Origin: Sedimenticola sp. | GTDB lineage: Bacteria > Pseudomonadota > Gammaproteobacteria > Chromatiales > Chromatiaceae | DNA: 64,000 nucleotides | Assembly (NCBI GenBank): GCA_026984735.1 | Contig: JALSRN010000014.1 | Location: 21,405 to 85,404 of the forward strand | Reading direction: 5' to 3' | Shown here: in pieces, positions 1 through 64,000 of the stretch | Numbering within the stretch: position 1 is the stretch's first letter | How the letters are laid out: every line of letters begins with the position of its first letter | Program-made: the position numbers and the translations under genes | Notes under the pieces: model-generated | The model's input: the letters and a program-made list of their open reading frames with translations, nothing else | Database searches by the model: none | Told to the model about the DNA's origin: nothing

Positions 1-2
1 TG

Positions 3-1355
<1,353 letters not shown>

Positions 1356-1370
1356 GGCCGCTTCCGCTCC

Positions 1371-1403
1371 CCCCGCCCTTCTCCACCGTGGAGAAGGGCG
1401 GGG
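1371..1403. repeat. 15-bp perfect inverted repeat (REP-like hairpin or possible terminator) after acs
   Basis: CCCCGCCCTTCTCCA-CCG-TGGAGAAGGGCGGGG; no poly-U tail. Confidence 0.7.
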
Positions 1404-1687
1404 AGGGGCGTCGAGCGGGAACCATGAGTCAGGCCGCCGAGAACCCCCCGCTTGCGAGGACCTTCCCGCCCCGCCCCAGCGGCTGGCGGGGAAGATCGTC
1501 CAGGACAGGCTCCACGCCCGCACCCGTTCCCAAAGCCGCGCGAACCCGGTCGGCCCCGGGCGGGCGCCCTCTGGAACGACGATCCCGGACGCCGCCCTCT
1601 CCGACGCCACCCCATTTCCTCTCCCCGGCCTCCGGCCCGAGCCATTCCGAAACCGCCCCGTGAACGGGACATGAGCAGGTAGACGCC

Positions 1688-4039
1688 ATGCAAGAAAAAC
1701 AGATCATCTGGTTCCGCGATCTCTCCATGAAGGACGTGCCCGAAGTGGGCGGCAAGAACGCCTCCCTGGGAGAGATGATCGCCAACCTCTCCGCCGCCGG
1801 CGTGCGCGTGCCCGACGGATTCGCCACCACCGCCCACGCCTTCCGCCAGTTCATGGCGGAGAACGGCTTGACGGAACGCATCGACCCTCTGCTGGAGCGG
1901 CTGGACGTGAGCGACGTGAAAGCGCTCGCGGAGACGGGCCGCACCATCCGCGAGTGGGTGGAGGCGGCTCCGCTCCAGCCCGCGCTGGAATCGGCCATCC
2001 GCGAGGCCTACCAGGCTCTGGGCAGTCCCGCCGTGGCGGTGCGCTCCTCGGCCACCGCCGAAGACCTGCCCGAAGCCTCCTTCGCCGGGCAACAGGAGAC
2101 CTACCTCAACGTGCGCGGCATCGACGAGGTGCTGGCCCGCGTCAAGCAGGTGTTCGCCTCCCTCTACAACGACCGCGCCATCGCCTACCGGGTGCACCAG
2201 GGCTTCGATCACCGCCAGGTGGCGCTGTCGGCGGGCATCCAGAAGATGGCCCGATCCGACCTGGGCGCCTCGGGCGTGATGTTCACGCTGGACACCGAGT
2301 CGGGCTTCGACCAGGTGGTCTTCGTCACCGCCGCCTGGGGGCTGGGGGAGACGGTGGTCCAGGGGGCGGTGAACCCCGACGAATTCTATGTCCACAAGCC
2401 CAACCTCGCCGCCGGCCGCCCGGCCATCCTGCGGCGCAGCCTGGGAGAGAAGGCGATCCGCATGGTCTACGACAGCGCGGGAAACGCGGCCGTCAAGACG
2501 GAAGAGACTCCGCCGGAACTGCGCGGACGCTTCGCCCTGGCGGACGAGCAGGTGGAGGAGCTGGCGCGCTATGGCGTGGCCATCGAAGCCCACTACGGCC
2601 GCCCTATGGACATCGAATGGGCGCTGGACGGCGAAGAGGAGCGGCTCTACATCCTGCAGGCGCGTCCCGAGACGGTGCAGAGCCGCCGGAAGCAGGGCAT
2701 CGAGGAGTACGTGCTGCTGGAGCGCGGCAAAGTGCTCTGCCAGGGCCGCGCCATCGGCCAGCGCATCGGTCAGGGCGTGGCCCGGGTGGTGAAGGATGCC
2801 CGGGAGATGGAGCGGGTGCAGCGCGGCGACGTGCTGGTCACCGACATGACCGATCCCGACTGGGAACCCATCATGAAGCGCGCCGCCGCCATCGTCACCA
2901 ACCGCGGCGGCCGCACCTGCCACGCCGCCATCATCGCCCGCGAGATGGGCATTCCGGCGGTGGTGGGCTGCGGCGACGCCACCGAGACCATTCCCGAAGG
3001 GGCGGCGGTGACCGTCTCCTGCGCCGAGGGGGACGACGGCTTCATCTACGAAGGCTTGCTGAAGTTCGAGGTCCACCGCACCGACCCCGGGCGGATGCCC
3101 GAGCTGCCGGTGAAGATCATGATGAACGTCGCCTCCCCCGCCCGCGCCTTCTCCTTCGCCCAACTTCCCAACGAGGGAGTGGGCCTGGCGCGGCTGGAGT
3201 TCATCATCAACAACACCATCGGCGTCCACCCCAAGGCGCTGCTGGAGTTCGAACGGCTGCCCGACGAGCTGAAACGCCGCATCGAAAGCCGCATCGCCGG
3301 CTATCCCGGGCCCCGCGCCTTCTACGTGGAGAAGCTGGTGGAGGGGATCGGCACCCTGGCGGCGGCCTTCCACCCCAAGCCGGTGATCGTGCGCACCTCG
3401 GACTTCAAGTCCAACGAATACGCCAACCTTCTCGGCGGCGACCGCTACGAGCCGCGGGAGGAGAACCCCATGCTCGGCTTCCGCGGCGCGGCGCGTTACC
3501 TCTCAGAGACCTTCCGGCCCTGTTTCGACCTGGAGTGCGAAGCGCTCAAACGGGTGCGCGAGGAGATGGGCTTCGACAACGTGGAGATCATGATCCCCTT
3601 CGTGCGCACCCTCGAGGAGGCCGAAGGCATCGTCGCCCTGCTGGCGGAAAACGGCCTGCGGCGGGGCGAGAGGGGACTGCGGGTCATCATGATGTGCGAG
3701 ATTCCCTCCAACGCGGCGCTGGCCGACCGGTTTCTGGAGCATTTCGACGGCTTCTCCATCGGCTCCAACGACCTCACCCAACTCACCCTGGGGGTGGATC
3801 GCGACTCGGCGTTGGTGGCCCACCGCTTCGACGAGCGCAACCCGGCGGTGAAGAGCTTCCTCTCCATGGCCATCGAGGCCGCGCGGCGCAAAAGCCGATA
3901 CGTCGGCATCTGCGGTCAGGGTCCCTCGGACTATCCCGACTTCGCCGAATGGCTGCTCGAGCAGGGCATCGGCAGCCTCTCGCTCAATCCCGACACCGTG
4001 GTCAAGACTTGGCTCTATCTCGCCGGCCGGCAGCGATGA
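1688..4039 (+). CDS. ppsA: Phosphoenolpyruvate synthase
   Basis: [33 protein letters not shown], phospho-His motif [23 protein letters not shown]. Confidence 0.97.
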
Positions 4040-4848
4040 GGCGGGTGTTCATCCTCTCCGACCACACCGGCCTCACCGCCGAGGCCATGGCCCGCGCCCT
4101 CCTGGCCCAGTTTCCGGAAGAGGCGTACGAGATCCAACGCCATCCCTTTTTGGACAGCGCCGCGAAGGTGGAGGAAGTCGCCGGGCTGATCGCCCGCGAA
4201 GAGGCGCCCCTGGTCTTCAGCTCCCTGGTGGATCCCGCGGCGAGAAAACGGCTCCGCGAGCTGTGCGGCGAGCGCCTCTTCGATTTCTTCGAGACGTACA
4301 CGCCCCGGCTGGAAGCGCTCCTCGGGCGCAAGGCCCGACCGGTGACCGGCTCGCTCCACGGCATCGCCAACCACGGCCTCTACCAGGAGCGCATCCGCGC
4401 CCTGGACTTCAGCATGGTGCACGACGATGGCGCCGTCACCCGCAACTACGAGAACGCCGACGTCGTTCTGGTGGGGGTCTCGCGCAGCGGCAAGACGCCC
4501 ACCTGCCTCTATCTGGCCTTGCACCACGGCCTGCAGGCGGCCAACTATCCGCTGGTGGAGGAGGATCTGGAGAGCCCCGAACTGCCGACCGCCCTGGCTC
4601 CCCACCGCCACAAGCTGGTGGGGCTGACCATCGACCCGGTGCAGCTGCAGCGCATCCGTATCCAGCGCCGCAGCTCCGGCCGCTACGCGGCGCTGGAGCA
4701 GTGCCAGTGGGAGGTGCGGCAGGCGGAGGCGCTGTTCCGCCGCCACCGGATTCCGACAATCGACACCACCGCCATCTCCATCGAAGAGATCGCCGCGCAC
4801 ATCACCTCAGAGATCCTGGAGCGGCCACGCCGCCGCGACTCCTCCTGA
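4036..4848 (+). CDS. ppsR: PEP synthase regulatory kinase/pyrophosphorylase
   Basis: ATGA overlap with the ppsA stop; [32 protein letters not shown]. The 964-aa track ORF is a spurious 5' extension. Confidence 0.93.
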
Positions 4849-7510
4849 AATCCACCGGCCGCGGCCGGCCCAGATGGTATCCCTGACCATAGTCGATGCC
4901 CACCGCCCGCACCGCTTCGAGGAGCTCGGCGCTCTCGATGAATTCGGCCACGGTGCGCACCTCCAGCACCTGCGCCAACTCGTGGCACATGCGGACCATC
5001 GCCTCGTCCAGTGGATCGGTGAGCATCTCCTTGACGAACTGGCCGTCGATCTTCAGATAGTCGATGGGCAGGTTCTTCAGATAGCCGAAGGAGCTCAGGC
5101 CGGAGCCGAAATCGTCGAGGAGGATCCGACAACCCAGCTCCTTCAGCGCCTGCATCAGCTCGGCGGCGACCGTGATGTTGCTCACCGCCGCCGTCTCGGT
5201 GAGCTCAAAACAGATTCGCCGCGCCTCCACCCCGTAACTCTCCAGCGTCATCGCCACGAACTCCGCGAAAGAGCGGTCGCCGAAGGTCTGCGCCGAGAGG
5301 TTGATGGTGTAGAGCTGATCGGCAGGTGCCTCCGCCAGCCGGCCGATGGCGTTCTCCACCATCCAGCGGTCGATCTGCCACATCAGATCGAACCGTTCCG
5401 CCGCCGGGATGAAGAGGCCCGGCGGCAACAGTTTCCCCTCCCGCGTCCACAGACGGATCAGAAATTCGTTCATCGGCGGCAGGCTGCTCTTTTCGTCCAG
5501 CGGCATGATGGGCTGGACGAAGAGATCGAAGCGGTCGTTGTCCAGCGCTTCGTGCAGACGCGGCAGCCACTGCATCTGGTGGTGGTGCCTCGATATCTCG
5601 TCGTCGTCGGGAACATGCACATGGATGCGGTTGCGCCCCTCCTCCTTGGCCACGTGACAAGCGAGATCCGCCGCCATGAGCACTTCTTTCAGAGTCATGA
5701 TCCCATCCCGGCCCACCGGAAGAACCCCGATGCTGGCGCTGACCTGAAATACCTTTTCTTCCCAGTGAAAGCGGTATTCTCCGATGGAGGAAAGAATGCG
5801 CTTAGCGATCTTTTCAGCCAATTCCAGGGAACAGCAGGGTAACAAAATGCCGAACTCATCGCCTCCCACCCGGGCCAGCCGGTCTTCCGCGCGAAGAGAA
5901 GCCGAGAGCTTCTCCGCCATCCGCTTGAGCAGCTCATCGCCGGCGACATGCCCGCAGGTGTCGTTGATCAGCTTGAAGCGGTCGAGATCAAGGTAGATCA
6001 CGGCATGCTCTCCCTCTTCGCCATTACATCCGCCAAGCGCCCCGCGCACCCATTTCTCGAAGGCACCCCGGTTGTAGAGGCCGGTGAGCGCATCATGGCT
6101 CGACTGGTAGGCCAGCTGTTTCAATAATGCCTGCTCGGCGCTCACGTCCCGCATGACGATCACCCAACCGTCGTGCCCATCTGCCAAAGAGAGCGGAGAA
6201 ACCCGGCTGTCGATAGTGGTCTCTCTTCCCTGTCGGTTCACCAGATACAAGGGCTTGCGCCCCCCTTCCACCGACTGTTTGAGAAAGAAGGCCCGCAGAT
6301 CGTCCACAGCTTTTCCCGTTTCAGGATCCCTAAGTTGGATTGCCTCCTCCAGCTTTTGCTCTCGAACGACAGATTCAGACATGCAGAGCATCTTTCTCGC
6401 CACGGAATTGGCATAACAGAGTCTCCAGTCGGCATCCACCACCAACACCATGTCACCGATGGCGTGTAACGTTCGAAGAGCCCGCTCCTGTTCCCGTTCC
6501 AGAACCTTCTTTCCGGCAACGGCCTGCGCTGCCTTGCGCTGCTGGCGTTGCCATGACCAACCGAGCATCCCGCAAAACAAGGCGATCCAGAAAGCCACCC
6601 CATAAATTTCCGGAGGCCATAACTGAATGATCCCCAGGTGCCTTCGGATTTCCAGGTGCAAACCTGGAATTTCACGGCTCTGAGCGACGAACTGAAGCAA
6701 AGAAGGCCGGACTGCATCCAGGGACCAGCTCATTTTCACCTCTTCGTCCTTCCCCAGCGGCCTCTCGTCCTTTCTCTTTTGGAGTACCATCCGACTGCCG
6801 AAGTGGCGCTGTTCCCAAGAGGTCTGCAGTCGAGCCAAGTCCACAACCGCCACCAGGACAGCGCCAATGCGCCGCCGCTTCACCGAGGGAAGAAAGGTCG
6901 GGGACGGTACTGCCCGCAGCCAGATCAACGCGGGCCGGGAGATCTTGGGAAAATTAGTGGTCAGCACTGGAACTGGCCGTTTCAGTGTGTTTTGAAGCAC
7001 TGTGCCGAGGAGCTGCCGCGGAAGCGTGCGTCGCAGGGTGGCAGCGAGGCGGGCATCTTCCGAGACGACGAATCGAGAATAGAAAACACTTTCTGCCGAC
7101 GAATCTCCTGGAACCCTTTCCCTATCTTCAAGGCTTTCCTCCTTCGGTTTCCGACCGTAGCAGGCCACCGCACTGAATTGCGAGCGATGCTGCTGCAGCA
7201 TTTTCCTCACCAAGGGTTCGAGGCTGGCATCGTCGTCGTCATCCGTGCTCCATCGTTCGCCCCCAGCGGCCGCAAGCACTTCGAGCACCATCTCCGCCGC
7301 GTCCCATGCTTCGCGGAGCTCCTCCCTGGCGTCGGCGACCAGCATTCTCATCGCATGCTCTTCCTGGACGATCTTCCAGCTACCCACCACAACGAGCACC
7401 GCTAGAAAAGCCGCGACGAAGAGCAACAAAGGCAATCGCCAAATGGCTTTCATTCGAACCAACTCCTCCGTTCCTTCCCTCTTGCAGGTGACGTCCACGG
7501 CTTCCGGCAA
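4802..7510 (-). CDS. Membrane-anchored PAS-GGDEF-EAL diguanylate cyclase/phosphodiesterase
   Basis: Two hydrophobic segments flank a periplasmic region, followed by a PAS-like region, HDALTGLYNR, RAED I-site then GGDEF, EFLIRL, FELTET, LLDDFGSG and QGY. Confidence 0.93.
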   Translation of the reverse strand: MPEAVDVTCKREGTEELVRMKAIWRLPLLLFVAAFLAVLVVVGSWKIVQEEHAMRMLVADAREELREAWDAAEMVLEVLAAAGGERWSTDDDDDASLEPLVRKMLQQHRSQFSAVACYGRKPKEESLEDRERVPGDSSAESVFYSRFVVSEDARLAATLRRTLPRQLLGTVLQNTLKRPVPVLTTNFPKISRPALIWLRAVPSPTFLPSVKRRRIGAVLVAVVDLARLQTSWEQRHFGSRMVLQKRKDERPLGKDEEVKMSWSLDAVRPSLLQFVAQSREIPGLHLEIRRHLGIIQLWPPEIYGVAFWIALFCGMLGWSWQRQQRKAAQAVAGKKVLEREQERALRTLHAIGDMVLVVDADWRLCYANSVARKMLCMSESVVREQKLEEAIQLRDPETGKAVDDLRAFFLKQSVEGGRKPLYLVNRQGRETTIDSRVSPLSLADGHDGWVIVMRDVSAEQALLKQLAYQSSHDALTGLYNRGAFEKWVRGALGGCNGEEGEHAVIYLDLDRFKLINDTCGHVAGDELLKRMAEKLSASLRAEDRLARVGGDEFGILLPCCSLELAEKIAKRILSSIGEYRFHWEEKVFQVSASIGVLPVGRDGIMTLKEVLMAADLACHVAKEEGRNRIHVHVPDDDEISRHHHQMQWLPRLHEALDNDRFDLFVQPIMPLDEKSSLPPMNEFLIRLWTREGKLLPPGLFIPAAERFDLMWQIDRWMVENAIGRLAEAPADQLYTINLSAQTFGDRSFAEFVAMTLESYGVEARRICFELTETAAVSNITVAAELMQALKELGCRILLDDFGSGLSSFGYLKNLPIDYLKIDGQFVKEMLTDPLDEAMVRMCHELAQVLEVRTVAEFIESAELLEAVRAVGIDYGQGYHLGRPRPVDFRRSRGGVAAPGSLR

Positions 7511-7712
7511 TTGCCATTGCTCTTGGTGTCCGCCTCGTCAGCCACCCGCTCCCTTTTATCCGCATTCACTCTTCTCATGAATCGGCGAATCTTCATCTTT
7601 CTTTAAGAAAACCGTGCCATAGTGAAACGCCGACCTCGAAAAACAACGCAATAAAGTAGATTTTTCCCTATTTTTCATATGCTTGGTTTCACCTGCCTGG
7701 CACAATTGATCC

Positions 7713-9434
7713 ATGCTCACCGACGAAACAGCAACAATGGGGACCGAGAACGATCCATTCGGCATAGAGCAACGGATTCTGGACCTGTTGTCAGAACGGC
7801 ATGGCATTGGACCAGAAGAACTGGAACGTGCCATCCGCCTGGCGGCGGAGAGCGGAAGCTCTCCTTGGACCATGGCCAGCAGGCTGGGGCTGGTCGCTGA
7901 ATCCGATCTGGCGTCGCTGCTCGCCTCTGCCTTGGGCTTGGAGGTGGTGGAGGAAGAGGAACGGCCCGATGGCCCTCTATTCGAAGGGGCGATTTCGCCC
8001 CGTTTTCTACGCGAGTCCCGCGTGCTGCCTCTCTTTCTGGAAGAGGACCGGCTCCACCTGGCGATGGCGGATCCCACCGACACTTATGTCCAGGAAGCAG
8101 TGGAAGTCGCAACCGGACACCCGGTCACTCCCAGGGTCGCCCCTGCTTCCTGGATCGAATCGCTAGTAGAAGCCCTTTACGGCGAAGGACGAGGTGCCGT
8201 AAAGGAGATTACCGACGGCCTGGCGGAGGAAGCGCACCCGAACGAAGATGCGGAGATGCTGAAGGACCTTGCATCGGAAGCGCCAGTGATCCGCCTGGTG
8301 AACCTGCTGATCCAGCAAGCATTGGAATCCCACGCCTCCGACATCCACCTCGAGCCGCAAGAAGAGCGGCTTCGCGTCCGTTACCGCGTGGACGGTGTCT
8401 TGATCGAGGCGGAATCCCTTCCGGCGAACACCACTGCAGCCGTGATCTCGCGGATCAAACTGATGGCACGGCTGGATATCGCTGAACGACGCCTTCCCCA
8501 GGATGGCCGTTTCAGCATGCGCCTACAGGGCAAACGGCTAGACATGCGCGTCTCCACAGTGCCTACCCTCTTCGGCGAAAGTCTGGTGATCCGTCTGCTC
8601 GACAAGCATGGGCTGCAACTCAGGCTTGACAGTCTCGGCTTCCAGGGAGACGCCCTTCACCATCTGCATGCACTCCTAGAACTGCCGCACGGTATCCTTC
8701 TGGTGACGGGACCCACCGGCAGCGGCAAGAGCACCACCCTCTACGCCGCGCTGGCACTGCTCAACGACGATGAGCGCAAGATCATCACAGTGGAGGATCC
8801 GGTGGAATACCGCCTCGAAGGCATCAACCAGATCCAGGTGAAGCCCCAAATCGACCTCACCTTCGCCCGAGCGCTGCGGGCCATCGTCCGCCAGGATCCC
8901 GACATCATCATGGTGGGCGAAATGCGCGATCTGGAGACCGCCCGCATCGCCACCCAGTCGGCGCTCACCGGCCATCTGGTGCTCTCCACCCTCCACACCA
9001 ACGACGCAGCGAGCGGCATCACCCGGCTGCGGGACATGGGCATCGAACCCTATCTCATCACCTCCACGGTGAACGGCATCGTCGCCCAACGACTGGTGCG
9101 GCGCCTCTGTCCCCATTGCGCTCGACCGGAGGAAAGTGTGTCCGAACTGGCGGAAGAGTGGGATCTTGATCCGGCACAGGCGGAAGGGCGCCTGCTGCGT
9201 GCCGTGGGGTGCGACGCCTGTAACGGCATCGGCTATCGTGGTCGAACCGCCCTGACCGAGGTATTGGTGATGAACGACTCTCTCCGCCGGCTGGTGTTGC
9301 ACGAAGCCGACGCCGACGACATCCGTCATGCTGCCATGGCCGATGGCATGATCTCTTTGCGCGAAGATGGAAAGGCCAAGGCCCTGGAAGGGATCACCAC
9401 GCTCGGGGAAGTGGCGCGGGTGACGCTGGCCTGA
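7713..9434 (+). CDS. gspE: T2SS ATPase GspE with N-terminal MshEN-like extension
   Basis: ASDIHLEP, DIAERRLPQDGR, Walker A GPTGSGKST, TVEDPVEY, RQDPDIIMVGEMRD, CPHC..CDAC zinc site. Confidence 0.95.
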   Translation: MLTDETATMGTENDPFGIEQRILDLLSERHGIGPEELERAIRLAAESGSSPWTMASRLGLVAESDLASLLASALGLEVVEEEERPDGPLFEGAISPRFLRESRVLPLFLEEDRLHLAMADPTDTYVQEAVEVATGHPVTPRVAPASWIESLVEALYGEGRGAVKEITDGLAEEAHPNEDAEMLKDLASEAPVIRLVNLLIQQALESHASDIHLEPQEERLRVRYRVDGVLIEAESLPANTTAAVISRIKLMARLDIAERRLPQDGRFSMRLQGKRLDMRVSTVPTLFGESLVIRLLDKHGLQLRLDSLGFQGDALHHLHALLELPHGILLVTGPTGSGKSTTLYAALALLNDDERKIITVEDPVEYRLEGINQIQVKPQIDLTFARALRAIVRQDPDIIMVGEMRDLETARIATQSALTGHLVLSTLHTNDAASGITRLRDMGIEPYLITSTVNGIVAQRLVRRLCPHCARPEESVSELAEEWDLDPAQAEGRLLRAVGCDACNGIGYRGRTALTEVLVMNDSLRRLVLHEADADDIRHAAMADGMISLREDGKAKALEGITTLGEVARVTLA

Positions 9435-9437
9435 CCG

Positions 9438-10646
9438 ATGGCCGGTTACCGCTTCAAGGCCATCCGCCCCGACGGCAGCCTGACCGAAGGAGTCGCCCAG
9501 GCCGCCAGCGAGGAGGAGCTGGTGAAGCGCTTGCAGGGTCAAGGGCTGATGCCGCTGCTCGCCCGGCCCGAAGGTTCCCGCCTCCGGTGGCTCTCCGCCG
9601 GCAGGCATTCCACAGGCAACCCGCGGCTGACCCTCCGCTTGGCGCGGGAACTAGCCACCCTCCTCGGGGCCGGGATGGCGCTCGACCACGCGCTGCAGCT
9701 CATAGCGGACCTGGAAAAGAACGAGGAAGCCGCCGAGCTGGTGCGGACGTTGAAGCAGAGAGTGCGGCGGGGGCATTCCTTGTCCCGGGCGATGGCCGGC
9801 CAGCAGAACGTCTTCACTCCTTTGCAGATCAGCATGGTGAAGGCGGGAGAAGCCTCCGGTGCACTGGCCCAGGCTCTCGAACGGCTGGCGGAGCAGTTGG
9901 AGCGCAGCGAGGCTCTCAAGGAAGAGATCCGCTCGGCCCTCATCTATCCCACCCTGCTGCTGACGGTGGCCACCCTCTCGGTGGTGGGCCTGTTGCTGTT
10001 CGTGGTGCCGCACTTTGCCGAGGCGTTCACAGAGATGGGCCAACCTCTGCCCGCCGCCACCTCGATCGTCGTCACTACCGCCGAGCTACTGCGGCACTGG
10101 GGATGGCTTCTGTTGATCCTTTTCCCTCTGCTCTCGATCGGGTTGCGCCAACAGCTGAACGACCCTGCCGCGCGGATAAAGTGGGACCACCGGCTGCTCC
10201 GCTGGCCGGCAGTGGGCATCCTGATCTCCAAAGTGGAGGCAGCGCGCTTCTCCCACACCCTGGCTATACTTTTGGAAAGCGGAGTGGCGCTGCCGAAAGC
10301 GCTGGATCTGGCCACCGGGGCGGTGGGCAACATGGCGATGAAAACGGCACTGCAACAGGCCGCCGATGCACTGAAAGAGGGCCACAGCCTTGGCGATCTC
10401 CTGAGCGTAGCACCCCATCTTCCGCCACTGTTGGTGGAAATGGTGCGGGTGGGAGAGGAGTCGGGCGAACTGCCTTCCCTGCTGCACAAGGCCGGGGACG
10501 ACTTCGAACGACAGACCCGAACCGCCGTGGCACGCCTCCTTACCTTGCTCGAACCCGCCCTGATCATCGGCCTCGGAGCGATGGTGGGCGGCATCATCGT
10601 CTCCATCCTGGTGGCGGTACTGGACGCGAACCAATTACTGCTTTGA
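9438..10646 (+). CDS. gspF: T2SS inner-membrane platform protein GspF
   Basis: Duplicated PilC/GspF domains (GEASGAL, GEESGEL), ALIYP, LLEP. Confidence 0.93.
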   Translation: MAGYRFKAIRPDGSLTEGVAQAASEEELVKRLQGQGLMPLLARPEGSRLRWLSAGRHSTGNPRLTLRLARELATLLGAGMALDHALQLIADLEKNEEAAELVRTLKQRVRRGHSLSRAMAGQQNVFTPLQISMVKAGEASGALAQALERLAEQLERSEALKEEIRSALIYPTLLLTVATLSVVGLLLFVVPHFAEAFTEMGQPLPAATSIVVTTAELLRHWGWLLLILFPLLSIGLRQQLNDPAARIKWDHRLLRWPAVGILISKVEAARFSHTLAILLESGVALPKALDLATGAVGNMAMKTALQQAADALKEGHSLGDLLSVAPHLPPLLVEMVRVGEESGELPSLLHKAGDDFERQTRTAVARLLTLLEPALIIGLGAMVGGIIVSILVAVLDANQLLL

Positions 10647-10660
10647 GAAGAGGAACGAGC

Positions 10661-11062
10661 ATGAATCACAAACGGGGATTCACTCTCATCGAACTGCTGG
10701 TCGTTCTGGCCATTCTGGCGATGCTGGCGGCGGTGGTGGCCCCTCGAGTGATGAACGCACTGGGTTCTTCCAAGGTCAAGACCGCCCGCATCCAGCTCGA
10801 GGATCTTGGCGCCGCCCTCGACCTCTACCGGCTGGACGTGGGCCACTATCCCGCCGACCTGGAAGCGCTGGTGATAAATGACGGAGCGCAGGGCTGGAAC
10901 GGCCCTTATCTCAAGAAACGGCAGGTGCCCACCGATCCGTGGGGTAACGCCTTTCGCTACCGTTTTCCCGGCGAGCACGCCGGTTACGACCTGCTTTCGC
11001 TGGGCGCCGACGGCAAGCCGGGAGGTCGCGGAGAAGATGCCGACCTTCTTTCCTGGGAATGA
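10661..11062 (+). CDS. gspG: T2SS major pseudopilin GspG
   Basis: Prepilin site G|FTLIELLVV, ALDLYRLDVGHYP, WNGPYLKK, DPWG, SLGADG; start after RBS-like AGAGG. Confidence 0.95.
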   Translation: MNHKRGFTLIELLVVLAILAMLAAVVAPRVMNALGSSKVKTARIQLEDLGAALDLYRLDVGHYPADLEALVINDGAQGWNGPYLKKRQVPTDPWGNAFRYRFPGEHAGYDLLSLGADGKPGGRGEDADLLSWE

Positions 11063-11514
11063 TGGACGCAAGAGGCTTCACCTTGCTGGAGCTGCTGGTG
11101 GTGTTGGCGCTGGCAGTTCTGCTTCTGGGGCTGGCCCAGCCCATGCTCTCCGCAGCCTTTCCGGGCACGGAACTGAAAGCCGCCGCGCAGGAACTGGCCG
11201 CCGGCCTTCGCATGGCGCGGAGCCTGGCACGCACCCATGGCGAACCGACTTCACTGGAGCTGGACCTGGAAAACCACCGCTTTCGCATCGGCAACGATGG
11301 CCGCTTCCATCCTCTGCCGTCCCGTCTGCACCTGAGCCTGATCACCGCCGCGAGCGAATTGACGGGCACCAATCGGGGGAGCATCCGCTTCTTTCCGGAT
11401 GGCAGCGCCAGCGGCGGCCGCATCCTGTTGGCCACTGGCTCCAGAAAGCTCGGGGTGGATGTGGACTGGCTCACTGGAAAGGTGCGCATGCTGCAGCCGG
11501 AGGCGACGCCATGA
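11059..11514 (+). CDS. gspH: T2SS minor pseudopilin GspH
   Basis: RG|FTLLELLVV, IRFFPDGSASGG, operon position. Confidence 0.88.
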   Translation: MMDARGFTLLELLVVLALAVLLLGLAQPMLSAAFPGTELKAAAQELAAGLRMARSLARTHGEPTSLELDLENHRFRIGNDGRFHPLPSRLHLSLITAASELTGTNRGSIRFFPDGSASGGRILLATGSRKLGVDVDWLTGKVRMLQPEATP

Positions 11515-11891
11515 GCAAGGGACGACAGCGCGGTTTTTCCCTTCTCGAGGTGCTGGTGGCCTTCTTCATTCTCGCCCTCTCCCTCGGCGTCCTCTACCAG
11601 GCGTTTGGAAAGGGCCTGCACAGCCTCACTCTCTCGGGCCGGCAGACCCGCGCCGCCATTCTGGCCGAGTCGCTCCTCCATTGGCGTGCCCGACTAGGGC
11701 CGTTCCAGAAAGGGGACGTTGAAGGAGAGAGGGATGGCTTTCACTGGCGGGTGGAAGTGGCCGGCTACGCGGCCAACGGCATCCACTACCATCTGTTCCG
11801 TCCCTACCGGCTGCGGGTGACGGTGTGGTGGGAAGAAAGCGGCCGAAATCGCCAGACCCAGTTGGAAACTCTGCAGCTCGCGAGGCTGTGA
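11511..11891 (+). CDS. gspI: T2SS minor pseudopilin GspI
   Basis: RG|FSLLEVLVAF; ATGA overlap with gspH. Confidence 0.85.
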   Translation: MSKGRQRGFSLLEVLVAFFILALSLGVLYQAFGKGLHSLTLSGRQTRAAILAESLLHWRARLGPFQKGDVEGERDGFHWRVEVAGYAANGIHYHLFRPYRLRVTVWWEESGRNRQTQLETLQLARL

Positions 11892-11893
11892 CC

Positions 11894-12559
11894 ATGCGAA
11901 ACGGCGGCTTCACTCTCATGGAACTGCTGGTCTCCCTGGCTCTGGTGGGCATCATGACCCTCCTGCTCTACGGCGCCATGGACTTCGGCGGGCGCGCCTG
12001 GAGCAGGAGTGAAAGCCGCGCGGCGCGCGAAAATGCCATCCGACTGGTCTGGCAGCAGCTGAACGACTTTTTCTTGCAGGCGCGCCTCCCCTTCAGTGGG
12101 GAACCTCGTTCCCAAGGCCGTTTTATCTTCCGGGGCGACGAGAAGAGCGTGGAATTCGTCACTTCCATGGGGCGGGAAACAGGAGCGGGCCTCTACTTGG
12201 TGCGAATCACGCAACAGCGGCACGGCGACAGAATCGACCTGGTCCTGCGGCGCTGGTTGCTGCATCCAGAAATCGTCGCTGGGGGAGCGCCCATACCCCC
12301 ATGGATCCCACAAGATGAAGCAGATGACGGCGCCCATTCCAAAAGAGGCGAACAGCCGAGATCCAACCTCTGGTACGCCGAATCGGTACTCGCCAGCGCT
12401 CTGCTACGAGCCAATTTTTCTTTTTACACGGGCGCAAGCACCAACGGGTGGAGCAGACGGTGGAAGAGCGGGCAGAAGCCACCTCCTCTGGTCCGCCTGC
12501 AGGTGGAGGATGGGCGGGGCGCCTGGCCGGAGATGGTTTTCGAACTGCCGCCGTCATGA
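11894..12559 (+). CDS. gspJ: T2SS minor pseudopilin GspJ
   Basis: GG|FTLMELLVSL, operon position. Confidence 0.85.
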   Translation: MRNGGFTLMELLVSLALVGIMTLLLYGAMDFGGRAWSRSESRAARENAIRLVWQQLNDFFLQARLPFSGEPRSQGRFIFRGDEKSVEFVTSMGRETGAGLYLVRITQQRHGDRIDLVLRRWLLHPEIVAGGAPIPPWIPQDEADDGAHSKRGEQPRSNLWYAESVLASALLRANFSFYTGASTNGWSRRWKSGQKPPPLVRLQVEDGRGAWPEMVFELPPS

Positions 12560-13344
12560 ATCACATCTTTTCCCGAACCACCGTACCTTCCCAGGCCGGC
12601 ATCGCTCTGGTATTGGTGCTCTGGGCGGTGACATTACTCGCCCTGATGGCGACCACCTTGGGCAGAACCCAGCACGGCGAAGCGGTGATGGCCGGCAACC
12701 TGTCGGAGGAGTCGAAAGCAGAGGCGCTGATGGCGGCAGGCCTCCACTTCATGATGCTCCAGCTCGAGCGCCGCAATCTTCCGGCACCGGGCAACCCCTG
12801 GCCGGTGGACGGCAAGCTCCACCCCTGGCATTTCGCCGGCCATCGGCTCTGGATCGGCGCTCAAGCCGAATCCACCCGGCTCGACCTCAACCATGCCGAA
12901 GGCGAGGAGTTGCTGGAGCTCTTCCGCTCGAACGGACTCGATGAACTAGAGGCCAGGGCGCTTCGCGACGCCACGCTCGACTGGCGGGACGCAGACGGGG
13001 TGGCCAGGTCCAACGGCGCGGAAGACGCCGAATACCTTGCCATGGGGCGGCCGGTGGGCGCGGCCGACGCCTTTTTCCAGTCGGTCGACCAACTGATGTT
13101 GGTCAGGGGCATGACCCACGAGCTGCTGGAACGCCTGGCGCCGAAGCTCAGCGTCCACTCCCGGTGGGCTTTCCGGCTCCATGTGGAACTGGAAGCGCCG
13201 AACGGCACCCTCCACCGACAGACCATGGTGGTGGACGTGCGCCATCGCACGCCGCACGGCTACCGCATCCTCGCCCTCGATCCCCACCCGGGCGCGACCC
13301 TACCACGGGCGCGACGACAAGAAGAGTCGGAGACCGGCTCGTGA
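12556..13344 (+). CDS. gspK: T2SS minor pseudopilin GspK (short, 262 aa)
   Basis: AG|IALVLVLW, RLDLN, LDWRDAD, GAEDAEY, FQSVDQLMLVRGM. Confidence 0.85.
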   Translation: MNHIFSRTTVPSQAGIALVLVLWAVTLLALMATTLGRTQHGEAVMAGNLSEESKAEALMAAGLHFMMLQLERRNLPAPGNPWPVDGKLHPWHFAGHRLWIGAQAESTRLDLNHAEGEELLELFRSNGLDELEARALRDATLDWRDADGVARSNGAEDAEYLAMGRPVGAADAFFQSVDQLMLVRGMTHELLERLAPKLSVHSRWAFRLHVELEAPNGTLHRQTMVVDVRHRTPHGYRILALDPHPGATLPRARRQEESETGS

Positions 13345-14381
13345 GCCTCTCTGTCCCCTACCGATGGCGCTCTCTGCGCACCTGGATTCCGGCCTGCATG
13401 GAAGCAGCCGGCGGACGGCTTTTCGCCCGTTGGGTGCCGCCAGAGATGAAAATCGATATCGAAGGTCGCTCTGCCGCTCTCCGTTACCAGGAACGAAATC
13501 TCGCCGTTTCTCTCGACGATCTGAGACGGCAGATGCCGCTGTTTACGCGCCGGATCGGCAAGCGTCCTGTAAAACTCATGGTGTCCAAAAAATGGCTTCT
13601 CCATCGGCGCGTCACCCTGCCAGCAGCGGCGCGCGAGAACCTTCGGCAGGTGGTCGCCTATGAGTTGGACCGCATCAGCCCCTTCGAAAAGGACCAAGCC
13701 TGGTTCGTGCTGGAGGTGGGGGAACCAGGCGGTCACGCCAACAGCCGGATCGTGGTGGACCTCTGGCTGCTGCCGCGCCAACGCCTGCAACCCTGGATGG
13801 ATGCCTTGCGCGAGGCCGGCCTGGGAGTGGGCGCCGTAGTCGCGGAAGGTAGGGAACGCCACGACTTCCTGCCGCCCGAATCACGTGCCCGTCTCCCCTG
13901 GAAGCATCGGATCGCTCGGGCCCTGCCCCTGTTCCTCGCGTTGTTGGCCCTGGCTGCCCTCTTGCTTCTTCCCCTTGGGCGGCTCCACCACCAGATCGAC
14001 CGGCTCACGCTCAAAGAGGACAGGATCCAGCGGGAATATGAACAAACCGTAAAATTGCAAAAGCGGCTCGATTCCAGACTGGCCGATCTGCAACAGACCG
14101 CCAAGCGCTGGGCTGCGGCCCCCGAGCCGCTGGAGATCCTGGGAGCTCTGAGCCGTCTGCTGCCCGACGACACTTATCTGCAACAACTCGAAATCAAGGG
14201 CAGGGAGATCCGTTTGAGGGGAGTCTCTTCGCAAGCCACTGCCCTCATCGCCCTCCTGGAAGAGGCGCCGGGATTCGAGCATCCCCGCTTCCTCTCACCG
14301 CTCACCCGAAAGGAAAAACAGGAACTGTTTCAGTTGACCGTAACCTACGCCCCAAGCCGCCTGCGGGAGAAGTCTCGATGA
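13341..14381 (+). CDS. gspL: T2SS GspL (PilN-like C-terminal domain)
   Basis: GTGA overlap with gspK; LPAAARENLRQVVAYELDRISPF, one TM segment, LSRLLPDDTYLQQLEI. Confidence 0.8.
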   Translation: MSLSVPYRWRSLRTWIPACMEAAGGRLFARWVPPEMKIDIEGRSAALRYQERNLAVSLDDLRRQMPLFTRRIGKRPVKLMVSKKWLLHRRVTLPAAARENLRQVVAYELDRISPFEKDQAWFVLEVGEPGGHANSRIVVDLWLLPRQRLQPWMDALREAGLGVGAVVAEGRERHDFLPPESRARLPWKHRIARALPLFLALLALAALLLLPLGRLHHQIDRLTLKEDRIQREYEQTVKLQKRLDSRLADLQQTAKRWAAAPEPLEILGALSRLLPDDTYLQQLEIKGREIRLRGVSSQATALIALLEEAPGFEHPRFLSPLTRKEKQELFQLTVTYAPSRLREKSR

Positions 14382-14962
14382 GGAAAACCGGCAGCGACAA
14401 ACGGTGTGGCCACCTTTGGCTTGTTCTCGGGATAGTGGCCCTGTTGTCACTCCTGGCTGTCCTGGTCCCTTGGTGGTCGCAATGGCGTAGTGAACGGGAA
14501 ACGCTGACTTTGATCCAGGCACGCATAGGCCGGCAACAAGCGCTCATCGGGCGCCGTCCAGAGATCGAAAAAGCGCTGCGGAAGCTCGACAGGGAACTGG
14601 AAAGGCGACGCTATTTCGTCGCAGGGGAGACACCAGCAGTGGCTACCGCCCGTCTGCAACAGCAGATCAAGAATCTGGTAGATGGCGCCGGCGGCGCTCT
14701 CTTGAGTAGCCAGGGATTGACCGGCGGCAAAGACCGAAAGGGATGGATCACTCTTGCGGTCCGCATGAAAGGAGACACGAACGTCCTTGCCCGTTTTCTC
14801 CAAGCGCTGAACCGTCACCGGCCGGTGGCACGGATGGAGGAGCTCACGGTGCGCAGGCACTCCCGTTATCGTCAGCAAGGACGGCGCATGAAGAAGAGAA
14901 GAGGGACGGAGCTGGAAATCGGTTTCCGCATCACCAGCCGATGGAGAGGGCCAGAATCGTGA
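14378..14962 (+). CDS. gspM: T2SS GspM
   Basis: N-terminal TM, coiled coil, ferredoxin-like C-terminus; operon position after gspL. Confidence 0.75.
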   Translation: MRKTGSDKRCGHLWLVLGIVALLSLLAVLVPWWSQWRSERETLTLIQARIGRQQALIGRRPEIEKALRKLDRELERRRYFVAGETPAVATARLQQQIKNLVDGAGGALLSSQGLTGGKDRKGWITLAVRMKGDTNVLARFLQALNRHRPVARMEELTVRRHSRYRQQGRRMKKRRGTELEIGFRITSRWRGPES

Positions 14963-15507
14963 TTCGGAACACCTTTCTTCCAGGAGTGTGGCTGATGACG
15001 CTCCTGCCACTCGTGACGGCCACTTCGCCGGCCGCTGCCGAAGTAGCCGAGACGCGCATCACCGGCGCACTCGAAGCTCTGGAGAATGTCGTGGAGACTA
15101 CGCCGGCAAAAATCGACCCCGAGATCCTCCAGCGGCCCCTCTTCGTTCCGGCGCGCCGCCCCTCTGCAGAGCACGACCAGGAAAAGGTCGCCACGCCGGC
15201 CGGCGGGCCTGCCGGTCTCTTGCTGGAAGGCATCGTCCAGACCGAAACGGACGGGTTCGCGCTGATCCGCGCCCGATCCGAAAAAAAGCCACGCCGTGTC
15301 CGTCCCGGCGACCGCCTCTCTGGCTGGAAAGTGAAGGCGATCCTCACCGACCGGGTGGTGCTCGAGGCAGATGGCGAGCGGCACGAGCTGCAACTCTACC
15401 GCTATCCACCAGCCGCAAACCGACTTCACCGCGAAACGATGTCCCACCAACGGCAGCGAAGTCCTCTTCGCCGAGAATCGAAAACCGACCACGGAAAGCG
15501 ACCATGA
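14959..15507 (+). CDS. T2SS GspN/GspC-like protein
   Basis: GTGA overlap with gspM; RPLFVPARRP, LLLEGIV, VRPGDRLSGWKVKAILTDRVVL (HR-type domain); sits between M and D as in the xps-type order. Confidence 0.7.
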   Translation: MIRNTFLPGVWLMTLLPLVTATSPAAAEVAETRITGALEALENVVETTPAKIDPEILQRPLFVPARRPSAEHDQEKVATPAGGPAGLLLEGIVQTETDGFALIRARSEKKPRRVRPGDRLSGWKVKAILTDRVVLEADGERHELQLYRYPPAANRLHRETMSHQRQRSPLRRESKTDHGKRP

Positions 15508-17744
15508 TCCCCTCCCCTCCCTCACCACTGCTTTCGCTTCCCTCTGGAATCTTTTTGCCGCGGATTGCCCTCGCCCTGACCCTTTTGTTTGGAACGGTGG
15601 GCTGCGAAACCATGGAACGTCTCCCGGGGACCGGCGAAGTGGAACGGCACCCGCCGCCTCCACCTGCCGCCGTCCAATCATCAGAGTCGGCAAAGGTCTC
15701 CCAGGACACTGCACTCTCTCGATCCATCGACTCCGGATCCAAGGGCTCACGCGCCCCTCACGGTTGGGAAATGCCGGGCACCGACCGCTTCGTCCGCTCC
15801 CCCACCGGCGCCCAGCCTCAGCGAAAGGCGGTATTGGCGAAAGACCAAGTGGTGCTCAACTTCGAGAACAGCGACATTCGCGCCGTGGTGAAGGTGATCC
15901 TCGGCGACATGCTGCATCGGAACTACCTCATCGATCCCAATGTGCGCGGCAGCGTCACCATGCAGACCGCCGCGCCCCTCTCCCGCGCCGATCTGCTGCC
16001 CACCCTGGAGACGCTGCTGCGCATGAACGGCGCCACCCTGGTGGAAACGGACGGGCGGTATCAGGTGGTGCCGCTGGGGAAGGCGGAGAAGGGGCTGCTC
16101 ATGCCGCGCCTCGCGGACGGAAAGCGCCCCTTGCCGCCGGGAGCGCATCTCGTCATCCGGCCGCTGCGACACATCAGCGCCGAGGAGATGAGCCAGATCC
16201 TCAAGCCGCTGCTGGGACGCAACGACAATCTGGTACGGGTGGATCCCAAGCGCAACCTGCTGGTGCTCTCCGGCACCTCGCGGGAGCTGAAGCAGATCCT
16301 GGCCACCATCGACACGTTCGACGTGAACTGGCTGCACGGGATGTCGGTGGGCTTCTTCCCCGTGGAAAAGGCCTCGCTGGACCAGGTGCAGAAGGAGTTG
16401 GACGTGGTGCTCGGCAGCGAAGGGGGCAAGGCGCTGGGCGGGCTGGTGCGCATCACCCCCATTCCCAGCGCCAACGGCTTCCTGGTGGTCTCCCGGCGGC
16501 GCGAATACCTCACCGAGGTGGGCGACTGGATCCGCCGCTTCGACCGCTTCTCGGTCACCGACGACGAACCCCGGCTGTTCATCTACCGGGTGCGCAACAG
16601 CAAGGCGGAGAATCTGGCCAAGCTGCTCAACGAACTGTTTGCTTCCGGTCGGAAGAAATCCCTGCCTCCACCCTCCCTAGCACCTGGCCGCAAGGCGGTG
16701 ACCATCATGGACACCAAGAAGCCGAAACCGGACAAGCCGGTTGCTGCGTCAAAAACGACCTCTTCCCTGCCTTCGTCGGCAAAAATGACAGCGGCTGAGG
16801 TACACGTGGTGGCCGACGAAGAGCACAACACCCTGCTGATCCGGGCCACCGCCCGCGACTACCAGCGCATGCAGGACACCCTGCAGAAGCTCGACATCAT
16901 TCCCTTGCAGGTGCACATCGAGGCGACCATCGTGGAAGTGCTGCTCAAGGGCAAGCTCAAATATGGAATCTCCTGGTTCTTCAAGGGCGGCGTGGACGGC
17001 TACAAGAGCGTTGGCGGAGTGGGTGGAACCACCAGCGGCATCGACCTCACCGGCGGCATCAAGAACCTCGCCAACGGCTTCAACTGGTCGCTCATCGACA
17101 GCAGCGGCGCGGTGCGCGCCGTGCTCAACGCCTTTGCCAACGACTCGCTGGTGAACGTGCTCTCCGCCCCTTCGGTGATGGTGCTGGACAACCAAGAGGC
17201 GATGATCCAGGTGGGCGACGAGGTGCCCACCCTGACCCAGCGGCAGGGCACCGAGGGCAACGCAGTGATCGAGTCGGTGAGCTACCGCAACACTGGCATC
17301 ATCCTCAAGGTGAAGCCGCGGGTGAACCCCGGCGGGCTGGTCACCATGGAGATCTCGCAGGAGGTGAGCGCCGTGGCCAATACCGACGTCGCCACCAACC
17401 AACCCACCATCCAGACCCGCAAGATCAGCAGCACCGTGGCGGTGCAGAGCGGTCAGACCGTGGTGCTGGGCGGCCTGATCCGGGACAAGCGCACCAACGC
17501 TCAGGGCGGCGCCCCGGTGCTCTACAAGCTGCCGGTGGTGGGTGCGCTCTTCGGCGAGACCGAGAAGAACAGCGAGCGCGTCGAGCTGGTGGTAGTGCTC
17601 ACTCCCCGCGTCATCACCAGCGCGGAGGACGCCCTGCACATCACCGAGGATTTCCGCACCCGCATGCAGGGGCTGAAGAAGGAGTTTCTCCAAGAAGCGG
17701 GCGTGCTCAAGCGCGACCGGAAGAGTGCCGATAAGGACCGATGA
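15504..17744 (+). CDS. gspD: T2SS secretin GspD (lipoprotein)
   Basis: Lipobox-like TVG|C, LNFENSDIRAVV, N-domain repeats, QVHIEATIVEV, LSAPSVMVLDNQEA, VLGGLI. Confidence 0.93.
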   Translation: MIPSPPSPLLSLPSGIFLPRIALALTLLFGTVGCETMERLPGTGEVERHPPPPPAAVQSSESAKVSQDTALSRSIDSGSKGSRAPHGWEMPGTDRFVRSPTGAQPQRKAVLAKDQVVLNFENSDIRAVVKVILGDMLHRNYLIDPNVRGSVTMQTAAPLSRADLLPTLETLLRMNGATLVETDGRYQVVPLGKAEKGLLMPRLADGKRPLPPGAHLVIRPLRHISAEEMSQILKPLLGRNDNLVRVDPKRNLLVLSGTSRELKQILATIDTFDVNWLHGMSVGFFPVEKASLDQVQKELDVVLGSEGGKALGGLVRITPIPSANGFLVVSRRREYLTEVGDWIRRFDRFSVTDDEPRLFIYRVRNSKAENLAKLLNELFASGRKKSLPPPSLAPGRKAVTIMDTKKPKPDKPVAASKTTSSLPSSAKMTAAEVHVVADEEHNTLLIRATARDYQRMQDTLQKLDIIPLQVHIEATIVEVLLKGKLKYGISWFFKGGVDGYKSVGGVGGTTSGIDLTGGIKNLANGFNWSLIDSSGAVRAVLNAFANDSLVNVLSAPSVMVLDNQEAMIQVGDEVPTLTQRQGTEGNAVIESVSYRNTGIILKVKPRVNPGGLVTMEISQEVSAVANTDVATNQPTIQTRKISSTVAVQSGQTVVLGGLIRDKRTNAQGGAPVLYKLPVVGALFGETEKNSERVELVVVLTPRVITSAEDALHITEDFRTRMQGLKKEFLQEAGVLKRDRKSADKDR

Positions 17745-17759
17745 GAAGCGGCTTCCACC

Positions 17760-20267
17760 TCACTCCTTGGCGCTCTTCCCCGTTTCAGCGAGCACATAGC
17801 CACAGGGGTCCTTCTCCTGGGTGATCTTTTGGATCAGCCCCTCCAAAAGCAGGCTGAGCCCCCCGGTCTGCACCGCCGCCGCGTAGGAGAGCGAGGTGCG
17901 CAGCGCCCCGGTGGGATTGATGACGATGAGAGGCTCGAGCAGGGGACCGCGGACGGCCACCAGGTCGGCCAGTCTGGACAAAGAGAGGTCGAGCAGGCCG
18001 GAGGCCTTCGGCTCCAGGGTCGCTTCGAGGGTCTCGTCGGCCAGGTTCGCCACCCCTTCGCCGACCCATACCACCCGCGGAAAGACCACCACCGCGCCCC
18101 GCGGAGCGCGCACCACGCCCTGCTCGGCCTTCAAGTAGAGGGCGGCGCACTGCATGCGGCGGGCCGCCGGTTTCTTCTTCGTTTCGGGATTCAACCGCTG
18201 AAGCAAGGCGGCCTCAAGAGAGGGGGGAAGGCCCAAATGGAAAGAAGCGTCATGCAACGACAGGCGCGCCTCTCCATCCAGGGAAGCGGCCATGGCGGCC
18301 GGAGTGCGACCGGCCGCCCGCGCTTGCAACGAGAGGCCGACGGTGCCTGAATTCGGGGGAAGCCCAAAGCCCGGAAAGGCGTTCGCCAGATCGGCTCCGG
18401 CAAACCGAATCCGAAGAGAGAGGCGGGGCGGATCGGCGGCGCCGTCCAGTTCGAGCGCGCCTTGCAGAGGCGCTCCGCCGATGCGCCCCCGCACTTCTTG
18501 CAACCGCATCTTTCCGTCTTCCAGGCGCAAGGTGCCGGAAAGCTGCTGCAGACGGACGGTTCCCGCCTCCAGGTTCTCCACCTGCAGCGCCAGCCGGCCA
18601 TCGACCCACGACAACCACCGAAGAGGAAGAGGCCGCCGGGAAAAGAGGCGGGGCCGCGCAGCTTCTTTCACGGGTTCAGGCGGCAACTCTTCCTTCTCCA
18701 CCAACCGTACATAGAGCCGCTTCCGCCGTGACAGCCGGCCGAACACATTCCACCGTTCGGAGCGAAGCCTTCCCTCCAGGAGGGGTCGGCGTCCCGGCCG
18801 CAACGCAAGGTTCACCTCTCCTTGAAGATCGCTCTCCCCCACCTGCAACCTTTCAATACCGAGCCGCAGCCGGCGCTTCCCGTAATGGAAATGGCCCTGC
18901 AGGCCCACCGGTTTCACCGGCTCGAAGCCGATGCCCAACCAGGGAGAGAGCCGCGCTAGGTGTTCCGCGGTCGCCGTGATCCGCCCTTCGACCACGGCAT
19001 CGCCACTTCTCCAGGCGACATGGCCCCGGCTCTCCAGCTCCACCCCTTCGCCGGAGAGGCGCAGCTCCAACGGTCTGCGATCCCCTCGCGCTCCGTCGAG
19101 CCCCAAGGAGAAGCGGGCCGCGCGTTTGCCCCGTTCCACGGTTCCCTCCAGATGAAGCGCCAGCCGCCGCGGTTCGCCGATCTGAGTCGCCCCTCCCCGC
19201 GCCTGCACCCGGACGCCCTTGCCCCGCAGTCGCAGATGGAAGTCGCTCACGCGCAGTGCATGGTAACGACCGGCCAGTTCGGCGCTCATCTCCATTTCCG
19301 CAAAGGGAAGAGAAGAAGGGATCCCCAGCCGTTGCAGCAGGCTGCGGAAGGAGCCGGAGTGCCCCTCCATCGCCAGCCGCAGCCCCTTTCCGGTGAGCAG
19401 GTCGTCCATCCGCCCCTTGGCCGTGAGTTGCAGGCGCTTGCCCTCCCCCACGCGAATGCGCAGCCGTTCGCCCCGCCGCACCCCCTTGCCGAGGAGCAGA
19501 TCACCCTGCAACTCCAGGGGGCCGAGATCGGGCAACGTAGCGAGGGGGGACCCTTGCAGAAAGCGCAAGGTGGGGGCCCGACCGCGAACCCGCAGCCGCA
19601 GGGCGGCCTCTCCTCTCTCCGCGGAGCCCTCGGCGCTCAGCTTCAACGCGCCGATGCGCCCCTCCATCTTCACCCTCCCGCCGTCCAGCCGGGTGTGCAT
19701 CTTCAGCGGCTGCCCCTGGTAGCGGCCGTCGAGCCGCAGCGTCGTGCCCCCGCCGCCGCGCAGCTCCAGGCGGGCGATTCGCAGCGCCTTTCCAGGACCC
19801 CGCCCTTGCGACCACCGGAAGGTGACGCCGTCGAGGGAGACGTGCTCCGGCACCACGGCAAGAATCGGCGATCCCTCGCTCTCCGACGCTCGACCGGCGA
19901 AGCGGATCTCCCCTCCCTCCTGGTGGTAATCCAGCTCCAGGCGCCGATGAAAGAGCAGCGGCGTCAACGGAAAGGAGAGCCGCAGGCGGCGGGCCTGGAA
20001 ATGGCGCACGGGACCGCGCGCACTCTTCCCCAGTTCCACCTTTTCCGCCGCCAGATCGATCCTCTTTCCCAGATGGAGCCGAAACGCCCCTCCCAGCGCA
20101 AGCTCGCCTCCCGTGACCCCCTCCACTGCCCTGCTCAGGACCCAACGCTGCGCCGAGTCCCCGGAAAAGGTGAACAGCGCCACAGAAAGAAGAGAAATCA
20201 AGAAAAGAAATACAACAAGATAGAAAAAAGTTTTTATAATTTTTCTGAATGTGGAATCGTGGTGCAT
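17760..20267 (-). CDS. AsmA-family protein
   Basis: N-terminal TM anchor, long beta-strand-rich body, AsmA-like C-terminus (GEGVANLADETLEATL, VAVRGPLLEP). Confidence 0.7.
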   Translation of the reverse strand: MHHDSTFRKIIKTFFYLVVFLFLISLLSVALFTFSGDSAQRWVLSRAVEGVTGGELALGGAFRLHLGKRIDLAAEKVELGKSARGPVRHFQARRLRLSFPLTPLLFHRRLELDYHQEGGEIRFAGRASESEGSPILAVVPEHVSLDGVTFRWSQGRGPGKALRIARLELRGGGGTTLRLDGRYQGQPLKMHTRLDGGRVKMEGRIGALKLSAEGSAERGEAALRLRVRGRAPTLRFLQGSPLATLPDLGPLELQGDLLLGKGVRRGERLRIRVGEGKRLQLTAKGRMDDLLTGKGLRLAMEGHSGSFRSLLQRLGIPSSLPFAEMEMSAELAGRYHALRVSDFHLRLRGKGVRVQARGGATQIGEPRRLALHLEGTVERGKRAARFSLGLDGARGDRRPLELRLSGEGVELESRGHVAWRSGDAVVEGRITATAEHLARLSPWLGIGFEPVKPVGLQGHFHYGKRRLRLGIERLQVGESDLQGEVNLALRPGRRPLLEGRLRSERWNVFGRLSRRKRLYVRLVEKEELPPEPVKEAARPRLFSRRPLPLRWLSWVDGRLALQVENLEAGTVRLQQLSGTLRLEDGKMRLQEVRGRIGGAPLQGALELDGAADPPRLSLRIRFAGADLANAFPGFGLPPNSGTVGLSLQARAAGRTPAAMAASLDGEARLSLHDASFHLGLPPSLEAALLQRLNPETKKKPAARRMQCAALYLKAEQGVVRAPRGAVVVFPRVVWVGEGVANLADETLEATLEPKASGLLDLSLSRLADLVAVRGPLLEPLIVINPTGALRTSLSYAAAVQTGGLSLLLEGLIQKITQEKDPCGYVLAETGKSAKE

Positions 20268-20329
20268 GGGTCGAATCCGACGCTTCCGCCCGGAGCCCCA
20301 ATCTAGCAGATCAGCGCTATCAGCGAACG

Positions 20330-20551
20330 ATGAAACGCCAACAGCAGAAAGACGAGCTCATTTCCATCCTCTGGAAGCTGAAGAACGCCGCTTCCGGCAA
20401 TCATGCCGTGGCGGTCAATTTTCACGACCTGCTGCACGACCGGAAGGCTCGCTCCAGTTTTCTCGAAGAGGCGGCCAACTCTCCCTTTAGCGAGATCCGC
20501 CACGCCGCCCACCGGGCGCGGGAACTGGACCGGAACGGTTCACTCGACTGA
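20330..20551 (+). CDS. Small hypothetical protein (73 aa)
   Basis: ATG-started, helical-looking ORF between the asmA-like gene and the tRNA; no family recognised. Confidence 0.45.
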   Translation: MKRQQQKDELISILWKLKNAASGNHAVAVNFHDLLHDRKARSSFLEEAANSPFSEIRHAAHRARELDRNGSLD

Positions 20552-20599
20552 ATCGAGCCCCGCTCCTCGGCGCCGACTCCCGCTTTCGCCAGATCCAAT

Positions 20600-20686
20600 T
20601 GGTGCCCAGGGCCGGATTCGAACCGGCACGGGGTCGCCCCCGAGGGATTTTAAGTCCCTTGCGTCTACCCGTTTCGCCACCTGGGC
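20600..20686 (-). tRNA. tRNA-Leu (anticodon UAA), 87 nt, encoded CCA
   Basis: Reverse complement GCCCAGGTGGCGAAACGGGTAGACGCAAGGGACTTAAAATCCCTCGGGGGCGACCCCGTGCCGGTTCGAATCCGGCCCTGGGCACCA; long variable arm and GTTCGAAT T-loop. Confidence 0.97.
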
Positions 20687-20825
20687 GGAGGACTCCTGCA
20701 ACCTGCGGGAATTCTACAGAACCCTCCCGCTCTTTGCCTCCAGCCCGGCGGGCTTCCTCTTCAGCCTTTCCATCCCCTGCATTACAATCGGCTATCAGCC
20801 GTAGCCAGCAGATGGGCCGTTCTTC

Positions 20826-21602
20826 ATGTCTCCCCTGGACAAACTCTCTCGAATCGTGGGAAAAGCGATCACCTGGGCCTTTTCGGGCGCTCTCTACGGG
20901 GGCTTCTTCTCCGGGCTCTTCGGCTACCTGGCGATGCAGCAGGGCGCGGCTCATTGGGCCCCCTATGTGACCGCCTCGATGATCTCGGGAATGGTGATCG
21001 CCGCCTTCTTCGGCAGCATGCTGGTGGCCCTCGGCGGCACCCTCTCGGGCATTCTCACCGCCATCTCCTACCAGATCATCTTCGCCGGCTACCACCGGCC
21101 GCTGCTGCTTCTCGCCAGCGCTTTCGTAGTGGGCATGGTGGCGGGCACCTTTTTCACAAGGCGGGAGATCCACAAATCCCAGCCGCTCGCCCAGGCGGCG
21201 GCGGGGCTGGTCGCCGGAGCGGCGGCCGGGCCGCTGCTGTTCCTCATCGCCCGGGCACTGGAGCTGGACGAGGTGATGGCGGCCACCGCCGCCCTCTCGG
21301 TGTCGCTGGTGGGCCTCTTCTACGTGGTGGCCATCAAGCACCTCCCTCCGTTGTTGCGCCAGGGGCTGGCCGAAAAGGTGGGCGGTCCCCTGGTGTCGGG
21401 GATCATCTCGGCGGCGGTCGCCGCCGTCTTCTGGCTCATCGGAGAGAGTTACATGGTGATCCCGCTCTACGGAGAGGAGAGCAGCTACCAGCTCATCCTG
21501 GACAACACCCCCTTCGGATTGCTGGGGGGCGCTTTGGGGGGCGCTTTTGGAGGGGCGATGCTGGAGATCCTCGGCATCCGCCTCGAAGAGCACATCGCTT
21601 GA
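20826..21602 (+). CDS. Hypothetical multi-pass membrane protein, Gly/Ala-rich helices
   Basis: About 7-8 hydrophobic segments with GxxxG repeats. Confidence 0.7.
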   Translation: MSPLDKLSRIVGKAITWAFSGALYGGFFSGLFGYLAMQQGAAHWAPYVTASMISGMVIAAFFGSMLVALGGTLSGILTAISYQIIFAGYHRPLLLLASAFVVGMVAGTFFTRREIHKSQPLAQAAAGLVAGAAAGPLLFLIARALELDEVMAATAALSVSLVGLFYVVAIKHLPPLLRQGLAEKVGGPLVSGIISAAVAAVFWLIGESYMVIPLYGEESSYQLILDNTPFGLLGGALGGAFGGAMLEILGIRLEEHIA

Positions 21603-21608
21603 GCCGGA

Positions 21609-23093
21609 TCACCGCTCCTTCACGAGCCGCCAGCGATGGGGAGGAAAATCGACCGTCACCCTCAACCCCCCTTCTTTCCTGTTGCTGGCGATCACCTGGG
21701 CTTCGTGGAGCTCGGCGATCCGGCCGACGATGGCCAGCCCCAGCCCCGTTCCTTCCACATTCCGTGACGCCTCGCTGACCCGGTAGAAACGTTCGAACAG
21801 ACGGGGCAACTGCTCTTCGGCGACTCCCGGCCCGTCGTCCAGCACCTCCAGCAGCAGATGGCGCTTCTCCCGTCGCGTCCGCACCGTCACCCGGCCACCC
21901 GGTTTTCCATATTTGACGGCGTTGCCGAGAAGATTGGCGAGCAGCATCTGCAGCAGTTCCGGCGTCATGCGAAGCTGCACCTCCAGGCGCGGTCGATAGG
22001 CGATCTCGATCTTCTTGCGTTCGGCCTCGCCGATGATCCCGGCCACGCACTCTTCCACCGCCTCGCGCAGCACCGTCATCCGCTCCCCCTGGTCGATGGC
22101 CGCGGCATCCAGACGCGCCAAGTGCAACAACTGGGAGAGGAGCCGCGACATGCGCTCCATGCTGCGTTCCAAGAGTCGTCCGAACCGGCGGATCTCCTCC
22201 AGATCCTTCCCTTCGCTCACCACCTTGCCCAGATTGCGCATGGCGGCGAGGGGGTTGCGCAGTTCATGGGCGGCGTTGGCGGTGAAGGCCCGTTCCGACT
22301 CCAGGGTCGCCCGCAGCCGTTCCAGCAGCCGGTTGAGCTCCTCCACCACCGGCAGCACTTCCCGCGGCACGCCTTTCAAGGGAACCGGCTGCAGGTTGCC
22401 GGGCTGGCGACTGGCGATCTGGCGGCCGAGGCGGGAGAGCGGCCGCAGTCCCCGCCATATGCCCAGCCACAACGCCACCATCACCAACGGAATGACGATG
22501 AGCTGAAGGTGGAGAAGATGGCTGCCGATCTCCCGGGAGATGTAGGTGCGCAGGTCGTCGCGCTGCGCCACGAAGATGCGGTAGCGGCCATCCTCGTCGG
22601 CCACCGAGGCCACCCGCCATTCGTGGCCGTCGCTGCGCAGGGTACGGATGAACTGGCGCCCCGGTGCCTCCCAGGTGGAACGGAATTCCGGCATCGGCTT
22701 GCCGAGAAGCACCTTGCCGTCGCGGCTGATCAGCCAGATGTAGGCGGCCACGCCCCCTTTCTTGGGCGGCTCGAAGCGAATGTCCTGCCTGCCGAAAAAG
22801 AGCAGGCGGGGCGTATTGGTGAAACTGTTGAGCCAGGAGTTCTCCAACCCCCGCGTGGTCTCCAGGGTCAGCCAGGCGTCGTTGAGCCGCTTTTCCCGCA
22901 TCATGATCAGAGCGTTCCTCAGCAGATCCGAGGCGACCATGAACTGCCAGGCGTCCAGCACCTCTTCGGCCTCGTGATCGGCCTGACGCAACACCGAATA
23001 GACCACGAAGACCACCGCCACCACCATGGAAGCGGCGACGATCGCCAGCAGACGGCGACTGAGGGAGGGTTTCCAGAAACCGGGTTGCATCAC
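21609..23093 (-). CDS. Sensor histidine kinase, QseC/PmrB-like
   Basis: Two TMs, HAMP, FTANAAHELRNPL H-box, NLLGNAVKY, DDGPG, GTGLGLAIV. Confidence 0.92.
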   Translation of the reverse strand: MMQPGFWKPSLSRRLLAIVAASMVVAVVFVVYSVLRQADHEAEEVLDAWQFMVASDLLRNALIMMREKRLNDAWLTLETTRGLENSWLNSFTNTPRLLFFGRQDIRFEPPKKGGVAAYIWLISRDGKVLLGKPMPEFRSTWEAPGRQFIRTLRSDGHEWRVASVADEDGRYRIFVAQRDDLRTYISREIGSHLLHLQLIVIPLVMVALWLGIWRGLRPLSRLGRQIASRQPGNLQPVPLKGVPREVLPVVEELNRLLERLRATLESERAFTANAAHELRNPLAAMRNLGKVVSEGKDLEEIRRFGRLLERSMERMSRLLSQLLHLARLDAAAIDQGERMTVLREAVEECVAGIIGEAERKKIEIAYRPRLEVQLRMTPELLQMLLANLLGNAVKYGKPGGRVTVRTRREKRHLLLEVLDDGPGVAEEQLPRLFERFYRVSEASRNVEGTGLGLAIVGRIAELHEAQVIASNRKEGGLRVTVDFPPHRWRLVKER

Positions 23094-23144
23094 TCAACGG
23101 AATCCGCTCTGTCGTGCCGCCCGGATCCCTCCCGGGAGGCGGTT

Positions 23145-23810
23145 TTACTCGCCGTTCATGAAGAGGTAGCCCATGCCCCGCACGGTCTTGATCCGGTGGG
23201 CTCCCAATTTGCGGCGCAGGTGATGGATGTGCACATCCAGCAGATTGCTCGACACCCGCTCCTCGGCGTCTCCCAGCAAGGCCCGCAACAGGCGGGGACG
23301 GCTCAGTACCTTGCCGGCGTTCTCCATGAAATAGCGAAGCAGGCGCAGCTCGGCGGCGGAGAGATGAACCTCCTCGCCGTCCCGCTTCACCCGCCCCGCC
23401 TTGGGATCGAACCAGACGCCGCACACCTCCAGGGTGTTGGAGGCGCGCCCGTCCAGGCGGCGCATCACCGCCCGGATCCTCGCGGACAGCTCATCCAGCG
23501 AATAGGGTTTCAGCAGATAGTCGTCCGCGCCCATCTCCAGGCCGCGCACCCGCTTTTCCAGCTCGTAGCTGGCGGTGATGATGATAACGGGAATCTCCTC
23601 CCCCTGCTCGCGCATGCGACGCAGCAGCTGCAGGCCGTCGCCGTCGGGCAGGGTCAAATCGAGAAGAAGACAGTGGTAGTCCCCCTCCCGCAGCGCCGGT
23701 CTGACCCGCTCCAGAGAGGCGATCCAGTCCACCACGAATCCCCGTTGGCCGAGACCGAGACAGGCGCTCTTGGCCAGCAGCTCATCGTCTTCGACAAGAA
23801 GAACGTTCAT
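23145..23810 (-). CDS. OmpR-family response regulator, QseB/PmrA-like
   Basis: LLVEDD, LLDLTLPDGDG, GADDYLLKP, winged helix (DVHIHHLRRKLG, IKTVRGMGY). Confidence 0.93.
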   Translation of the reverse strand: MNVLLVEDDELLAKSACLGLGQRGFVVDWIASLERVRPALREGDYHCLLLDLTLPDGDGLQLLRRMREQGEEIPVIIITASYELEKRVRGLEMGADDYLLKPYSLDELSARIRAVMRRLDGRASNTLEVCGVWFDPKAGRVKRDGEEVHLSAAELRLLRYFMENAGKVLSRPRLLRALLGDAEERVSSNLLDVHIHHLRRKLGAHRIKTVRGMGYLFMNGE

Positions 23811-23999
23811 CTTTTCACACCCTCCGTATCCACCGGGGAGCGAACGCATCAAGCATAGCAGTCGGAGGCGGACCGACCCGCGACCACCGCCGAAAATGAG
23901 ACGGCAGCCCCTTTTCCAGCGCCGCGTCGCCGTTCAGCCGAACCGCAAAAACCCGCACCGCCATCCGGCGGTGCGGGCGATGCGGACGCTGGTCTGCCG

Positions 24000-26510
24000 C
24001 TATTTCAGCTTGTTTTCGTGGCACAAGCTGCAGGTAACCGGCGTGCCGCGGGCCACGGTCACCGTCTTGCTGCCGTGCTCGTCCTTGAACAGAACGCGGT
24101 CAGTCGCCACCCGGGAGAGAACGCTGCCTTCTCCACTCATGCCGTGGCAGGCGCGGCAGGCGTCCTTGTTCTTCTCCGCCAGCTTTTCGTGACCGCCCAT
24201 GGAGAAGCGGGTATTGCCCACCGGATGCATGCCGTGCGGCCCTTCCAGCGTAACGCCCAGATCGCCGGTGTGGCAGGTGGAGCACTCCACGATGGGACCG
24301 GTGTGGCCTTGCAGCCCCTCGGCCGAGCGGTTGTCGTTGGCGAAGGGGTTGGCGTTCGGCCAGATGGCGTGGGTGCTGCCATGGCACCCCTCGCAGAAGA
24401 CGCCGCCGTGCCCCTTGCCCTCGCTGGAGCCGCTCAGGCGGTAGAGCGGCCGATCCGAGGCGAAGCGCGAGTTGCTGAAGTTCAACAGTTGCAGCCGGGT
24501 GTCGCCCCCGTTGTCCACATGCTCCGGCAGGCTATAGGCCATGCGGGCGCGCAGCCCGTCCGGGTTGCCCCAAACGTCGGTGCTGTTGATGAGGAGATTG
24601 GCCAGGGCGCCGCTGTTTCGCAGCTGCGCCACCTGCAACACGTCTCCCAGGTGGCAGGATTGGCACTTGGGCTCGGTGGCCCAGGGCACGCGCTTGGAGA
24701 AATCGGCCTGCCCGGGAGCGGCCTGGGAAAAGGCGCCGGTGAAGTCCTCGCCCACCTGGGTTCCCTGACCGTGGCAGTCCTGGCAGACGATGCCTCCTTC
24801 GGCCATGGCGCCCCGCAGACAGGCGGTGCGCTTGCCCGGGTGACAGGCGTAGCAGGTCTGCTCCAGGATGGTCTGGGCCATCGCCGGCGTGCGCTTGTCG
24901 AAGGTGGGCATGGTGGGGAACAGATCCTTGAACACGCCGTCTACGTCTTCGGGATTGTTGGCCAGGTTGGCGTGGTAGCCGTGCATCACCCGGGACATGC
25001 TGTGATGCCGGGTCTGCTCCTTGCCGTTGTCGTCGTTGGGGCCGAGATGGGCCAGATCCAGCGCCGGCGAATAGTGGCAGTTGGCGCACACCACCTTCCG
25101 CTCGGTGTCCAGATGAGTGCCGTTCTTCTCGTCGTGCAACCTCAGGATGTTGATCTTGGAGGCGTTGAGCGCGATCTGCTCCGCCGTGTCCCCCGGCACA
25201 TAGTGGGGATCGTTGGGATTGGAGGTGTTGATGTTGGCGCCGGTGATGAAATCGGCGTTGGAGTAGTAGTTGGCGATGTCGTCACATTGGAATCCCAAGC
25301 CCAAACCGGTGCAGACGTCGGCCTCCAGGTGGCAACTCTGGCAGTCCGCCTCGGATGCCACCGGCGCCACCACGTCGTTGTAGGCCAGGACGTTGCCTTG
25401 GGCGTCACGCGCTTCTACGCGCATCAGCGGATAGGCGTTCTTGCGGCCCTTGTCGTCGATGGGCGTGAGGGGAATCCCTTCGGCGGTGAATCGACGGAAA
25501 TCGGTCACTTTGTAGCCGAAAGGGAAGTTTACGAAGAACGGAAGGTCCTGGTAGTAGCCATGAAACGGCTGGGGATCGTTGGCGTTGTAAGGGTCCAGCT
25601 TCCCCGGCATGGTGGACTGCTCCGCCGACAGCACGCCGTCGCCGAGATAGAGCCGTTCGATATCGGGCGCGGGCAATCCCAGCAGATACCCCATGGTGGT
25701 GTGGCGCAACGGGAAAGCCGACAGCACGCCGGGCGGATAGAGGTTGTCGTAGCTGAGAAAGCCCAACAGGTTGCCGGCGGAGTTGCCGGGGCTCCAAAAA
25801 TTGGATTTGTAGACGCCGTTGGCGAGATCGTTCTCGCTGGTGGTGTTGATGGAGTCGGTGGCCAACGCTCCTTTGGAAGGGTCGTTGGGGTCGATGATGT
25901 TGCCCGTCACCGCCCGGTAGGTGAGTTGGATACCGTCGGCGCTCGACATGTGACGGGGCTCGCTCCCCTTGCGAAGAACCTGGGCGTTGAGCACGTTGTA
26001 AGGGGGCAAAATGCTGAAGATCCGGTAGTCCTGGTCGGCGCAATGCATGCCCAGATCGTTGGCGGCCAACACCGTGAAATCGCCGCTCACCGTGGGAGGC
26101 TGGGTCGGCGGCTGCGTCGGCGGCTGGGTGGGCGGTTGGGTGCCGCCGCCGTCACAGTCGGAGGGGGCTTCGGCAACGCGCTGGTGGTCGCGGCTGCCGT
26201 CGGACTGTTCGGCGAAGACTTCGCACGGCACCGAGCCGGCCAGCCGCATCTTGAATTTCCAATCCTTGTCCTTGACCTTCAGGCTGCCCAGTTGCTGACC
26301 GCCCGAGCCGGTCAACACCACCGTGGCCCCCTTGCTGCCCTTCCCCTTGACGATCAAGCGGGACTCTTCCTGCTTCCATTTGGCCTTCTCGATCTGAACC
26401 GGCCGGCTCTTGGAGTCTCGATGATGCCGATGATGCTCGTGATCGTCGGCCCGGGAGCCCGCGGGTAGCAACAGCAAGCCTGCCAACAGGTAGCGGTATA
26501 ATGGATTCAT
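24000..26510 (-). CDS. Secreted multiheme cytochrome c (9 CxxCH)
   Basis: Sec signal; CQSCH, CANCH, CYACH, CQDCH, CQSCH, CEGCH, CSTCH, CRACH, CSLCH; His-rich N-terminus; (TQPP)4 linker. Confidence 0.9.
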   Translation of the reverse strand: MNPLYRYLLAGLLLLPAGSRADDHEHHRHHRDSKSRPVQIEKAKWKQEESRLIVKGKGSKGATVVLTGSGGQQLGSLKVKDKDWKFKMRLAGSVPCEVFAEQSDGSRDHQRVAEAPSDCDGGGTQPPTQPPTQPPTQPPTVSGDFTVLAANDLGMHCADQDYRIFSILPPYNVLNAQVLRKGSEPRHMSSADGIQLTYRAVTGNIIDPNDPSKGALATDSINTTSENDLANGVYKSNFWSPGNSAGNLLGFLSYDNLYPPGVLSAFPLRHTTMGYLLGLPAPDIERLYLGDGVLSAEQSTMPGKLDPYNANDPQPFHGYYQDLPFFVNFPFGYKVTDFRRFTAEGIPLTPIDDKGRKNAYPLMRVEARDAQGNVLAYNDVVAPVASEADCQSCHLEADVCTGLGLGFQCDDIANYYSNADFITGANINTSNPNDPHYVPGDTAEQIALNASKINILRLHDEKNGTHLDTERKVVCANCHYSPALDLAHLGPNDDNGKEQTRHHSMSRVMHGYHANLANNPEDVDGVFKDLFPTMPTFDKRTPAMAQTILEQTCYACHPGKRTACLRGAMAEGGIVCQDCHGQGTQVGEDFTGAFSQAAPGQADFSKRVPWATEPKCQSCHLGDVLQVAQLRNSGALANLLINSTDVWGNPDGLRARMAYSLPEHVDNGGDTRLQLLNFSNSRFASDRPLYRLSGSSEGKGHGGVFCEGCHGSTHAIWPNANPFANDNRSAEGLQGHTGPIVECSTCHTGDLGVTLEGPHGMHPVGNTRFSMGGHEKLAEKNKDACRACHGMSGEGSVLSRVATDRVLFKDEHGSKTVTVARGTPVTCSLCHENKLK
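26094..26141 (-). repeat. 12-bp x4 intragenic tandem repeat encoding (TQPP)4
   Basis: acc caa ccg ccc acc cag ccg ccg acg cag ccg ccg acc cag cct ccc on the minus strand. Confidence 0.9.
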
Positions 26511-26560
26511 GGAAATCGCCCTCGTGCTGTTCGATTCAGCGCAGATGATGGCAAGGCGAA

Positions 26561-26577
26561 ATTAAGAGCGAATTAAA
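26561..26577 (-). promoter_or_regulatory. Putative PmrA/QseB-type binding box
   Basis: TTTAAT-TCGCT-CTTAAT matches YTTAAK-N5-YTTAAK; 50 bp upstream of the cytochrome start. Confidence 0.65.
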
Positions 26578-26602
26578 ATAAGGGAAGCGGCCGCTGCCCG
26601 AA

Positions 26603-27022
26603 ATGGAAGGCGTGACCGCTTTCACAATTTCCATGAAACTTTCCCTGAACGCCCCCTTTCCTGAAGATCACATCAGTTACCAGCTGCTTATCCACATTTG
26701 CGAGCCTATTCACGTAAAGATCGGCGCCCTGGGCATGCAGCACCTGGCCGCCGGCCACTACCTCTACACGGGCAGTGCGCGGCGTCACCTGGAGGCGCGC
26801 GTCCGCCGCCATCTGCGCCGGGAAAAGCGGCTGCGCTGGCACATCGACTATCTGTTGTCCCATCCCCGGGTGGTGGTGGTGGGGGTATCCACCTCCGCTA
26901 TCGAGGAGTGCCGCTGGAACCGCTCCGTAGAGGGCGAGGTGGTGATCCCCGGTTTCGGCGCCAGCGACTGCCGTCACCGCTGCGGCGCCCACTTGCTGCG
27001 CGTCGAACTTCCTCTCGGCTGA
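26603..27022 (+). CDS. DUF123 / GIY-YIG-like nuclease family protein
   Basis: YLYTGSA, LRWHIDYLL, GFGASDC..C..HL; start may be 26633. Confidence 0.8.
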   Translation: MEGVTAFTISMKLSLNAPFPEDHISYQLLIHICEPIHVKIGALGMQHLAAGHYLYTGSARRHLEARVRRHLRREKRLRWHIDYLLSHPRVVVVGVSTSAIEECRWNRSVEGEVVIPGFGASDCRHRCGAHLLRVELPLG

Positions 27023-27131
27023 CGCCTTCCACGGGCGATCATCTCCTTGCGGGGCCCGGAAGCTCCTTCTAACCTTAGGGGTGTCGGACGCCACGAGGAG
27101 CGGCGCCGATCGCCATCGGGAGGAGACAAGA

Positions 27132-27527
27132 ATGGACATGACCGCCATCTTCACCATCGTTTTCGTGCTTGCCGTGCTGGGCTGGATTTTCTACCTGAAA
27201 CATGCGGCCAAGGCCGCCGTGGGCCGGTCGGTGACCCTGTTGCGCGAGCGGATTCCCGAGCTGGAAGAGCCGGGGCCTCTGTTGGTCTATTGCTACAGTC
27301 CCAACTGCCGTCCCTGCCGCTCCCTCACCCCGGTGATGGAACGCCTCGCGGCGGAGACGGGCCGCGTCTTCAAGTTCGACGTGAGCCAGGAGATGGAGAC
27401 CGCCCAGAAGATCGGCATCCGCGCCACCCCCACCATCCTGGTGGTGGCGGCCGGCGAAGTGCGCGAGGTGCTGGTGGGCAGCCAACCGCCCACCCGCCTG
27501 CGGCAACTCTTGGAACTTCCCGCGTGA
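27132..27527 (+). CDS. Membrane-anchored thioredoxin
   Basis: AGGAG RBS, N-terminal TM, CRPC, IRATPT cis-Pro loop. Confidence 0.85.
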   Translation: MDMTAIFTIVFVLAVLGWIFYLKHAAKAAVGRSVTLLRERIPELEEPGPLLVYCYSPNCRPCRSLTPVMERLAAETGRVFKFDVSQEMETAQKIGIRATPTILVVAAGEVREVLVGSQPPTRLRQLLELPA

Positions 27528-28273
27528 TCCACGACCTGCTGCGCTGGTTCTGGATGCTGGCCGGCTGGTTCGAACTGCTCCTTCTCACCCTTCTGCTCTA
27601 TCCCCTCTCCTTCCTGCCCCATCCACCCGGCGGATACCGCTGGTACCGGGGCCTGTTTCGGTTGCGGTGCCGCGCTTGGATCGACGCCTTGGGAGTGGAG
27701 TTGCGCTTGCACCAAAAGAACCGCCACCCCGTGCCGAACCACTACATTCTCGTCGCCAACCACCCCTCGGTCTTGGAGGATGTCGGCATTCCCGCTCTCC
27801 TCCCTGTGGTCAGCCTGGCCAAGGCCGGGGTACGACGCTGGCCGGTGATGGGCCGGATCGCCGCGGCCGCCGGCACTCTCTTCGTCAAGCGGAATTCCGG
27901 CTCCTCGAGGAGAGCGGCGAAGGAGGGGTTGAAGCGCGCCTTGGAGCGGGGAGACAACGTGGCGATCTATCCGGAAGGGGGCATCCACGACAAACGATTG
28001 CACCACCCTTTCCATTATGGAGCCTTCGATCTTTCCCTGCGCACGGGGGTTCCCATTCTGCCGGTCTATCTCCACTACGAGGCGCAGGACGACTTCCACT
28101 GGGGCGACGAGCCTCTGCCCCGAAGGTTGCTCTCCATCATGCGAAGCCGCAACAACCAGGCGAACTACTACCGTTACGACGCCTTCGACCCGGCGGACTT
28201 CCAAGACGAAGAGAGCTACTGCGCACGGGTCTATGAAAAGTTTCTCGAATGGCAGGAAAAATACCTCGATTGA
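27524..28273 (+). CDS. PlsC-like lysophospholipid acyltransferase
   Basis: GTGA overlap with the thioredoxin; NHPSVLED (HX4D), IYPEGG, VPILPV. Confidence 0.85.
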   Translation: MIHDLLRWFWMLAGWFELLLLTLLLYPLSFLPHPPGGYRWYRGLFRLRCRAWIDALGVELRLHQKNRHPVPNHYILVANHPSVLEDVGIPALLPVVSLAKAGVRRWPVMGRIAAAAGTLFVKRNSGSSRRAAKEGLKRALERGDNVAIYPEGGIHDKRLHHPFHYGAFDLSLRTGVPILPVYLHYEAQDDFHWGDEPLPRRLLSIMRSRNNQANYYRYDAFDPADFQDEESYCARVYEKFLEWQEKYLD

Positions 28274-28481
28274 GAGACCGCCGTGCCGGCTGGACCCGGT
28301 CCCCTTGCGCCATGCGGCGGGCCGGGTGCGCGGAACCTACGGGACCCCGGCTCGCTTCGCCCGGCCCCATGAGGAGCGGTGGAGCGGGGCCGAAATCCTC
28401 CACCCCGCAAAAAAGCGTTGCATCATCAATAAGAACATTCTATTTTTCTTATATTGAAATCCAGCCGGAGGAAAACGGCCC

Positions 28482-29306
28482 ATGAAAAGAGCGCTGCTCC
28501 TGTCCCTGCTGCTGATCCTCCCCCTTGGTGCCCGGGCCGAGGTGGCGCTGCTGATCCACGGCTATCTGAGCAGTGCCGCCACCTGGGAGCTGAGCGGAGT
28601 CAACGCCGCGCTGCGCGCGGACGGCTGGCGGCTGGCCGGCAACTTCGCCTACTCGCCCAACGGCCTGGTGGAACGCCCCTTCCCGGGGGCGGAAAAGAGC
28701 CACAAGCTCTTCTACACCGTCGATCTCCCCTCCCTGGCCCCCGCCCTGGTGCAGGCGGCCTGGCTGGAAGCGGCGGTGCAACGGATCCAGGCACGGCACC
28801 CCCGGGAGAAGCTGACGCTGGTGGGGCACTCGGCGGGCGGAGTGGTGGCCCGCCTCCTGCTCGTGCGCTACGGCAAGGGCAAGGTGCACCGCCTCGTCAC
28901 CATCGCCGCTCCCCATCTCGGAACCCACAGGGCGGTGCAGGCGCTGGACGCAGTGGACGACGGCGGCCTCTTCGGCCCCATCAAGGAGTGGATCGTGCGC
29001 AACGAGATCGGCAGCGGCCTCTACCGGACTCTGAAGCTCTCCCGCGGCATCCTCTTCGACCTGGTGCCGCCAGCGCCCGGCACTCTGCTGTGGTGGCTCA
29101 ACGGCCAGCCCCACCCCAAGATCGAATATGTGTCGGTGATCCGCAGCGCCGGCTTCTTCATCGCGGGAGACCTGCTGGTGCCACCCTTCAGCCAGGACAT
29201 GAACCGCGTGCCGGCGCTGAGGGGCCGTTCCAAGGTCTATGTCACTCCCCAGGGACACCAGCTGACGCCCGCCGACGGCCTGTTGCTGGCGCGGATTCTT
29301 CGCTGA
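28482..29306 (+). CDS. Secreted alpha/beta hydrolase (lipase/esterase-like)
   Basis: Signal peptide, LLIHG, GHSAGG nucleophile elbow, TIAAPHLGT. Confidence 0.85.
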   Translation: MKRALLLSLLLILPLGARAEVALLIHGYLSSAATWELSGVNAALRADGWRLAGNFAYSPNGLVERPFPGAEKSHKLFYTVDLPSLAPALVQAAWLEAAVQRIQARHPREKLTLVGHSAGGVVARLLLVRYGKGKVHRLVTIAAPHLGTHRAVQALDAVDDGGLFGPIKEWIVRNEIGSGLYRTLKLSRGILFDLVPPAPGTLLWWLNGQPHPKIEYVSVIRSAGFFIAGDLLVPPFSQDMNRVPALRGRSKVYVTPQGHQLTPADGLLLARILR

Positions 29307-29317
29307 ATCTTTTCGGC

Positions 29318-29440
29318 CAGCCCGGATATCGCACCCGAATCCGAAAACTTCCCGGAGAGGTTTCGTTCGGGGAATCCCTGCGCCTCGCCCCTTCGCGGCT
29401 CGCGCGCCGACTGGAGCGGTGCGGTGCAATATCCGGCCTA
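29318..29440. mobile_element. Short MITE/REPIN-like element with terminal inverted repeats
   Basis: Left CAGCCCGGATATCGCAC versus reverse complement of right end TAGGCCGGATATTGCAC (14/17). The first ~88 bp align with 32725-32813. Confidence 0.6.
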
Positions 29441-30535
29441 GGGATGGGCCGGAACAACCGGCAGGGGCGGCACCACGTCGGCGTTCTGCGCGCGGTGGCG
29501 CAGGGCGTGGTCCATGAGGACGATGGCCAGCATCGCCTCGACGATGGGCACCGCGCGGATGCCCACGCAGGGGTCGTGGCGCCCCTTGGTGACCACTTCG
29601 GCGGAACGGCCCTCCACGTCCACCGTGCGGCCGCCCAGACGGATGCTGGAGGTGGGTTTGAAGGCGACCCGGGCGACCACCTCCTGCCCCGAAGAGATGC
29701 CCCCCAGAATGCCGCCGGCGTTGTTGCCGAGAAAGCCCTCGGGGGTCATCTCGTCGCGGTGCTCGGTGCCTTTCTGGCGCACCGACTCGAAACCGGCGCC
29801 GATCTCCACTCCCTTGGCGGCGTTGATGCCCATGAGGGCGTGGGCGATGTCGGCGTCGAGGCGGTCGAACACCGGCTCGCCCCACCCCGGCGGAACGCCG
29901 GTGGCCACCACGCTCACCTCGGCGCCCACTGAATTCCCTTCTTTTCGCAGCGCGTCCATGTAGGCCTCCAGCTCCGGCACCTGATCCGCGTCGGGCCAGA
30001 AGAAGGGGTTCTTCTCCACCGGCTCCCACGAGAAGGCGCGGGGGCGGTTCTCGCCGAGGGCGGAGAGCCAGCCGCGAATCTCCACGCCGTAGCGCTCGCG
30101 CAGATACTTCTTCGCCACGGCGCCGGCGGCCACCCGCATGGCGGTCTCGCGGGCCGAGGAGCGCCCACCGCCGCGGTAGTCGCGAATGCCGTACTTCTGC
30201 AGGTAGGTGTAGTCGGCGTGGCCCGGCCGGAAGCGGGAGGCGATGTCGGAATAGTCTTGGGATCGCTGGTCCTGGTTACGGATGAGCAGACCGATGGGCG
30301 TGCCCGTGGTCTTACCCTCGAAAACGCCGGAGAGGATCTCCACCCGGTCGGGCTCCCGCCGCTGCGTGGTGTGGCGGCTCTTGCCGGGCCGGCGCCTGTC
30401 CAGCTCCGGCTGGATGTCGGCCTCGCTGAGCGCCATTCCGGGCGGGCAGCCGTCCACGATGCAGCCGATGGCCGGCCCGTGGCTCTCTCCGAAGCTGGTG
30501 ACGGTGAAGAGCCGGCCGATGGTGTTGCCCGACAT
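29438..30535 (-). CDS. aroC: Chorismate synthase
   Basis: [29 protein letters not shown]. Confidence 0.97.
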
Positions 30536-31836
30536 CAGTGCTCCGCCAGCAGCGCGTTGATGCGCGCCATGTCCTTCTCGGTGAGCATGCCGGCGGCGCG
30601 CTTCAGCGCGAGAATGCTGGTGATGTAGGTGTAGCGGGCCTTGGCGTGATCCCGCAGGGCACGGTAGTAGTCGCGCTGGGCGTTGAGCACGTCCACCATG
30701 GTGCGGGTGCCCACGTCGAAGCCGGCCTGGGTGGCGTCCAGCGCGCTCTTGGTGGAGACGGTGGCCGCCTTGAGCGATTTCACCGCGCTGATGCTCGCCT
30801 GCAGGGCGCGGTAGGCGTCACGCACCTTCTTGTCCACCTCGCGCCGCGCCTGATCGAGCCGCTCCTGGGCGGCGATCAGCTCCGCCCGCGCCTTGCGGGT
30901 GGCGGCCTCCACCCCGCCGCCTTGATAGATGGGCACCTTCAACTGCAGACCGATGGCGCCGTTCTCGTTGTGGTCGAAGGCGGCGTACCGCTGGTCGGTG
31001 TCGCTCACCCCATAGCGGCCGAAAAGATCCAGAGTTGGATAGTGGCCCGAACGCTGCACCTCCACTTCGCGCTGGGCGATCTGGGTGGCGTCGGAAGCGG
31101 CCTTCACGTCGGGGTTGTTCTGCAAGGCCATGGCCGACCACTCCTCAATGTCGGCCGGCATGGGCGGCTCCAGGGGAATCTTCTTTTTCAGATCGGCCAG
31201 CTTTTCCGGGCGAACGCCGAGGATCTGGCGCAGCGCCTCCCAGGCGTTGTCCAGCTCGTTGACCGCCAGGATCTCGTTGGTGGCCGCCTGGTCGTAGCGC
31301 GCCTGCGCTTCGTGCACGCCGGTGATGGCGATGAGCCCCACCTTGAAGCGCTGCTTGGCCTGCTCCAATTGACGGGCGGTGGCCTTCTTGTCGGCCCGCA
31401 CGAAATTGAGCGTCTCCTGCGCGGTGAGAACGTTGAAGTAGGCGTTGGCCACGCGCAGCATCAGATCCTGCTGCTGGGCGTGGTACCGGGCGTCGGCCAG
31501 CTCCACCTGCCATTCCGACTGCTCCAGCTTCACCAACCGGTCACGCCGGTAGATGGCTTGGTTGACGCCGATGGAGAGATCGTCGGCGCCGTAATTGTCG
31601 GCCGAGGCGCCCCTGGGGTCGAACCGGTTGTAGCTGGCCGAACCGCTCACCGAGACCTGCGGCAGAAGTTGCGAAAGCGCCAGCGGCTTGGCCTCGCGCT
31701 GCGCCTCCCTCTTGGCCGCCGCCTCACGCAACACCGGGTCGTGCTCCAACGCCAGCTTGTAGACCTGCAACAGATCCTCCGCCGGGCTTCCTTGGGAGAG
31801 CGCCAGCAACAAGGAGGCGATCAGGGTTCTTTTCAT
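30535..31836 (-). CDS. tolC: TolC-family outer-membrane channel
   Basis: Signal peptide, [41 protein letters not shown]. Confidence 0.92.
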
Positions 31837-32681
31837 CGGTTCTTCTCCGTCTTGTCGAATTCCATGGGGCCCACCACCGTTTGCGGATCGACCCGCTTGC
31901 CCCGCAGGTTCATGCGCCAGTCCAGGTGAGAACCGGTGACCCGGCCGGTGGCGCCCATCTCGGCAACCACCTGGCCCTGCTTCACCCGCTCCCCCACCTT
32001 GACGAGAATTCGGCTCAGATGCAGGAAAGTGGATGATAACCCATGGCCGTGATCCATGATCAAGGTGCCGCCGGAATAGAACATGTCGGGAACCGCCAGG
32101 GTGACGATGCCGTCGGCCGGCGCCCGCACCGGGGTGCCCACGGGCCCGGCGATGTCCACCCCGTAATGGGGGCGGCGGGGTTTGCCGTTGAGAATGCGCT
32201 GGCTGCCGTAGACGCCGGTGATGGGTCCCTTGGCGGGCCAGCGGAACCCTTTGACGTAGTCGGTGCGCGCGTCGAGCCGGGACCGCGCCTTGCGGACCAT
32301 GGCCACGTCGCGGCGGATCCTCTCCAGATCTCTCTTCTTGCGCGGTGTCACCTTGGCGGGCGGCAGGCCGTCGATGCGCTGGATGCGGTAGTTGCGTTTG
32401 GCGATGCTCAGCTTGCGCACCAGGCGGGTGCCGTCGGGCAGCACCACTTCCAGGATGGAACGGGAAGGCGCCTCGCGGGAGAAGCCGATGACGAAATCCC
32501 CTTCGGGCGAGACCGGCACCGCTTCGCCGTCCTGGCGCACGCGGGCGCCGGGAACCGTCTTGCCGAAGACCACGGCTCCCTGTTCCAGCGGTCCGCGAAG
32601 GGTCAGCGGAGCCTCTTCCGCCCCGGCCAGCAACGCCAAGGCGACCATCGACAAAACGAGAAAACGCAACGGAAAGGACAT
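31833..32681 (-). CDS. M23 family metallopeptidase
   Basis: Signal peptide, HYGVDIAG, LHLS, GRVTGSHLDW. The track ORF extension to 33215 runs through a repeat element. Confidence 0.88.
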   Translation of the reverse strand: MSFPLRFLVLSMVALALLAGAEEAPLTLRGPLEQGAVVFGKTVPGARVRQDGEAVPVSPEGDFVIGFSREAPSRSILEVVLPDGTRLVRKLSIAKRNYRIQRIDGLPPAKVTPRKKRDLERIRRDVAMVRKARSRLDARTDYVKGFRWPAKGPITGVYGSQRILNGKPRRPHYGVDIAGPVGTPVRAPADGIVTLAVPDMFYSGGTLIMDHGHGLSSTFLHLSRILVKVGERVKQGQVVAEMGATGRVTGSHLDWRMNLRGKRVDPQTVVGPMEFDKTEKNR

Positions 32682-32723
32682 GGGACCCAGGCGGTCGCTC
32701 CAACCATGGATGGCTGGGTATTT

Positions 32724-33210
32724 TAGCCCGAATATCACGATGGAATCCGGGATTTTCCCGGCGAATTTTTGTTCGGCGCTTCCCTGCGCCTCACCCCTTA
32801 CGGGGCTTGCGCGAAAATTCGCTCCCGGCGAATTTTTCAAGCGGCGGGGTTCACGCCGGCGAATTTCGATGCCGCTCATCGGCTTGCGGCCGGTCGGAGA
32901 GCAACACCGGGCGAAAGGCATCTTGGAAAAATCCGACGAACGCGGCCCGTCGCGGACGCATGTGGATGGATCGTCGAACGAGCGCGCACAACGGCCTGAA
33001 TCGCAGTGGCCGGGGCGATCCCCCGTTCGTGGGTCTGGAAGGGGAATGGCGGGGCGTCCGGGGCATGGATGCCGAGGCCGAGCCCACGGGGATGGGTTCA
33101 CGGCGTCCCCGACGGCCCCCTTCCAGCCCCTTGGACCGGACTCCGCGACGAGCCGAGACCCGAATTCATGCAATGGCCCTGTCGGAACGGCCTGGCGCGA
33201 TATTCGGGCC
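32724..33210. mobile_element. ~485-bp composite MITE/REPIN-like element
   Basis: TIRs GCCCGAATATCAC (32726) and GCGATATTCGGGC (33197-33209), 12/13 match; internal CCGGCGAATTT x3; hairpin AAAATTCGC-TCCCG-GCGAATTTT. Confidence 0.6.
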
Positions 33211-33234
33211 GGCAAAAGTTGATAGAATCGCCCG

Positions 33235-35046
33235 ATGACCCCCCGCCCCGCGACCCCCCAGGTTCGCTCCGAGCCCTACACCTGGCCGGAGGTGATCCGC
33301 ATGGTGCTCGCCTACCGCCGCGAACTGGTGGCGGCCAACGTCATCGCCGTGCTGGGCACCGCCGCCGCGGTGCCGGTGCCGCTGCTCATCCCGCTGCTGG
33401 TGGACGAGGTGCTGCTCCACAAGCCCGGCACCCTGGTGGCCTGGTCCAATCGCCTCTTTCCCGAGAGCTGGCACGGGCCGGTGCTCTACATCTTCGCCGT
33501 GCTGCTGCTCACCCTGCTGCTGCGGTTCGTCTCCCTGGCGTTCAACGTCTGGCAGGTGCGCGCCTTCACCCGCATCTCCAAGGACGTCATCTTCCGCATC
33601 CGCCGCGACCTGCTGAACCGACTTCAGTACTTCTCCATGGCCGAGTACGAAGTGCTGGGCCCCAGCACCGTGGCCTCCCATCTGGTCACCGACCTGGACG
33701 CGGTGGACCAATTCGTGAGCACCTCCACCTCCAAGTTCATCGTCGCCCTGCTGACGGTGGTGGGCACCGCCGGGGTGCTGCTGTGGATGCACTGGCAGCT
33801 GGCGCTCTTCATTCTGCTGCTCAATCCGGCGGTGATCTACGTCACCACCCTCTTCGGACGCAAGGTGAAGCAGCTCAAGGCCGTGGAGAACCGCGCCTGG
33901 CAGGCCTTCCAGGAGGCGCTGGCCGAGACCCTGGACGCCATCGAGCAGGTGCGCGCCGCCAACCGCGAGAAGCACTACATCCGCCGCATCGTGGAGAAGG
34001 CCGACCGCATTCGCCACCGCTCGGCCAATTTCACCTGGAAAAGCGACGCCGCCAACCGCCTCTCCTTCATGGTGTTCCTCTTCGGCTTCGACGTCTTCCG
34101 CGCGGTGAGCATGCTCATGGTGCTCTACTCCAGCCTCACCATCGGCGAGATGCTGGCGGTATTCGCCTATCTCTGGTTCATGATGGGACCGGTGCAGGAG
34201 CTGCTCAACATCCAGTACGCCTACCATGCCGCGCGCGCCGCCCTGAACCGCATCAACGCCCTGGTGGACGTGCGGCTCGAACCGCACTTTCCCCACGAGG
34301 TGAACCCCTTCGAAGGGAAGGAGACGGTCTCCATCCAGATGGAGAAGATCTGCTTCGCCTACGGCGACGGGCCGCTCATCCTCAAGGATGTGAGCCTGGA
34401 GATCGCCGCCGGCGAGAAGGTGGCGCTCGTGGGCGCCAGCGGCGGCGGCAAGAGCACCCTGGTGAAGATTCTGCTGGGCCTCTATCTGCCGCGGTCGGGG
34501 CGGGTCTGTTTCGACGGCGTGCCGGTGGAACGCATCGGCCTGGACGTGGTGCGCGACCATGTGGCCACGGTGCTGCAACATCCGGCCCTGCTCAACGACA
34601 CGGTAAGGGTGAACCTCACCTTCGGCGACGAGGTGCCGGAGGAACGGCTCTGGCAGGCGCTGGAGATCGCCCAGCTGAAGGAGGTGGTCAAGCGCCTGCC
34701 ACGCGGCCTGGAGACCCGCATCGGCCGCAACGGCGTGCGCCTCTCCGGCGGCCAGCGCCAGCGGCTGGCGGTGGCGCGGATGGTGCTACGCAACCCCAGC
34801 GTGGTGATCCTCGACGAGGCCACTTCCGCGCTGGACACCGACACCGAGGCGCGCCTGCACCGCGCCCTCTCCGGTTTCCTGAAGAACCGCACCACCCTTA
34901 TCATCGCTCACCGGCTCAGCGCCGTGAAGCAGGCCGACCGGGTGCTGGTCTTCGAGGACGGCCGCATCGTGGAGGAGGGGCGCCACGAGCAGCTCATCGA
35001 GGAGGGAGGGCTCTACGCCAATCTCTACGGCCGGCAAGAGGCGTGA
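33235..35046 (+). CDS. ABC exporter, fused permease/ATPase
   Basis: Six TMs, Walker A GASGGGKST, LSGGQRQR, ILDEATSALD, IAHRLS. Confidence 0.93.
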   Translation: MTPRPATPQVRSEPYTWPEVIRMVLAYRRELVAANVIAVLGTAAAVPVPLLIPLLVDEVLLHKPGTLVAWSNRLFPESWHGPVLYIFAVLLLTLLLRFVSLAFNVWQVRAFTRISKDVIFRIRRDLLNRLQYFSMAEYEVLGPSTVASHLVTDLDAVDQFVSTSTSKFIVALLTVVGTAGVLLWMHWQLALFILLLNPAVIYVTTLFGRKVKQLKAVENRAWQAFQEALAETLDAIEQVRAANREKHYIRRIVEKADRIRHRSANFTWKSDAANRLSFMVFLFGFDVFRAVSMLMVLYSSLTIGEMLAVFAYLWFMMGPVQELLNIQYAYHAARAALNRINALVDVRLEPHFPHEVNPFEGKETVSIQMEKICFAYGDGPLILKDVSLEIAAGEKVALVGASGGGKSTLVKILLGLYLPRSGRVCFDGVPVERIGLDVVRDHVATVLQHPALLNDTVRVNLTFGDEVPEERLWQALEIAQLKEVVKRLPRGLETRIGRNGVRLSGGQRQRLAVARMVLRNPSVVILDEATSALDTDTEARLHRALSGFLKNRTTLIIAHRLSAVKQADRVLVFEDGRIVEEGRHEQLIEEGGLYANLYGRQEA

Positions 35047-35126
35047 ACGGCCCGACGAGGAGGGACGCCCGTTTCCCTGGGTTCCATGAGCGCCGGTGCC
35101 CGCATGGACTCGCCTCCTCGCCGGAA

Positions 35127-37934
35127 TCACTGGTCGGGAATAACCGGATCGCCCGCTCCGATCAAGAACCTCCCTCGCAAATGGAGCCCGTCCTGAACCT
35201 TGTCGAAGGTTATATAACGTCCTCCTTCTTTGAGAAGATCGAACGTCGGTTGCCCGTTCTCGGGGGTCACGAGCACGCGGGGAACCGAATTTTCGACATC
35301 CATTTGCACGTAGAGACGGTACGTCCACCGATCCAAGCCGCCGAAGTCGTCCCTCTCTTCCACCATCAACGCCACGCTCACCGCCTCGCCCGCGTGCATT
35401 TTCAGGTTGCAGCCGGGGGAAGGCGGGCCGACGGGAATGTAACCTCCGTCTTCCACATAGTAATTCACCGGCCCGTTGGCGGAACACGTCATCCGTCTCA
35501 TCGCGTCGAAATCGCCACGGGACGGCCCATCGACCAGGCTGAACCCTAGCCACGAGATCTCTCCCCCTCCACCGGTGAGGTCGTCGTCCCCGGATTCCAC
35601 GGCCTCGATGGGCTCGTAAAGGTGAAGCGCGACGTTGTAACCCGCCACCGGTTTCGTACGATAGACCCTCTCGTCATAGATCGTTCCATTGAGGCGGGCC
35701 AACTGCACCACAACGTCGGCTCCCCAGGGAACGCCCTGGGCGCCCTCTTTCCGATAAGGCAGCGCGAATTTCGCCCAATACTCGCCCGACGATCTTTGCC
35801 GAATGGAAAAGGGCGTCGCCCTGGCCACCACTCTCCCGGAAACGATCGCGCGCGCCTCGACGCGGCGCAAACGCTCGCGCCATTCTGCCCCGGCGGGAGC
35901 GGATGCCTCGATGTACAAGACGTATTCTTCCCGGGTAAAGGAACCAATATGCGAAATCCTCGGATTCGCAAACGACAGCGTGGGAGAGTCCCCTCTGGCG
36001 TCGCGCACACCCGTGGCGCCGCCAGCCAGATCCAAGCGAACGAAGCGCCGATAGGAGAGGTCGTCGAATTCCACGTGGACCCTATTGGTCCCACGCTCCC
36101 CTCCGCAGTCGTATTCCAGATAGGCGTGCGGCCACCGCCGCGGCAACACGACCCTGCCGCGATAGGCGACTTCTCCGCCGGAGACCCGACGCTCTCTGCC
36201 AATCGCCGCCATGCCACCGGCAGCGGAAAATCCATGGACCGCAGCCGGCGCTCCGCTGCGATCGGCGGTGGGGTACTGGAGAACCCGGATCGCCGACCAG
36301 TCGTCGGCGGGACAGCGGCGATCGTCGGCCCGCTTGAGCACCTCGAAGTCCAGCACGAATCGAGCTGGGCAGACGGAACGCATTCCCGCCGCCAAAACCT
36401 CTCCTCTCTCATTGAGCAGTTCCACCGCGATTTTCTTGTCGCGCATGGTCTTGAGTGGATCGGAAGCCAGATTCCCGGGAACGTCGTTCGGCAACGTGAA
36501 CCGAATTTCGGAATCGGAAATCTGCAAGCCTGCGGGCGACAGCGAGGTTCCCCCGCCCGCCAGCACCTCGCCGGCGGTGCCGGCGCGCACCCGTACAAAG
36601 CGTACTCCCCCGAAATTGCGCCCTTTCACGACCAAAGGGGAATGGCGCGCCGCGTCCAGATTGACGCAGGAGCCGGTCCAAGGAGTGTTGACGGACTCTT
36701 CCGAATCCGAAGCGAAGCCGGTGATCGCCGCCTGCGCGCTCTTGGCGACCCGCTCCCGGATGCCCATCGCCTCCGACGCGGCGCTCACGATGCCAGGATG
36801 CCCCGTCCGGCAAAGCGAGCGGTCCATCGCGGAAAGACCGGAATCATCGCCTTGGAGATGCCATTCGACCTCCACGGCGAGGCACTCTCCTTCGGCCAGA
36901 TGAACCCCCATCCAGTAGTCACCTCCCTCATCGCCGGCCTCGCCCAAGGCCACGCGTCGCTCCTCGCTGACCCCGTGGGCAGGCAGGCCGGAAAAATCCA
37001 TGGCATAAGCGCTTGCCGTTCCCTCTTTGTTCAATCGCACCTGCAGCAAGTCGGCCAACCGGTCGCTGGCGTTTCGCAAGCGGACGACCACGACGGGGGG
37101 CGCGTCGTTTTCGATCCGCAGCGTCTCGAAAAGGATATCTCCCTCCCGAATGAACCGAGCTCCCTTGGGAACCCCTCTGGGCGCCTCCGTCATCTTTTCG
37201 ACGGGGATGCGCGGCTTGGTGCCGCTTTTGATTCCCAAATCGGACGACAAGGAAGGCAGGCCGCCCTTGGGAACCACCGCCGTTTCGGCCCGTTTTTTCG
37301 TCCCGCGCCGACCGGGAAGGCCCAGATCCGACGGCAGCTTCGGCACGGCGGGAAAAACATGACGCTTTTTGGCCGGCGCTTCCCCTTTCTTGCCGGAACC
37401 GGCGACGGAAGACGAGAAGGAAGGCGCCGCGCCGCCGACGCCCGCCGCCGGCAGTTTCGGAACCTTCATCAAGGTCTTTTCCTTCGTTTTCGGCGAAACG
37501 GAAGGCGACGGAAAATTGGGCACGGCCGGCACTTTCGGAATCATGCCGGCGGCCGTGGGCGCTTTGACCGTGGACGGCGACGGGAAGGCGTTCGGCCGGG
37601 GGGCGACCGCCGGAACTTTACCGGGCTTCGGAAAGGCGGCTCGCGGCGCCGCCGTCGCCGATGCCCCCGTTACCGGCTTTTGCGCCGCGGACGGAAGCGA
37701 ACTTCCTTTTTCGAAACCGGAAAGGGGAAAACCGGCGGGCCGCTCGGGCGGCGTCTTCCCGACGGCGTCTTCCTTCCTTTTCGTGGGCGGCACCGCGAAA
37801 GAGCCGGCCTTGTCGATGATGGATTTGTTCGGCAGAACCGGAAACCCTCCTTGATCGGCCGAAACGGCCGCCATGGAGAAGATGACCGCCCAAGCAAACG
37901 CCGGCAGCGCCAGTTTCAAGCCCGATGCGTTCAT
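35127..37934 (-). CDS. Large secreted hypothetical protein (935 aa) with Pro/Lys-rich stalk and beta-sandwich domains
   Basis: Strong GAGGAGGT RBS, Sec signal, ~260-aa P/K/A/S low-complexity region, then Ig/IPT-like segments. Confidence 0.75.
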   Translation of the reverse strand: MNASGLKLALPAFAWAVIFSMAAVSADQGGFPVLPNKSIIDKAGSFAVPPTKRKEDAVGKTPPERPAGFPLSGFEKGSSLPSAAQKPVTGASATAAPRAAFPKPGKVPAVAPRPNAFPSPSTVKAPTAAGMIPKVPAVPNFPSPSVSPKTKEKTLMKVPKLPAAGVGGAAPSFSSSVAGSGKKGEAPAKKRHVFPAVPKLPSDLGLPGRRGTKKRAETAVVPKGGLPSLSSDLGIKSGTKPRIPVEKMTEAPRGVPKGARFIREGDILFETLRIENDAPPVVVVRLRNASDRLADLLQVRLNKEGTASAYAMDFSGLPAHGVSEERRVALGEAGDEGGDYWMGVHLAEGECLAVEVEWHLQGDDSGLSAMDRSLCRTGHPGIVSAASEAMGIRERVAKSAQAAITGFASDSEESVNTPWTGSCVNLDAARHSPLVVKGRNFGGVRFVRVRAGTAGEVLAGGGTSLSPAGLQISDSEIRFTLPNDVPGNLASDPLKTMRDKKIAVELLNERGEVLAAGMRSVCPARFVLDFEVLKRADDRRCPADDWSAIRVLQYPTADRSGAPAAVHGFSAAGGMAAIGRERRVSGGEVAYRGRVVLPRRWPHAYLEYDCGGERGTNRVHVEFDDLSYRRFVRLDLAGGATGVRDARGDSPTLSFANPRISHIGSFTREEYVLYIEASAPAGAEWRERLRRVEARAIVSGRVVARATPFSIRQRSSGEYWAKFALPYRKEGAQGVPWGADVVVQLARLNGTIYDERVYRTKPVAGYNVALHLYEPIEAVESGDDDLTGGGGEISWLGFSLVDGPSRGDFDAMRRMTCSANGPVNYYVEDGGYIPVGPPSPGCNLKMHAGEAVSVALMVEERDDFGGLDRWTYRLYVQMDVENSVPRVLVTPENGQPTFDLLKEGGRYITFDKVQDGLHLRGRFLIGAGDPVIPDQ

Positions 37935-37967
37935 GATTCTTCACCTCCTCTTCATCTTTTTTCTTTG

Positions 37968-37994
37968 TGTCGGCCCATCGCTCCTTCCGGTTCA
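37968..37994 (-). promoter_or_regulatory. Putative ECF sigma promoter P4
   Basis: TGAACC-ggaaggagcgatgggc-CGACA, 34 bp upstream of the 935-aa gene. Confidence 0.75.
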
Positions 37995-38023
37995 ACGACG
38001 AGAACGGCGACTCACAAACCGGC

Positions 38024-39157
38024 TCACTCGACGGTGACTTGGTACTCGCAACGGGCGTTGTTGGTTTCATCGCTTTCCGGCACGCCGTTGTAGGGGTCCA
38101 CCGTCAGGCAGAGCCAGTAACGTCCCGGCGGCACGCCTCCAACCCGCAAGTTCCGTTGCTCCCGCGGGATCCTCATGCGCTCGTCGGCGGCCAGCGGCGG
38201 CGTGCGGTCGATCTGCCGCACCACGTAAACCCCGGGGGCATAACGTCCCCGTCGGGGCAGTTCCACTCCGTTGGTTTTCGAAAGCAGCACATGGACTCGA
38301 TATCCGCAGCGGCCGTCGTAACCTGGCGCGGGCCCGGTCCCTTCGTTCAGCACCAAGATATTGAAGCGGTGAGGTTCGCCTTTTCTCAAGCGCGTGGGCG
38401 CTTTGACCGCCGCCGCCTCGAGGTCAGCCCGTCCGTTCCCCGGGCAAGAGGAAAGCTCGGGCGCCCGGTTCCCCACCCGCCCTCTCGTCGCCGGCTTTTT
38501 CCGGGGTTTGGAGGCGGCGCCAGCCGTGCCGGACTGGGGATCGCGAAAGATCCGGCCCAGCAGATCCTCCACCACTCTTCGCCTCGACGACCGCCGGGAG
38601 GAGCTTGCCGCATCTTGAGAGTCTCGGCGCGCCGTCCTCTTTTTATCCGCTGCCGCCACCAGCAGCTCTTTGCAGGCCACGTTGTTTCGTTCGTTCCGCT
38701 CCTTATGGTGATCCAGCGGATCCACCACGCCGCACATCCACCAACGCCCGGGGGGGATATCCCGCGGTATCTTGACCATCCGATGGGTCTGCCATCTCCC
38801 CGACGACGCCAGCTTCGATCCGGCGCGGAACACCCCGTTTCGCAACACGCCATCTTCCCGAAAATGGGAGGAGGAGCGCATGGAAAGGGGAATGGGCACC
38901 CGCCTGTCTCGGGAGATGACCAGCGCGACCATGACGGACCTCATACGACGGGAATTCGAATTTTCCTTCGCGGAGCTTCGAAAGCCGCGGTTCGACACCT
39001 TCACCCGCACCCCCAGCCGCTCGCCGGGCCGGGCGCGGAAACGGTCATTCTGCACCGACAAGACCAGATCCAGGCGGGCCGCGAAAACCGGCGTGGTCGC
39101 GGACACCGAAAGGAAGACCACGAGAACGCCCGCGCCAAACGCTTTCAGCATGGACAT
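38024..39157 (-). CDS. Secreted tandem CARDB-domain protein
   Basis: GGAGG RBS, signal peptide, two CARDB-type ends VDPLDHHKERNERNN and VDPYNGVPESDETNN. Confidence 0.8.
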   Translation of the reverse strand: MSMLKAFGAGVLVVFLSVSATTPVFAARLDLVLSVQNDRFRARPGERLGVRVKVSNRGFRSSAKENSNSRRMRSVMVALVISRDRRVPIPLSMRSSSHFREDGVLRNGVFRAGSKLASSGRWQTHRMVKIPRDIPPGRWWMCGVVDPLDHHKERNERNNVACKELLVAAADKKRTARRDSQDAASSSRRSSRRRVVEDLLGRIFRDPQSGTAGAASKPRKKPATRGRVGNRAPELSSCPGNGRADLEAAAVKAPTRLRKGEPHRFNILVLNEGTGPAPGYDGRCGYRVHVLLSKTNGVELPRRGRYAPGVYVVRQIDRTPPLAADERMRIPREQRNLRVGGVPPGRYWLCLTVDPYNGVPESDETNNARCEYQVTVE

Positions 39158-39285
39158 GATCACTTCCTCCCCCATCCTTGTTTTCTCGAAAATGCAATCG
39201 TGTGGAGATTCAGAAAACGCGCCGTTTGCGCCTTTTCAAGATTTCCATCCCTGGCCCTCCGAGCCAGATCGCGGCTCCGGCGGCG

Positions 39286-41370
39286 CTACCGGGACGGATC
39301 CGGTTGACACACCTCTTCCGCGCACGGTCCCAGGCCGAAAACGGTTCCGAACGCGATGCCGATGGTGGGTTCGTTGGCGTTGACGCCTTGCCTGAACTTG
39401 CAGCCCGCCCCCCCGTTTCCAGCGCCATCCGTGCCGGGCATCGGACGAGCGGTCGGAGAACCACAGCCGCTGGCCATCGCGGTGAGTTCCTCGATCGTAG
39501 GGGGTTCGGTGCGCTCATGCGCGCCGTGGGCCGCGCATTCCACCTCCTTTCCCGCCTTTCCCGCGCCCCCGAACCAGGAGGTCGCGGGGTTGGAAGGCGC
39601 GTTCTCGCCACCGGGGGTTTCTTCCGTCATGCCGCCCGCCTCAGCCGCGGGCGAGGGCTGCGAGGCGGGATTTTCACAACGGGAACGGGCCTCTTCCAGA
39701 AGGCGATCCGCCTGCCCTGCATAGAGCGCTTGCGCCAGACAAGCGTCGCATTGCAGTTGCGCGACGCTGCGCCCTCCGCCCAGGACATCCGGTCCTCGAA
39801 GAGGATTTTCACCTGGCCCCTGGCCTTTTCGACTGCCATCGATCACCAGGTCGCCTTTCACTCTTTTCCAATATTCGGGGGACCGTTTTTTGGAATCTGG
39901 CAGCTTGCTGCGCTCGCCCAGGGGATCGGGACCGTTGCAAAAAGCAGACTGGGATCCGGCGGCGCATGCGGCCCTCACGAGGCTTTCACTCGGCCGCAAT
40001 CCGCTCCTTCGCGCGCTCTCCACCGTGCGGTGTCCCTGGCTTCGCAAATATTTCTCGAAATCGTGCAGCGCCTGGTCCGCCTCGTTGACATAATGGTCTC
40101 TGTAGTAATTCATGGCTTCTCCGACCAAGAAATCGCCGATATCCTTGGCGGTTTTGGCGGCCCCCAACAAACGTGCCGCCCCCTCTCCAACCAACCATGC
40201 CAACAGGTCCGACATGCCGTCCTCGGCCCACCCGCCGGGAATGCTGCGGCTGCGGCAGGCTTTCTCTTCCAGAACACGCCGGCATCTGGGGCTCACCTGC
40301 AGCGGATGCCGCCGACCGGATCCAATGCCCCCATTTTCCCTTCCGCCGCCCGACTTGCCCGAGCACGGATCGAAGCCTTCGACCTTCATGAAAAAGCCGC
40401 CGACTCCGCTCTCCGCCTTTGCGCCTTCGTTTCGTCCGAAGGCGCCCCTCAAGGCCCCGCATGCGCTGCGGCCTTCCCACAAATCTTCCAGGAACCTCCA
40501 GGCGGAAGGGGTGTCCTCGATCCACCAAGTGATGCTGTTTCCTTTTTCAATCACCCGCGCCTCCACCACGCCGTCGCCATCCGGGTCGTAATTGACCGCA
40601 ACGGCAGGCCTGGTGACCAGAGTACCGACGAGCCGGCCGTCCACGATCAAAGGCAGCCACTCTTCATCGCCGCTTTTGTACAACCATCGGTCCTCCCGCC
40701 GAACCTTGCGGTCCGTGGGCAGCGGTTTCCGCACCAGCAGCAGAGCGTACACCCGCCCCCGCCGCCGCATTCCGCCCGAACCGTCGATCTCCAGCAGCTG
40801 GTAGGGTCGCCGCTCGCCCTTTCCCAATCGGAGCAACTGGTCTCTGGAAAGAGGCAGGTCGGCCAACGATGAAAGCGACGTCAAAGCGCTTGCATCCACG
40901 CCCGCGGGCACCGCCTCCCTTCCAGATTTTCCGAAAGGAGGGGGCAAATAGGGTGTCCGTCGCACTCGATGCGCGGGCTTTTCCCGCCCATCGACACTTT
41001 TCGGAACGGAGGTTGCCCCCGCCGGTCGTCCTTCTTTTTCGTCCGTTTCCGGGCGGGGGAGCGTCACCGTTTTTCCCGAACCTCGCCCCGCTTCCCCGCC
41101 GAGCGGCCCCGCTCCCTTCCGATTCCGGTCCGCCGCACCGGCGGTCGGGGCCTGCGTTTGCCTCCTTTCCCCCATATTCATTCCATGCGTGAGCGTCATC
41201 GGAGCGGAAGGCCGAGCCTCCCCGCCGGATGGGCCGCTTTTCTCGACGACCGGACGCACGGAGAAAAATGGGGGCACTTTCATGGCTTCGTCCTTCATCA
41301 CCACGGGATCGTCCCCTCCCGAAGCCAACCCCCATGCGACCGTCAAAGCGAAATACAGAGTTCTCTTCAT
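39286..41370 (-). CDS. Secreted Cys-rich hypothetical protein (694 aa)
   Basis: Signal peptide MKRTLYFALTVAWGLA, low-complexity linker, DPDGDG motif, 14 Cys in the C-terminal part. Confidence 0.7.
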   Translation of the reverse strand: MKRTLYFALTVAWGLASGGDDPVVMKDEAMKVPPFFSVRPVVEKSGPSGGEARPSAPMTLTHGMNMGERRQTQAPTAGAADRNRKGAGPLGGEAGRGSGKTVTLPRPETDEKEGRPAGATSVPKSVDGREKPAHRVRRTPYLPPPFGKSGREAVPAGVDASALTSLSSLADLPLSRDQLLRLGKGERRPYQLLEIDGSGGMRRRGRVYALLLVRKPLPTDRKVRREDRWLYKSGDEEWLPLIVDGRLVGTLVTRPAVAVNYDPDGDGVVEARVIEKGNSITWWIEDTPSAWRFLEDLWEGRSACGALRGAFGRNEGAKAESGVGGFFMKVEGFDPCSGKSGGGRENGGIGSGRRHPLQVSPRCRRVLEEKACRSRSIPGGWAEDGMSDLLAWLVGEGAARLLGAAKTAKDIGDFLVGEAMNYYRDHYVNEADQALHDFEKYLRSQGHRTVESARRSGLRPSESLVRAACAAGSQSAFCNGPDPLGERSKLPDSKKRSPEYWKRVKGDLVIDGSRKGQGPGENPLRGPDVLGGGRSVAQLQCDACLAQALYAGQADRLLEEARSRCENPASQPSPAAEAGGMTEETPGGENAPSNPATSWFGGAGKAGKEVECAAHGAHERTEPPTIEELTAMASGCGSPTARPMPGTDGAGNGGAGCKFRQGVNANEPTIGIAFGTVFGLGPCAEEVCQPDPSR

Positions 41371-41428
41371 CCCTTATTCCCTCCCGACACGCCGTCCGAT
41401 CCCGGTTGCGGTCTTCATTCAGGGGATG

Positions 41429-41455
41429 GGTCGTCGATTCTCCGGCCGGGGTTCA
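41429..41455 (-). promoter_or_regulatory. Putative ECF sigma promoter P3
   Basis: TGAACC-ccggccggagaatcga-CGACC, 59 bp upstream of the 694-aa gene. Confidence 0.75.
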
Positions 41456-41581
41456 CGCCTCCATCGGTTTTCCCGCATCGGCGGCCATCCAACCCTTCCT
41501 CAGCTCCGGCAACCCGTCATCGCCGAAAAGAGCGCCAGGTATCGACGAATCCTCGAAGCGGGGAACGGGGCCGGTCTGCCG

Positions 41582-42532
41582 TCACTGTTCGACCAATTCC
41601 ACCCGCCGGTTTTTGGCGCGCCCCTCTTCCGTGGCGTTGCTCGCCACTGGCGCCACCGGCCCCACGCCCACCGGCTTCAGCCGCCTGGCCGGAATGCCGT
41701 GCCTTCCCACGAGCGCCCGAGTCACGGCGGCCGCCCTTCTTTTGGAGAGCGCCAGGTTGTAGTCGTACTCCCCGGTATTGTCCGTGTGCCCCACGACGTA
41801 GAGCCGGACGCGAGGATGGGCCTTGAGGTATTTGGCGATCTCCGACAAAGTGGCATTCGATTCGGGCTTGAGATGGTCGCTATCGAGATCGAAGGTGATT
41901 CCATAGAGAGCCACATGGCCTTTGGCACCGATCTCCGAAGCCATCTTTTCAGCGCCCACCACATCCAGTCGCGCGTCCAACGGACGCGATTCCACCACGC
42001 GCAGATAGGCCCAGTACCGGTCGCCCCAGGTGGTGTGATGGATGAAACTGTAAAGCGCCACCACCGCCTCCTTGCCTCGCAGAGCGCCTTTGGCCACGAG
42101 AACGTAGATGGGGCGGCTCAAGGGCGGAAACTCTTCGTGAAGCTTGGCCTCGCTTTTCGACACTCCGAAAAAACCTTTGTCGTCTTCATATTCGAACAAC
42201 ACCTGAAAGCCTTTTTCTTCCAGATTTCTCCGATATATCATCGCCGCTCCTTCGGCGCCCACGTCCTTGGGCAGCCAATAGTCGATCTTCCAGATCTCGC
42301 CGGACATCCGCTCCGTCTTCCCCACGAGCCCTTTTCTTTCCGACACGGGAAAAGTGATCGAACCGGCTCTTTTGTGCACATATTTTCCGATGATCGATCC
42401 GGGAACCCTCCCCAATCGAGGGTGGTCGGCGCTTCCGGCCACATCCTTACGCGGCGGCTTGGGCGCTGCCACCGCCGACGCGAAAGCCGCCACCAACAAC
42501 GCCGTCATCGTCAATTTGAACCACTGAATCAT
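41582..42532 (-). CDS. OmpA-like peptidoglycan-binding domain protein (DUF4892-like N-terminus)
   Basis: Signal peptide; GHTDNTG..YNLALSKRRA..NRRVEL; no transmembrane barrel. Confidence 0.88.
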   Translation of the reverse strand: MIQWFKLTMTALLVAAFASAVAAPKPPRKDVAGSADHPRLGRVPGSIIGKYVHKRAGSITFPVSERKGLVGKTERMSGEIWKIDYWLPKDVGAEGAAMIYRRNLEEKGFQVLFEYEDDKGFFGVSKSEAKLHEEFPPLSRPIYVLVAKGALRGKEAVVALYSFIHHTTWGDRYWAYLRVVESRPLDARLDVVGAEKMASEIGAKGHVALYGITFDLDSDHLKPESNATLSEIAKYLKAHPRVRLYVVGHTDNTGEYDYNLALSKRRAAAVTRALVGRHGIPARRLKPVGVGPVAPVASNATEEGRAKNRRVELVEQ

Positions 42533-42577
42533 CGCTCTCCTCATCTTCCGTTCTCCGGTTCTTCGATTTTTGTCCGT

Positions 42578-44038
42578 TTACGATCCGTCGCCGCAACCTG
42601 GGTGACGGAGAATCCCATGGCCGTACACCGGATCCACGCCCGGTTTTCCCGCATCCGACGCGCTTTCCAGCAATTCCTCCAACGCTGAAACGGTTCCCCG
42701 GCTCTCCTCCAGCGCCAGGGCGGCGGCGACGAAAGGAGCGGCGTACGAGGTTCCGCTGAGATAACGACCACCTCGCCGACCCGTCGGCAGCCAAAGATCC
42801 ACGCCCGGAGCGGCGAGGGTCACATGGGAGCCCCGGTTCGCCAACCGCCATGCCCGCCCTTCGGCATCCACCGCCGTGACGCCCACCACTCCGTCATAGG
42901 CCGCCGGATAGACCGGTTCCATCTTTCCATCGTTTCCCGCAGCCGCCACGATCTGCAATCCCTTGCGCCGGGCCAACAACAACGCGAGTTCCAGCAGCCG
43001 GTTCGGCGGCCCGCCGATGCTCATCACCCCCAGTCGCACGTTCCGGCGTACCAACCAATCCAATGCGGCCACCATTTTTTCGGCGGTGGCGTCCACAATG
43101 TCGGCCTCACGGTTGCGCAGCACCACGGCAAGATGCAGTTCCGCGCCGGGAAGCAAGCCGCCGAAGCCCGAATCGCCGCGCCCGACCAACAGACCCGCTA
43201 TCGCCGTGGCGTGATCCGCGGGCGCCGGTCGTTCGGCCGCTCCAAGAAAAGAGAACGATTCGATGGCAGCCCCCCGCAAAGCAGGATGGGCTCTTTCGAC
43301 GGGTCCATCCACCAAGCCGATACGGGCGTCCCGGCCACAGTCTGAAGTGCTGTTCCAGCCGATCAAGCGCTGCCCGTAGATCAAGGCTTTCCCTCCCATG
43401 GGTCGGTAACGGTGGTTCACGTCCATCCACACGTCGGGAGAGGTTTGCCTCAGCGCCACCAGTAACGCTTTTTCATGGCCCTCCGGCACCCGAAAAACGC
43501 TCAATATCATTCCCAGCCCGTGCAACACCTTGCGACGGCGCAGACGATAACCGCTTTGTCTCATGGCTTGCGCCACGGCTTTGGCCACCTCGAGCTCCCC
43601 GCTCGCAATGAGGATCTCGCCCGGTTCGATTCCCCGGTCCACGGTCGCCGCCAACGACGACGGCAAAGGAGGCAGGGACGGTAGAGACCGATCGAGAAAA
43701 TCCCCCCGCGACAAAGCATTCCGCCGAAAAACAGGCTGTCCGCTCGCTCCAGGCTCGGGCGCCTTCCATTCTCCAGACGTCTCCCCGCCGCTGGAACCGT
43801 CGGCCGCCGGCGCATCGGAAGAGGACTGGCCACCCTCCTCCTGATCCGCAACGTAAAATCGCGCATGCGCGGATTTCCAACGGGAGGAGGCGTCGAACAC
43901 CGTTTCCCTGTTTCCAACCGCGACCATCCATTGCCCTCGATCTCCACGGGCATCGGAGGAAACTCGGCCACCTCCTTCCGCGGCCGCCAGCGAAGCGGCC
44001 AGGAGCACCAGCGCTAACGATCCGACCGCCACTTTCAT
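42578..44038 (-). CDS. S8 subtilisin-like serine protease
   Basis: Signal peptide, prodomain, triad LVDG / DHATAIAG / SGTSYAAP, oxyanion AAAGN. Confidence 0.92.
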   Translation of the reverse strand: MKVAVGSLALVLLAASLAAAEGGGRVSSDARGDRGQWMVAVGNRETVFDASSRWKSAHARFYVADQEEGGQSSSDAPAADGSSGGETSGEWKAPEPGASGQPVFRRNALSRGDFLDRSLPSLPPLPSSLAATVDRGIEPGEILIASGELEVAKAVAQAMRQSGYRLRRRKVLHGLGMILSVFRVPEGHEKALLVALRQTSPDVWMDVNHRYRPMGGKALIYGQRLIGWNSTSDCGRDARIGLVDGPVERAHPALRGAAIESFSFLGAAERPAPADHATAIAGLLVGRGDSGFGGLLPGAELHLAVVLRNREADIVDATAEKMVAALDWLVRRNVRLGVMSIGGPPNRLLELALLLARRKGLQIVAAAGNDGKMEPVYPAAYDGVVGVTAVDAEGRAWRLANRGSHVTLAAPGVDLWLPTGRRGGRYLSGTSYAAPFVAAALALEESRGTVSALEELLESASDAGKPGVDPVYGHGILRHPGCGDGS

Positions 44039-44670
44039 GGCCCTCTCACCTCTTTCACGATATCCGACGACACGAGCCGGTTTCGGACGCGGGCGACCGC
44101 CCCTCTTTTGGCGGAGACGATCCGCAGGCGGTATACGCCCAAGGCGCCCGGCCCTCCGGCAAACTCAAGACCCGCCTGCTGCAACAGACGGCGGATCCGA
44201 CCTTCCGTCGCGTCTTGGCGGAAACGAACCTGGAACACGACCTCCCCTCTTCCTCCTTCCTCTCCCAAAGGCCGATAGAGCGCCGGCGAAGAGGAGCGTT
44301 GGTGGAAAAGCACGCCCAGAATCGCCCCTTCGACGACCACCGCCAAGCTCGCCGCCATGGCCAGCCGCCGCCACCAAACCGGATTCCGCTTCACGCCCGC
44401 CCTTCCTTCTTCTTCGATCCGCTCGCGCCGTATGCGATTTTGCAATTCCTCCCACACCTTCTCGTCCGGCTTCCGGTCCCTCCATTTCTCCTTCGCTCCC
44501 CGACACACCGCCTGGAGAAAACGGTACTCGAGCCGGCATCGCTCGCAGTTCTCGATGTGGACGAGCACCCGGCGTAGTTCAGGTTCTTTCAAAGAGCCAT
44601 TCGCCAGCAAGGGCAACAAATCGTCCGGATGCGTTCCCCCGTTCATTTGCCGATTCGATCGATTCGTCAT
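44035..44670 (-). CDS. Zinc-finger (ZAS, zf-HC2) anti-sigma factor
   Basis: HIENCERC (HxxxCxxC), one TM, periplasmic domain; ATGA-coupled to the S8 gene; start could be 44646. Confidence 0.88.
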   Translation of the reverse strand: MTNRSNRQMNGGTHPDDLLPLLANGSLKEPELRRVLVHIENCERCRLEYRFLQAVCRGAKEKWRDRKPDEKVWEELQNRIRRERIEEEGRAGVKRNPVWWRRLAMAASLAVVVEGAILGVLFHQRSSSPALYRPLGEEGGRGEVVFQVRFRQDATEGRIRRLLQQAGLEFAGGPGALGVYRLRIVSAKRGAVARVRNRLVSSDIVKEVRGP

Positions 44671-44720
44671 TCCAATGCCCCGCAATGGCCCTAACGGCCG
44701 AGATTCGGTATCCACCCTTC

Positions 44721-44747
44721 AGTCGAGCGAAAAGACAAAAGGGTTCA
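44721..44747 (-). promoter_or_regulatory. Putative ECF sigma promoter P2
   Basis: TGAACC-cttttgtcttttcgct-CGACT; the -35 element overlaps the ECF stop codon. Confidence 0.75.
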
Positions 44748-45329
44748 TTGACGAGGGAGGCCGTCGAGTTGCAGGCAAGCTTTGATCTTGCGTCTGGCAT
44801 GGTGGATCCGGGTCTTGACCGTACCTTCGGGACAATCCAGGATCGCCGCGATCTCTCCATAGGGGAGGTCCTCGAAGAAAGCCAGGTAGACCACCTGTCG
44901 CATGGGGGAAGGGAGCCTTTCGATGCAAGCCTCGACCCGGTCCAGGTCCTGGCTCGCCTCAACCGCCTTCTCCGTCATCGAAGAGAGGGAGGAGGCTTCA
45001 TCGGCCGTTATCGAATCCAAAGCGTCTTCGCCGGCATCCCCTCCCTCTTCGCACCACCGGCGACGGCGCAATTTATCCAGAATCTTGTGGTGGGTGATCC
45101 CCAGCAGCCATGTGGCCACCGCCGATTTACCCTGATAACGCGCGGCGCTTCCCCGCCACACCTCGAAGAAAACCTCGTTGACCACATCCGCCGCATCGGC
45201 TTCCACCCCCAATCTGGACAAGGCAAAACGGTAGACGCGGGCGGAGAACCGTTCATAAAACCGCTGGAGCGCCTGCTCGTCGCCCGCGCTGATTCTCCGA
45301 AGCAATACCCGTTCAGGGTCCTCCGCCAT
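44745..45329 (-). CDS. ECF sigma-70 factor
   Basis: GGAGGT RBS; ADVVNEVFFEVW, STWL-like ATWLLGITHHK, IAAILDCPEGTVKTRIHHAR. Confidence 0.93.
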   Translation of the reverse strand: MAEDPERVLLRRISAGDEQALQRFYERFSARVYRFALSRLGVEADAADVVNEVFFEVWRGSAARYQGKSAVATWLLGITHHKILDKLRRRRWCEEGGDAGEDALDSITADEASSLSSMTEKAVEASQDLDRVEACIERLPSPMRQVVYLAFFEDLPYGEIAAILDCPEGTVKTRIHHARRKIKACLQLDGLPRQ

Positions 45330-46551
45330 TGCCCCCACCTCCGGTCCCGCCGCCACGCCAGAACCGCCTCCATTCGCTCGCCGCGATGGTTCTTCCTTCC
45401 GCGTCGAAGGCGACCACCCGCCACCATCCCAGGCCGTCCTTCATGCGCTCCATGACCAACGGCGAGAAAACGGCTTTGGATTGTCCACCCGCCACCAACT
45501 GACCCGCCTGAATGGGGGATTCGTCAGCGGAGCGGTTGACCACCGTTCCGAACGCACCCTCCTCCGCGCCGCGGTACTCGATGCGATAGGCCGCCGCCCC
45601 TTCCACCGCGCTCCATTCGAGGGAATCCCCTTTCCCCAAACGAGCGCCCGGCCCCGGCGTCTTGATGACGATGCGCTGGGGAATCGGAAGGCGGTTACCA
45701 TCCCCTTGAACGAAGTAGCGCAAAATCAGCCCTTCGCCATCGATCGCGGGCTCGAGCACGCGGAGCCGCACAAGATAAAGACCGGAAACATGCGTGGGCA
45801 AAAGAGGGCCGTTCAAAACAGCACGCCCATTTCCGTCGAGATATCGATGTACGGTCAGCAAAGGACGATAAACCGGCGTGCCCTGGGTGCTGCCCGGCTC
45901 GGCCACTTCCCAGCGGGCTCGCAGCAACCCACGTCCATCGTACTGGACTTCCGCATGGATCCCCAGTTGCGTTCCCGCCGCCACCACGCGGTTGACGGCA
46001 CCATCGTCGAAACGCATGCGGATGAAAGAGAGCGCAAATTCATTGCTGCCGATGCCGCCGCTCTGGATGGGCAGCTCCAGCCGGGCCTGGAATCGGGAAG
46101 GAGACAACGATTCTCCGAAGATTCGACACAAGGCGACGACATTGGCACCCCTCCGGCGGGCGGCCACCACCAAGGCCGGAGGAATGGCCACCTTTTCGCT
46201 CAAAGTGGCGGCGCCCCCATACGGGGGGGCGCCGTTCAACTGAAAAGTGCCGGAAACCGTGGTGGGAAAGGCTTGCAAAGGAGCGCAACCATTGCCCGAA
46301 GGGATGCCGATCACCAGCTGATTCGAAAAAACCCGATCGACGCGAAGATTCGGAGGCGCTTTGAAAGAGACGTTCACACTCCACCGCAACCGCACATCGT
46401 TCACCCTGTTCTGAAACACCAGCGCTGGATCGGACGTACCGACCGCCACGTCGATGTCGGCCTCCGCGGTCGCAAACCACGACACGGCCAGAACCGACAA
46501 GAGCCATGCAATTCTCGCCTTTTTCGAAGCTCTTTCACTCGCCCATGCCAT
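45313..46551 (-). CDS. Exported hypothetical protein with Ig/Fn3-like domains (412 aa)
   Basis: Signal peptide, beta-rich domains, Fn3-like LEWSAVEGAAAYRIEY..WWRVVAFD; overlaps both neighbours. Confidence 0.7.
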   Translation of the reverse strand: MAWASERASKKARIAWLLSVLAVSWFATAEADIDVAVGTSDPALVFQNRVNDVRLRWSVNVSFKAPPNLRVDRVFSNQLVIGIPSGNGCAPLQAFPTTVSGTFQLNGAPPYGGAATLSEKVAIPPALVVAARRRGANVVALCRIFGESLSPSRFQARLELPIQSGGIGSNEFALSFIRMRFDDGAVNRVVAAGTQLGIHAEVQYDGRGLLRARWEVAEPGSTQGTPVYRPLLTVHRYLDGNGRAVLNGPLLPTHVSGLYLVRLRVLEPAIDGEGLILRYFVQGDGNRLPIPQRIVIKTPGPGARLGKGDSLEWSAVEGAAAYRIEYRGAEEGAFGTVVNRSADESPIQAGQLVAGGQSKAVFSPLVMERMKDGLGWWRVVAFDAEGRTIAASEWRRFWRGGGTGGGGNGGGP

Positions 46552-48538
46552 AACCGACCCTCACACCCATGTAGAGTTGCCAATCGTTCTCGTTTCCTGC
46601 ACCGCTTTCCCATCGCTGATGCACGCCGCTGAGGCTCAGCGCAACGTCGGGGCGCCCTTCCTTCGGCGAGAACAGCGTCCAGGAAATCCATCCCGAAACG
46701 ATCACGCTTTTTTCATCCAGAGAGTCGGCCTCACGCCGGTTACGGTTCAACATGGGCGTGACGCCCATGGACAATCTACCGTCCATGATTCCCGACAACG
46801 TAACGGGCAACTGGTAGTTTTCGGTTATGGTTCGATCGCCGCCGCCGTCGTATCGCGTCACATCCCTGGACAACTGCGGCTGGAATATGAGGCGGTTTTC
46901 CAAGAACCCCAACGCATAACCGAGCGACCAGCCGTTGGTGCGGCTATCCGCGTGCACGCCGGTGAAATCCTCGTTCCGCGCCGTGGTGAGGCGAAGATCG
47001 CCCGTGCCTCCGAACAGGGCGAAGGAGAGGCGCCCTCCCAGAGTGCGCGTGGAGTCGTTCGCGAGCGGGTAGGGATAGCCCAGCGGACGGGTCACCGGGC
47101 GCCCACGCACACGACTTCCATCCAAGCCTACCGAGGTAACGAAGCCCGCCAGCGGCCGATCGAATCCATAGGAGAGATCCAGGCGCAGATCGTCGAGGCG
47201 CGAGGTGGGAAACGACTCCACCTCGTCCACATTGTTTTCAACCCTTCTGAACGAGGCGCCGGCTTGCAGCCCTCCCCGAGCGATGCCGAGACTGAATTGC
47301 GCCGCCTTTTGATCGCTCTGCTGGGCCGGGTTCATCAGGCTGTAGTAATAAGTGCCGATGCGGCCGACAGAAACTTTGAAGGTCCAGAGCAAGGGAGTGG
47401 CCGAAGAGGAATTCAGCTGTCCATCCAGCGCCATCCCCAACAGCCAGGCGTCGTCATTCACATCGTCCATCAAGGTGCCGGAAGCATCGCCATTCCAGCG
47501 CGTTCGCGCATATTCTCCATGCAGCTTCAGCTTACCTTCGAAAAGCTGGCTCGAGCCGGAGAACACGATTCCCCGCCCCTTTTGCCGATATTCCGCTCCG
47601 TAGCTCCCTTCTCCGCCCAGAGTGCCCTCTCCACCGTAAGCCATGGCTTGCAGCACCAGCCGTTCGGGATGTTCCTCCAACGGGAAAAGAGTGAACGCCC
47701 CCCCTGCAAGACGGTTTTTCGGATCGGTCACCCCGAGACCATGCTGAAAGCCACTTTCGCTATCCGGTCGACTCATGAAGGCGGAGAAACGGTAACGCCG
47801 GCGATCCCGAACGCCCAGATCGACCTGAATTCCGCGGTAACTGGAGCCGGCGCTGAGCAGGCTCCCGGCGAGGGGAGAGAAATGGCCCACCTTGGCGCCG
47901 ATGGTTCCGCGCTCGAGGTTGAGCAGATAATTGCTCAGCTCCAAGCGCCGCCGTGCCGCCGAACCGTTTCCTCCGCTGCTGTAGCCCAGATCCATGTGCG
48001 CGTCCGCACGCCACTCGCCGCCACCGGCGGCGCCCTCCAGGCGCAAACTCCCATTCCCGCTCCACTCTTTTCCCTGCTCTTTCCAGGCGTCGGTGGCATC
48101 CAGCCTGCGCGCGGCGGTAAGCTCCGCCGCCACATGTCCCCTCGCCTCCCGAAACAACCGCGAATACCGAACCTCCAACTGCCAAACGCCCCGTTCTTCC
48201 ACGCTTCCATCCAGCGCGTACTCCACCACTCTCAGTTCGTGCCTCCCCGGTGACAACGGTTCCACGGGCCGATAGACCACGTGATCCGTTTCCCGCGCCA
48301 CCATCCCCGTCACGTCCACGCCATCGAGTTCCAGCGCAAGACGCGCCAACAGACTTGCCGGCCAGTCGCGGGGAATCCGGATGCGGATGGCGTCCCGCCC
48401 TCCACGCCACCCTTTTTCCGGCGCTTCGAGCGCGAGTCCTTGGGAGGAGGAAGAGAGCGAGCCGAAGGAAGGCCCGAAAAAGAACAGTAGCAGCAACGGC
48501 GCCAGCAGCGTACGCCACAAACGAGAGGTTTCCATCAC
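46535..48538 (-). CDS. Predicted outer-membrane beta-barrel with N-terminal Ig-like domain (667 aa)
   Basis: Signal peptide, alternating amphipathic G/S/aromatic strands over ~500 aa, terminal strand WQLYMGVRVGY. Confidence 0.7.
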   Translation of the reverse strand: MMETSRLWRTLLAPLLLLFFFGPSFGSLSSSSQGLALEAPEKGWRGGRDAIRIRIPRDWPASLLARLALELDGVDVTGMVARETDHVVYRPVEPLSPGRHELRVVEYALDGSVEERGVWQLEVRYSRLFREARGHVAAELTAARRLDATDAWKEQGKEWSGNGSLRLEGAAGGGEWRADAHMDLGYSSGGNGSAARRRLELSNYLLNLERGTIGAKVGHFSPLAGSLLSAGSSYRGIQVDLGVRDRRRYRFSAFMSRPDSESGFQHGLGVTDPKNRLAGGAFTLFPLEEHPERLVLQAMAYGGEGTLGGEGSYGAEYRQKGRGIVFSGSSQLFEGKLKLHGEYARTRWNGDASGTLMDDVNDDAWLLGMALDGQLNSSSATPLLWTFKVSVGRIGTYYYSLMNPAQQSDQKAAQFSLGIARGGLQAGASFRRVENNVDEVESFPTSRLDDLRLDLSYGFDRPLAGFVTSVGLDGSRVRGRPVTRPLGYPYPLANDSTRTLGGRLSFALFGGTGDLRLTTARNEDFTGVHADSRTNGWSLGYALGFLENRLIFQPQLSRDVTRYDGGGDRTITENYQLPVTLSGIMDGRLSMGVTPMLNRNRREADSLDEKSVIVSGWISWTLFSPKEGRPDVALSLSGVHQRWESGAGNENDWQLYMGVRVGYGMGE
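46723..46749 (-). promoter_or_regulatory. Putative internal ECF sigma promoter P1
   Basis: TGAACC-gtaaccggcgtgaggc-CGACT inside the barrel gene, 172 bp upstream of the 412-aa/ECF genes. Confidence 0.6.
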
Positions 48539-48664
48539 TCCATCCCTCGACCTTTAACGGTCTTATTTTTTTTCGAGTGCCGGCCCCTTCCTTATACGCA
48601 AAAAATGCGGAGACGAGGGGTTGGAAGCTTCGCGCGACAGCGTTATGGTCGTTTTCGCAAAAGC

Positions 48665-49261
48665 TTAGTTGAATCCACGCCCCTTGTCATCCATCAGGTT
48701 CATGTAGAAACGGCCGGGGCTGTGGGGGTCGCGCAATATGTCGCCCACCCGTGGAACGAAGCGCCCCTGACGGCGATCCTCGAAGTAGAGACGCAACGTC
48801 TCCCGCACCACGGCGAAGGCGAGCTCGTCCCAGGGAATCTCCTCTTCCCGGAAGAGCGCCACCTCCAGCGACTCTTCGCCCGGCGCGAAACGGGCGTCGG
48901 CGAGCCGCCCCCGGAACAGCAGATAGACCTGGTCGATGTGCGGCAGGTTGAAGGTGGTGTAGAGCTGCAGAATCTCCACCCGGGCCTTGGCCTCCTCCCA
49001 GGTTTCCCGCGCGGCCCCCTCCTGGCAGCTCTCGCCGTTCTCCATGAAGCCGGCGGGCAGGGTCCAGAGGCCGTAGCGGGGCTCAATGGCGCGCCGGCAG
49101 AGAAGGAGACGACCATCCTCGTACTCGGGAATGCAGCCGGTGACCAGCTTGGGGTTTTGATAGTGGATCTCGCCGCAACGCGTGCAGACATGGCGCTCGC
49201 GGCTGTCGCCGGGCGGCACCCGAAGCTCCAGGCGCCCGCCGCAGCTGCTGCAATAGTTCAT
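48665..49261 (-). CDS. Nudix hydrolase with N-terminal zinc ribbon
   Basis: CSSCG..CTRCG, YQNPK, Nudix box GFMENGESCQEGAARETWEEA. Confidence 0.92.
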   Translation of the reverse strand: MNYCSSCGGRLELRVPPGDSRERHVCTRCGEIHYQNPKLVTGCIPEYEDGRLLLCRRAIEPRYGLWTLPAGFMENGESCQEGAARETWEEAKARVEILQLYTTFNLPHIDQVYLLFRGRLADARFAPGEESLEVALFREEEIPWDELAFAVVRETLRLYFEDRRQGRFVPRVGDILRDPHSPGRFYMNLMDDKGRGFN

Positions 49262-49338
49262 CCGCTCTTCCGGCTTTCCGTTCCGCATTGCGTGTAAACT
49301 AACACCCTTCTCCGGCCACTGGAAAGCTGCAACCTTTA

Positions 49339-50334
49339 ATGGACCCCTCTTCCGGCCCCTCCCCCATCGGTCTGCTGCTGGTGAATCTGGGCTCCCCCGA
49401 CTCGCCCGAGCCCGCCGACGTGCGCCGCTACCTGGCGGAGTTTCTCCAGGACCCACGGGTGGTGGAGATGCCGCGCTGGCGCTGGCTGCCCATCCTGCAC
49501 GGCGTGGTGCTCAACGTGCGGCCCCGCCGCTCCGCCGCGGCCTATCGCAAGATCTGGACCGAGGAGGGCTCGCCCCTGCTGCTCCACACCCGGCGGCAGG
49601 CGCGGGCGCTCGCCTCGCGGCTGGGCGGGGCGGTGAAGGTGGTGCCCGCCATGCGCTACGGCAACCCCTCCATCGCCGCCGGCCTGGCGGAGCTGCGAAA
49701 AGCGGGCTGCGAGCGGCTGTTGGTGTTTCCGCTCTACCCCCAGTATTCGGCCACCACCACCGCCTCGGCGTTCGACGCGGTGACGAAAGAGCTGCGCAAC
49801 TGGCGCTGGATCCCCGAGCTGCGACTGGTGAACCAGTATTACGAGGACGACGGCTACCTGGATGCCCTGGCCGCCAGCGTGCGGGATTTTCACGCGCAAG
49901 AAGGCAAGGCGGAAGCGACGCTCTTCTCCTTTCACGGCATCCCCCGCCGCTACGCCGATCAGGGCGACCCCTATCCCTCCCAATGCCGGCGGACCGCCGA
50001 ACGGCTGGCCGCGCGCCTGGAGCTGCCGCCCGAGCGGTGGCGGTTGAGCTATCAGTCCCGCATGGGCCGGGAGCCCTGGCTGGAGCCGGCCACCAGCGCA
50101 ATCCTGGAGCGGCTGCCCCGGGAAGGGGTGAAGCGGGTGGAGGTGCTCTGCCCCGGCTTCGCCGCCGACTGCCTGGAGACGCTGGAGGAGATCGCCATGG
50201 AGAACCGCGATCGCTTTCTGGCCGCGGGAGGGACCCACTACCGCTACATCCCCTGCCTGAACGACCGTTCCGACCACATCGACGCGCTGGCGGCCATCGC
50301 CCGCCGCCATTTGGGAGGCTGGCTCAATGAGTGA
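49339..50334 (+). CDS. hemH: Ferrochelatase
   Basis: LLVNLGSPD, PLYPQYSATT, FSFHGIP, YQSRMG, PGFAADCLETLEEI. Confidence 0.96.
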   Translation: MDPSSGPSPIGLLLVNLGSPDSPEPADVRRYLAEFLQDPRVVEMPRWRWLPILHGVVLNVRPRRSAAAYRKIWTEEGSPLLLHTRRQARALASRLGGAVKVVPAMRYGNPSIAAGLAELRKAGCERLLVFPLYPQYSATTTASAFDAVTKELRNWRWIPELRLVNQYYEDDGYLDALAASVRDFHAQEGKAEATLFSFHGIPRRYADQGDPYPSQCRRTAERLAARLELPPERWRLSYQSRMGREPWLEPATSAILERLPREGVKRVEVLCPGFAADCLETLEEIAMENRDRFLAAGGTHYRYIPCLNDRSDHIDALAAIARRHLGGWLNE

Positions 50335-50719
50335 CGTTCCACGCCCCACCGACATCATCCTCCATCGGAAATCCCACGAGCTGGAGATCGCCTTCGACGA
50401 CGGCAGCCGCTTCACCTACCCCGCCGAGCTGCTGCGCGTCTACTCCCCCTCGGCCGAGGTGCGCGGCCATTGGGGTCAGGGCGCCACCCTGCAGTTGGAC
50501 AAGCAGGACGTGAACATCGCCGACATCCGGCCGGTGGGCCAGTACGCCATCAAGATCGTCTTCGACGACGGCCACGACTCGGGCCTCTTCGACTGGGGCT
50601 ACCTCTACGACCTGGGGCGCAAGCAGGCGCTCTACTGGACCCGCTATCTCGACCGGCTGCAACAGGCGGGACACGAGCGCAAGCCCCCCTCGTGGAAGGG
50701 GCGGGACGAATCCTCTTAG
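50327..50719 (+). CDS. DUF971 / GBBH N-terminal-like protein
   Basis: AELLRVYSPSAEVRGH, VGQYAIKIVFDDGHDSGLFDW. Confidence 0.88.
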   Translation: MSDVPRPTDIILHRKSHELEIAFDDGSRFTYPAELLRVYSPSAEVRGHWGQGATLQLDKQDVNIADIRPVGQYAIKIVFDDGHDSGLFDWGYLYDLGRKQALYWTRYLDRLQQAGHERKPPSWKGRDESS

Positions 50720-50761
50720 CCATGGCCATGGCGCGAGGGAGAGGGGGCACCGGAGGAAGTC

Positions 50762-51490
50762 TCAAGACGAGCGATAACGAAACCCTCCCTTCTCCAGCCC
50801 TTTCCGCAACGCTTCGAAAGCCGCCGCCACCTCCTTCAAAGGGCCGCGGAAGCCAAGCTCCACGAAAGGAGCCTCGCCCCGCCGCGGCAAACTGAAGAGC
50901 TTCACTCCCGGCCAGGCGGCGTCCAGCTCCTGCAACAGGGGCATGAGGGCGTTCTCCGTCACATCGGGCACGCGCAGCGACCGCACCGTCTCTCCCTCTT
51001 CGTCGCCATAGCGGCATTCGAGCACCCAGGCGGCCATGGGGTGGGCCATTTCGGGAAAGCCCGGAAGGAAGTGGTGCCGACGGAGGGAAAAGCCCGGCAC
51101 TTGGTTCACCGGATTGGGGATCAGCTCCGCCCCTTCCGGCAGGTCGGCCATGCGCAGCCGATGGGGCCGGGCCGACTCGCCGAAACGCTCGACGATGAGC
51201 GCCTCCGCCTGGGGATGACGCACCAAAGGCACGCCGGCCGCCTCGGCGGCGCACCCTCGGGTGTGGTCGTCGGGCGTGGCGCCGATGCCGCCGCAACAGA
51301 AGACGGGCCTGCCTTCCTCCATGGTCTGGCGCAGTCGGGCGGTGAGGAGGATGGGATCGTCAGGCAGAATCTCCATCCAATGGAGCGAATGGCCGTGTTC
51401 CGCCAGCAACCCGCGAAAAAAATCGAAATGGCGGTCGCGCCGGCGCCCGTCCAGGATTTCGTCGCCGACGACCACCAGTCCGAACTTCAC
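50762..51490 (-). CDS. CinA-like molybdopterin-binding domain protein
   Basis: VVGDEILDGRRRD, GGIGATPDDHT, LPGFPEM. Confidence 0.88.
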   Translation of the reverse strand: MKFGLVVVGDEILDGRRRDRHFDFFRGLLAEHGHSLHWMEILPDDPILLTARLRQTMEEGRPVFCCGGIGATPDDHTRGCAAEAAGVPLVRHPQAEALIVERFGESARPHRLRMADLPEGAELIPNPVNQVPGFSLRRHHFLPGFPEMAHPMAAWVLECRYGDEEGETVRSLRVPDVTENALMPLLQELDAAWPGVKLFSLPRRGEAPFVELGFRGPLKEVAAAFEALRKGLEKGGFRYRSS

Positions 51491-51903
51491 GACCGCCTCC
51501 CCCGCAATTTCGCCACCGCCTCGCGGACCGCCTCGGACAGATAGTAGAAATACATCTCCAGGGTGTTGATGCCCACCATCTTCTTGACCAACTGGTGGCC
51601 GTCGGGGTCCAGGAAGAGGAGCGTGGGCGTCACGTAGACGCCGTAACGGTGGGCGAAATGGGCGGCGGAGACCCGTCGCCCCGAAAAATCGGCGACCGTC
51701 TCGCCGGCGTCGATGAGAACTTCCCCCAGCAGAATCTCATTGGCGAAATCGCCGGCCTTCACCATGGGATGGAGCACCTCCTCTTTGATCTTGTGGCAGT
51801 AGGCGCACTCCCGCTGGGAGATCAGCACCACCAGCACCCGCCGCTCGCGACGGGCGCGCGCGGCCAAGGCGCGAAAATCGTCGAATCTTTCAAGGCGGAT
51901 CAC
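51487..51903 (-). CDS. SoxW-like thioredoxin-fold protein
   Basis: GGAGG RBS with GTG start, CAYC, YGVYVTPTLLFLD. Confidence 0.78.
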   Translation of the reverse strand: MIRLERFDDFRALAARARRERRVLVVLISQRECAYCHKIKEEVLHPMVKAGDFANEILLGEVLIDAGETVADFSGRRVSAAHFAHRYGVYVTPTLLFLDPDGHQLVKKMVGINTLEMYFYYLSEAVREAVAKLRGRRS

Positions 51904-52060
51904 CCAAACCCCTCCAGCGCCGCAATCCCCGATTTCATAGGCCGCCGTTCCCCCGTCCTTTCCCCGCTTGGAGAGCGGAACGCCGTTCCATTCTATGGGA
52001 ACGGCAACTTTTTGCTACCATTGGAGTCCGTAACCACAAAGCCATCGTCTTTATTTTTCC

Positions 52061-52600
52061 ATGAAAATCCTTGCCGACCTCTTTCCGGTCATCCTCTTCT
52101 TCGCGGCCTACAAGTTCGCGGGGATCTACACCGCCACCGCGGCGGCCATCGGCGCTTCGGTCGTCCAAGTGGCCTGGAACCGCTGGCGGCACGGCAAGGT
52201 GGAAACCCTGCAGTGGGCCACACTGGGGCTCATCCTCCTCTTCGGCGGACTCACCCTGCTGCTGCACGACCCCGTCTTCATCAAATGGAAGCCCACGGTG
52301 GTCAACTGGCTCTTCGCCGCGGCCTTTCTCGGCTCCGCGCTGTTCATGGAACGCTCTTTTCTGCAGCGTCTCATGGACCAGGCCGTGAGTCTGCCCGACA
52401 GCGCCTGGAGACGCCTCAATCTGGCCTGGGTGGGATTCTTTCTCTTCCTGGGCGCCGCCAATCTCTATGTGGCGTTCCATTTTCCGGAAGAGACCTGGGT
52501 CAACTTCAAACTCTTCGGCATGATGGGCCTCACCATCGTCTTTCTCGTCGCCCAGGGGTTCTACCTGGCCCGCCACATGGAGTTGGAAGAGGAACACTGA
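52061..52600 (+). CDS. yciB: Inner-membrane protein YciB (IspZ)
   Basis: FIKWKPTVVNWLFA, WVNFKLFG. Confidence 0.94.
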   Translation: MKILADLFPVILFFAAYKFAGIYTATAAAIGASVVQVAWNRWRHGKVETLQWATLGLILLFGGLTLLLHDPVFIKWKPTVVNWLFAAAFLGSALFMERSFLQRLMDQAVSLPDSAWRRLNLAWVGFFLFLGAANLYVAFHFPEETWVNFKLFGMMGLTIVFLVAQGFYLARHMELEEEH

Positions 52601-52900
52601 ATGCTCTACTGCATCCTTGGCACCGATGGCGCCGACAGTCTGGAACAACGCCTCGCCGCCCGTCCCGCCCATCTGGAACGACTGAAACGGCTCCAGGAAG
52701 AGGGGCGCCTGGTGCTCGCCGGACCTTTTCCGGCGGTGGACGCGGAAGATCCGGGCAGCGCCGGTTTCACCGGCAGCCTCATCGTCGCCGAATTCGAGAG
52801 CCTGGAGGAGGCTCGCGCCTGGGCGAATTCCGACCCTTACGTCTCCGCCGGAGTCTATAAGGAAGTTTCCATTCAACCCTTCAGGAAAGTACTGCCATAA
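52601..52900 (+). CDS. yciI: YciI family protein
   Basis: [25 protein letters not shown]. Confidence 0.93.
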
Positions 52901-53751
52901 TGAAAATTCGCAACAACGCTCTCGTCGCCGCCTGCGCCGGCCTGGCCCTGCTCGCCCTGTCGTCGGCCGAAGCCGCCGACGCCGGACCCGCATCCGCAAA
53001 GCCCCAGCCACTGGTGATCATCAACGGCCAGCCCATCGACAATCTGGAGGTGGCGGCCTTCAACGCCCTCCAGGGTCAGCGACCGGCCACCACCCGGCAG
53101 GCTCAGATCAAACTGGTGAACCAGCTGGTCAACACCCTGCTCATCGCCCAGCAGGCCGAAAAGGAGGGGCTCGACCGGCACCCCAACGTCAAAGCCGCGC
53201 TCGACATGGCGCGGATGCAGGTTCTGGCCGAGGCCAAGATGAGCGATTATCTCAAGTCCCATCCGGTCAGCGACGAAGAGCTGCAGGCGGCCTACAAAAA
53301 GCGCTACAGCGGCGTCAATCTCAATGAATACAAGGTGCGCCACATCCTGGTGCAGAAGAAGGAAGAGGCCGAAGAGATCATCAAGCTGCTGAACCAGGGC
53401 AAGAAGACGTTCGCCGAACTGGCGAAGGCCCGCTCTCTGGACCCCAGCAAGGAGAACGGCGGCGAACTGGGCTGGATCGGCCGTCAGCAGGTGGTGGAAC
53501 CCTTCGGCGACGCCATGGTGAAGCTGAAAAAGGGGGAATACAGCAAGGCGCCGGTGAAGAGCCCCTTCGGTTGGCATGTGATCCAGGTGGACGACATCCG
53601 CAAGCAGCCGGTGCCTCCGATGAAAGAGGTGAAGGCGCAACTCACCAACGAACTGCGCAAGAAGAAGCTCGCGGAGTACATCACCGGCCTGCGCAAGCAG
53701 GCGAAGATCGAAGTGCCGGGCCGCAAGGCGGAAGCGAAAAAGGGCAATTAG
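52900..53751 (+). CDS. PpiC-type peptidyl-prolyl isomerase (exported)
   Basis: Signal peptide, VRHILV, FAELAKARSLD, GGELGW, PVKSPFGWHVI. Confidence 0.92.
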   Translation: MKIRNNALVAACAGLALLALSSAEAADAGPASAKPQPLVIINGQPIDNLEVAAFNALQGQRPATTRQAQIKLVNQLVNTLLIAQQAEKEGLDRHPNVKAALDMARMQVLAEAKMSDYLKSHPVSDEELQAAYKKRYSGVNLNEYKVRHILVQKKEEAEEIIKLLNQGKKTFAELAKARSLDPSKENGGELGWIGRQQVVEPFGDAMVKLKKGEYSKAPVKSPFGWHVIQVDDIRKQPVPPMKEVKAQLTNELRKKKLAEYITGLRKQAKIEVPGRKAEAKKGN

Positions 53752-53799
53752 GCACGCTTCGGCAAGGAGGATGACCCGCGGGCTCCCCTCGTTGCGTCC

Positions 53800-54084
53800 C
53801 TACTCCTCTTTCTTGCCGCGCTCGATGGCGTGGAGGGGCACCACTTCCGCCTCCGGCTTCTCGTCGGCGTAGTAGGGCCTCTCGCGCACCGCCCCGGCGG
53901 CGTCGGCCAGCTCCCGCTCACGCGCCGCGATGAGGGCGAAGCACTGCTTGATGTCCTCGATGGTGCTCGGAGAGAGCGGATGCCTCATGGTCTTGAACTC
54001 AGGGGTGGTGTCCTTGACGATCTGCGCCAGCACCTTGCGCATCACCATCAGGATCTCGCGCTCTTTTCTGCTCTCGTCGCTCAT
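53800..54084 (-). CDS. Conserved hypothetical protein
   Basis: Well-formed helical ORF MSDESRKEREILMVMRKVL..; start chosen after AGAG. Confidence 0.65.
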   Translation of the reverse strand: MSDESRKEREILMVMRKVLAQIVKDTTPEFKTMRHPLSPSTIEDIKQCFALIAARERELADAAGAVRERPYYADEKPEAEVVPLHAIERGKKEE

Positions 54085-54176
54085 TTCGCTGCTCTTGGAA
54101 AGTGGGGATGACTCCGAGCATACCCGAACGCTTCCCCTGATTTCCACGGGGTAGGCGCAGGAGCGGCGGCTCCTGG

Positions 54177-55070
54177 TCAGTCGAACAGGGTGTCCATGGA
54201 AAACCCCTGCTGTTCCAGAATGACGCGCAACCGCCGCAGCGCGTCGATCTGGATCTGGCGCACCCGCTCCCGGGTCACGCCCAGTTCGCGGGCCACCTGT
54301 TCCAGGGTGGAGTTCTCATATCCTTGCAGGCCGAACCGGCGCACCACCACTTCGCGCTGTTTTTCCGAAAGCTTCTCCAGCCAGGCTTCCAGGTGCGCCC
54401 GGATGTCCACCTCCTGGAGAAGGTCGGTGGGCTCCTGGGTCTTTTCGTCGGCGATGCTGTCCAGCCGGGGCCGGTCCCCCTCGCGCCCCTGGGGCAGATC
54501 CGCCGAGACCACCCGCTCGTTGAAGCCCAGCATGCGCTCCACCTCTTTCAAAGGGCGGTCCAGCAACTCGGCGATCTCCTCGGCGGTGGGCTCGTGGTCG
54601 AGCTCCTGGCTCAGCTTGCGGGCAGCGCGCAGGTAGACGTTGATCTCCTTGACCACGTGGATCGGCAGGCGGATGGTGCGGGTCTGGTTCATCAACGCCC
54701 GCTCGATGGTCTGGCGGATCCACCAGGTGGCGTAGGTGGAGAAACGGAAGCCCTTGTCGGGATCGAACTTTTCCACCGCCCGGATGAGCCCCAGGTTGCC
54801 CTCCTCGATGAGGTCGAGCAGCGCCAGGCCACGGTTGAGGTAACGGCGGGCGATCTTCACCACCAAGCGCAGGTTGCTCTCGATCATGCGCGCGCGGGCC
54901 TGCTCGTCCCCTTGCCGGATTCGGCGCGCCAACTCGATCTCCTCTTCCGCGGTCAGCAGTCGCGCCGCGCCGATCTCCCGGAGGTAGAGGCGTGTGGCGT
55001 CCATCTGCTCACCCCTGGCCGTCAGGGAGGAGACCGCACCGATGACCTCTTCGTCCTCTTCTTTGTCCAT
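54177..55070 (-). CDS. rpoS: RNA polymerase sigma factor RpoS
   Basis: [39 protein letters not shown]; directly downstream of nlpD. Confidence 0.95.
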
Positions 55071-55104
55071 CGCTCCTCTCCAGCGCCGCCGGCGAGGCGG
55101 AAAG

Positions 55105-55890
55105 TCAACCTCTTGGCAGGTAGATCAGCGGATCCACCGGCTTGCCGTACCGGCGGATCTCGAAATGGAGCAGTGCCTTGCCGGCGCTGTCCACGCCCAG
55201 ATCCGATATGTGCTGACCGCGCTTGACCTTCTCCCCCTCTTTGACCAGCAGCCGGCTGTTGTGGCCGTAGGCGCTCAGAAACTCGTTGTTGTGCTTGATG
55301 ATGATAAGCTGGCCGTATCCGATGAGTCCACTGCCGCTGTAGACCACGGTGCCCGACTCGGCGGCCAGCACCTTCTGTCCCCGCGCCCCGGCGATCTTGA
55401 TGCCGTCCCGATCGGGATCGCTGTAGGAGAAGCGGGAGATCACGGTACCGTGAATGGGCCAGCGCCAGTGCAGTTTCCTTCCCGTTTGTTTGGAATGCCG
55501 CGCGGTGGTGCGGCTCCGTTTCTTGGTGCTCGCCGTTCCCCGCCGCGCCGTCGAACTCTGCCCTTTGGCGGTGCTGCTTGCCGTGCGCTTCGGCGGCGGA
55601 GGCGGTCGGAGTCGCAGGAGCTGCCCCGCGAAGATGGTGTAGGGAGGCTTCAGGCGGTTCCAGCGCGCCAGGGTGCGGTAATCGACCCCGGCACGCCAGG
55701 AGACCGCCCACAGGGTGTCGCCCTTTTTCACGCGGTACCAGGTTCCCGTCAAACGCGTCTGGTGAGCCCTGTGGGTGGCGTGATGGAAGGGCGCTGGCGC
55801 CCGCGAGGGCGCGCCGCAAGCGGCCAGCAGCAGAGACAGGAGCACCGGCCAAAGCCGTTTCCAGGCAGCGATGTGATCCTCCTTTCGCAC
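55105..55890 (-). CDS. nlpD: LysM/M23 lipoprotein NlpD
   Basis: Lipobox LAAC, Lys[20 protein letters not shown]; pcm-nlpD-rpoS synteny. Confidence 0.92.
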
Positions 55891-55899
55891 TCCTCCTCC

Positions 55900-56487
55900 C
55901 TAGGGCGAGCCGCTCGCGTACACCAGGAGCCCCAGCGCCACCAGGGCCACCACTCCCCAGCCGATCCAGTCCATGTAGCGGTGCAGCCGCTCCTCCATCG
56001 CCGCTCCGCCCCAGGCCATGAGCACCGCCACCAGAAAGAAGCGGCTGGCCCGGCCGATGAAAGAGGCGACGAGAAAGAGGGGAAAGTTCATGGAGATCAC
56101 CCCGGCCGTGATGGTGAACACCTTGTAGGGGATGGGCGAGAAGCCGGCCAGAAAGATCGCCCAGAAACCCCAGCGGTCGAACCACTCCCGGGCGAGCAGA
56201 TACTTGTCGTAGTAACCGGCCTGGTGGAGCCACCCCGAGACCAAGTCGAAGGCGAAGGTGCCAATGAGGTAGCCCAACACCCCGCCCGCCACCGAGGCCA
56301 GGGTGGCGAGCAGGGCGAAGCGCCAGGCGCGCCCCGGCTGGGCCATGCTCATGGGAGCCAGCATCACGTCCGGCGGCACCGGAAAGAAGGCCGCCTCGGC
56401 GAAGCTGAGGGCGCCGAGGTACCAGGGCGCATGGGGATGGCGGGACCAGGACATGGCGCGCCGGTACAGGGAGGAAAAGATCTTCAA
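55900..56487 (-). CDS. YqaA/DedA-family membrane protein
   Basis: [25 protein letters not shown]. Confidence 0.9.
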
Positions 56488-57152
56488 CGGTCCACTCCAC
56501 TCAACAGGGGAACGAAATTCACCGGCTCCAGCAGCTCGGTCTCGTAGCCGCGGGCAGTGCGCGTCACCCGCGCCAGCGCCTGTCCATCGCGTCCGCCCAC
56601 GGGCAGCACCATGCGCGCTCCCGGGCGCAACTGTTCCACCAACTGCCGGGGAATGCCCTCGGGCGCGGCGGTGACGACGATGCCGTCATAAGGGCCGCAT
56701 TCGGGCAACCCGATGCTGCCGTCGGCATGGCGCGGATGGATGTTGCGCAACCGCAGCAGGCGGAAGCGCGCCCGCGCCTGTTCCAGCAGCACGCCGATGC
56801 GCTCCACGGTGTAGACCCGCCGCACCAACGGCGCCAGCACGGCGGTCTGGTAACCCGAGCCGGTCCCCACCTCCAGGACCCGGTCCAGCACTCCTCCGTC
56901 GAGGAGCGCCTCGGTCATGCGCGCCACGATGTAGGGCTGGGAGATGGTCTGCCCCATGCCGATGGGCAGCGCCGTATTTTCGTAGGCGCGGCTGGCCAGT
57001 GCCTCCTCCACGAACAGGTGGCGGGGAATGGCTCGCATGGTCTCCAGCACCCGCTCGTCGCGGATCCCTTCGCGGCGCAGAGCCTCGATGAGCCGATCGC
57101 GGGTGCGCTCGGAGGTCATGCCGATGCCGCTCCGTAGCAGATCCAGGTTCAC
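56484..57152 (-). CDS. pcm: Protein-L-isoaspartate O-methyltransferase
   Basis: [30 protein letters not shown]; GTGA overlap with surE. Confidence 0.95.
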
Positions 57153-57904
57153 CGCGTCGCCTCCAGCCAGCGCGCCACCACGGGAACGGCGCCGTGACGA
57201 GTGAGATCCACCTGAATGGGGGTGACGGAGACGAAGCCGTTGCGCACCGCGTGAAAGTCGGTGCCCTCGCCCGCATCCTGCTCCGGCCCCGCCGGCCCCA
57301 CCCAGTAGATGGGGCGCCCCCTGGGATCGAGCGCCTTCACCACCGGCTCGGCCTTGTGACGGTGGCCCAGCCGCGTGGCCCGGAATCCTTGCAGCTCCTC
57401 CCAAGGCAGATCGGGTACGTTGACGTTGAGAATGGAGTCGGCCGCCAGCGGCTCGCGCCGCAGCCGTTCCACCAGTTCCCGCGCCACCCGAGCCCCCGTC
57501 TCCAGATGGCGCGGCGCGTGGGAATCCATGGAGACGGCCATGGCGGGATAGCCGAGGAAACGCCCTTCGGTGGCCGCCGCCACGGTGCCGGAATAGATCA
57601 CGTCGTCCCCCATGTTGGCGCCGGCGTTGATGCCGGCCACCACCATGTGGGGTTCCTCCTCCAACAGTCCGGTGATGGCCAGGTGGACGCAGTCGGTGGG
57701 GGTTCCCTCCACGCGGACGACCCCCTCCTCCACCTCTTGGGCGCGCAAGGGCATGTCCAGGGTGAGCGAGTTGCTGGCGCCGCTGCGGTCGCGGTCCGGC
57801 GCCACCACCACCACCTCCGCCAGCTCGCCCAGCGCCTCGGCCAAGATTCGCAGGCCGGCCGCCCGGTAGCCGTCGTCGTTGCTGATGAGGATGCGGAAAG
57901 CCAT
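57149..57904 (-). CDS. surE: 5'/3'-nucleotidase SurE
   Basis: [40 protein letters not shown]. Confidence 0.96.
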
Positions 57905-57962
57905 GCGCCGGATTCTACTGAAAAGCACCGCCGCCCACACGCGCATCGGCTAAAATCTGCGA

Positions 57963-58496
57963 ATGGATTCCGGCGACGAGAAAAAGGACGGGGATCTGAA
58001 TCTGTTCCGCCAGGCCATGGGCGGGGTGCGTCCCCTGGACCACGACCGCGCCGAGCCCTGGCGCCGGAAACCCAAGCCTGTACCCTTGGAACGCCCCGGC
58101 GACGAGCGGCCCGGCGACGAGCTGGGCGACACCGCCGAAGAGGCGCCCGAGTTCCTCGAATTCCGGCGTCCCGGCATCCAGAACCGTCTGTTCCGGGACC
58201 TGCAGCGGGGCGTGCTGGAGCCCGAGGCGACCCTGGATCTGCACGGCATGCGGGTGGAGGACGCCCGCCGCGCCCTCGGCCGCTTTCTCGACCAGAGCCT
58301 GCGCTCCCGGCGCCGCTGCGTGCGCATCATCCATGGCAAGGGCAAAGGCTCCGGCGGCCAGCCCATCATCAAGCAGCGGGTCAACCAGTGGCTGCCCCAG
58401 CGCAAGGAAGTGCTCGCTTTCTGCTCCGCCCCCCGCTGGGACGGCGGCACCGGCGCGGCCTATGTGCTGCTGTCACGCAAGTGGAGCGGCGTGTAG
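57963..58496 (+). CDS. Smr/MutS2 domain protein
   Basis: LDLHGM, IIHGKG, GGTGAAYVLL. Confidence 0.9.
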   Translation: MDSGDEKKDGDLNLFRQAMGGVRPLDHDRAEPWRRKPKPVPLERPGDERPGDELGDTAEEAPEFLEFRRPGIQNRLFRDLQRGVLEPEATLDLHGMRVEDARRALGRFLDQSLRSRRRCVRIIHGKGKGSGGQPIIKQRVNQWLPQRKEVLAFCSAPRWDGGTGAAYVLLSRKWSGV

Positions 58497-58505
58497 GGCG
58501 GCGAA

Positions 58506-59153
58506 TCAACCGTGGGCGGCGGACCGCCCGTCCAAGGCGTTCTCCTTGTCCGCTCCCAGCCCTTCCCACGCCGACGTCCACACCTCTTGCGCCAAACCTG
58601 GAAGCGGCTCCTCCACCACGCCGTCCAGCCGCAACTGAATGAGACGGATGGCGCCGCCGAACAGGGTGGCGGCGGCCACCCAGGTGTTGCCGCGCCTGAT
58701 CTCGCCCCTGGCCATTCCCTCTTCCACCATCTCGCGGATGCGCCGGAAGGGTTCGGCGCTGCAGATGGGCGGCTCGTCCGGCAGGAATTCGCGGTGTTTG
58801 GCATGGAACACGAAGCCGATGAGGTCGCGGCGGGTCTCCGTGAGTTCGAAAAGCAGCCGGATCAGCGTCCGGCTCCGCTCGGCCAGCTCCTCGTGGGACC
58901 GCGCCACCTCCGCCACCAGTTCGCTGAGTTCGTCGAGCAGGTGCGCGTAGAGCGCCTTGGCGACTCCTTCTTTTCCACCGAAATGGTTGTAGATGGAGCC
59001 GATGCTCACTCCCGCCCTCCGCTGGAGATCATGCACGGAGACGTTGTGATAGCCGCGGCGCACGAACAGCTCGAGGGCCGCGGCGAGGATTCGGCAATCG
59101 ACGGGCTCCGGCCCGGAATGACGGTGCCTCAGACAGGGCATTGGATGTTCCAT
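58506..59153 (-). CDS. TetR-family transcriptional regulator
   Basis: ILAAALELFVRRGY, GVSIGSIYNHFGGKEG. Confidence 0.93.
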   Translation of the reverse strand: MEHPMPCLRHRHSGPEPVDCRILAAALELFVRRGYHNVSVHDLQRRAGVSIGSIYNHFGGKEGVAKALYAHLLDELSELVAEVARSHEELAERSRTLIRLLFELTETRRDLIGFVFHAKHREFLPDEPPICSAEPFRRIREMVEEGMARGEIRRGNTWVAAATLFGGAIRLIQLRLDGVVEEPLPGLAQEVWTSAWEGLGADKENALDGRSAAHG

Positions 59154-59188
59154 GAAACGAGGGCGGCGGAAAAATCTTACCCCAGGCC

Positions 59189-59217
59189 TTGACAGAAATG
59201 AACATTCATTCTACTTC
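59189..59217 (+). promoter_or_regulatory. mtoX promoter (-35 TTGACA) with palindromic operator AATGAA-CA-TTCATT
   Basis: Perfect TTGACA at 59189; 6-bp inverted repeat at 59197-59210 in the spacer; the -10 element (TACTTC) is weak. Confidence 0.7.
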
Positions 59218-59316
59218 TTGTGGCAGGGATCAAGAAGAAGCGCTACCAAAAAAGGACCCCATACCGATTCCATGCGAGGCGGCATGCCGCCTCCCGACCA
59301 CTGAGGAGGAGTTTTC

Positions 59317-60690
59317 ATGAACCGCAAGTTCCATGGCCTGGGGCTTTCCCGGCTTCGCACCCTGAGCGCTTTCCTGACGGCCTTTTCCACCGTTTTCCCT
59401 GCCGCCGGCTGGGCGGACGAGACCTGCCAATCCCCTTACATGGCGAAGATCACCGGCCAGGAGGATTTCGTCTATGTCTGGACTCTGGGCGTGGAGGGTT
59501 TGGGCGACGGTCAGGACAAGCTGGTGACCATCGACGTGAACCCCGCTTCCCCCCGCTACGGAAAGGTGGTCCATACCCTGTCGGTGGGCGGGCGCAACGA
59601 GGCCCACCACTCCGGCTTCACCGATGACCGCAAATACCTCTGGGCCGGCGGACTCGACACCAGCAAGATCTTCATCTTCGACGTCCACTCCGACCCCGCC
59701 CACCCCAAACTGGTGAAGACCATCGATCGCTTCGTGGCCGAGAGCGGCGGCGTGGTCGGCCCCCACACCACCTACGCTCTGCCGGGGCGCATGATGATCA
59801 CCGGGCTGTCCAACAACAAGGATCACGGCGGACGCTCGGCCCTGGTGGAGTACACCAACGACGGAAAGTACGTCGCCACGCACTGGATGCCCACCGACGA
59901 AAACCTGCGCGGCGCCCAAAAGAGCGGCAAGTACGCCGACGGCTACGACTACGACGTGCGCGTGCTGCCGCGGCGCAACGTGATGATCACCTCGTCCTTC
60001 ACCGGCTGGTCCAACTACATGATGGATTTCGGCAAGATGCTGAAGGATCCGGAAGCCATGAAGCGCTTCGGCAACACGGTGGTGGTGTGGAACCTTCACA
60101 CCCGGCAGCCGAAGAAGGTGCTCGACGTCCCCGGCGCTCCCCTGGAGATCCGCTGCGCCTGGCAGCCCAACCACAACTGGTGCGTGACCACCACCGCGCT
60201 CACCTCCAAGATCTGGCTGATCTACGAAGACGAGCGGGGCGAGTGGCAGGCCAAGGCGGTGGCCGACATCGGCGACCCCTCGAAAGTGCCCCTGCCGGTG
60301 GACATCTCCATCGCATCGGACGACAGCGTGCTCTGGGTCAACACCTTCATGGACGGCAAGACCCGGCTGTTCGACCTGAGCGATCCGTTCCATCCGAAAC
60401 AGATCTACGAACGCACCATCGGCAGGCAGGTGAACATGGCCTCGGAAAGCTGGGACGGCAAGCGGATCTATTACACTTCGTCGCTGCTGGCCAACTGGGA
60501 CAAGAAGGGCAAGGACAACGAGCAGTTCTTCAAGGCCTTCGAGTGGAACGGCAAGGAGCTGGTGCCCAAGTTCGCCATCGACTTCCATGCCGAGAAGCTG
60601 GGGCGTCCCCATCAGATGCGCTTCGGCGCCTATTCGCTCTATGCCGAGACCGAACCGACCGCCGGTGGCACCCAAGTGGCGGCCAGATGA
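59317..60690 (+). CDS. mtoX: Methanethiol oxidase (SBP56/SELENBP1 family)
   Basis: Signal peptide, DETC.SPY, EAHH, GPH, TGW, LANW, PHQM; followed by SCO and MauG domains as in known mto clusters. Confidence 0.88.
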   Translation: MNRKFHGLGLSRLRTLSAFLTAFSTVFPAAGWADETCQSPYMAKITGQEDFVYVWTLGVEGLGDGQDKLVTIDVNPASPRYGKVVHTLSVGGRNEAHHSGFTDDRKYLWAGGLDTSKIFIFDVHSDPAHPKLVKTIDRFVAESGGVVGPHTTYALPGRMMITGLSNNKDHGGRSALVEYTNDGKYVATHWMPTDENLRGAQKSGKYADGYDYDVRVLPRRNVMITSSFTGWSNYMMDFGKMLKDPEAMKRFGNTVVVWNLHTRQPKKVLDVPGAPLEIRCAWQPNHNWCVTTTALTSKIWLIYEDERGEWQAKAVADIGDPSKVPLPVDISIASDDSVLWVNTFMDGKTRLFDLSDPFHPKQIYERTIGRQVNMASESWDGKRIYYTSSLLANWDKKGKDNEQFFKAFEWNGKELVPKFAIDFHAEKLGRPHQMRFGAYSLYAETEPTAGGTQVAAR

Positions 60691-60703
60691 GCCGTCGGGG
60701 CTG

Positions 60704-62626
60704 ATGCGGCGTTTCGCCCTCCTGCTCCTTCTTCTGCTGCCGGGAATGGCCCCGGCGGCGGAAGAGAGCGAGCCGCCCGCGCCGCTGCCGCCCGCCTATG
60801 CCGGCCTCGCCTACCGGCTGCCGGAGCCGGGGAGCTACGAGCTGCCCCCATTGGGAGAGGCGGGAGACGGCGAAGTGCTCGACATGGACGGAAGCCGCCT
60901 GCGGCTCCATGAGCTCTTCGGCGACAAGTACGTCCTTCTTACCTTCATCTACACCCATTGCAACGATGCGAACGGCTGCCCGCTGAACGCCTTCGTCTTC
61001 CACCGCATCAAGCGCAAGATGCAAAAGGATCGGACGCTGGCGGAGAACCTGCGCCTCGTCAACGTCAGCTTCGATCCCGAAAGGGACACGCCCGCCGCCA
61101 TGGCCCGCTACGCGGAAAATTTCTCCAACGCCGGTCCCAAGGGAGAATGGCGCTTCCTCACCACCGCCTCGCCGCAACGGCTCCAGCCCCTCCTCGAGGC
61201 GTACGGCCAGGACATCCAGCGCAAGCTCACCGCCGACGGCAAGGCCACCGCCTTTTCCCACATCCTCCGGGTCTTCCTCATCGACCGGAAAAAGAGAATC
61301 CGCAACATCTACAGCGTGGCCTTTCTCCACCCCGATCTGCTGGTGAACGACGTCAAGACCCTGATGGCGGAAGAGAAGCGGCATGCGAAGGGAGAAGCCG
61401 CGGAGCGGGAAAGCCCATCGGCGCTCTCCGGCCCCGGCGACGACCGCCACGGCTACGAGCGCGTCGACTACCGGACCCACGCCCGCGCCCTCGCCTCGCG
61501 CAAGGGGAAAGCCGCGGACCTGGTCTCCCTGGTTCGCCACCCGCCGCTGGGCCTTCCTCCCGTGCCCGTGCCGCCGCTGAATCCGATCACCGAAGAAAAG
61601 GTGGCGCTGGGAAGGGCGCTTTTCTACGACCGTCGCCTCTCCCTCAACAACACCTTCTCCTGCGCCATGTGCCACATCCCCGAGCAGGGGTTCACCTCCA
61701 ACGAGCTGGCCACCGCCGTGGGCATCGAAGGGCGCAGCGTGCGTCGCAACGCCCCCACCCTCTACAACAGCGCCTATTCGTCCCTACTGTTCCACGACGG
61801 CCGCGAGGAGAACCTGGAACAGCAGATCTGGGGGCCGTTGCTGGCCAAAAACGAGATGGGCAACCCCTCCGTGGGGGCGGTGCTCTCGAAGATCCGTTCT
61901 ACCGGCGACTACGCCGCCCGTTTCCGGAAAGTGTTCGGGGAGCGGGGACTGACCATGGACACCCTGGGCATGGCCATTGCAAGCTACGAACGCACCCTGG
62001 TGTCGGGGGACTCTCCTTTCGACCGCTGGCGCTTCGGCGGCGACGAAAAGGCGCTGAGCGAGGCGGCCAAGCGCGGCTACCGTCTCTTCACCGGCAAGGC
62101 GGGATGCAGCGGCTGCCACGTCATCGGGGAACGGTGGGCGCTCTTCACCGACCACAGCCTGCGCAACACCGGCGTCGGCTACCGGGAAAGCATGGGCGGA
62201 ACGCCCGAACGGCAGCGGGTGCAGCTGGCTCCCGGCGTCTTCGCCGAAGTGGATCGGAAGATCATCGAAAGCGTGGGGGAAGCGCCACCGCCGGATCTGG
62301 GACGCTACGAGGTGACGCAGGATCCCGCGGACCGATGGAAGTACCGGGTGCCGAGCCTGCGCAACGTCGCCCTCACCGCTCCCTACATGCACAACGGCAG
62401 CCTCCCCACTCTGGAAGCCGTGGTCGCTTTCTACAACGCTGGCGGCGTCCCCAATCCCGAGCTCGACCCCCTCATCCACCCCCTGGAGCTGAGCGCGGCG
62501 GAACAGAAAGACTTGGTGGCCTTCCTGAAAAGCCTCACGGGCGGCAACGTGGATCTGCTGGTGGCGGATGCTTTTGCGGCGCCCGTGGGGGACGTGGGAG
62601 CCGGAAACTCACCGGATACCCGCTGA
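60704..62626 (+). CDS. SCO1/SenC - MauG (diheme cytochrome c peroxidase-like) fusion
   Basis: SCO domain (FIYTHCNDANGCP, SFDPERDTP, SHILRVFLID) in frame with a MauG domain (CAMCH, RNAPT, CSGCH, PSLRNVALTAPYMHNGS). Confidence 0.88.
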   Translation: MRRFALLLLLLLPGMAPAAEESEPPAPLPPAYAGLAYRLPEPGSYELPPLGEAGDGEVLDMDGSRLRLHELFGDKYVLLTFIYTHCNDANGCPLNAFVFHRIKRKMQKDRTLAENLRLVNVSFDPERDTPAAMARYAENFSNAGPKGEWRFLTTASPQRLQPLLEAYGQDIQRKLTADGKATAFSHILRVFLIDRKKRIRNIYSVAFLHPDLLVNDVKTLMAEEKRHAKGEAAERESPSALSGPGDDRHGYERVDYRTHARALASRKGKAADLVSLVRHPPLGLPPVPVPPLNPITEEKVALGRALFYDRRLSLNNTFSCAMCHIPEQGFTSNELATAVGIEGRSVRRNAPTLYNSAYSSLLFHDGREENLEQQIWGPLLAKNEMGNPSVGAVLSKIRSTGDYAARFRKVFGERGLTMDTLGMAIASYERTLVSGDSPFDRWRFGGDEKALSEAAKRGYRLFTGKAGCSGCHVIGERWALFTDHSLRNTGVGYRESMGGTPERQRVQLAPGVFAEVDRKIIESVGEAPPPDLGRYEVTQDPADRWKYRVPSLRNVALTAPYMHNGSLPTLEAVVAFYNAGGVPNPELDPLIHPLELSAAEQKDLVAFLKSLTGGNVDLLVADAFAAPVGDVGAGNSPDTR

Positions 62627-62664
62627 GCCCGAATCCCCCGGCCCCACCTTTTCACACAAGGCAC

Positions 62665-62856
62665 CGTCATTCCGGCTGCAGCGCTCTTTTTTCGTCATTC
62701 CGGACGCAGCGCTCTTCTTTCGTCATTCCGGACCCGACGCTCTTCTTTCGTCATTCCGGACACAGCGCTCTTCTTTCGTCATTCCGGACGCAGCGCAAAG
62801 GAGATCCGGAATCCAGTGCCCTCGTTCCCTGGATTCCCGCTTGCGCGGGAATGACG
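62665..62856. repeat. Four 28-bp tandem units plus an 80-bp REP-like palindromic element
   Basis: Units CGTCATTCCGGAC.CAGCGCTCTTCTTT at 62665, 62693, 62721, 62749; then CGTCATTCCGG..TCCGGAATCCAG..CTGGATTCCCGCTTGCGCGGGAATGACG. Confidence 0.88.
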
Positions 62857-62918
62857 AAGGGTGGATCTCCCCTGGGGGGGTTACGACAAGGCGGCTCCCG
62901 GCGGGAAAGACATTGCCG

Positions 62919-63035
62919 CTACCCTGTCTCCACCAGCTCCCGCAGCACCGAGGTGGCATAGCTCCCCGCCCCCAGCCGGAACCGGAGCAGCAGCTCGTTC
63001 CTCTCCAGCGACCATTCCAGCCCCTCCACCGCGCA
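62919..63035 (-). pseudogene. Duplicated truD 3' fragment (38 codons plus stop)
   Basis: CAVEGLEWSLERNELLLRFRLGAGSYATSVLRELVETG*; matches 63224-63340 with 2 substitutions. Confidence 0.88.
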
Positions 63036-63054
63036 ACTGCAGCGCTCTTAATTT

Positions 63055-63162
63055 CGTCATTCCGGACCCGGCGCTCTTCTTTCGTCATTCCGGACGCAGC
63101 GCAGCGAAGATCCGGAATCCAGTGCCCTCGTTCCCTGGATTCCCGCTTGCGCGGGAATGACG
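63055..63162. repeat. Second REP-like copy (one 28-bp unit plus 80-bp element)
   Basis: Same units as 62749-62856, offset by 306 bp. Confidence 0.88.
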
Positions 63163-63223
63163 AAGGGTGGATTTCCCCTGGGGGGTTACGACAAGGCGGC
63201 TCCCGGCGGGAAAGACATTGCCG

Positions 63224-64000
63224 CTACCCTGTCTCCACCAGCTCCCGCAGCACCGAGGTGGCATAGCTCCCCGCCCCCAGCCGGAACCGAAGCAGCAGCT
63301 CGTTCTTCTCCAGCGACCATTCCAGCCCCTCCACCGCGCAGCCGAGGGCGCGCCGATCCCGCTTCAGCCCGAACCGCTCCAACCCCTCTTTCCAGAAGGA
63401 GTCGTGGGCCAGCGCCTCCCGCTCCAACGCCGCCGCTTCTCCCCGCGGCTCGGGCACCGGGCCGCTCCGCCCCCACAGCGGCCCGGTGGGCCAGGCCCGC
63501 CCTCCGGCCACCTCCGCGCGGGCAGCCGCCGGATCGAAGACAGGAGTCAGGGCGCCGCCGCGGGTCAGCTGCAGCATCTCCCCCGGAAGCACCGAGTTCC
63601 AGCTACTCCCTTCCACCCGCGCCGCCAGCACCCGGTTGAAGAGCAGGGCGCGGGCGGCGGAGAGCCACATCCCCCTCTCTTGCCGGCCCACCCGCCCCGC
63701 CTCGCCCCGGAACAGTGCCGCCGCCCGTTCCAGGTTGCCGCCATCGCGGCCGAAACGCTGGGGGCCAAAATAGTTGGGAACCCCTCCTGCGGCGATCCGT
63801 TGCAAAAGCTCAGCCAGTTTGCAGGCATCTCCCTGGAATTTCCGGACCCGCAGGCGAAAATGGTTCCCCTCCAGGTCGCCCGGCCGCAACGGCCGGTCGT
63901 GCCGCGTCTGCTCCAGCACACGGATCCGCCCGCCGTCGAGTACGGAAAGATCGGGCTCGCGGCCGCGAAGGGGAAGAGAAAAGATCTGCACCGTCACCGC
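63224..64000 (-). CDS. truD: tRNA pseudouridine(13) synthase TruD (5'-truncated by window edge)
   Basis: GNHFRLRVR, GVPNYFGPQRFG, SAARALLFNRVL, GSYATSVLREL. Confidence 0.94.
   Translation of the reverse strand, partial: AVTVQIFSLPLRGREPDLSVLDGGRIRVLEQTRHDRPLRPGDLEGNHFRLRVRKFQGDACKLAELLQRIAAGGVPNYFGPQRFGRDGGNLERAAALFRGEAGRVGRQERGMWLSAARALLFNRVLAARVEGSSWNSVLPGEMLQLTRGGALTPVFDPAAARAEVAGGRAWPTGPLWGRSGPVPEPRGEAAALEREALAHDSFWKEGLERFGLKRDRRALGCAVEGLEWSLEKNELLLRFRLGAGSYATSVLRELVETG

Follow-up and report, generated by a model that had tools for sequence, protein, structure and literature searches.

Four sites in one gene cluster of Sedimenticola sp., P1 to P4, are very probably promoters from which the cluster's own ECF33-type sigma factor directs transcription. 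An earlier sequence-only reading of this DNA had taken them for ECF promoters, and this interpretation is supported by the presence of an ECF33-type sigma factor with its anti-sigma factor, by the agreement of the motif with a tested ECF33 promoter, and by the conserved placement of the sites. The predicted P1-P4 regulon, well supported on these grounds, comprises four promoters and nine genes of the cluster, together with two candidate genes elsewhere in the genome. The gene island is uncharacterised and patchily distributed in Sedimenticola, other Gammaproteobacteria, Burkholderiales and Pseudomonas/Aquipseudomonas; its surface proteins are an unstudied set, for which the regulon prediction is sound.

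Four co-directional motif copies in one cluster

Within the window (the whole 64-kb stretch of DNA that was analysed), TGAACC-N16-CGAC has four exact matches, every one on the minus strand:

46724..46749, minus strand: P1, exact match, predicted transcription start near 46716
44722..44747, minus strand: P2, exact match, predicted transcription start near 44714
41430..41455, minus strand: P3, exact match, intergenic, predicted transcription start near 41422
37969..37994, minus strand: P4, exact match, intergenic, predicted transcription start near 37961

The number, places and strand agree with the sequence-only reading, which had drawn each span one base too long. Its statement that the motif occurs nowhere else in the window is correct for the full bipartite motif but not for TGAACC alone, which occurs 41 times. 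The genes of the cluster, all on the same strand as the sites, are as follows:

46535..48538, minus strand: barrel protein, 667 aa, putatively outer-membrane; no Pfam or NCBIfam match
45313..46551, minus strand: 412-aa secreted protein; no family match
44745..45329, minus strand: ECF sigma factor, ECF33 type; likely start ATG 45329
44035..44670, minus strand: single-pass anti-sigma factor with zf-HC2; start at ATG 44670 or ATG 44646
42578..44038, minus strand: secreted S8 subtilase (Peptidase_S8, 1e-22)
41582..42544, minus strand: OmpA-like peptidoglycan-binding protein (OmpA family, 3.8e-22)
39286..41370, minus strand: 694-aa secreted protein, first gene behind P3; no family match
38024..39175, minus strand: CARDB-domain protein, 383 aa (CARDB, 8e-08)
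35127..37934, minus strand: 935-aa secreted protein behind P4; no family match

P1 lies 172 nt from the ATG of the 412-aa gene (46551), P2 lies 51 nt from the anti-sigma ATG 44670 (75 nt from ATG 44646), P3 lies 59 nt from the ATG of the 694-aa gene (41370), and P4 lies 34 nt from that of the 935-aa gene (37934). The distances of 172, 51, 59 and 34 nt noted earlier were thus all reproduced. P2, P3 and P4 are intergenic and correctly oriented, 34-75 nt ahead of gene starts, and P2 precedes both the anti-sigma and the S8 protease genes. The 412-aa gene shares 17 nt with the end of the barrel gene and another 17 nt with the start of the sigma gene, to which its translation is coupled; the longest open reading frame of the sigma gene begins at GTG 45356. 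Similarly, the S8 gene overlaps the anti-sigma stop by 4 nt. The OmpA-like gene is presumed to be the last on the P2 transcript, and the CARDB-protein gene probably belongs to the P3 transcript. A consensus scan detected no sigma-70-like promoter anywhere in the cluster, and terminator-like sites in it were not commoner than in shuffled sequence.

The motif has a chance rate of about 2e-6 per position, and shuffles of the window yielded 0.26 expected matches, with a maximum of two in 100 shuffles. The rough estimate of 0.02 chance matches in the 13.4-kb cluster proved correct (lambda 0.025), and the Poisson probability of at least four co-directional matches there is 1.5e-8 for TGAACC-N16-CGAC and 5e-6 for the independently published GAACC-N16-CGAC. 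The genome-wide scan proposed in the sequence-only reading returned 13 exact N16 matches in 2,443,025 bp (65% GC), four of them within the cluster; the nine beyond it are at about background level. Other spacings from N13 to N20 gave 2-18 genome matches each, against the 13 at N16.

An ECF33-type sigma factor, its anti-sigma factor and the known promoter

The sigma factor (194-203 aa) fits the two-domain ECF architecture, with regions 2 and 4 only. It matches the Pfam families Sigma70_r2 (6.4e-14), Sigma70_r4_2 (7.1e-18) and Sigma70_ECF, and NCBIfam sigma70-ECF (2e-28). We compared it by BLASTP with 43 library sequences representing 38 of the 43 original ECF groups, five groups with both members and ECF06-10, 41 and 42 omitted. 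The group assignment that the sequence-only reading had called for came out as ECF33, which gave the best matches (ECF33_375, 118 bits, 37% identity; ECF33_423, 109 bits), followed by ECF19 (88 bits), ECF31 (81 bits) and ECF01 (79 bits). A closest relationship to ECF33 among the groups compared is supported by these few references per group, at an identity of only 37%, together with the anti-sigma factor and the motif. The genome carries only three ECF sigma factors, of which this is the sole ECF33-type one; its RpoE, on contig C10, is 65% identical to E. coli RpoE.

The gene directly downstream encodes an anti-sigma factor that, by profile comparison, is of AS33 type and homologous over its full length to blr3043. 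The public gene call gives 203 aa from ATG 44646, the start that an alignment of orthologues fits best. Comparing its profile (A4) with AS33_375 (blr3043) in hhalign gave a probability of 97% and an E value of 8.6e-11 over 187 columns, which run from the N-terminal sigma-binding part through the membrane helix into the C-terminal domain. The protein also matches zf-HC2 (1.4e-05), with an N-terminal HxxxCxxC that reads H-IEN-C-ER-C. Since the His and Cys residues are lost in the Pseudomonas orthologues and the motif is absent from blr3043, zinc binding is not a constant of the family. A homologous-protein search with the anti-sigma factor returned only the query itself.

The ECF33 reference set comes from Bradyrhizobium japonicum (ECF33_375, blr3043 and Pecf33_375) and Rhodopseudomonas palustris (ECF33_423), as described by Rhodius et al. 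2013 (PMC3817407), and was reused by Meier et al. 2024 (PMC10880074). Pecf33_375 carries GAACC-N16-CGAC at -32 to -8 (PMC3817407 supplement) and was activated about 200-390-fold in E. coli by ECF33_375 and ECF33_423, and AS33_375 repressed ECF33_375 152-fold (PMC3817407). TGAACC-N16-CGAC is this published, experimentally active ECF33 consensus and is not new; the four predicted promoters are of a known type, not a new kind of signal. The likeness to the reference set covers the best sigma match, the full-length anti-sigma homology and a promoter of the form (T/C)GAACC-N16-CGAC at canonical -35 and -10 positions. In the reference, the sigma gene has its promoter immediately in front of it. Here, the presumed autoregulatory P1 sits within the barrel gene further upstream, and the stop codon of the sigma gene coincides with part of a second promoter; furthermore, the references are alphaproteobacterial, whereas the host here is a gammaproteobacterium. 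The Bacillus subtilis SigW/SigY-type promoters (TGAAAC-N16-CGTA) and Pecf31 (TGAAC-N17-CGTC) also follow the general ECF design, with AAC in the -35 and CG at the start of the -10, spaced 16-17 nt, but their -10 reads CGTC or CGTA in place of CGAC, and the corresponding sigma sequences score lower. Pecf31 was cross-activated by ECF33 in E. coli and S. meliloti (PMC10880074). A literature search for ECF factors with TGAACC found only irrelevant papers, and the main text of an ECF re-classification paper (PMC7826278) mentions neither ECF33, subtilases nor the motif.

The motif could alternatively be bound by some other protein, for example as an operator for a repressor or activator or as a site of recombination, or be left over from a mobile repeat. 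The cluster is indeed compositionally foreign, with a GC3 of 0.69-0.77 against 0.93 in one neighbouring gene. However, the motif consists of two boxes held exactly 16 nt apart by a spacer of free sequence, it lacks dyad symmetry and is always oriented as the downstream gene, the flanks of the sites show no similarity to repeat elements, and the motif is identical to the promoter shown to be driven by ECF33 sigma factors. We therefore regard this alternative as very improbable.

Conserved placement and the positions of P1 and P2

Orthologous clusters were located with the 412-aa protein as a marker. Cultured carriers of such a cluster include Aquipseudomonas alcaligenes RU36E and Pseudomonas sp. 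P3C3. Syntenic sites are present in the clusters of a second Sedimenticola, one further genus of the same family, MAGs of other Gammaproteobacteria and of Burkholderiales, Steroidobacterales, and Pseudomonas/Aquipseudomonas, and sites that are exact or have one mismatch stand at matching places in at least five lineages. Since the search used the pattern itself, these sites carry weight through where they lie and which way they point, and not through the match. Only TGAAC(C) and CGAC are invariant across them, the spacers diverging freely, and many carry an extended CGACTCA. Two-mismatch scans were too noisy for interpretation. At the place of P2, an exact site occurs in L004, L005 and L010-L016 and an N17 version in L018; it is absent from one relative, L007. 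Sites also precede accessory genes downstream of S8 in L004 (9348), L005 (9510) and L007 (14132). The S8 gene adjoins the anti-sigma gene in every orthologous cluster inspected, and a CARDB protein also flanks the Pseudomonas cluster. The equivalents of P1, in the 3' end of the barrel gene, are:

L004, 3506
L005, 13593 (TGAACT)
L007, 9317
L008, 2089
L017, 9554 (TGAACT)

P1 itself lies within the coding sequence of the barrel gene, 189-214 nt ahead of its stop codon, and the first three bases of the P2 -35 element are the TGA stop codon of the sigma gene. The position of P1 invites a different reading, in which P2-P4 are real ECF promoters, P1 is a product of chance or of coding constraint, and the sigma gene depends entirely on an unrecognised promoter ahead of the barrel gene, without direct autoregulation. 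In frame, P1 encodes Leu-Asn ... Asp, with codons common in GC-rich genomes, and the Pseudomonas clusters have no exact P1, only GGAACA-N16-CGAC at homologous codons; a profile of 22 sites run on the Pseudomonas loci found nothing beyond P2. Against this stand the low chance rate, the failure to detect a sigma-70-like promoter upstream, and the recurrence of a site in the last 120-260 nt of the barrel gene in two Sedimenticola species, G023, L007/L008 and L017. These P1-type sites occupy at least three different, non-homologous codon positions in different lineages, so conservation of the barrel protein does not account for them. We thus consider a spurious P1 distinctly unlikely.

If all four sites are promoters, the architecture holds two small points: an ECF promoter that would be retained in the coding end of an upstream gene by turnover of the site and not by protein conservation, and a single -35 element that would double as the stop codon of the sigma gene. 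Both leave the knowledge of ECF signalling unchanged.

Proposed circuit and extent of the regulon

The circuit set out here is inferred in four respects: where transcription starts, where the operons begin and end, how positive and negative feedback are coupled, and what signal induces it. Region 4 of the sigma factor would bind the -35 TGAACC and region 2 the -10 CGAC sixteen bases on, and transcription would begin about 8 nt past CGAC, at the minus-strand positions listed above. P1 would transcribe the 412-aa and sigma genes, amounting to autoregulation, and its transcript would probably run on into the downstream genes. P2 would add sigma-dependent transcription of the anti-sigma, S8 subtilase and OmpA-like genes, the extra anti-sigma factor providing negative feedback, and P3 and P4 would turn on three secreted proteins. 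The single-pass anti-sigma factor is expected to keep the sigma factor membrane-bound until it is itself eliminated in response to a periplasmic signal. One sigma-dependent promoter for the sigma gene and a second for the anti-sigma gene are also found in E. coli, where rseA P3 is dedicated to the anti-sigma factor (PMC8595263), although that system belongs to ECF02 and has a different promoter consensus. In an arrangement of this type, the separate promoter means that induction lifts the anti-sigma factor more than the sigma factor. The E. coli site-1 protease DegS is encoded outside the operon, whereas the S8 subtilase is here predicted to be co-transcribed with the anti-sigma gene.

A more far-reaching possibility is that the ECF33 sigma/anti-sigma pair is embedded in a conserved surface module of five genes that moves horizontally (barrel, 412-aa protein, sigma, anti-sigma and S8), in which the S8 protease, transcribed with the anti-sigma gene from P2, acts as a dedicated site-1 protease recognising a prodomain-like periplasmic domain of the anti-sigma factor. 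An AF2 model of the anti-sigma factor has a confident beta-alpha-beta-beta-alpha-beta periplasmic domain at residues 137-201. A Foldseek search against the PDB gave no match at E <= 0.001; the sub-threshold list includes 3whi (pro-subtilisin E), 1spb_P (subtilisin BPN' prosegment) and 9fid_D (PC1/3 prodomain) amid many generic ferredoxin-like folds. The Pfam family Fervidolysin_NPro-like matched two of nine anti-sigma orthologues (best E 0.0014). A literature search for a link between ECF factors, subtilisin and prodomains found nothing describing this module. We hold this reading to be rather unlikely; if true, the module would be a proteolytic switch that amplifies itself, a mechanism not described in any ECF system. 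Returning to the predicted ECF33 promoters, the regulon ties the island to a pair of sigma factor and promoter whose function in E. coli is proven, so each promoter and the anti-sigma factor are directly testable with existing reporter systems.

The sequence-only reading had stated that the four motifs define the regulon and that no copy precedes the barrel gene. The latter holds in this genome, where no ECF33-type promoter was found ahead of the barrel gene, and in the other cluster-carrying Sedimenticola. The former was too strong: the four sites are real, but some relatives carry a motif copy ahead of the barrel gene as well, and two further exact sites in this genome have a full promoter context. 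The latter pair, on contigs C85 and C10, are intergenic, correctly oriented and carry the extended CGACTCA, and lie 46 nt and about 60 nt, respectively, ahead of genes with Shine-Dalgarno sequences and signal peptides, which encode a 332-aa secreted protein (C85) and a 165-aa Pro/Lys-rich secreted protein (C10), neither with a Pfam match. The GC3 of the C85 gene is also atypically low, as in the island. On the other side, about seven background matches are expected genome-wide, roughly one of them intergenic, and none of 40 relatives has a homologue of the C85 protein. On balance, we lean towards a wider ECF33-type regulon of which the four sites in the window are part and which includes at least these two genes. 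The remaining seven genome matches were set aside as background: six lie within coding sequences, one of these just inside the start of lysS, and the seventh stands 19 nt ahead of recG, too close for a normal leader. A wider regulon would be an addition to the main explanation, not a rival to it.

Motif copies and gene anatomy of the cluster

A pattern search confirmed the claim made from sequence alone: the window holds TGAACC-N16-CGAC exactly four times, compared with 0.26 expected from dinucleotide-preserving shuffles. The further claim that TGAACC sites occur nowhere else in the window holds for the bipartite motif but not for the bare hexamer, which is present in 41 copies; rarity is thus a property of the bipartite motif only. 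We then searched the whole genome (2.44 Mb, 65% GC, 101 contigs, with the window on contig C14). TGAACC-N16-CGAC had 13 exact matches, compared with 2-18 across the spacings N13-N20, so the nine that lie outside the cluster are close to what background would give. For the 13.4-kb cluster, the Poisson probability of holding four copies in one direction is 1.5e-8. Since the motif had been defined post hoc, we repeated the calculation with the literature motif GAACC-N16-CGAC, which has 43 matches genome-wide, including four in the cluster that point the same way (P = 5e-6). The four-site observation holds, and chance falls far short of explaining it.

Genes of the cluster and motif sites P1-P4 (sites from the pattern search)
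48538-46535, minus, 667-aa putative barrel protein
46724-46749, minus, P1 motif
46551-45313, minus, 412-aa secreted protein, no family match
45329-44745, minus, ECF sigma factor, likely ATG at 45329
44722-44747, minus, P2 motif
44670/44646-44035, minus, single-pass zf-HC2 anti-sigma factor
44038-42578, minus, S8 subtilase
42544-41582, minus, OmpA-like protein
41430-41455, minus, P3 motif
41370-39286, minus, 694-aa protein
39175-38024, minus, CARDB protein
37969-37994, minus, P4 motif
37934-35127, minus, 935-aa protein

P1 lies within the barrel coding sequence, 189-214 nt ahead of its stop codon; the first bases of the P2 -35 element are the TGA stop codon of the sigma gene; P3 and P4 are both intergenic. 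The reported distances to gene starts (172, 51, 59 and 34 nt) were confirmed for the ATGs at 46551, 44670, 41370 and 37934. The anti-sigma may instead start at ATG 44646, favored by both the public gene call (203 aa) and the orthologue alignment, giving a P2 distance of 75 nt. Based on the geometry of the reference promoter, transcription starts are predicted near 46716, 44714, 41422 and 37961. The longest anti-sigma open reading frame opens at GTG 44715 (44713-44715), an unlikely start (unless the mRNA is leaderless) because P2 transcription is predicted to begin at this very codon. A consensus scan across 34800-49000 revealed no sigma-70-like promoter. The barrel and 412-aa genes overlap by 17 nt, as do the 412-aa and sigma genes, suggesting that the three are co-transcribed and translationally coupled.

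GC3 is 0.69-0.77 in all nine cluster genes (35127-48538), compared with 0.93 in the adjoining ABC-transporter gene (33235-35046). The cluster is carried by only two of 40 related genomes and, within the genus, by only two of 20 (the window's own and one of the 19 others searched). With its low GC3 and patchy occurrence, it resembles a horizontally acquired island.

Assignment to ECF33 and a proposed circuit

In their supplement, Rhodius et al. 2013 (PMC3817407) list a pair of reference sigmas per group for the 43 original ECF groups, along with tested promoters and anti-sigmas. We compared the window sigma by BLASTP with 43 of these references, which represent 38 groups (with ECF06-10, 41 and 42 omitted). 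The best matches were ECF33_375 of Bradyrhizobium japonicum (37% identity, 118 bits) and ECF33_423 (109 bits), and the runner-up among the groups covered was ECF19 (88 bits). Besides this sigma, the genome has just two of the ECF type, an RpoE (ECF02) and one that is ECF15/26-like. The reference promoter Pecf33_375 reads ...CGTCGAACCGTCCGCTGCATCGACCCGACCAACC... and is itself GAACC-N16-CGAC, with GAACC from -32 and CGAC to -8 of the published -60 to +20 fragment; it is activated about 200-390-fold by both ECF33 sigmas, and ECF33_375 is repressed 152-fold by the anti-sigma AS33_375 (PMC3817407). An ECF33 sigma/promoter pair is functional in Sinorhizobium meliloti as well. A profile of the window anti-sigma and eight orthologues aligned with AS33_375 (blr3043) at 97% hhalign probability (E 8.6e-11, 187 columns), including the C-terminal periplasmic domain. 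Sigma, anti-sigma and motif thus all point to ECF33 as the family of this system.

The system is thus another instance of an already known pairing, an ECF33-type sigma with ECF33-type promoters. Its architecture has two minor twists, and its surface-protein targets form a mobile, uncharacterised set. Judging from gene and site anatomy, from which we infer the whole circuit including its feedback, the sigma would be kept at the membrane by the anti-sigma, as in a standard ECF circuit. Once released, it would act at P1 to express its own gene, at P2 to express those of the anti-sigma, subtilase and OmpA-like protein, and at P3 and P4 to express three secreted proteins. A P2 dedicated to the anti-sigma would strengthen negative feedback; E. 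coli has such an additional sigma-dependent promoter for its anti-sigma, rseA P3 (PMC8595263).

Sites in orthologous clusters and elsewhere in the genome

Using the 412-aa protein as a marker, we located orthologous clusters in one other Sedimenticola species (L004 = L006, 53% identity), a different genus within the family (L005, 29% identity), gammaproteobacterial (L007), Burkholderiales (L008) and Steroidobacterales (L017) MAGs, and several Pseudomonas/Aquipseudomonas genomes (L010-L016, L018). Sites recur at corresponding locations across these clusters. They were found by the pattern itself, at a background of about 2e-6 per position, so it is where they lie and which way they point that counts as evidence.

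Motif sites in orthologous clusters
Barrel 3' end: L004 3506; L005 13593 (TGAACT); L007 9317; L008 2089; L017 9554 (TGAACT)
At or just past the sigma stop: L004 5514; L005 11592; L010-L016; L018 (N17)
Before accessory genes downstream of the subtilase: L004 9348; L005 9510; L007 14132
Before the barrel gene: L005 15931-15956; L007 7443-7468

Across a 22-site alignment, invariance is confined to TGAAC(C) and CGAC; the 16-nt spacers diverge even from one Pseudomonas genome to another. The ECF-promoter reading is strongly supported by this multi-lineage conservation together with the independently published, experimentally tested motif. The barrel-internal sites fall on codons that differ and are non-homologous in the protein alignment (LNRNRREAD in Sedimenticola, LNLAYPFTD in L007/L008, LNYFYGRFD in L005), so amino-acid conservation does not explain them; the pattern suggests that promoters have turned over under selection. 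An exact barrel-internal site is missing from the Pseudomonas clusters, which have only GGAACA-N16-CGAC (L010:8873-8898, L018:8979-9004) at codons homologous to Sedimenticola P1 (WNKLQETDD versus LNRNRREAD); this may be a weaker or ancestral form of the internal promoter. Regulon membership of the barrel differs by lineage, since L005 and L007 have a site upstream of this gene, whereas both Sedimenticola genomes with the cluster have none. The sigma/anti-sigma spacer of L007 has no recognisable P2-type site. A long perfect palindrome in that spacer (gtaggtgcgaatttattcgcac ... gtgcgaataaattcgcacctac, L007:11516-11700) looks like an inserted REP-like element.

Six of the nine out-of-cluster matches sit within coding sequence, among them one immediately past the start of lysS, and another is intergenic but only 19 nt ahead of the recG start; these seven were treated as background. 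The remaining two are intergenic, correctly oriented and in full promoter context.

Additional exact sites
C85:19002-18977, minus, 46 nt upstream of a 332-aa signal-peptide protein
C10:84510-84535, plus, about 60 nt upstream of a 165-aa Pro/Lys-rich signal-peptide protein

Each of the two has the longer form CGACTCA, which many of the orthologous sites share. Neither protein has a Pfam match, and the 332-aa protein, an orphan encoded beside a contig end, has no homologue among 40 relatives. These genes are candidate additional regulon members, and the proposal that four sites define the regulon, right about the four, is accordingly too narrow.

The anti-sigma periplasmic domain

An AlphaFold2 model built on nine sequences confidently places a beta-alpha-beta-beta-alpha-beta domain at anti-sigma residues 137-201. 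A Foldseek search of the PDB gave no match at E <= 0.001, and prodomains of subtilisin and of proprotein convertases came up amid many generic ferredoxin-like folds. The Pfam fervidolysin prodomain model touched two of the nine orthologues, with a best E of 0.0014. Cleavage of the anti-sigma by the subtilase is speculation. This C-terminal domain of about 65 residues is kept in all orthologues (alignment A4) and in Bradyrhizobium blr3043, making it a general ECF33 anti-sigma feature rather than an island-specific one. The HxxxCxxC zinc motif is retained in Sedimenticola and L007 and lost in Pseudomonas and blr3043.

Follow-up and report, generated by a model that had tools for sequence, protein, structure and literature searches.

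Architecture of the locus

We analyzed a 64,000-nucleotide stretch of a Sedimenticola sp. contig (the window), in which two minus-strand genes encode an outer membrane (OM) β-barrel protein, P0001, and its immunoglobulin (Ig)-like partner, P0002. The features are collected in Table 1. The original prediction had placed both open reading frames correctly, with the 17-bp overlap (46535–46551) between them. The 667-residue barrel protein that it described is encoded from GTG 48538; ATG 48535, one codon further on, is the more likely start and gives 666 residues, as it has a better-placed GAGGGA ribosome-binding site and is also the start of the 666-residue database copy.

The genes directly behind the pair encode an ECF sigma factor, a zf-HC2 anti-sigma factor, and the S8 protease P0003. 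The 3' end of the partner gene is shared with the sigma gene, which makes co-transcription of the two probable. The P0003 gene has 4 bp in common with the end of the anti-sigma gene, and its syntenic position is the same in 17 loci. The locus ends in a variable tail, whose products are candidate members of the ECF regulon and whose genes lack homologs among the downstream genes of the other loci compared. When the cassette proteins were searched with anti-phage defence models (PADLOC), only generic subtilase and MotB-domain matches were found.

Table 1. Features of the barrel/partner locus, in window coordinates
Feature	Position	Strand	Basis or remark
P0001 barrel gene	46535..48538	−	ORF, AlphaFold2 model, family of 767 clusters
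P0001 Sec-type signal peptide, residues 1 to about 27–33	48440..48538	−	sequence; model helix 4–21, low pLDDT
P0001 Ig-like β-sandwich N-domain, residues ~35–125	48164..48436	−	model strands 36–123
P0001 transmembrane β-barrel, residues 133–664, ~26 strands	46547..48142	−	DSSP elements of the model
ECF-type promoter motif inside barrel gene	46724..46749	−	motif scan; position conserved
P0002 partner gene, 412 aa	45313..46551	−	ORF, translation, AlphaFold2 model
P0002 D1	46063–46461	−	AlphaFold2 model
P0002 D2	45706–46035	−	AlphaFold2 model; most conserved partner domain
P0002 D3, fn3-like	45355–45666	−	AlphaFold2 model
ECF sigma gene	44745..45356	−	Pfam Sigma70_r2, Sigma70_r4_2, Sigma70_ECF; TIGR02937
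Second ECF-type promoter motif, just upstream of anti-sigma gene	44722..44747	−	motif scan
zf-HC2 anti-sigma gene	44035..44715	−	Pfam zf-HC2 1.4e-5; NCBIfam anti-sigma 4e-11
P0003 gene, secreted S8 subtilisin-like protease	42578..44038	−	Pfam Peptidase_S8 1e-22
Variable tail	35127..42544	−	secreted/OmpA-like/CARDB genes
OmpA-like protein	41582–42544	−	variable tail
P0012, secreted, 694 aa	39286–41370	−	variable tail; promoter motif at 41430–41455
P0168, CARDB protein	38024–39175	−	variable tail
P0167, secreted, 935 aa	35127–37934	−	variable tail; promoter motif at 37969–37994

Predicted structure of P0001

The AlphaFold2 model of P0001, computed with an 8-sequence alignment (mean pLDDT 76, pTM 0.62), is composed of a signal peptide without a lipobox, a small Ig-like domain, and a large β-barrel, in agreement with the domain order predicted earlier. 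The segment LELDGVDVT...PLSPGRHELRV, which had been read as part of an Ig-like N-domain, corresponds to residues 69–104 and lies within the modeled β-sandwich (residues 36–123). This domain of about 90 residues carries the motif LELDGxDVT...PLxxGxHxLRxVEY..DG..E...W..EVR.S..FRE and is better conserved than the rest of the protein: over 65 diverse family members, 17 of its 91 columns are conserved at ≥80%, versus 33 of the 528 columns of the barrel proper.

The hairpins of the barrel run continuously from residue 133 to residue 664, with neither a plug nor a helical domain in the model. Its DSSP elements give 26 strands, or 24–26 allowing for breaks, in a single model of moderate confidence with a pLDDT of 50–80 in the first half of the barrel. 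Long strand connections alternate with short ones, the pattern that a periplasmic N-domain would predict, and four loops are kept across the family (258–280, 340–352, 395–412, and 432–450). The final strand has the aromatic character of OMPs (WQLYMGVRVGY), and the chain stops three residues beyond it. P0001 shows the generic features of BAM-dependent OM β-barrels: it carries a Sec signal peptide, its amphipathic strands are antiparallel and even in number, and its last strand, close to the C terminus, is aromatic. Two of its relatives, among 10 distant ones searched, give weak OMP_b-brl matches in Pfam. The model thus depicts P0001 as a Sec-exported, BAM-type, plug-less β-barrel of about 26 strands preceded by an Ig-like N-domain.

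Foldseek comparison of the model returned generic large barrels only, with TM-scores below 0.5 and 10–12% identity, and no known porin matched over the whole protein. The best TM-score is that of MtrB (6r2q_B, 0.47/0.48), the top one among PDB chains, while the ushers FimD and PapC lead by E-value (1e-8 to 1e-7) with TM-scores of 0.26–0.37. Judged from the model, the closest folds are those of barrels with another protein inside (MtrB by TM-score, 0.47; FimD by E-value, 1e-8). OccK/OprD channels and TonB-dependent transporters were also retrieved; the OccK/OprD proteins, which have 18 strands, cover part of the model only (TMq 0.21–0.27), and an assignment to OprD/OccK or to general porins was rejected on this partial cover and on the lack of a Pfam porin match.

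Predicted structure of P0002

P0002 carries a signal peptide of the SPI type with cleavage at AEA|D, and a lipobox is absent from 24 of the 25 partner proteins checked. Its AlphaFold2 model (pLDDT 81.5) consists of the signal peptide, three β-sandwiches (residues 31–163, 173–282, and 296–399), and a Gly-rich tail, which bears out the multi-Ig/Fn3 reading of this 412-residue protein. The second sandwich is the best conserved (24 of 110 columns at ≥80%). The protein contains two Cys in all and no CXXCH haem motif. Its Foldseek matches are generic multi-Ig arrays, a CfaB pilin fusion among them. The modeled P0002 is soluble, Sec-exported, and built of three Ig/fn3-like domains. Homology between the barrel N-domain and a partner domain was considered and rejected (hhalign probability 5%), as was an apparent BLAST link between barrel and partner, since no direct barrel-partner match was present among the rows checked.

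Family, distribution, and pairing

Neither P0001 nor P0002 matches a Pfam or NCBIfam family at E ≤ 0.1. In particular, the TonB_dep_Rec, Plug, POTRA, Usher, LptD, and MtrB_PioB models of these libraries are not matched by P0001, which, together with the plug-less model, upholds the original reading that TonB box, plug, POTRA, and usher signatures are missing. Searches of Pfam, NCBIfam, PADLOC, and PDB-sequence profiles with the two proteins and 10 distant relatives were empty or at chance level, and we found no paper that treats the barrel family or describes an ECF group in the context of an S8 protease and a barrel. A word-indexed homologue search gave 7 and 5 relatives only, and its repetition with a 65-sequence profile gave the same 8 proteins, a misleadingly small family; an exhaustive profile search revealed 767 barrel clusters at 50% identity, nearly all of 640–700 residues. 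Among these, 248 are found at E ≤ 1e-30, nearly all of them full length. The family is scattered over about 1% of the sampled Proteobacteria; the barrel/partner module is accessory and rare, not essential.

In the related loci, gathered with the 8-sequence alignment, the partner gene lies directly 3' of the barrel gene in all 29 independent loci with readable downstream DNA; the barrels of these loci are down to about 23–28% identical to P0001. The junction is always an overlap, of 17 or 4 bp, or a gap of a few bases. Such pairing is far beyond chance, and it supports the view that barrel and partner, of an unnamed family, are obligately paired and coupled in translation. The family is defined by a protein of about 650–700 residues with a LELDGxDVT...GxHxLR N-domain and a barrel, followed by a three-sandwich protein of about 350–440 residues; both P0001 and P0002 fall within this definition.

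What follows the pair differs between loci. Among the 26 loci with enough downstream DNA, 17, including the window, encode barrel, partner, ECF sigma factor, zf-HC2 anti-sigma factor, and secreted S8 protease in fixed order, and nine carry the pair but no ECF module. Behind the pair, five distant loci encode an Ig/TIG-rich protein of about 1,900–2,000 residues bearing a signal peptide and then, in four of the five, an fn3 protein of about 700 residues. Four loci (L019, L031, L039, and L041) have no adjacent secreted protein or other obvious cargo; one of them, L019, adjoins a sulfatase. In ECF-type loci, homology among the downstream genes is confined to small groups: a C-terminal domain is common only to downstream proteins of L001, L003, and L005 and was not detected in proteins of the window, and a common downstream cargo was rejected after comparison of P0012 with the proteins encoded downstream and upstream in L003 and L005 gave no significant match. 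A tree built to place the acquisition of the ECF module in time gave no resolution at deep nodes.

Promoter motifs and regulation

The ECF-type motif TGAACC-N16-CGAC has four matches in the window, all on the minus strand and within the locus, versus 0.26 expected. The one inside the barrel gene, which spans the barrel codons L597-N598-R599...A604-D605, precedes the partner start codon by 172 bp. It is found at the equivalent site in related loci, with the same codon register in eight sigma-module loci and in L017, and it is absent from the loci without the sigma module. Its placement suggests that it presumably drives the partner-sigma operon, so that the partner would belong transcriptionally to the sigma operon. 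A promoter embedded in conserved barrel codons would be a clean and directly testable natural example of dual coding.

No ECF motif was found upstream of the barrel gene of the window, nor a sigma-70 promoter by consensus scan. Since the upstream ECF motif is missing, the barrel does not appear to be co-regulated with its supposed clients, which counts against the export reading proposed below. Activation of the sigma factor would raise the levels of the partner, the sigma and anti-sigma factors, the S8 protease, and the secreted proteins; with partner and sigma factor expressed from the motif within the barrel gene and the barrel region itself free of it, this response would act against a barrel that is already standing.

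Proposed function of the pair

The pair probably builds an export or surface-display complex. As far as we know, a plug-less barrel of about 26 strands cannot stay open in the OM, and each of the solved barrels of 22–36 strands known to us has an occupant in its lumen (LptE in LptD, MtrA in MtrB, plugs in ushers and TonB-dependent transporters). On these grounds, P0002 would most likely dock on the conserved N-domain of P0001 and sit in, or thread through, the lumen. As FimD and PapC illustrate, the lumen of a 24–26-strand barrel has room for an Ig domain in its folded state. Conservation peaks at the barrel N-domain and at domain 2 of the partner, which makes these the candidate interface regions. 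We tentatively propose, as a possibility to be taken seriously, that P0001 and P0002 form a two-component OM complex of an unnamed family, which would act as a gated conduit or an anchor and take secreted proteins to the cell surface. Its candidate clients are the giant Ig-array protein in one type of locus and, in the type found in the window, the S8 protease together with the variable secreted proteins under ECF control; P0002 itself may be the displayed item.

The giant secreted proteins behind the pair in five distant loci fit such an export or anchoring role, and the four pair loci without an adjacent secreted protein argue that a dedicated cargo is not universal. Of the suggestion that the pair exports or anchors a downstream cargo, the unnamed pair has stood, obligate in 29 of 29 loci, and the downstream cargo has proved not to be conserved: the genes directly behind the pair are those for sigma factor, anti-sigma factor, and S8 protease, the further secreted proteins differ between loci, and four loci are devoid of obvious cargo. 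A more ambitious proposal, which we regard as doubtful, makes the pair the evolutionarily independent usher-like core of an unrecognised OM export or assembly pathway that moves folded Ig-domain proteins (giant arrays, or subtilases and their substrates), with the ECF/anti-sigma/S8 switch tuning, in most members, the supply of the periplasmic component via the barrel-internal promoter.

That the pair is instead an envelope sensor, with a barrel that senses a cue and an N-domain and Ig partner that relay it to the S8 protease and the anti-sigma factor to free the ECF sigma factor, as an analog of FecA-FecR-FecI, seems unlikely. The fixed gene order in 17 of the 26 loci, the high conservation of the N-domain, the position of the partner as first gene of an autoregulated sigma operon, and the independent expression of the barrel, which suits a standing sensor, all speak for it. 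As in TonB-dependent transducer signaling, an OM barrel with an extra N-terminal periplasmic domain lies beside sigma and anti-sigma genes, and proteolysis of the anti-sigma factor is expected. Unlike in these systems, the locus has no Plug (PF07715), TonB_dep_Rec (PF00593), or STN (PF07660) domain and no TonB box, the anti-sigma factor is of the zf-HC2 and not the FecR type, the cassette includes an S8 protease and an Ig partner, and the sigma promoter serves the partner, not the barrel. Moreover, a plug-less 26-strand barrel is oversized for pure sensing, and the nine loci without any sigma factor, five of which join the pair to giant secreted proteins, point to a function that belongs to the pair itself.

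It is more improbable still that the barrel is a substrate channel that takes up a bulky solute or polymer, with the Ig protein as its periplasmic or surface binding protein or adaptor and without any protein export. The Foldseek matches to substrate-specific OccK/OprD channels and TonB-dependent transporters and the existence of pair-only loci, one beside a sulfatase, would suit such a channel, but the OccK/OprD matches are partial, energised uptake would want the plug or TonB box that P0001 lacks, loops of the kind that tends to vary among porins are conserved in this family, and the pair is recurrently tied to secreted proteins and to an envelope-stress-type regulator.

Comparison with known outer membrane systems

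Very large plug-less barrels are, to our knowledge, few, and each one with a solved structure (LptD, MtrB, ushers, SprA) turned out to be an envelope machine of its own kind. The present family, with hundreds of clusters and an obligate Ig-domain partner, has no name and no studied member; as a translocon, it would represent a new route across the OM, and as a sensor, a TonB-independent form of cell-surface signaling. The pair would most likely function like ushers, LptDE, or MtrAB, as a two-component OM conduit or anchor.

With the chaperone-usher systems (FimD/PapC and FimC/PapD), the pair shares a large barrel (24 strands in ushers, about 26 in P0001) that follows a periplasmic N-terminal β-domain, a lumen wide enough for a folded Ig domain, and an Ig-fold partner encoded by an adjacent gene. 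Nevertheless, a divergent chaperone-usher system polymerizing Ig-fold subunits into a surface fiber, with P0002 as chaperone or subunit, is very improbable in spite of the leading E-values of FimD and PapC and the CfaB pilin fusion matched by P0002, given the low TM-scores to ushers, the 11–12% identity, the lack of usher (PF00577), PapD_N and PapD_C chaperone (PF00345, PF02753), or other fimbrial Pfam matches at E ≤ 0.1 (the usher and chaperone profiles being also unmatched in 10 distant relatives), the absence from P0001 (about 670 residues versus about 850 in ushers) of an inserted mid-barrel plug and of C-terminal domains, the three complete sandwiches of P0002 (about 400 residues) against a two-lobed chaperone, and neighbors that are sigma, anti-sigma, and S8 genes or giant proteins with no small pilin-like subunit genes nearby.

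Like MtrB and PioB, P0001 is predicted to be a plug-less 26-strand barrel of about 650–700 residues that would sheathe an adjacently encoded soluble periplasmic partner; unlike MtrA, P0002 is an Ig array without haem motifs, and MtrB has no Ig-like N-domain. MtrB_PioB (PF11854) is not matched at the locus, and a whole-genome search gave only an 11-bit match on another contig. LptD-LptE resembles the pair in its 26-strand barrel, its N-terminal periplasmic β-domain, and a lumen filled by a separately encoded partner. It differs in that P0001 matches neither OstA/LptD (PF04453) nor OstA_N, the canonical LptD of the genome being encoded elsewhere, on contig C54; P0002 is a soluble SPI-type protein and not a lipoprotein, and the barrel/partner module is an accessory one.

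Structure of the barrel protein and its partner

The barrel protein P0001 and its Ig-domain partner P0002 are encoded by ORFs of 667 and 412 codons that overlap by 17 bp, an arrangement originally noted and confirmed by the ORF coordinates. Translation of the barrel gene likely begins not at the GTG but at the next codon, the ATG of position 48535, because of a well-spaced GAGGGA and the agreement with a 666-aa database copy. Searches with both proteins gave no match to Pfam or NCBIfam (E ≤ 0.1), to PADLOC models, or to PDB sequences.

The AlphaFold2 model of P0001, obtained from an eight-sequence alignment (mean pLDDT 76, pTM 0.62), is made up of a signal helix, a β-sandwich (residues 36–123), and 26 long strands (residues 133–664, counted as DSSP elements), without plug, helical domain, or C-terminal domain. 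Long modeled connections (11, 8, 13, 17, 11, 9, 15, 9, 11, and so on) alternate with short ones (4, 2, 6, 8, 4, 7, 2, 3, 2, and so on), a predicted pattern that is usual for outer-membrane proteins with a periplasmic N-terminus, and an aromatic last strand closes the chain, as it does in the relatives. The model shows P0001 as an outer-membrane-type barrel of about 26 predicted strands carrying a conserved N-terminal Ig-like domain. Foldseek searches of the PDB returned generic large barrels only, with 10 to 12% identity: the top TM-score (0.47/0.48) is that of 6r2q_B, the MtrB chain of the Mtr complex; by E-value, the ushers FimD and PapC come first (about 1e-8, TM 0.26–0.37); and OccK/OprD porins and TonB-dependent transporters give partial alignments only. 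Examined against the membership criteria of the usher, MtrB/PioB, LptD, TonB-dependent, and porin families, P0001 was assigned to none of them.

The model of P0002 (pLDDT 81.5) comprises a signal peptide, three β-sandwiches (residues 31–163, 173–282, and 296–399), the third with an fn3-like W...Y.IE pattern, and a glycine-rich tail. Its Foldseek matches are generic Ig arrays, namely macroglobulin MG domains, PrgB, and RbmA, and the N-domain of the barrel protein has no homology to any of the partner domains. All partners except one doubtful case have an SPI-type signal peptide with no lipobox. The partner is a soluble three-Ig protein, obligate and translationally coupled to the barrel. The original observation of a barrel with an Ig-like N-domain, devoid of a recognizable TonB, plug, POTRA, or usher signature, and of a multi-Ig/Fn3 partner is borne out by the two models and by the lack of Pfam and NCBIfam matches.

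Conservation across a diverse set of 65 barrels is highest in the Ig-like N-domain, at ≥80% in 17 of 91 columns versus 33 of 528 in the barrel; the motif of the N-domain contains many invariant acidic residues (E70, D72, D75) together with H100, R103, E115, and W119. Conservation inside the barrel clusters in four longer connections (258–280, 340–352, 395–412, and 432–450), which is unusual for porin loops and suggests that these connections may fold inward or touch a partner. Conservation of the partner peaks in domain 2, with 24 of its 110 columns at ≥80%; this domain bears a basic motif, LVRLR..EP.

Family size and distribution

A word-indexed search found seven barrel relatives and five partner relatives; an exhaustive profile search with the barrel retrieved 767 representative clusters at E ≤ 1e-3, including 248 at E ≤ 1e-30. 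Among the members listed, nearly all are 640 to 700 aa long and align end to end, and 10 distant members have no Pfam assignment either. The family occurs in MAGs named Sedimenticola, Chromatiales, Thiohalobacter, Ectothiorhodospiraceae, and Alteromonadaceae, as well as in MAGs labeled Zeta-, Alpha-, and Deltaproteobacteria. It is accessory and patchy: within the genus, one of 19 further genomes carries it, as do one of 17 genomes in the remaining genera of the family and 5 of 400 sampled across the phylum. These large barrels with an obligate Ig-domain partner constitute a new, sizeable, and unnamed family, a finding that is not ordinary.

One ORF on a contig labeled as a Thermoplasmata archaeon MAG (L044, JBHIBK010000032.1) matches the barrel profile (E 1.6e-37), with a tblastn alignment that covers the N-domain only (42% identity); either the contig is mis-binned, or the ORF is an N-domain copy that stands alone or is fused to something else.

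Gene organization of the locus and its relatives

In the window, the gene string is limited upstream by a Nudix hydrolase gene. The OmpA-like gene inserted after the S8 gene in this genome lacks its own promoter motif and is absent from that site in the other loci examined.

HMMs built for the barrel, the partner, the sigma and anti-sigma factors, and the S8 protease were used to scan all fetched loci. A full-length partner homolog lies directly after the barrel, on the same strand, in 29 of 29 loci with available downstream DNA, while barrel identity to P0001 drops to about 23 to 28%; the pair is an invariant unit. It is also modular. In 17 loci including the window (type A), it is followed by sigma, anti-sigma, and S8 genes in fixed order; in five (type B: L018, L037, L038, L040, and L043), the next gene encodes a signal-peptide-bearing protein of about 1,850 to 2,000 aa with Ig/TIG-like domains, followed in four of them (all but L018) by an fn3 protein of about 650 to 800 aa; and in four others (L019, L031, L039, and L041), the pair has neither the ECF/S8 module nor a giant protein. 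A maximum-likelihood barrel tree has unresolved deep nodes and gives no count of the origins of these elaborations. The type-A genes past S8 encode secreted proteins that vary between loci, with relatedness confined to small groups.

The giant proteins have a Pro-rich linker and a Cys-containing conserved C-terminal motif, …GGCPPGHI[ND]VG[IL]QVLPSL…, and the bulk of their sequence has no Pfam name. In two type-B loci from long-contig MAGs, the barrel and partner frames are in several pieces, reflecting either pseudogenes or assembly indel errors. One gammaproteobacterial MAG carries tandem partner-family genes between barrel and sigma, and mercury-resistance genes (merA-like reductase, HMA, MerT) lie just upstream of the barrel in three metagenome loci. 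A secreted protein of about 420 to 480 aa with its own ECF-type motif is encoded just upstream of the barrel in L045 and L046 (complete genomes G206 and G210) and after S8 in the complete genome G023. The two upstream copies share 34% identity and are weakly related to the G023 copy (22%, E 8e-5); from these sequences, the cassette may have this protein as a sixth, semi-conserved component.

Features of the gene string in the window and of related loci
Feature	Location	Strand	Remark
Barrel ORF, 667 aa (P0001)	46535-48538	-	ORF call
Partner ORF, 412 aa (P0002)	45313-46551	-	17-bp overlap with barrel ORF
ECF sigma factor	44745-45356	-	overlaps 412-aa partner gene
zf-HC2 anti-sigma factor	44035-44715	-	zf-HC2 is the only Pfam match
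S8 subtilase (P0003)	42578-44038	-	
OmpA-like peptidoglycan-binding protein	41582-42544	-	directly after S8 gene
P0012, 694 aa, secreted	this gene string	-	no or minimal family assignment
P0168, 383 aa, secreted, CARDB domain	this gene string	-	no or minimal family assignment
P0167, 935 aa, secreted	this gene string	-	no or minimal family assignment
Internal ECF-type motif	46724-46749	-	inside barrel ORF, 172 bp upstream of partner ATG
Same codon position as window motif	L001, L003, L005, L017, L026, L028, L030		
Giant secreted proteins	L018 11369-16933; L037 13117-19116; L038 12824-18742; L040 12863-18838		after pair
Mercury-resistance genes	L001 8022-9659; L003 7508-9727; L004 456-2675		divergent to barrel gene
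Tandem partner-family genes	L028 11895-13166; 13163-14053		423 aa; 296 aa
Secreted ~420-480-aa protein, G023	L013 4212-5483		after S8
Broken barrel and partner frames	L043 9818-13092; L040 9863-12017		
ORF matching barrel profile	L044 2-2077		

A promoter motif within the barrel gene

The ECF-type motif TGAACC-N16-CGAC has four exact matches in the window versus 0.26 expected, all on the minus strand and all in this locus: one inside the barrel ORF and the others before the anti-sigma gene, P0012, and P0167. Related loci carry it at the same three syntenic positions (barrel 3' end, before anti-sigma, and after S8). The codon register of the internal motif is fixed in eight type-A loci plus L017, (C/T)TG-AAC-C.. 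encoding Leu-Asn-Arg/Gln (597–599) and ..C-GAC encoding x-Asp (604–605). Both the DNA motif and the LN(R/Q) peptide are missing at this site from the barrels of type-B and pair-only loci, so the embedded promoter appears to have shaped the local protein sequence. With its putative -35 and -10 elements lying in barrel codons, the site is a natural case of predicted promoter/codon dual coding.

Given the overlap between the partner and sigma genes, the two most likely form one autoregulated operon. The 126-bp region upstream of the barrel gene in the window has no such motif, and the partner, but not the barrel, is here under predicted ECF-type control; in some relatives, the motif precedes the barrel gene, or a gene for a secreted ~470-aa protein situated in front of it. 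The predicted type-A promoter, placed in the barrel's own codons, would uncouple barrel expression from partner expression.

Possible functions of the pair

The main rival to an export or anchoring role is that the pair acts as a sensor feeding the S8/anti-sigma switch, by analogy with FecA-type transducers. Such a sensor would suit the conserved N-domain and the many loci in which the pair is linked to an ECF module, but the nine ECF-less loci and the size of the barrel do not fit it, and we consider it unlikely. A solute channel with its binding protein is slightly less probable still, and a true chaperone-usher fiber system would be surprising.

The reading that we favor, tentatively and at somewhat less than even chances, is that P0002 docks on the N-domain of P0001 and occupies or traverses its lumen, so that the complex would form a gated conduit or an anchor for secreted proteins. 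Candidate clients would be the giant Ig-array proteins in type B and S8 plus the variable secreted proteins in type A; the displayed element may also be the partner itself. An export or anchoring pair, as originally proposed, remains the leading hypothesis, although its designation of the downstream genes as cargo was too specific, since the genes past S8 vary between loci. Docking with lumen occupancy is the most economical reading because, to our knowledge, no barrel of 22 to 36 strands is empty: LptD contains LptE, MtrB contains MtrA, SprA is accompanied by PorV or a plug protein, and ushers and TonB-dependent transporters have plugs; in addition, folded Ig-like pilins pass through the lumen of the 24-strand usher.
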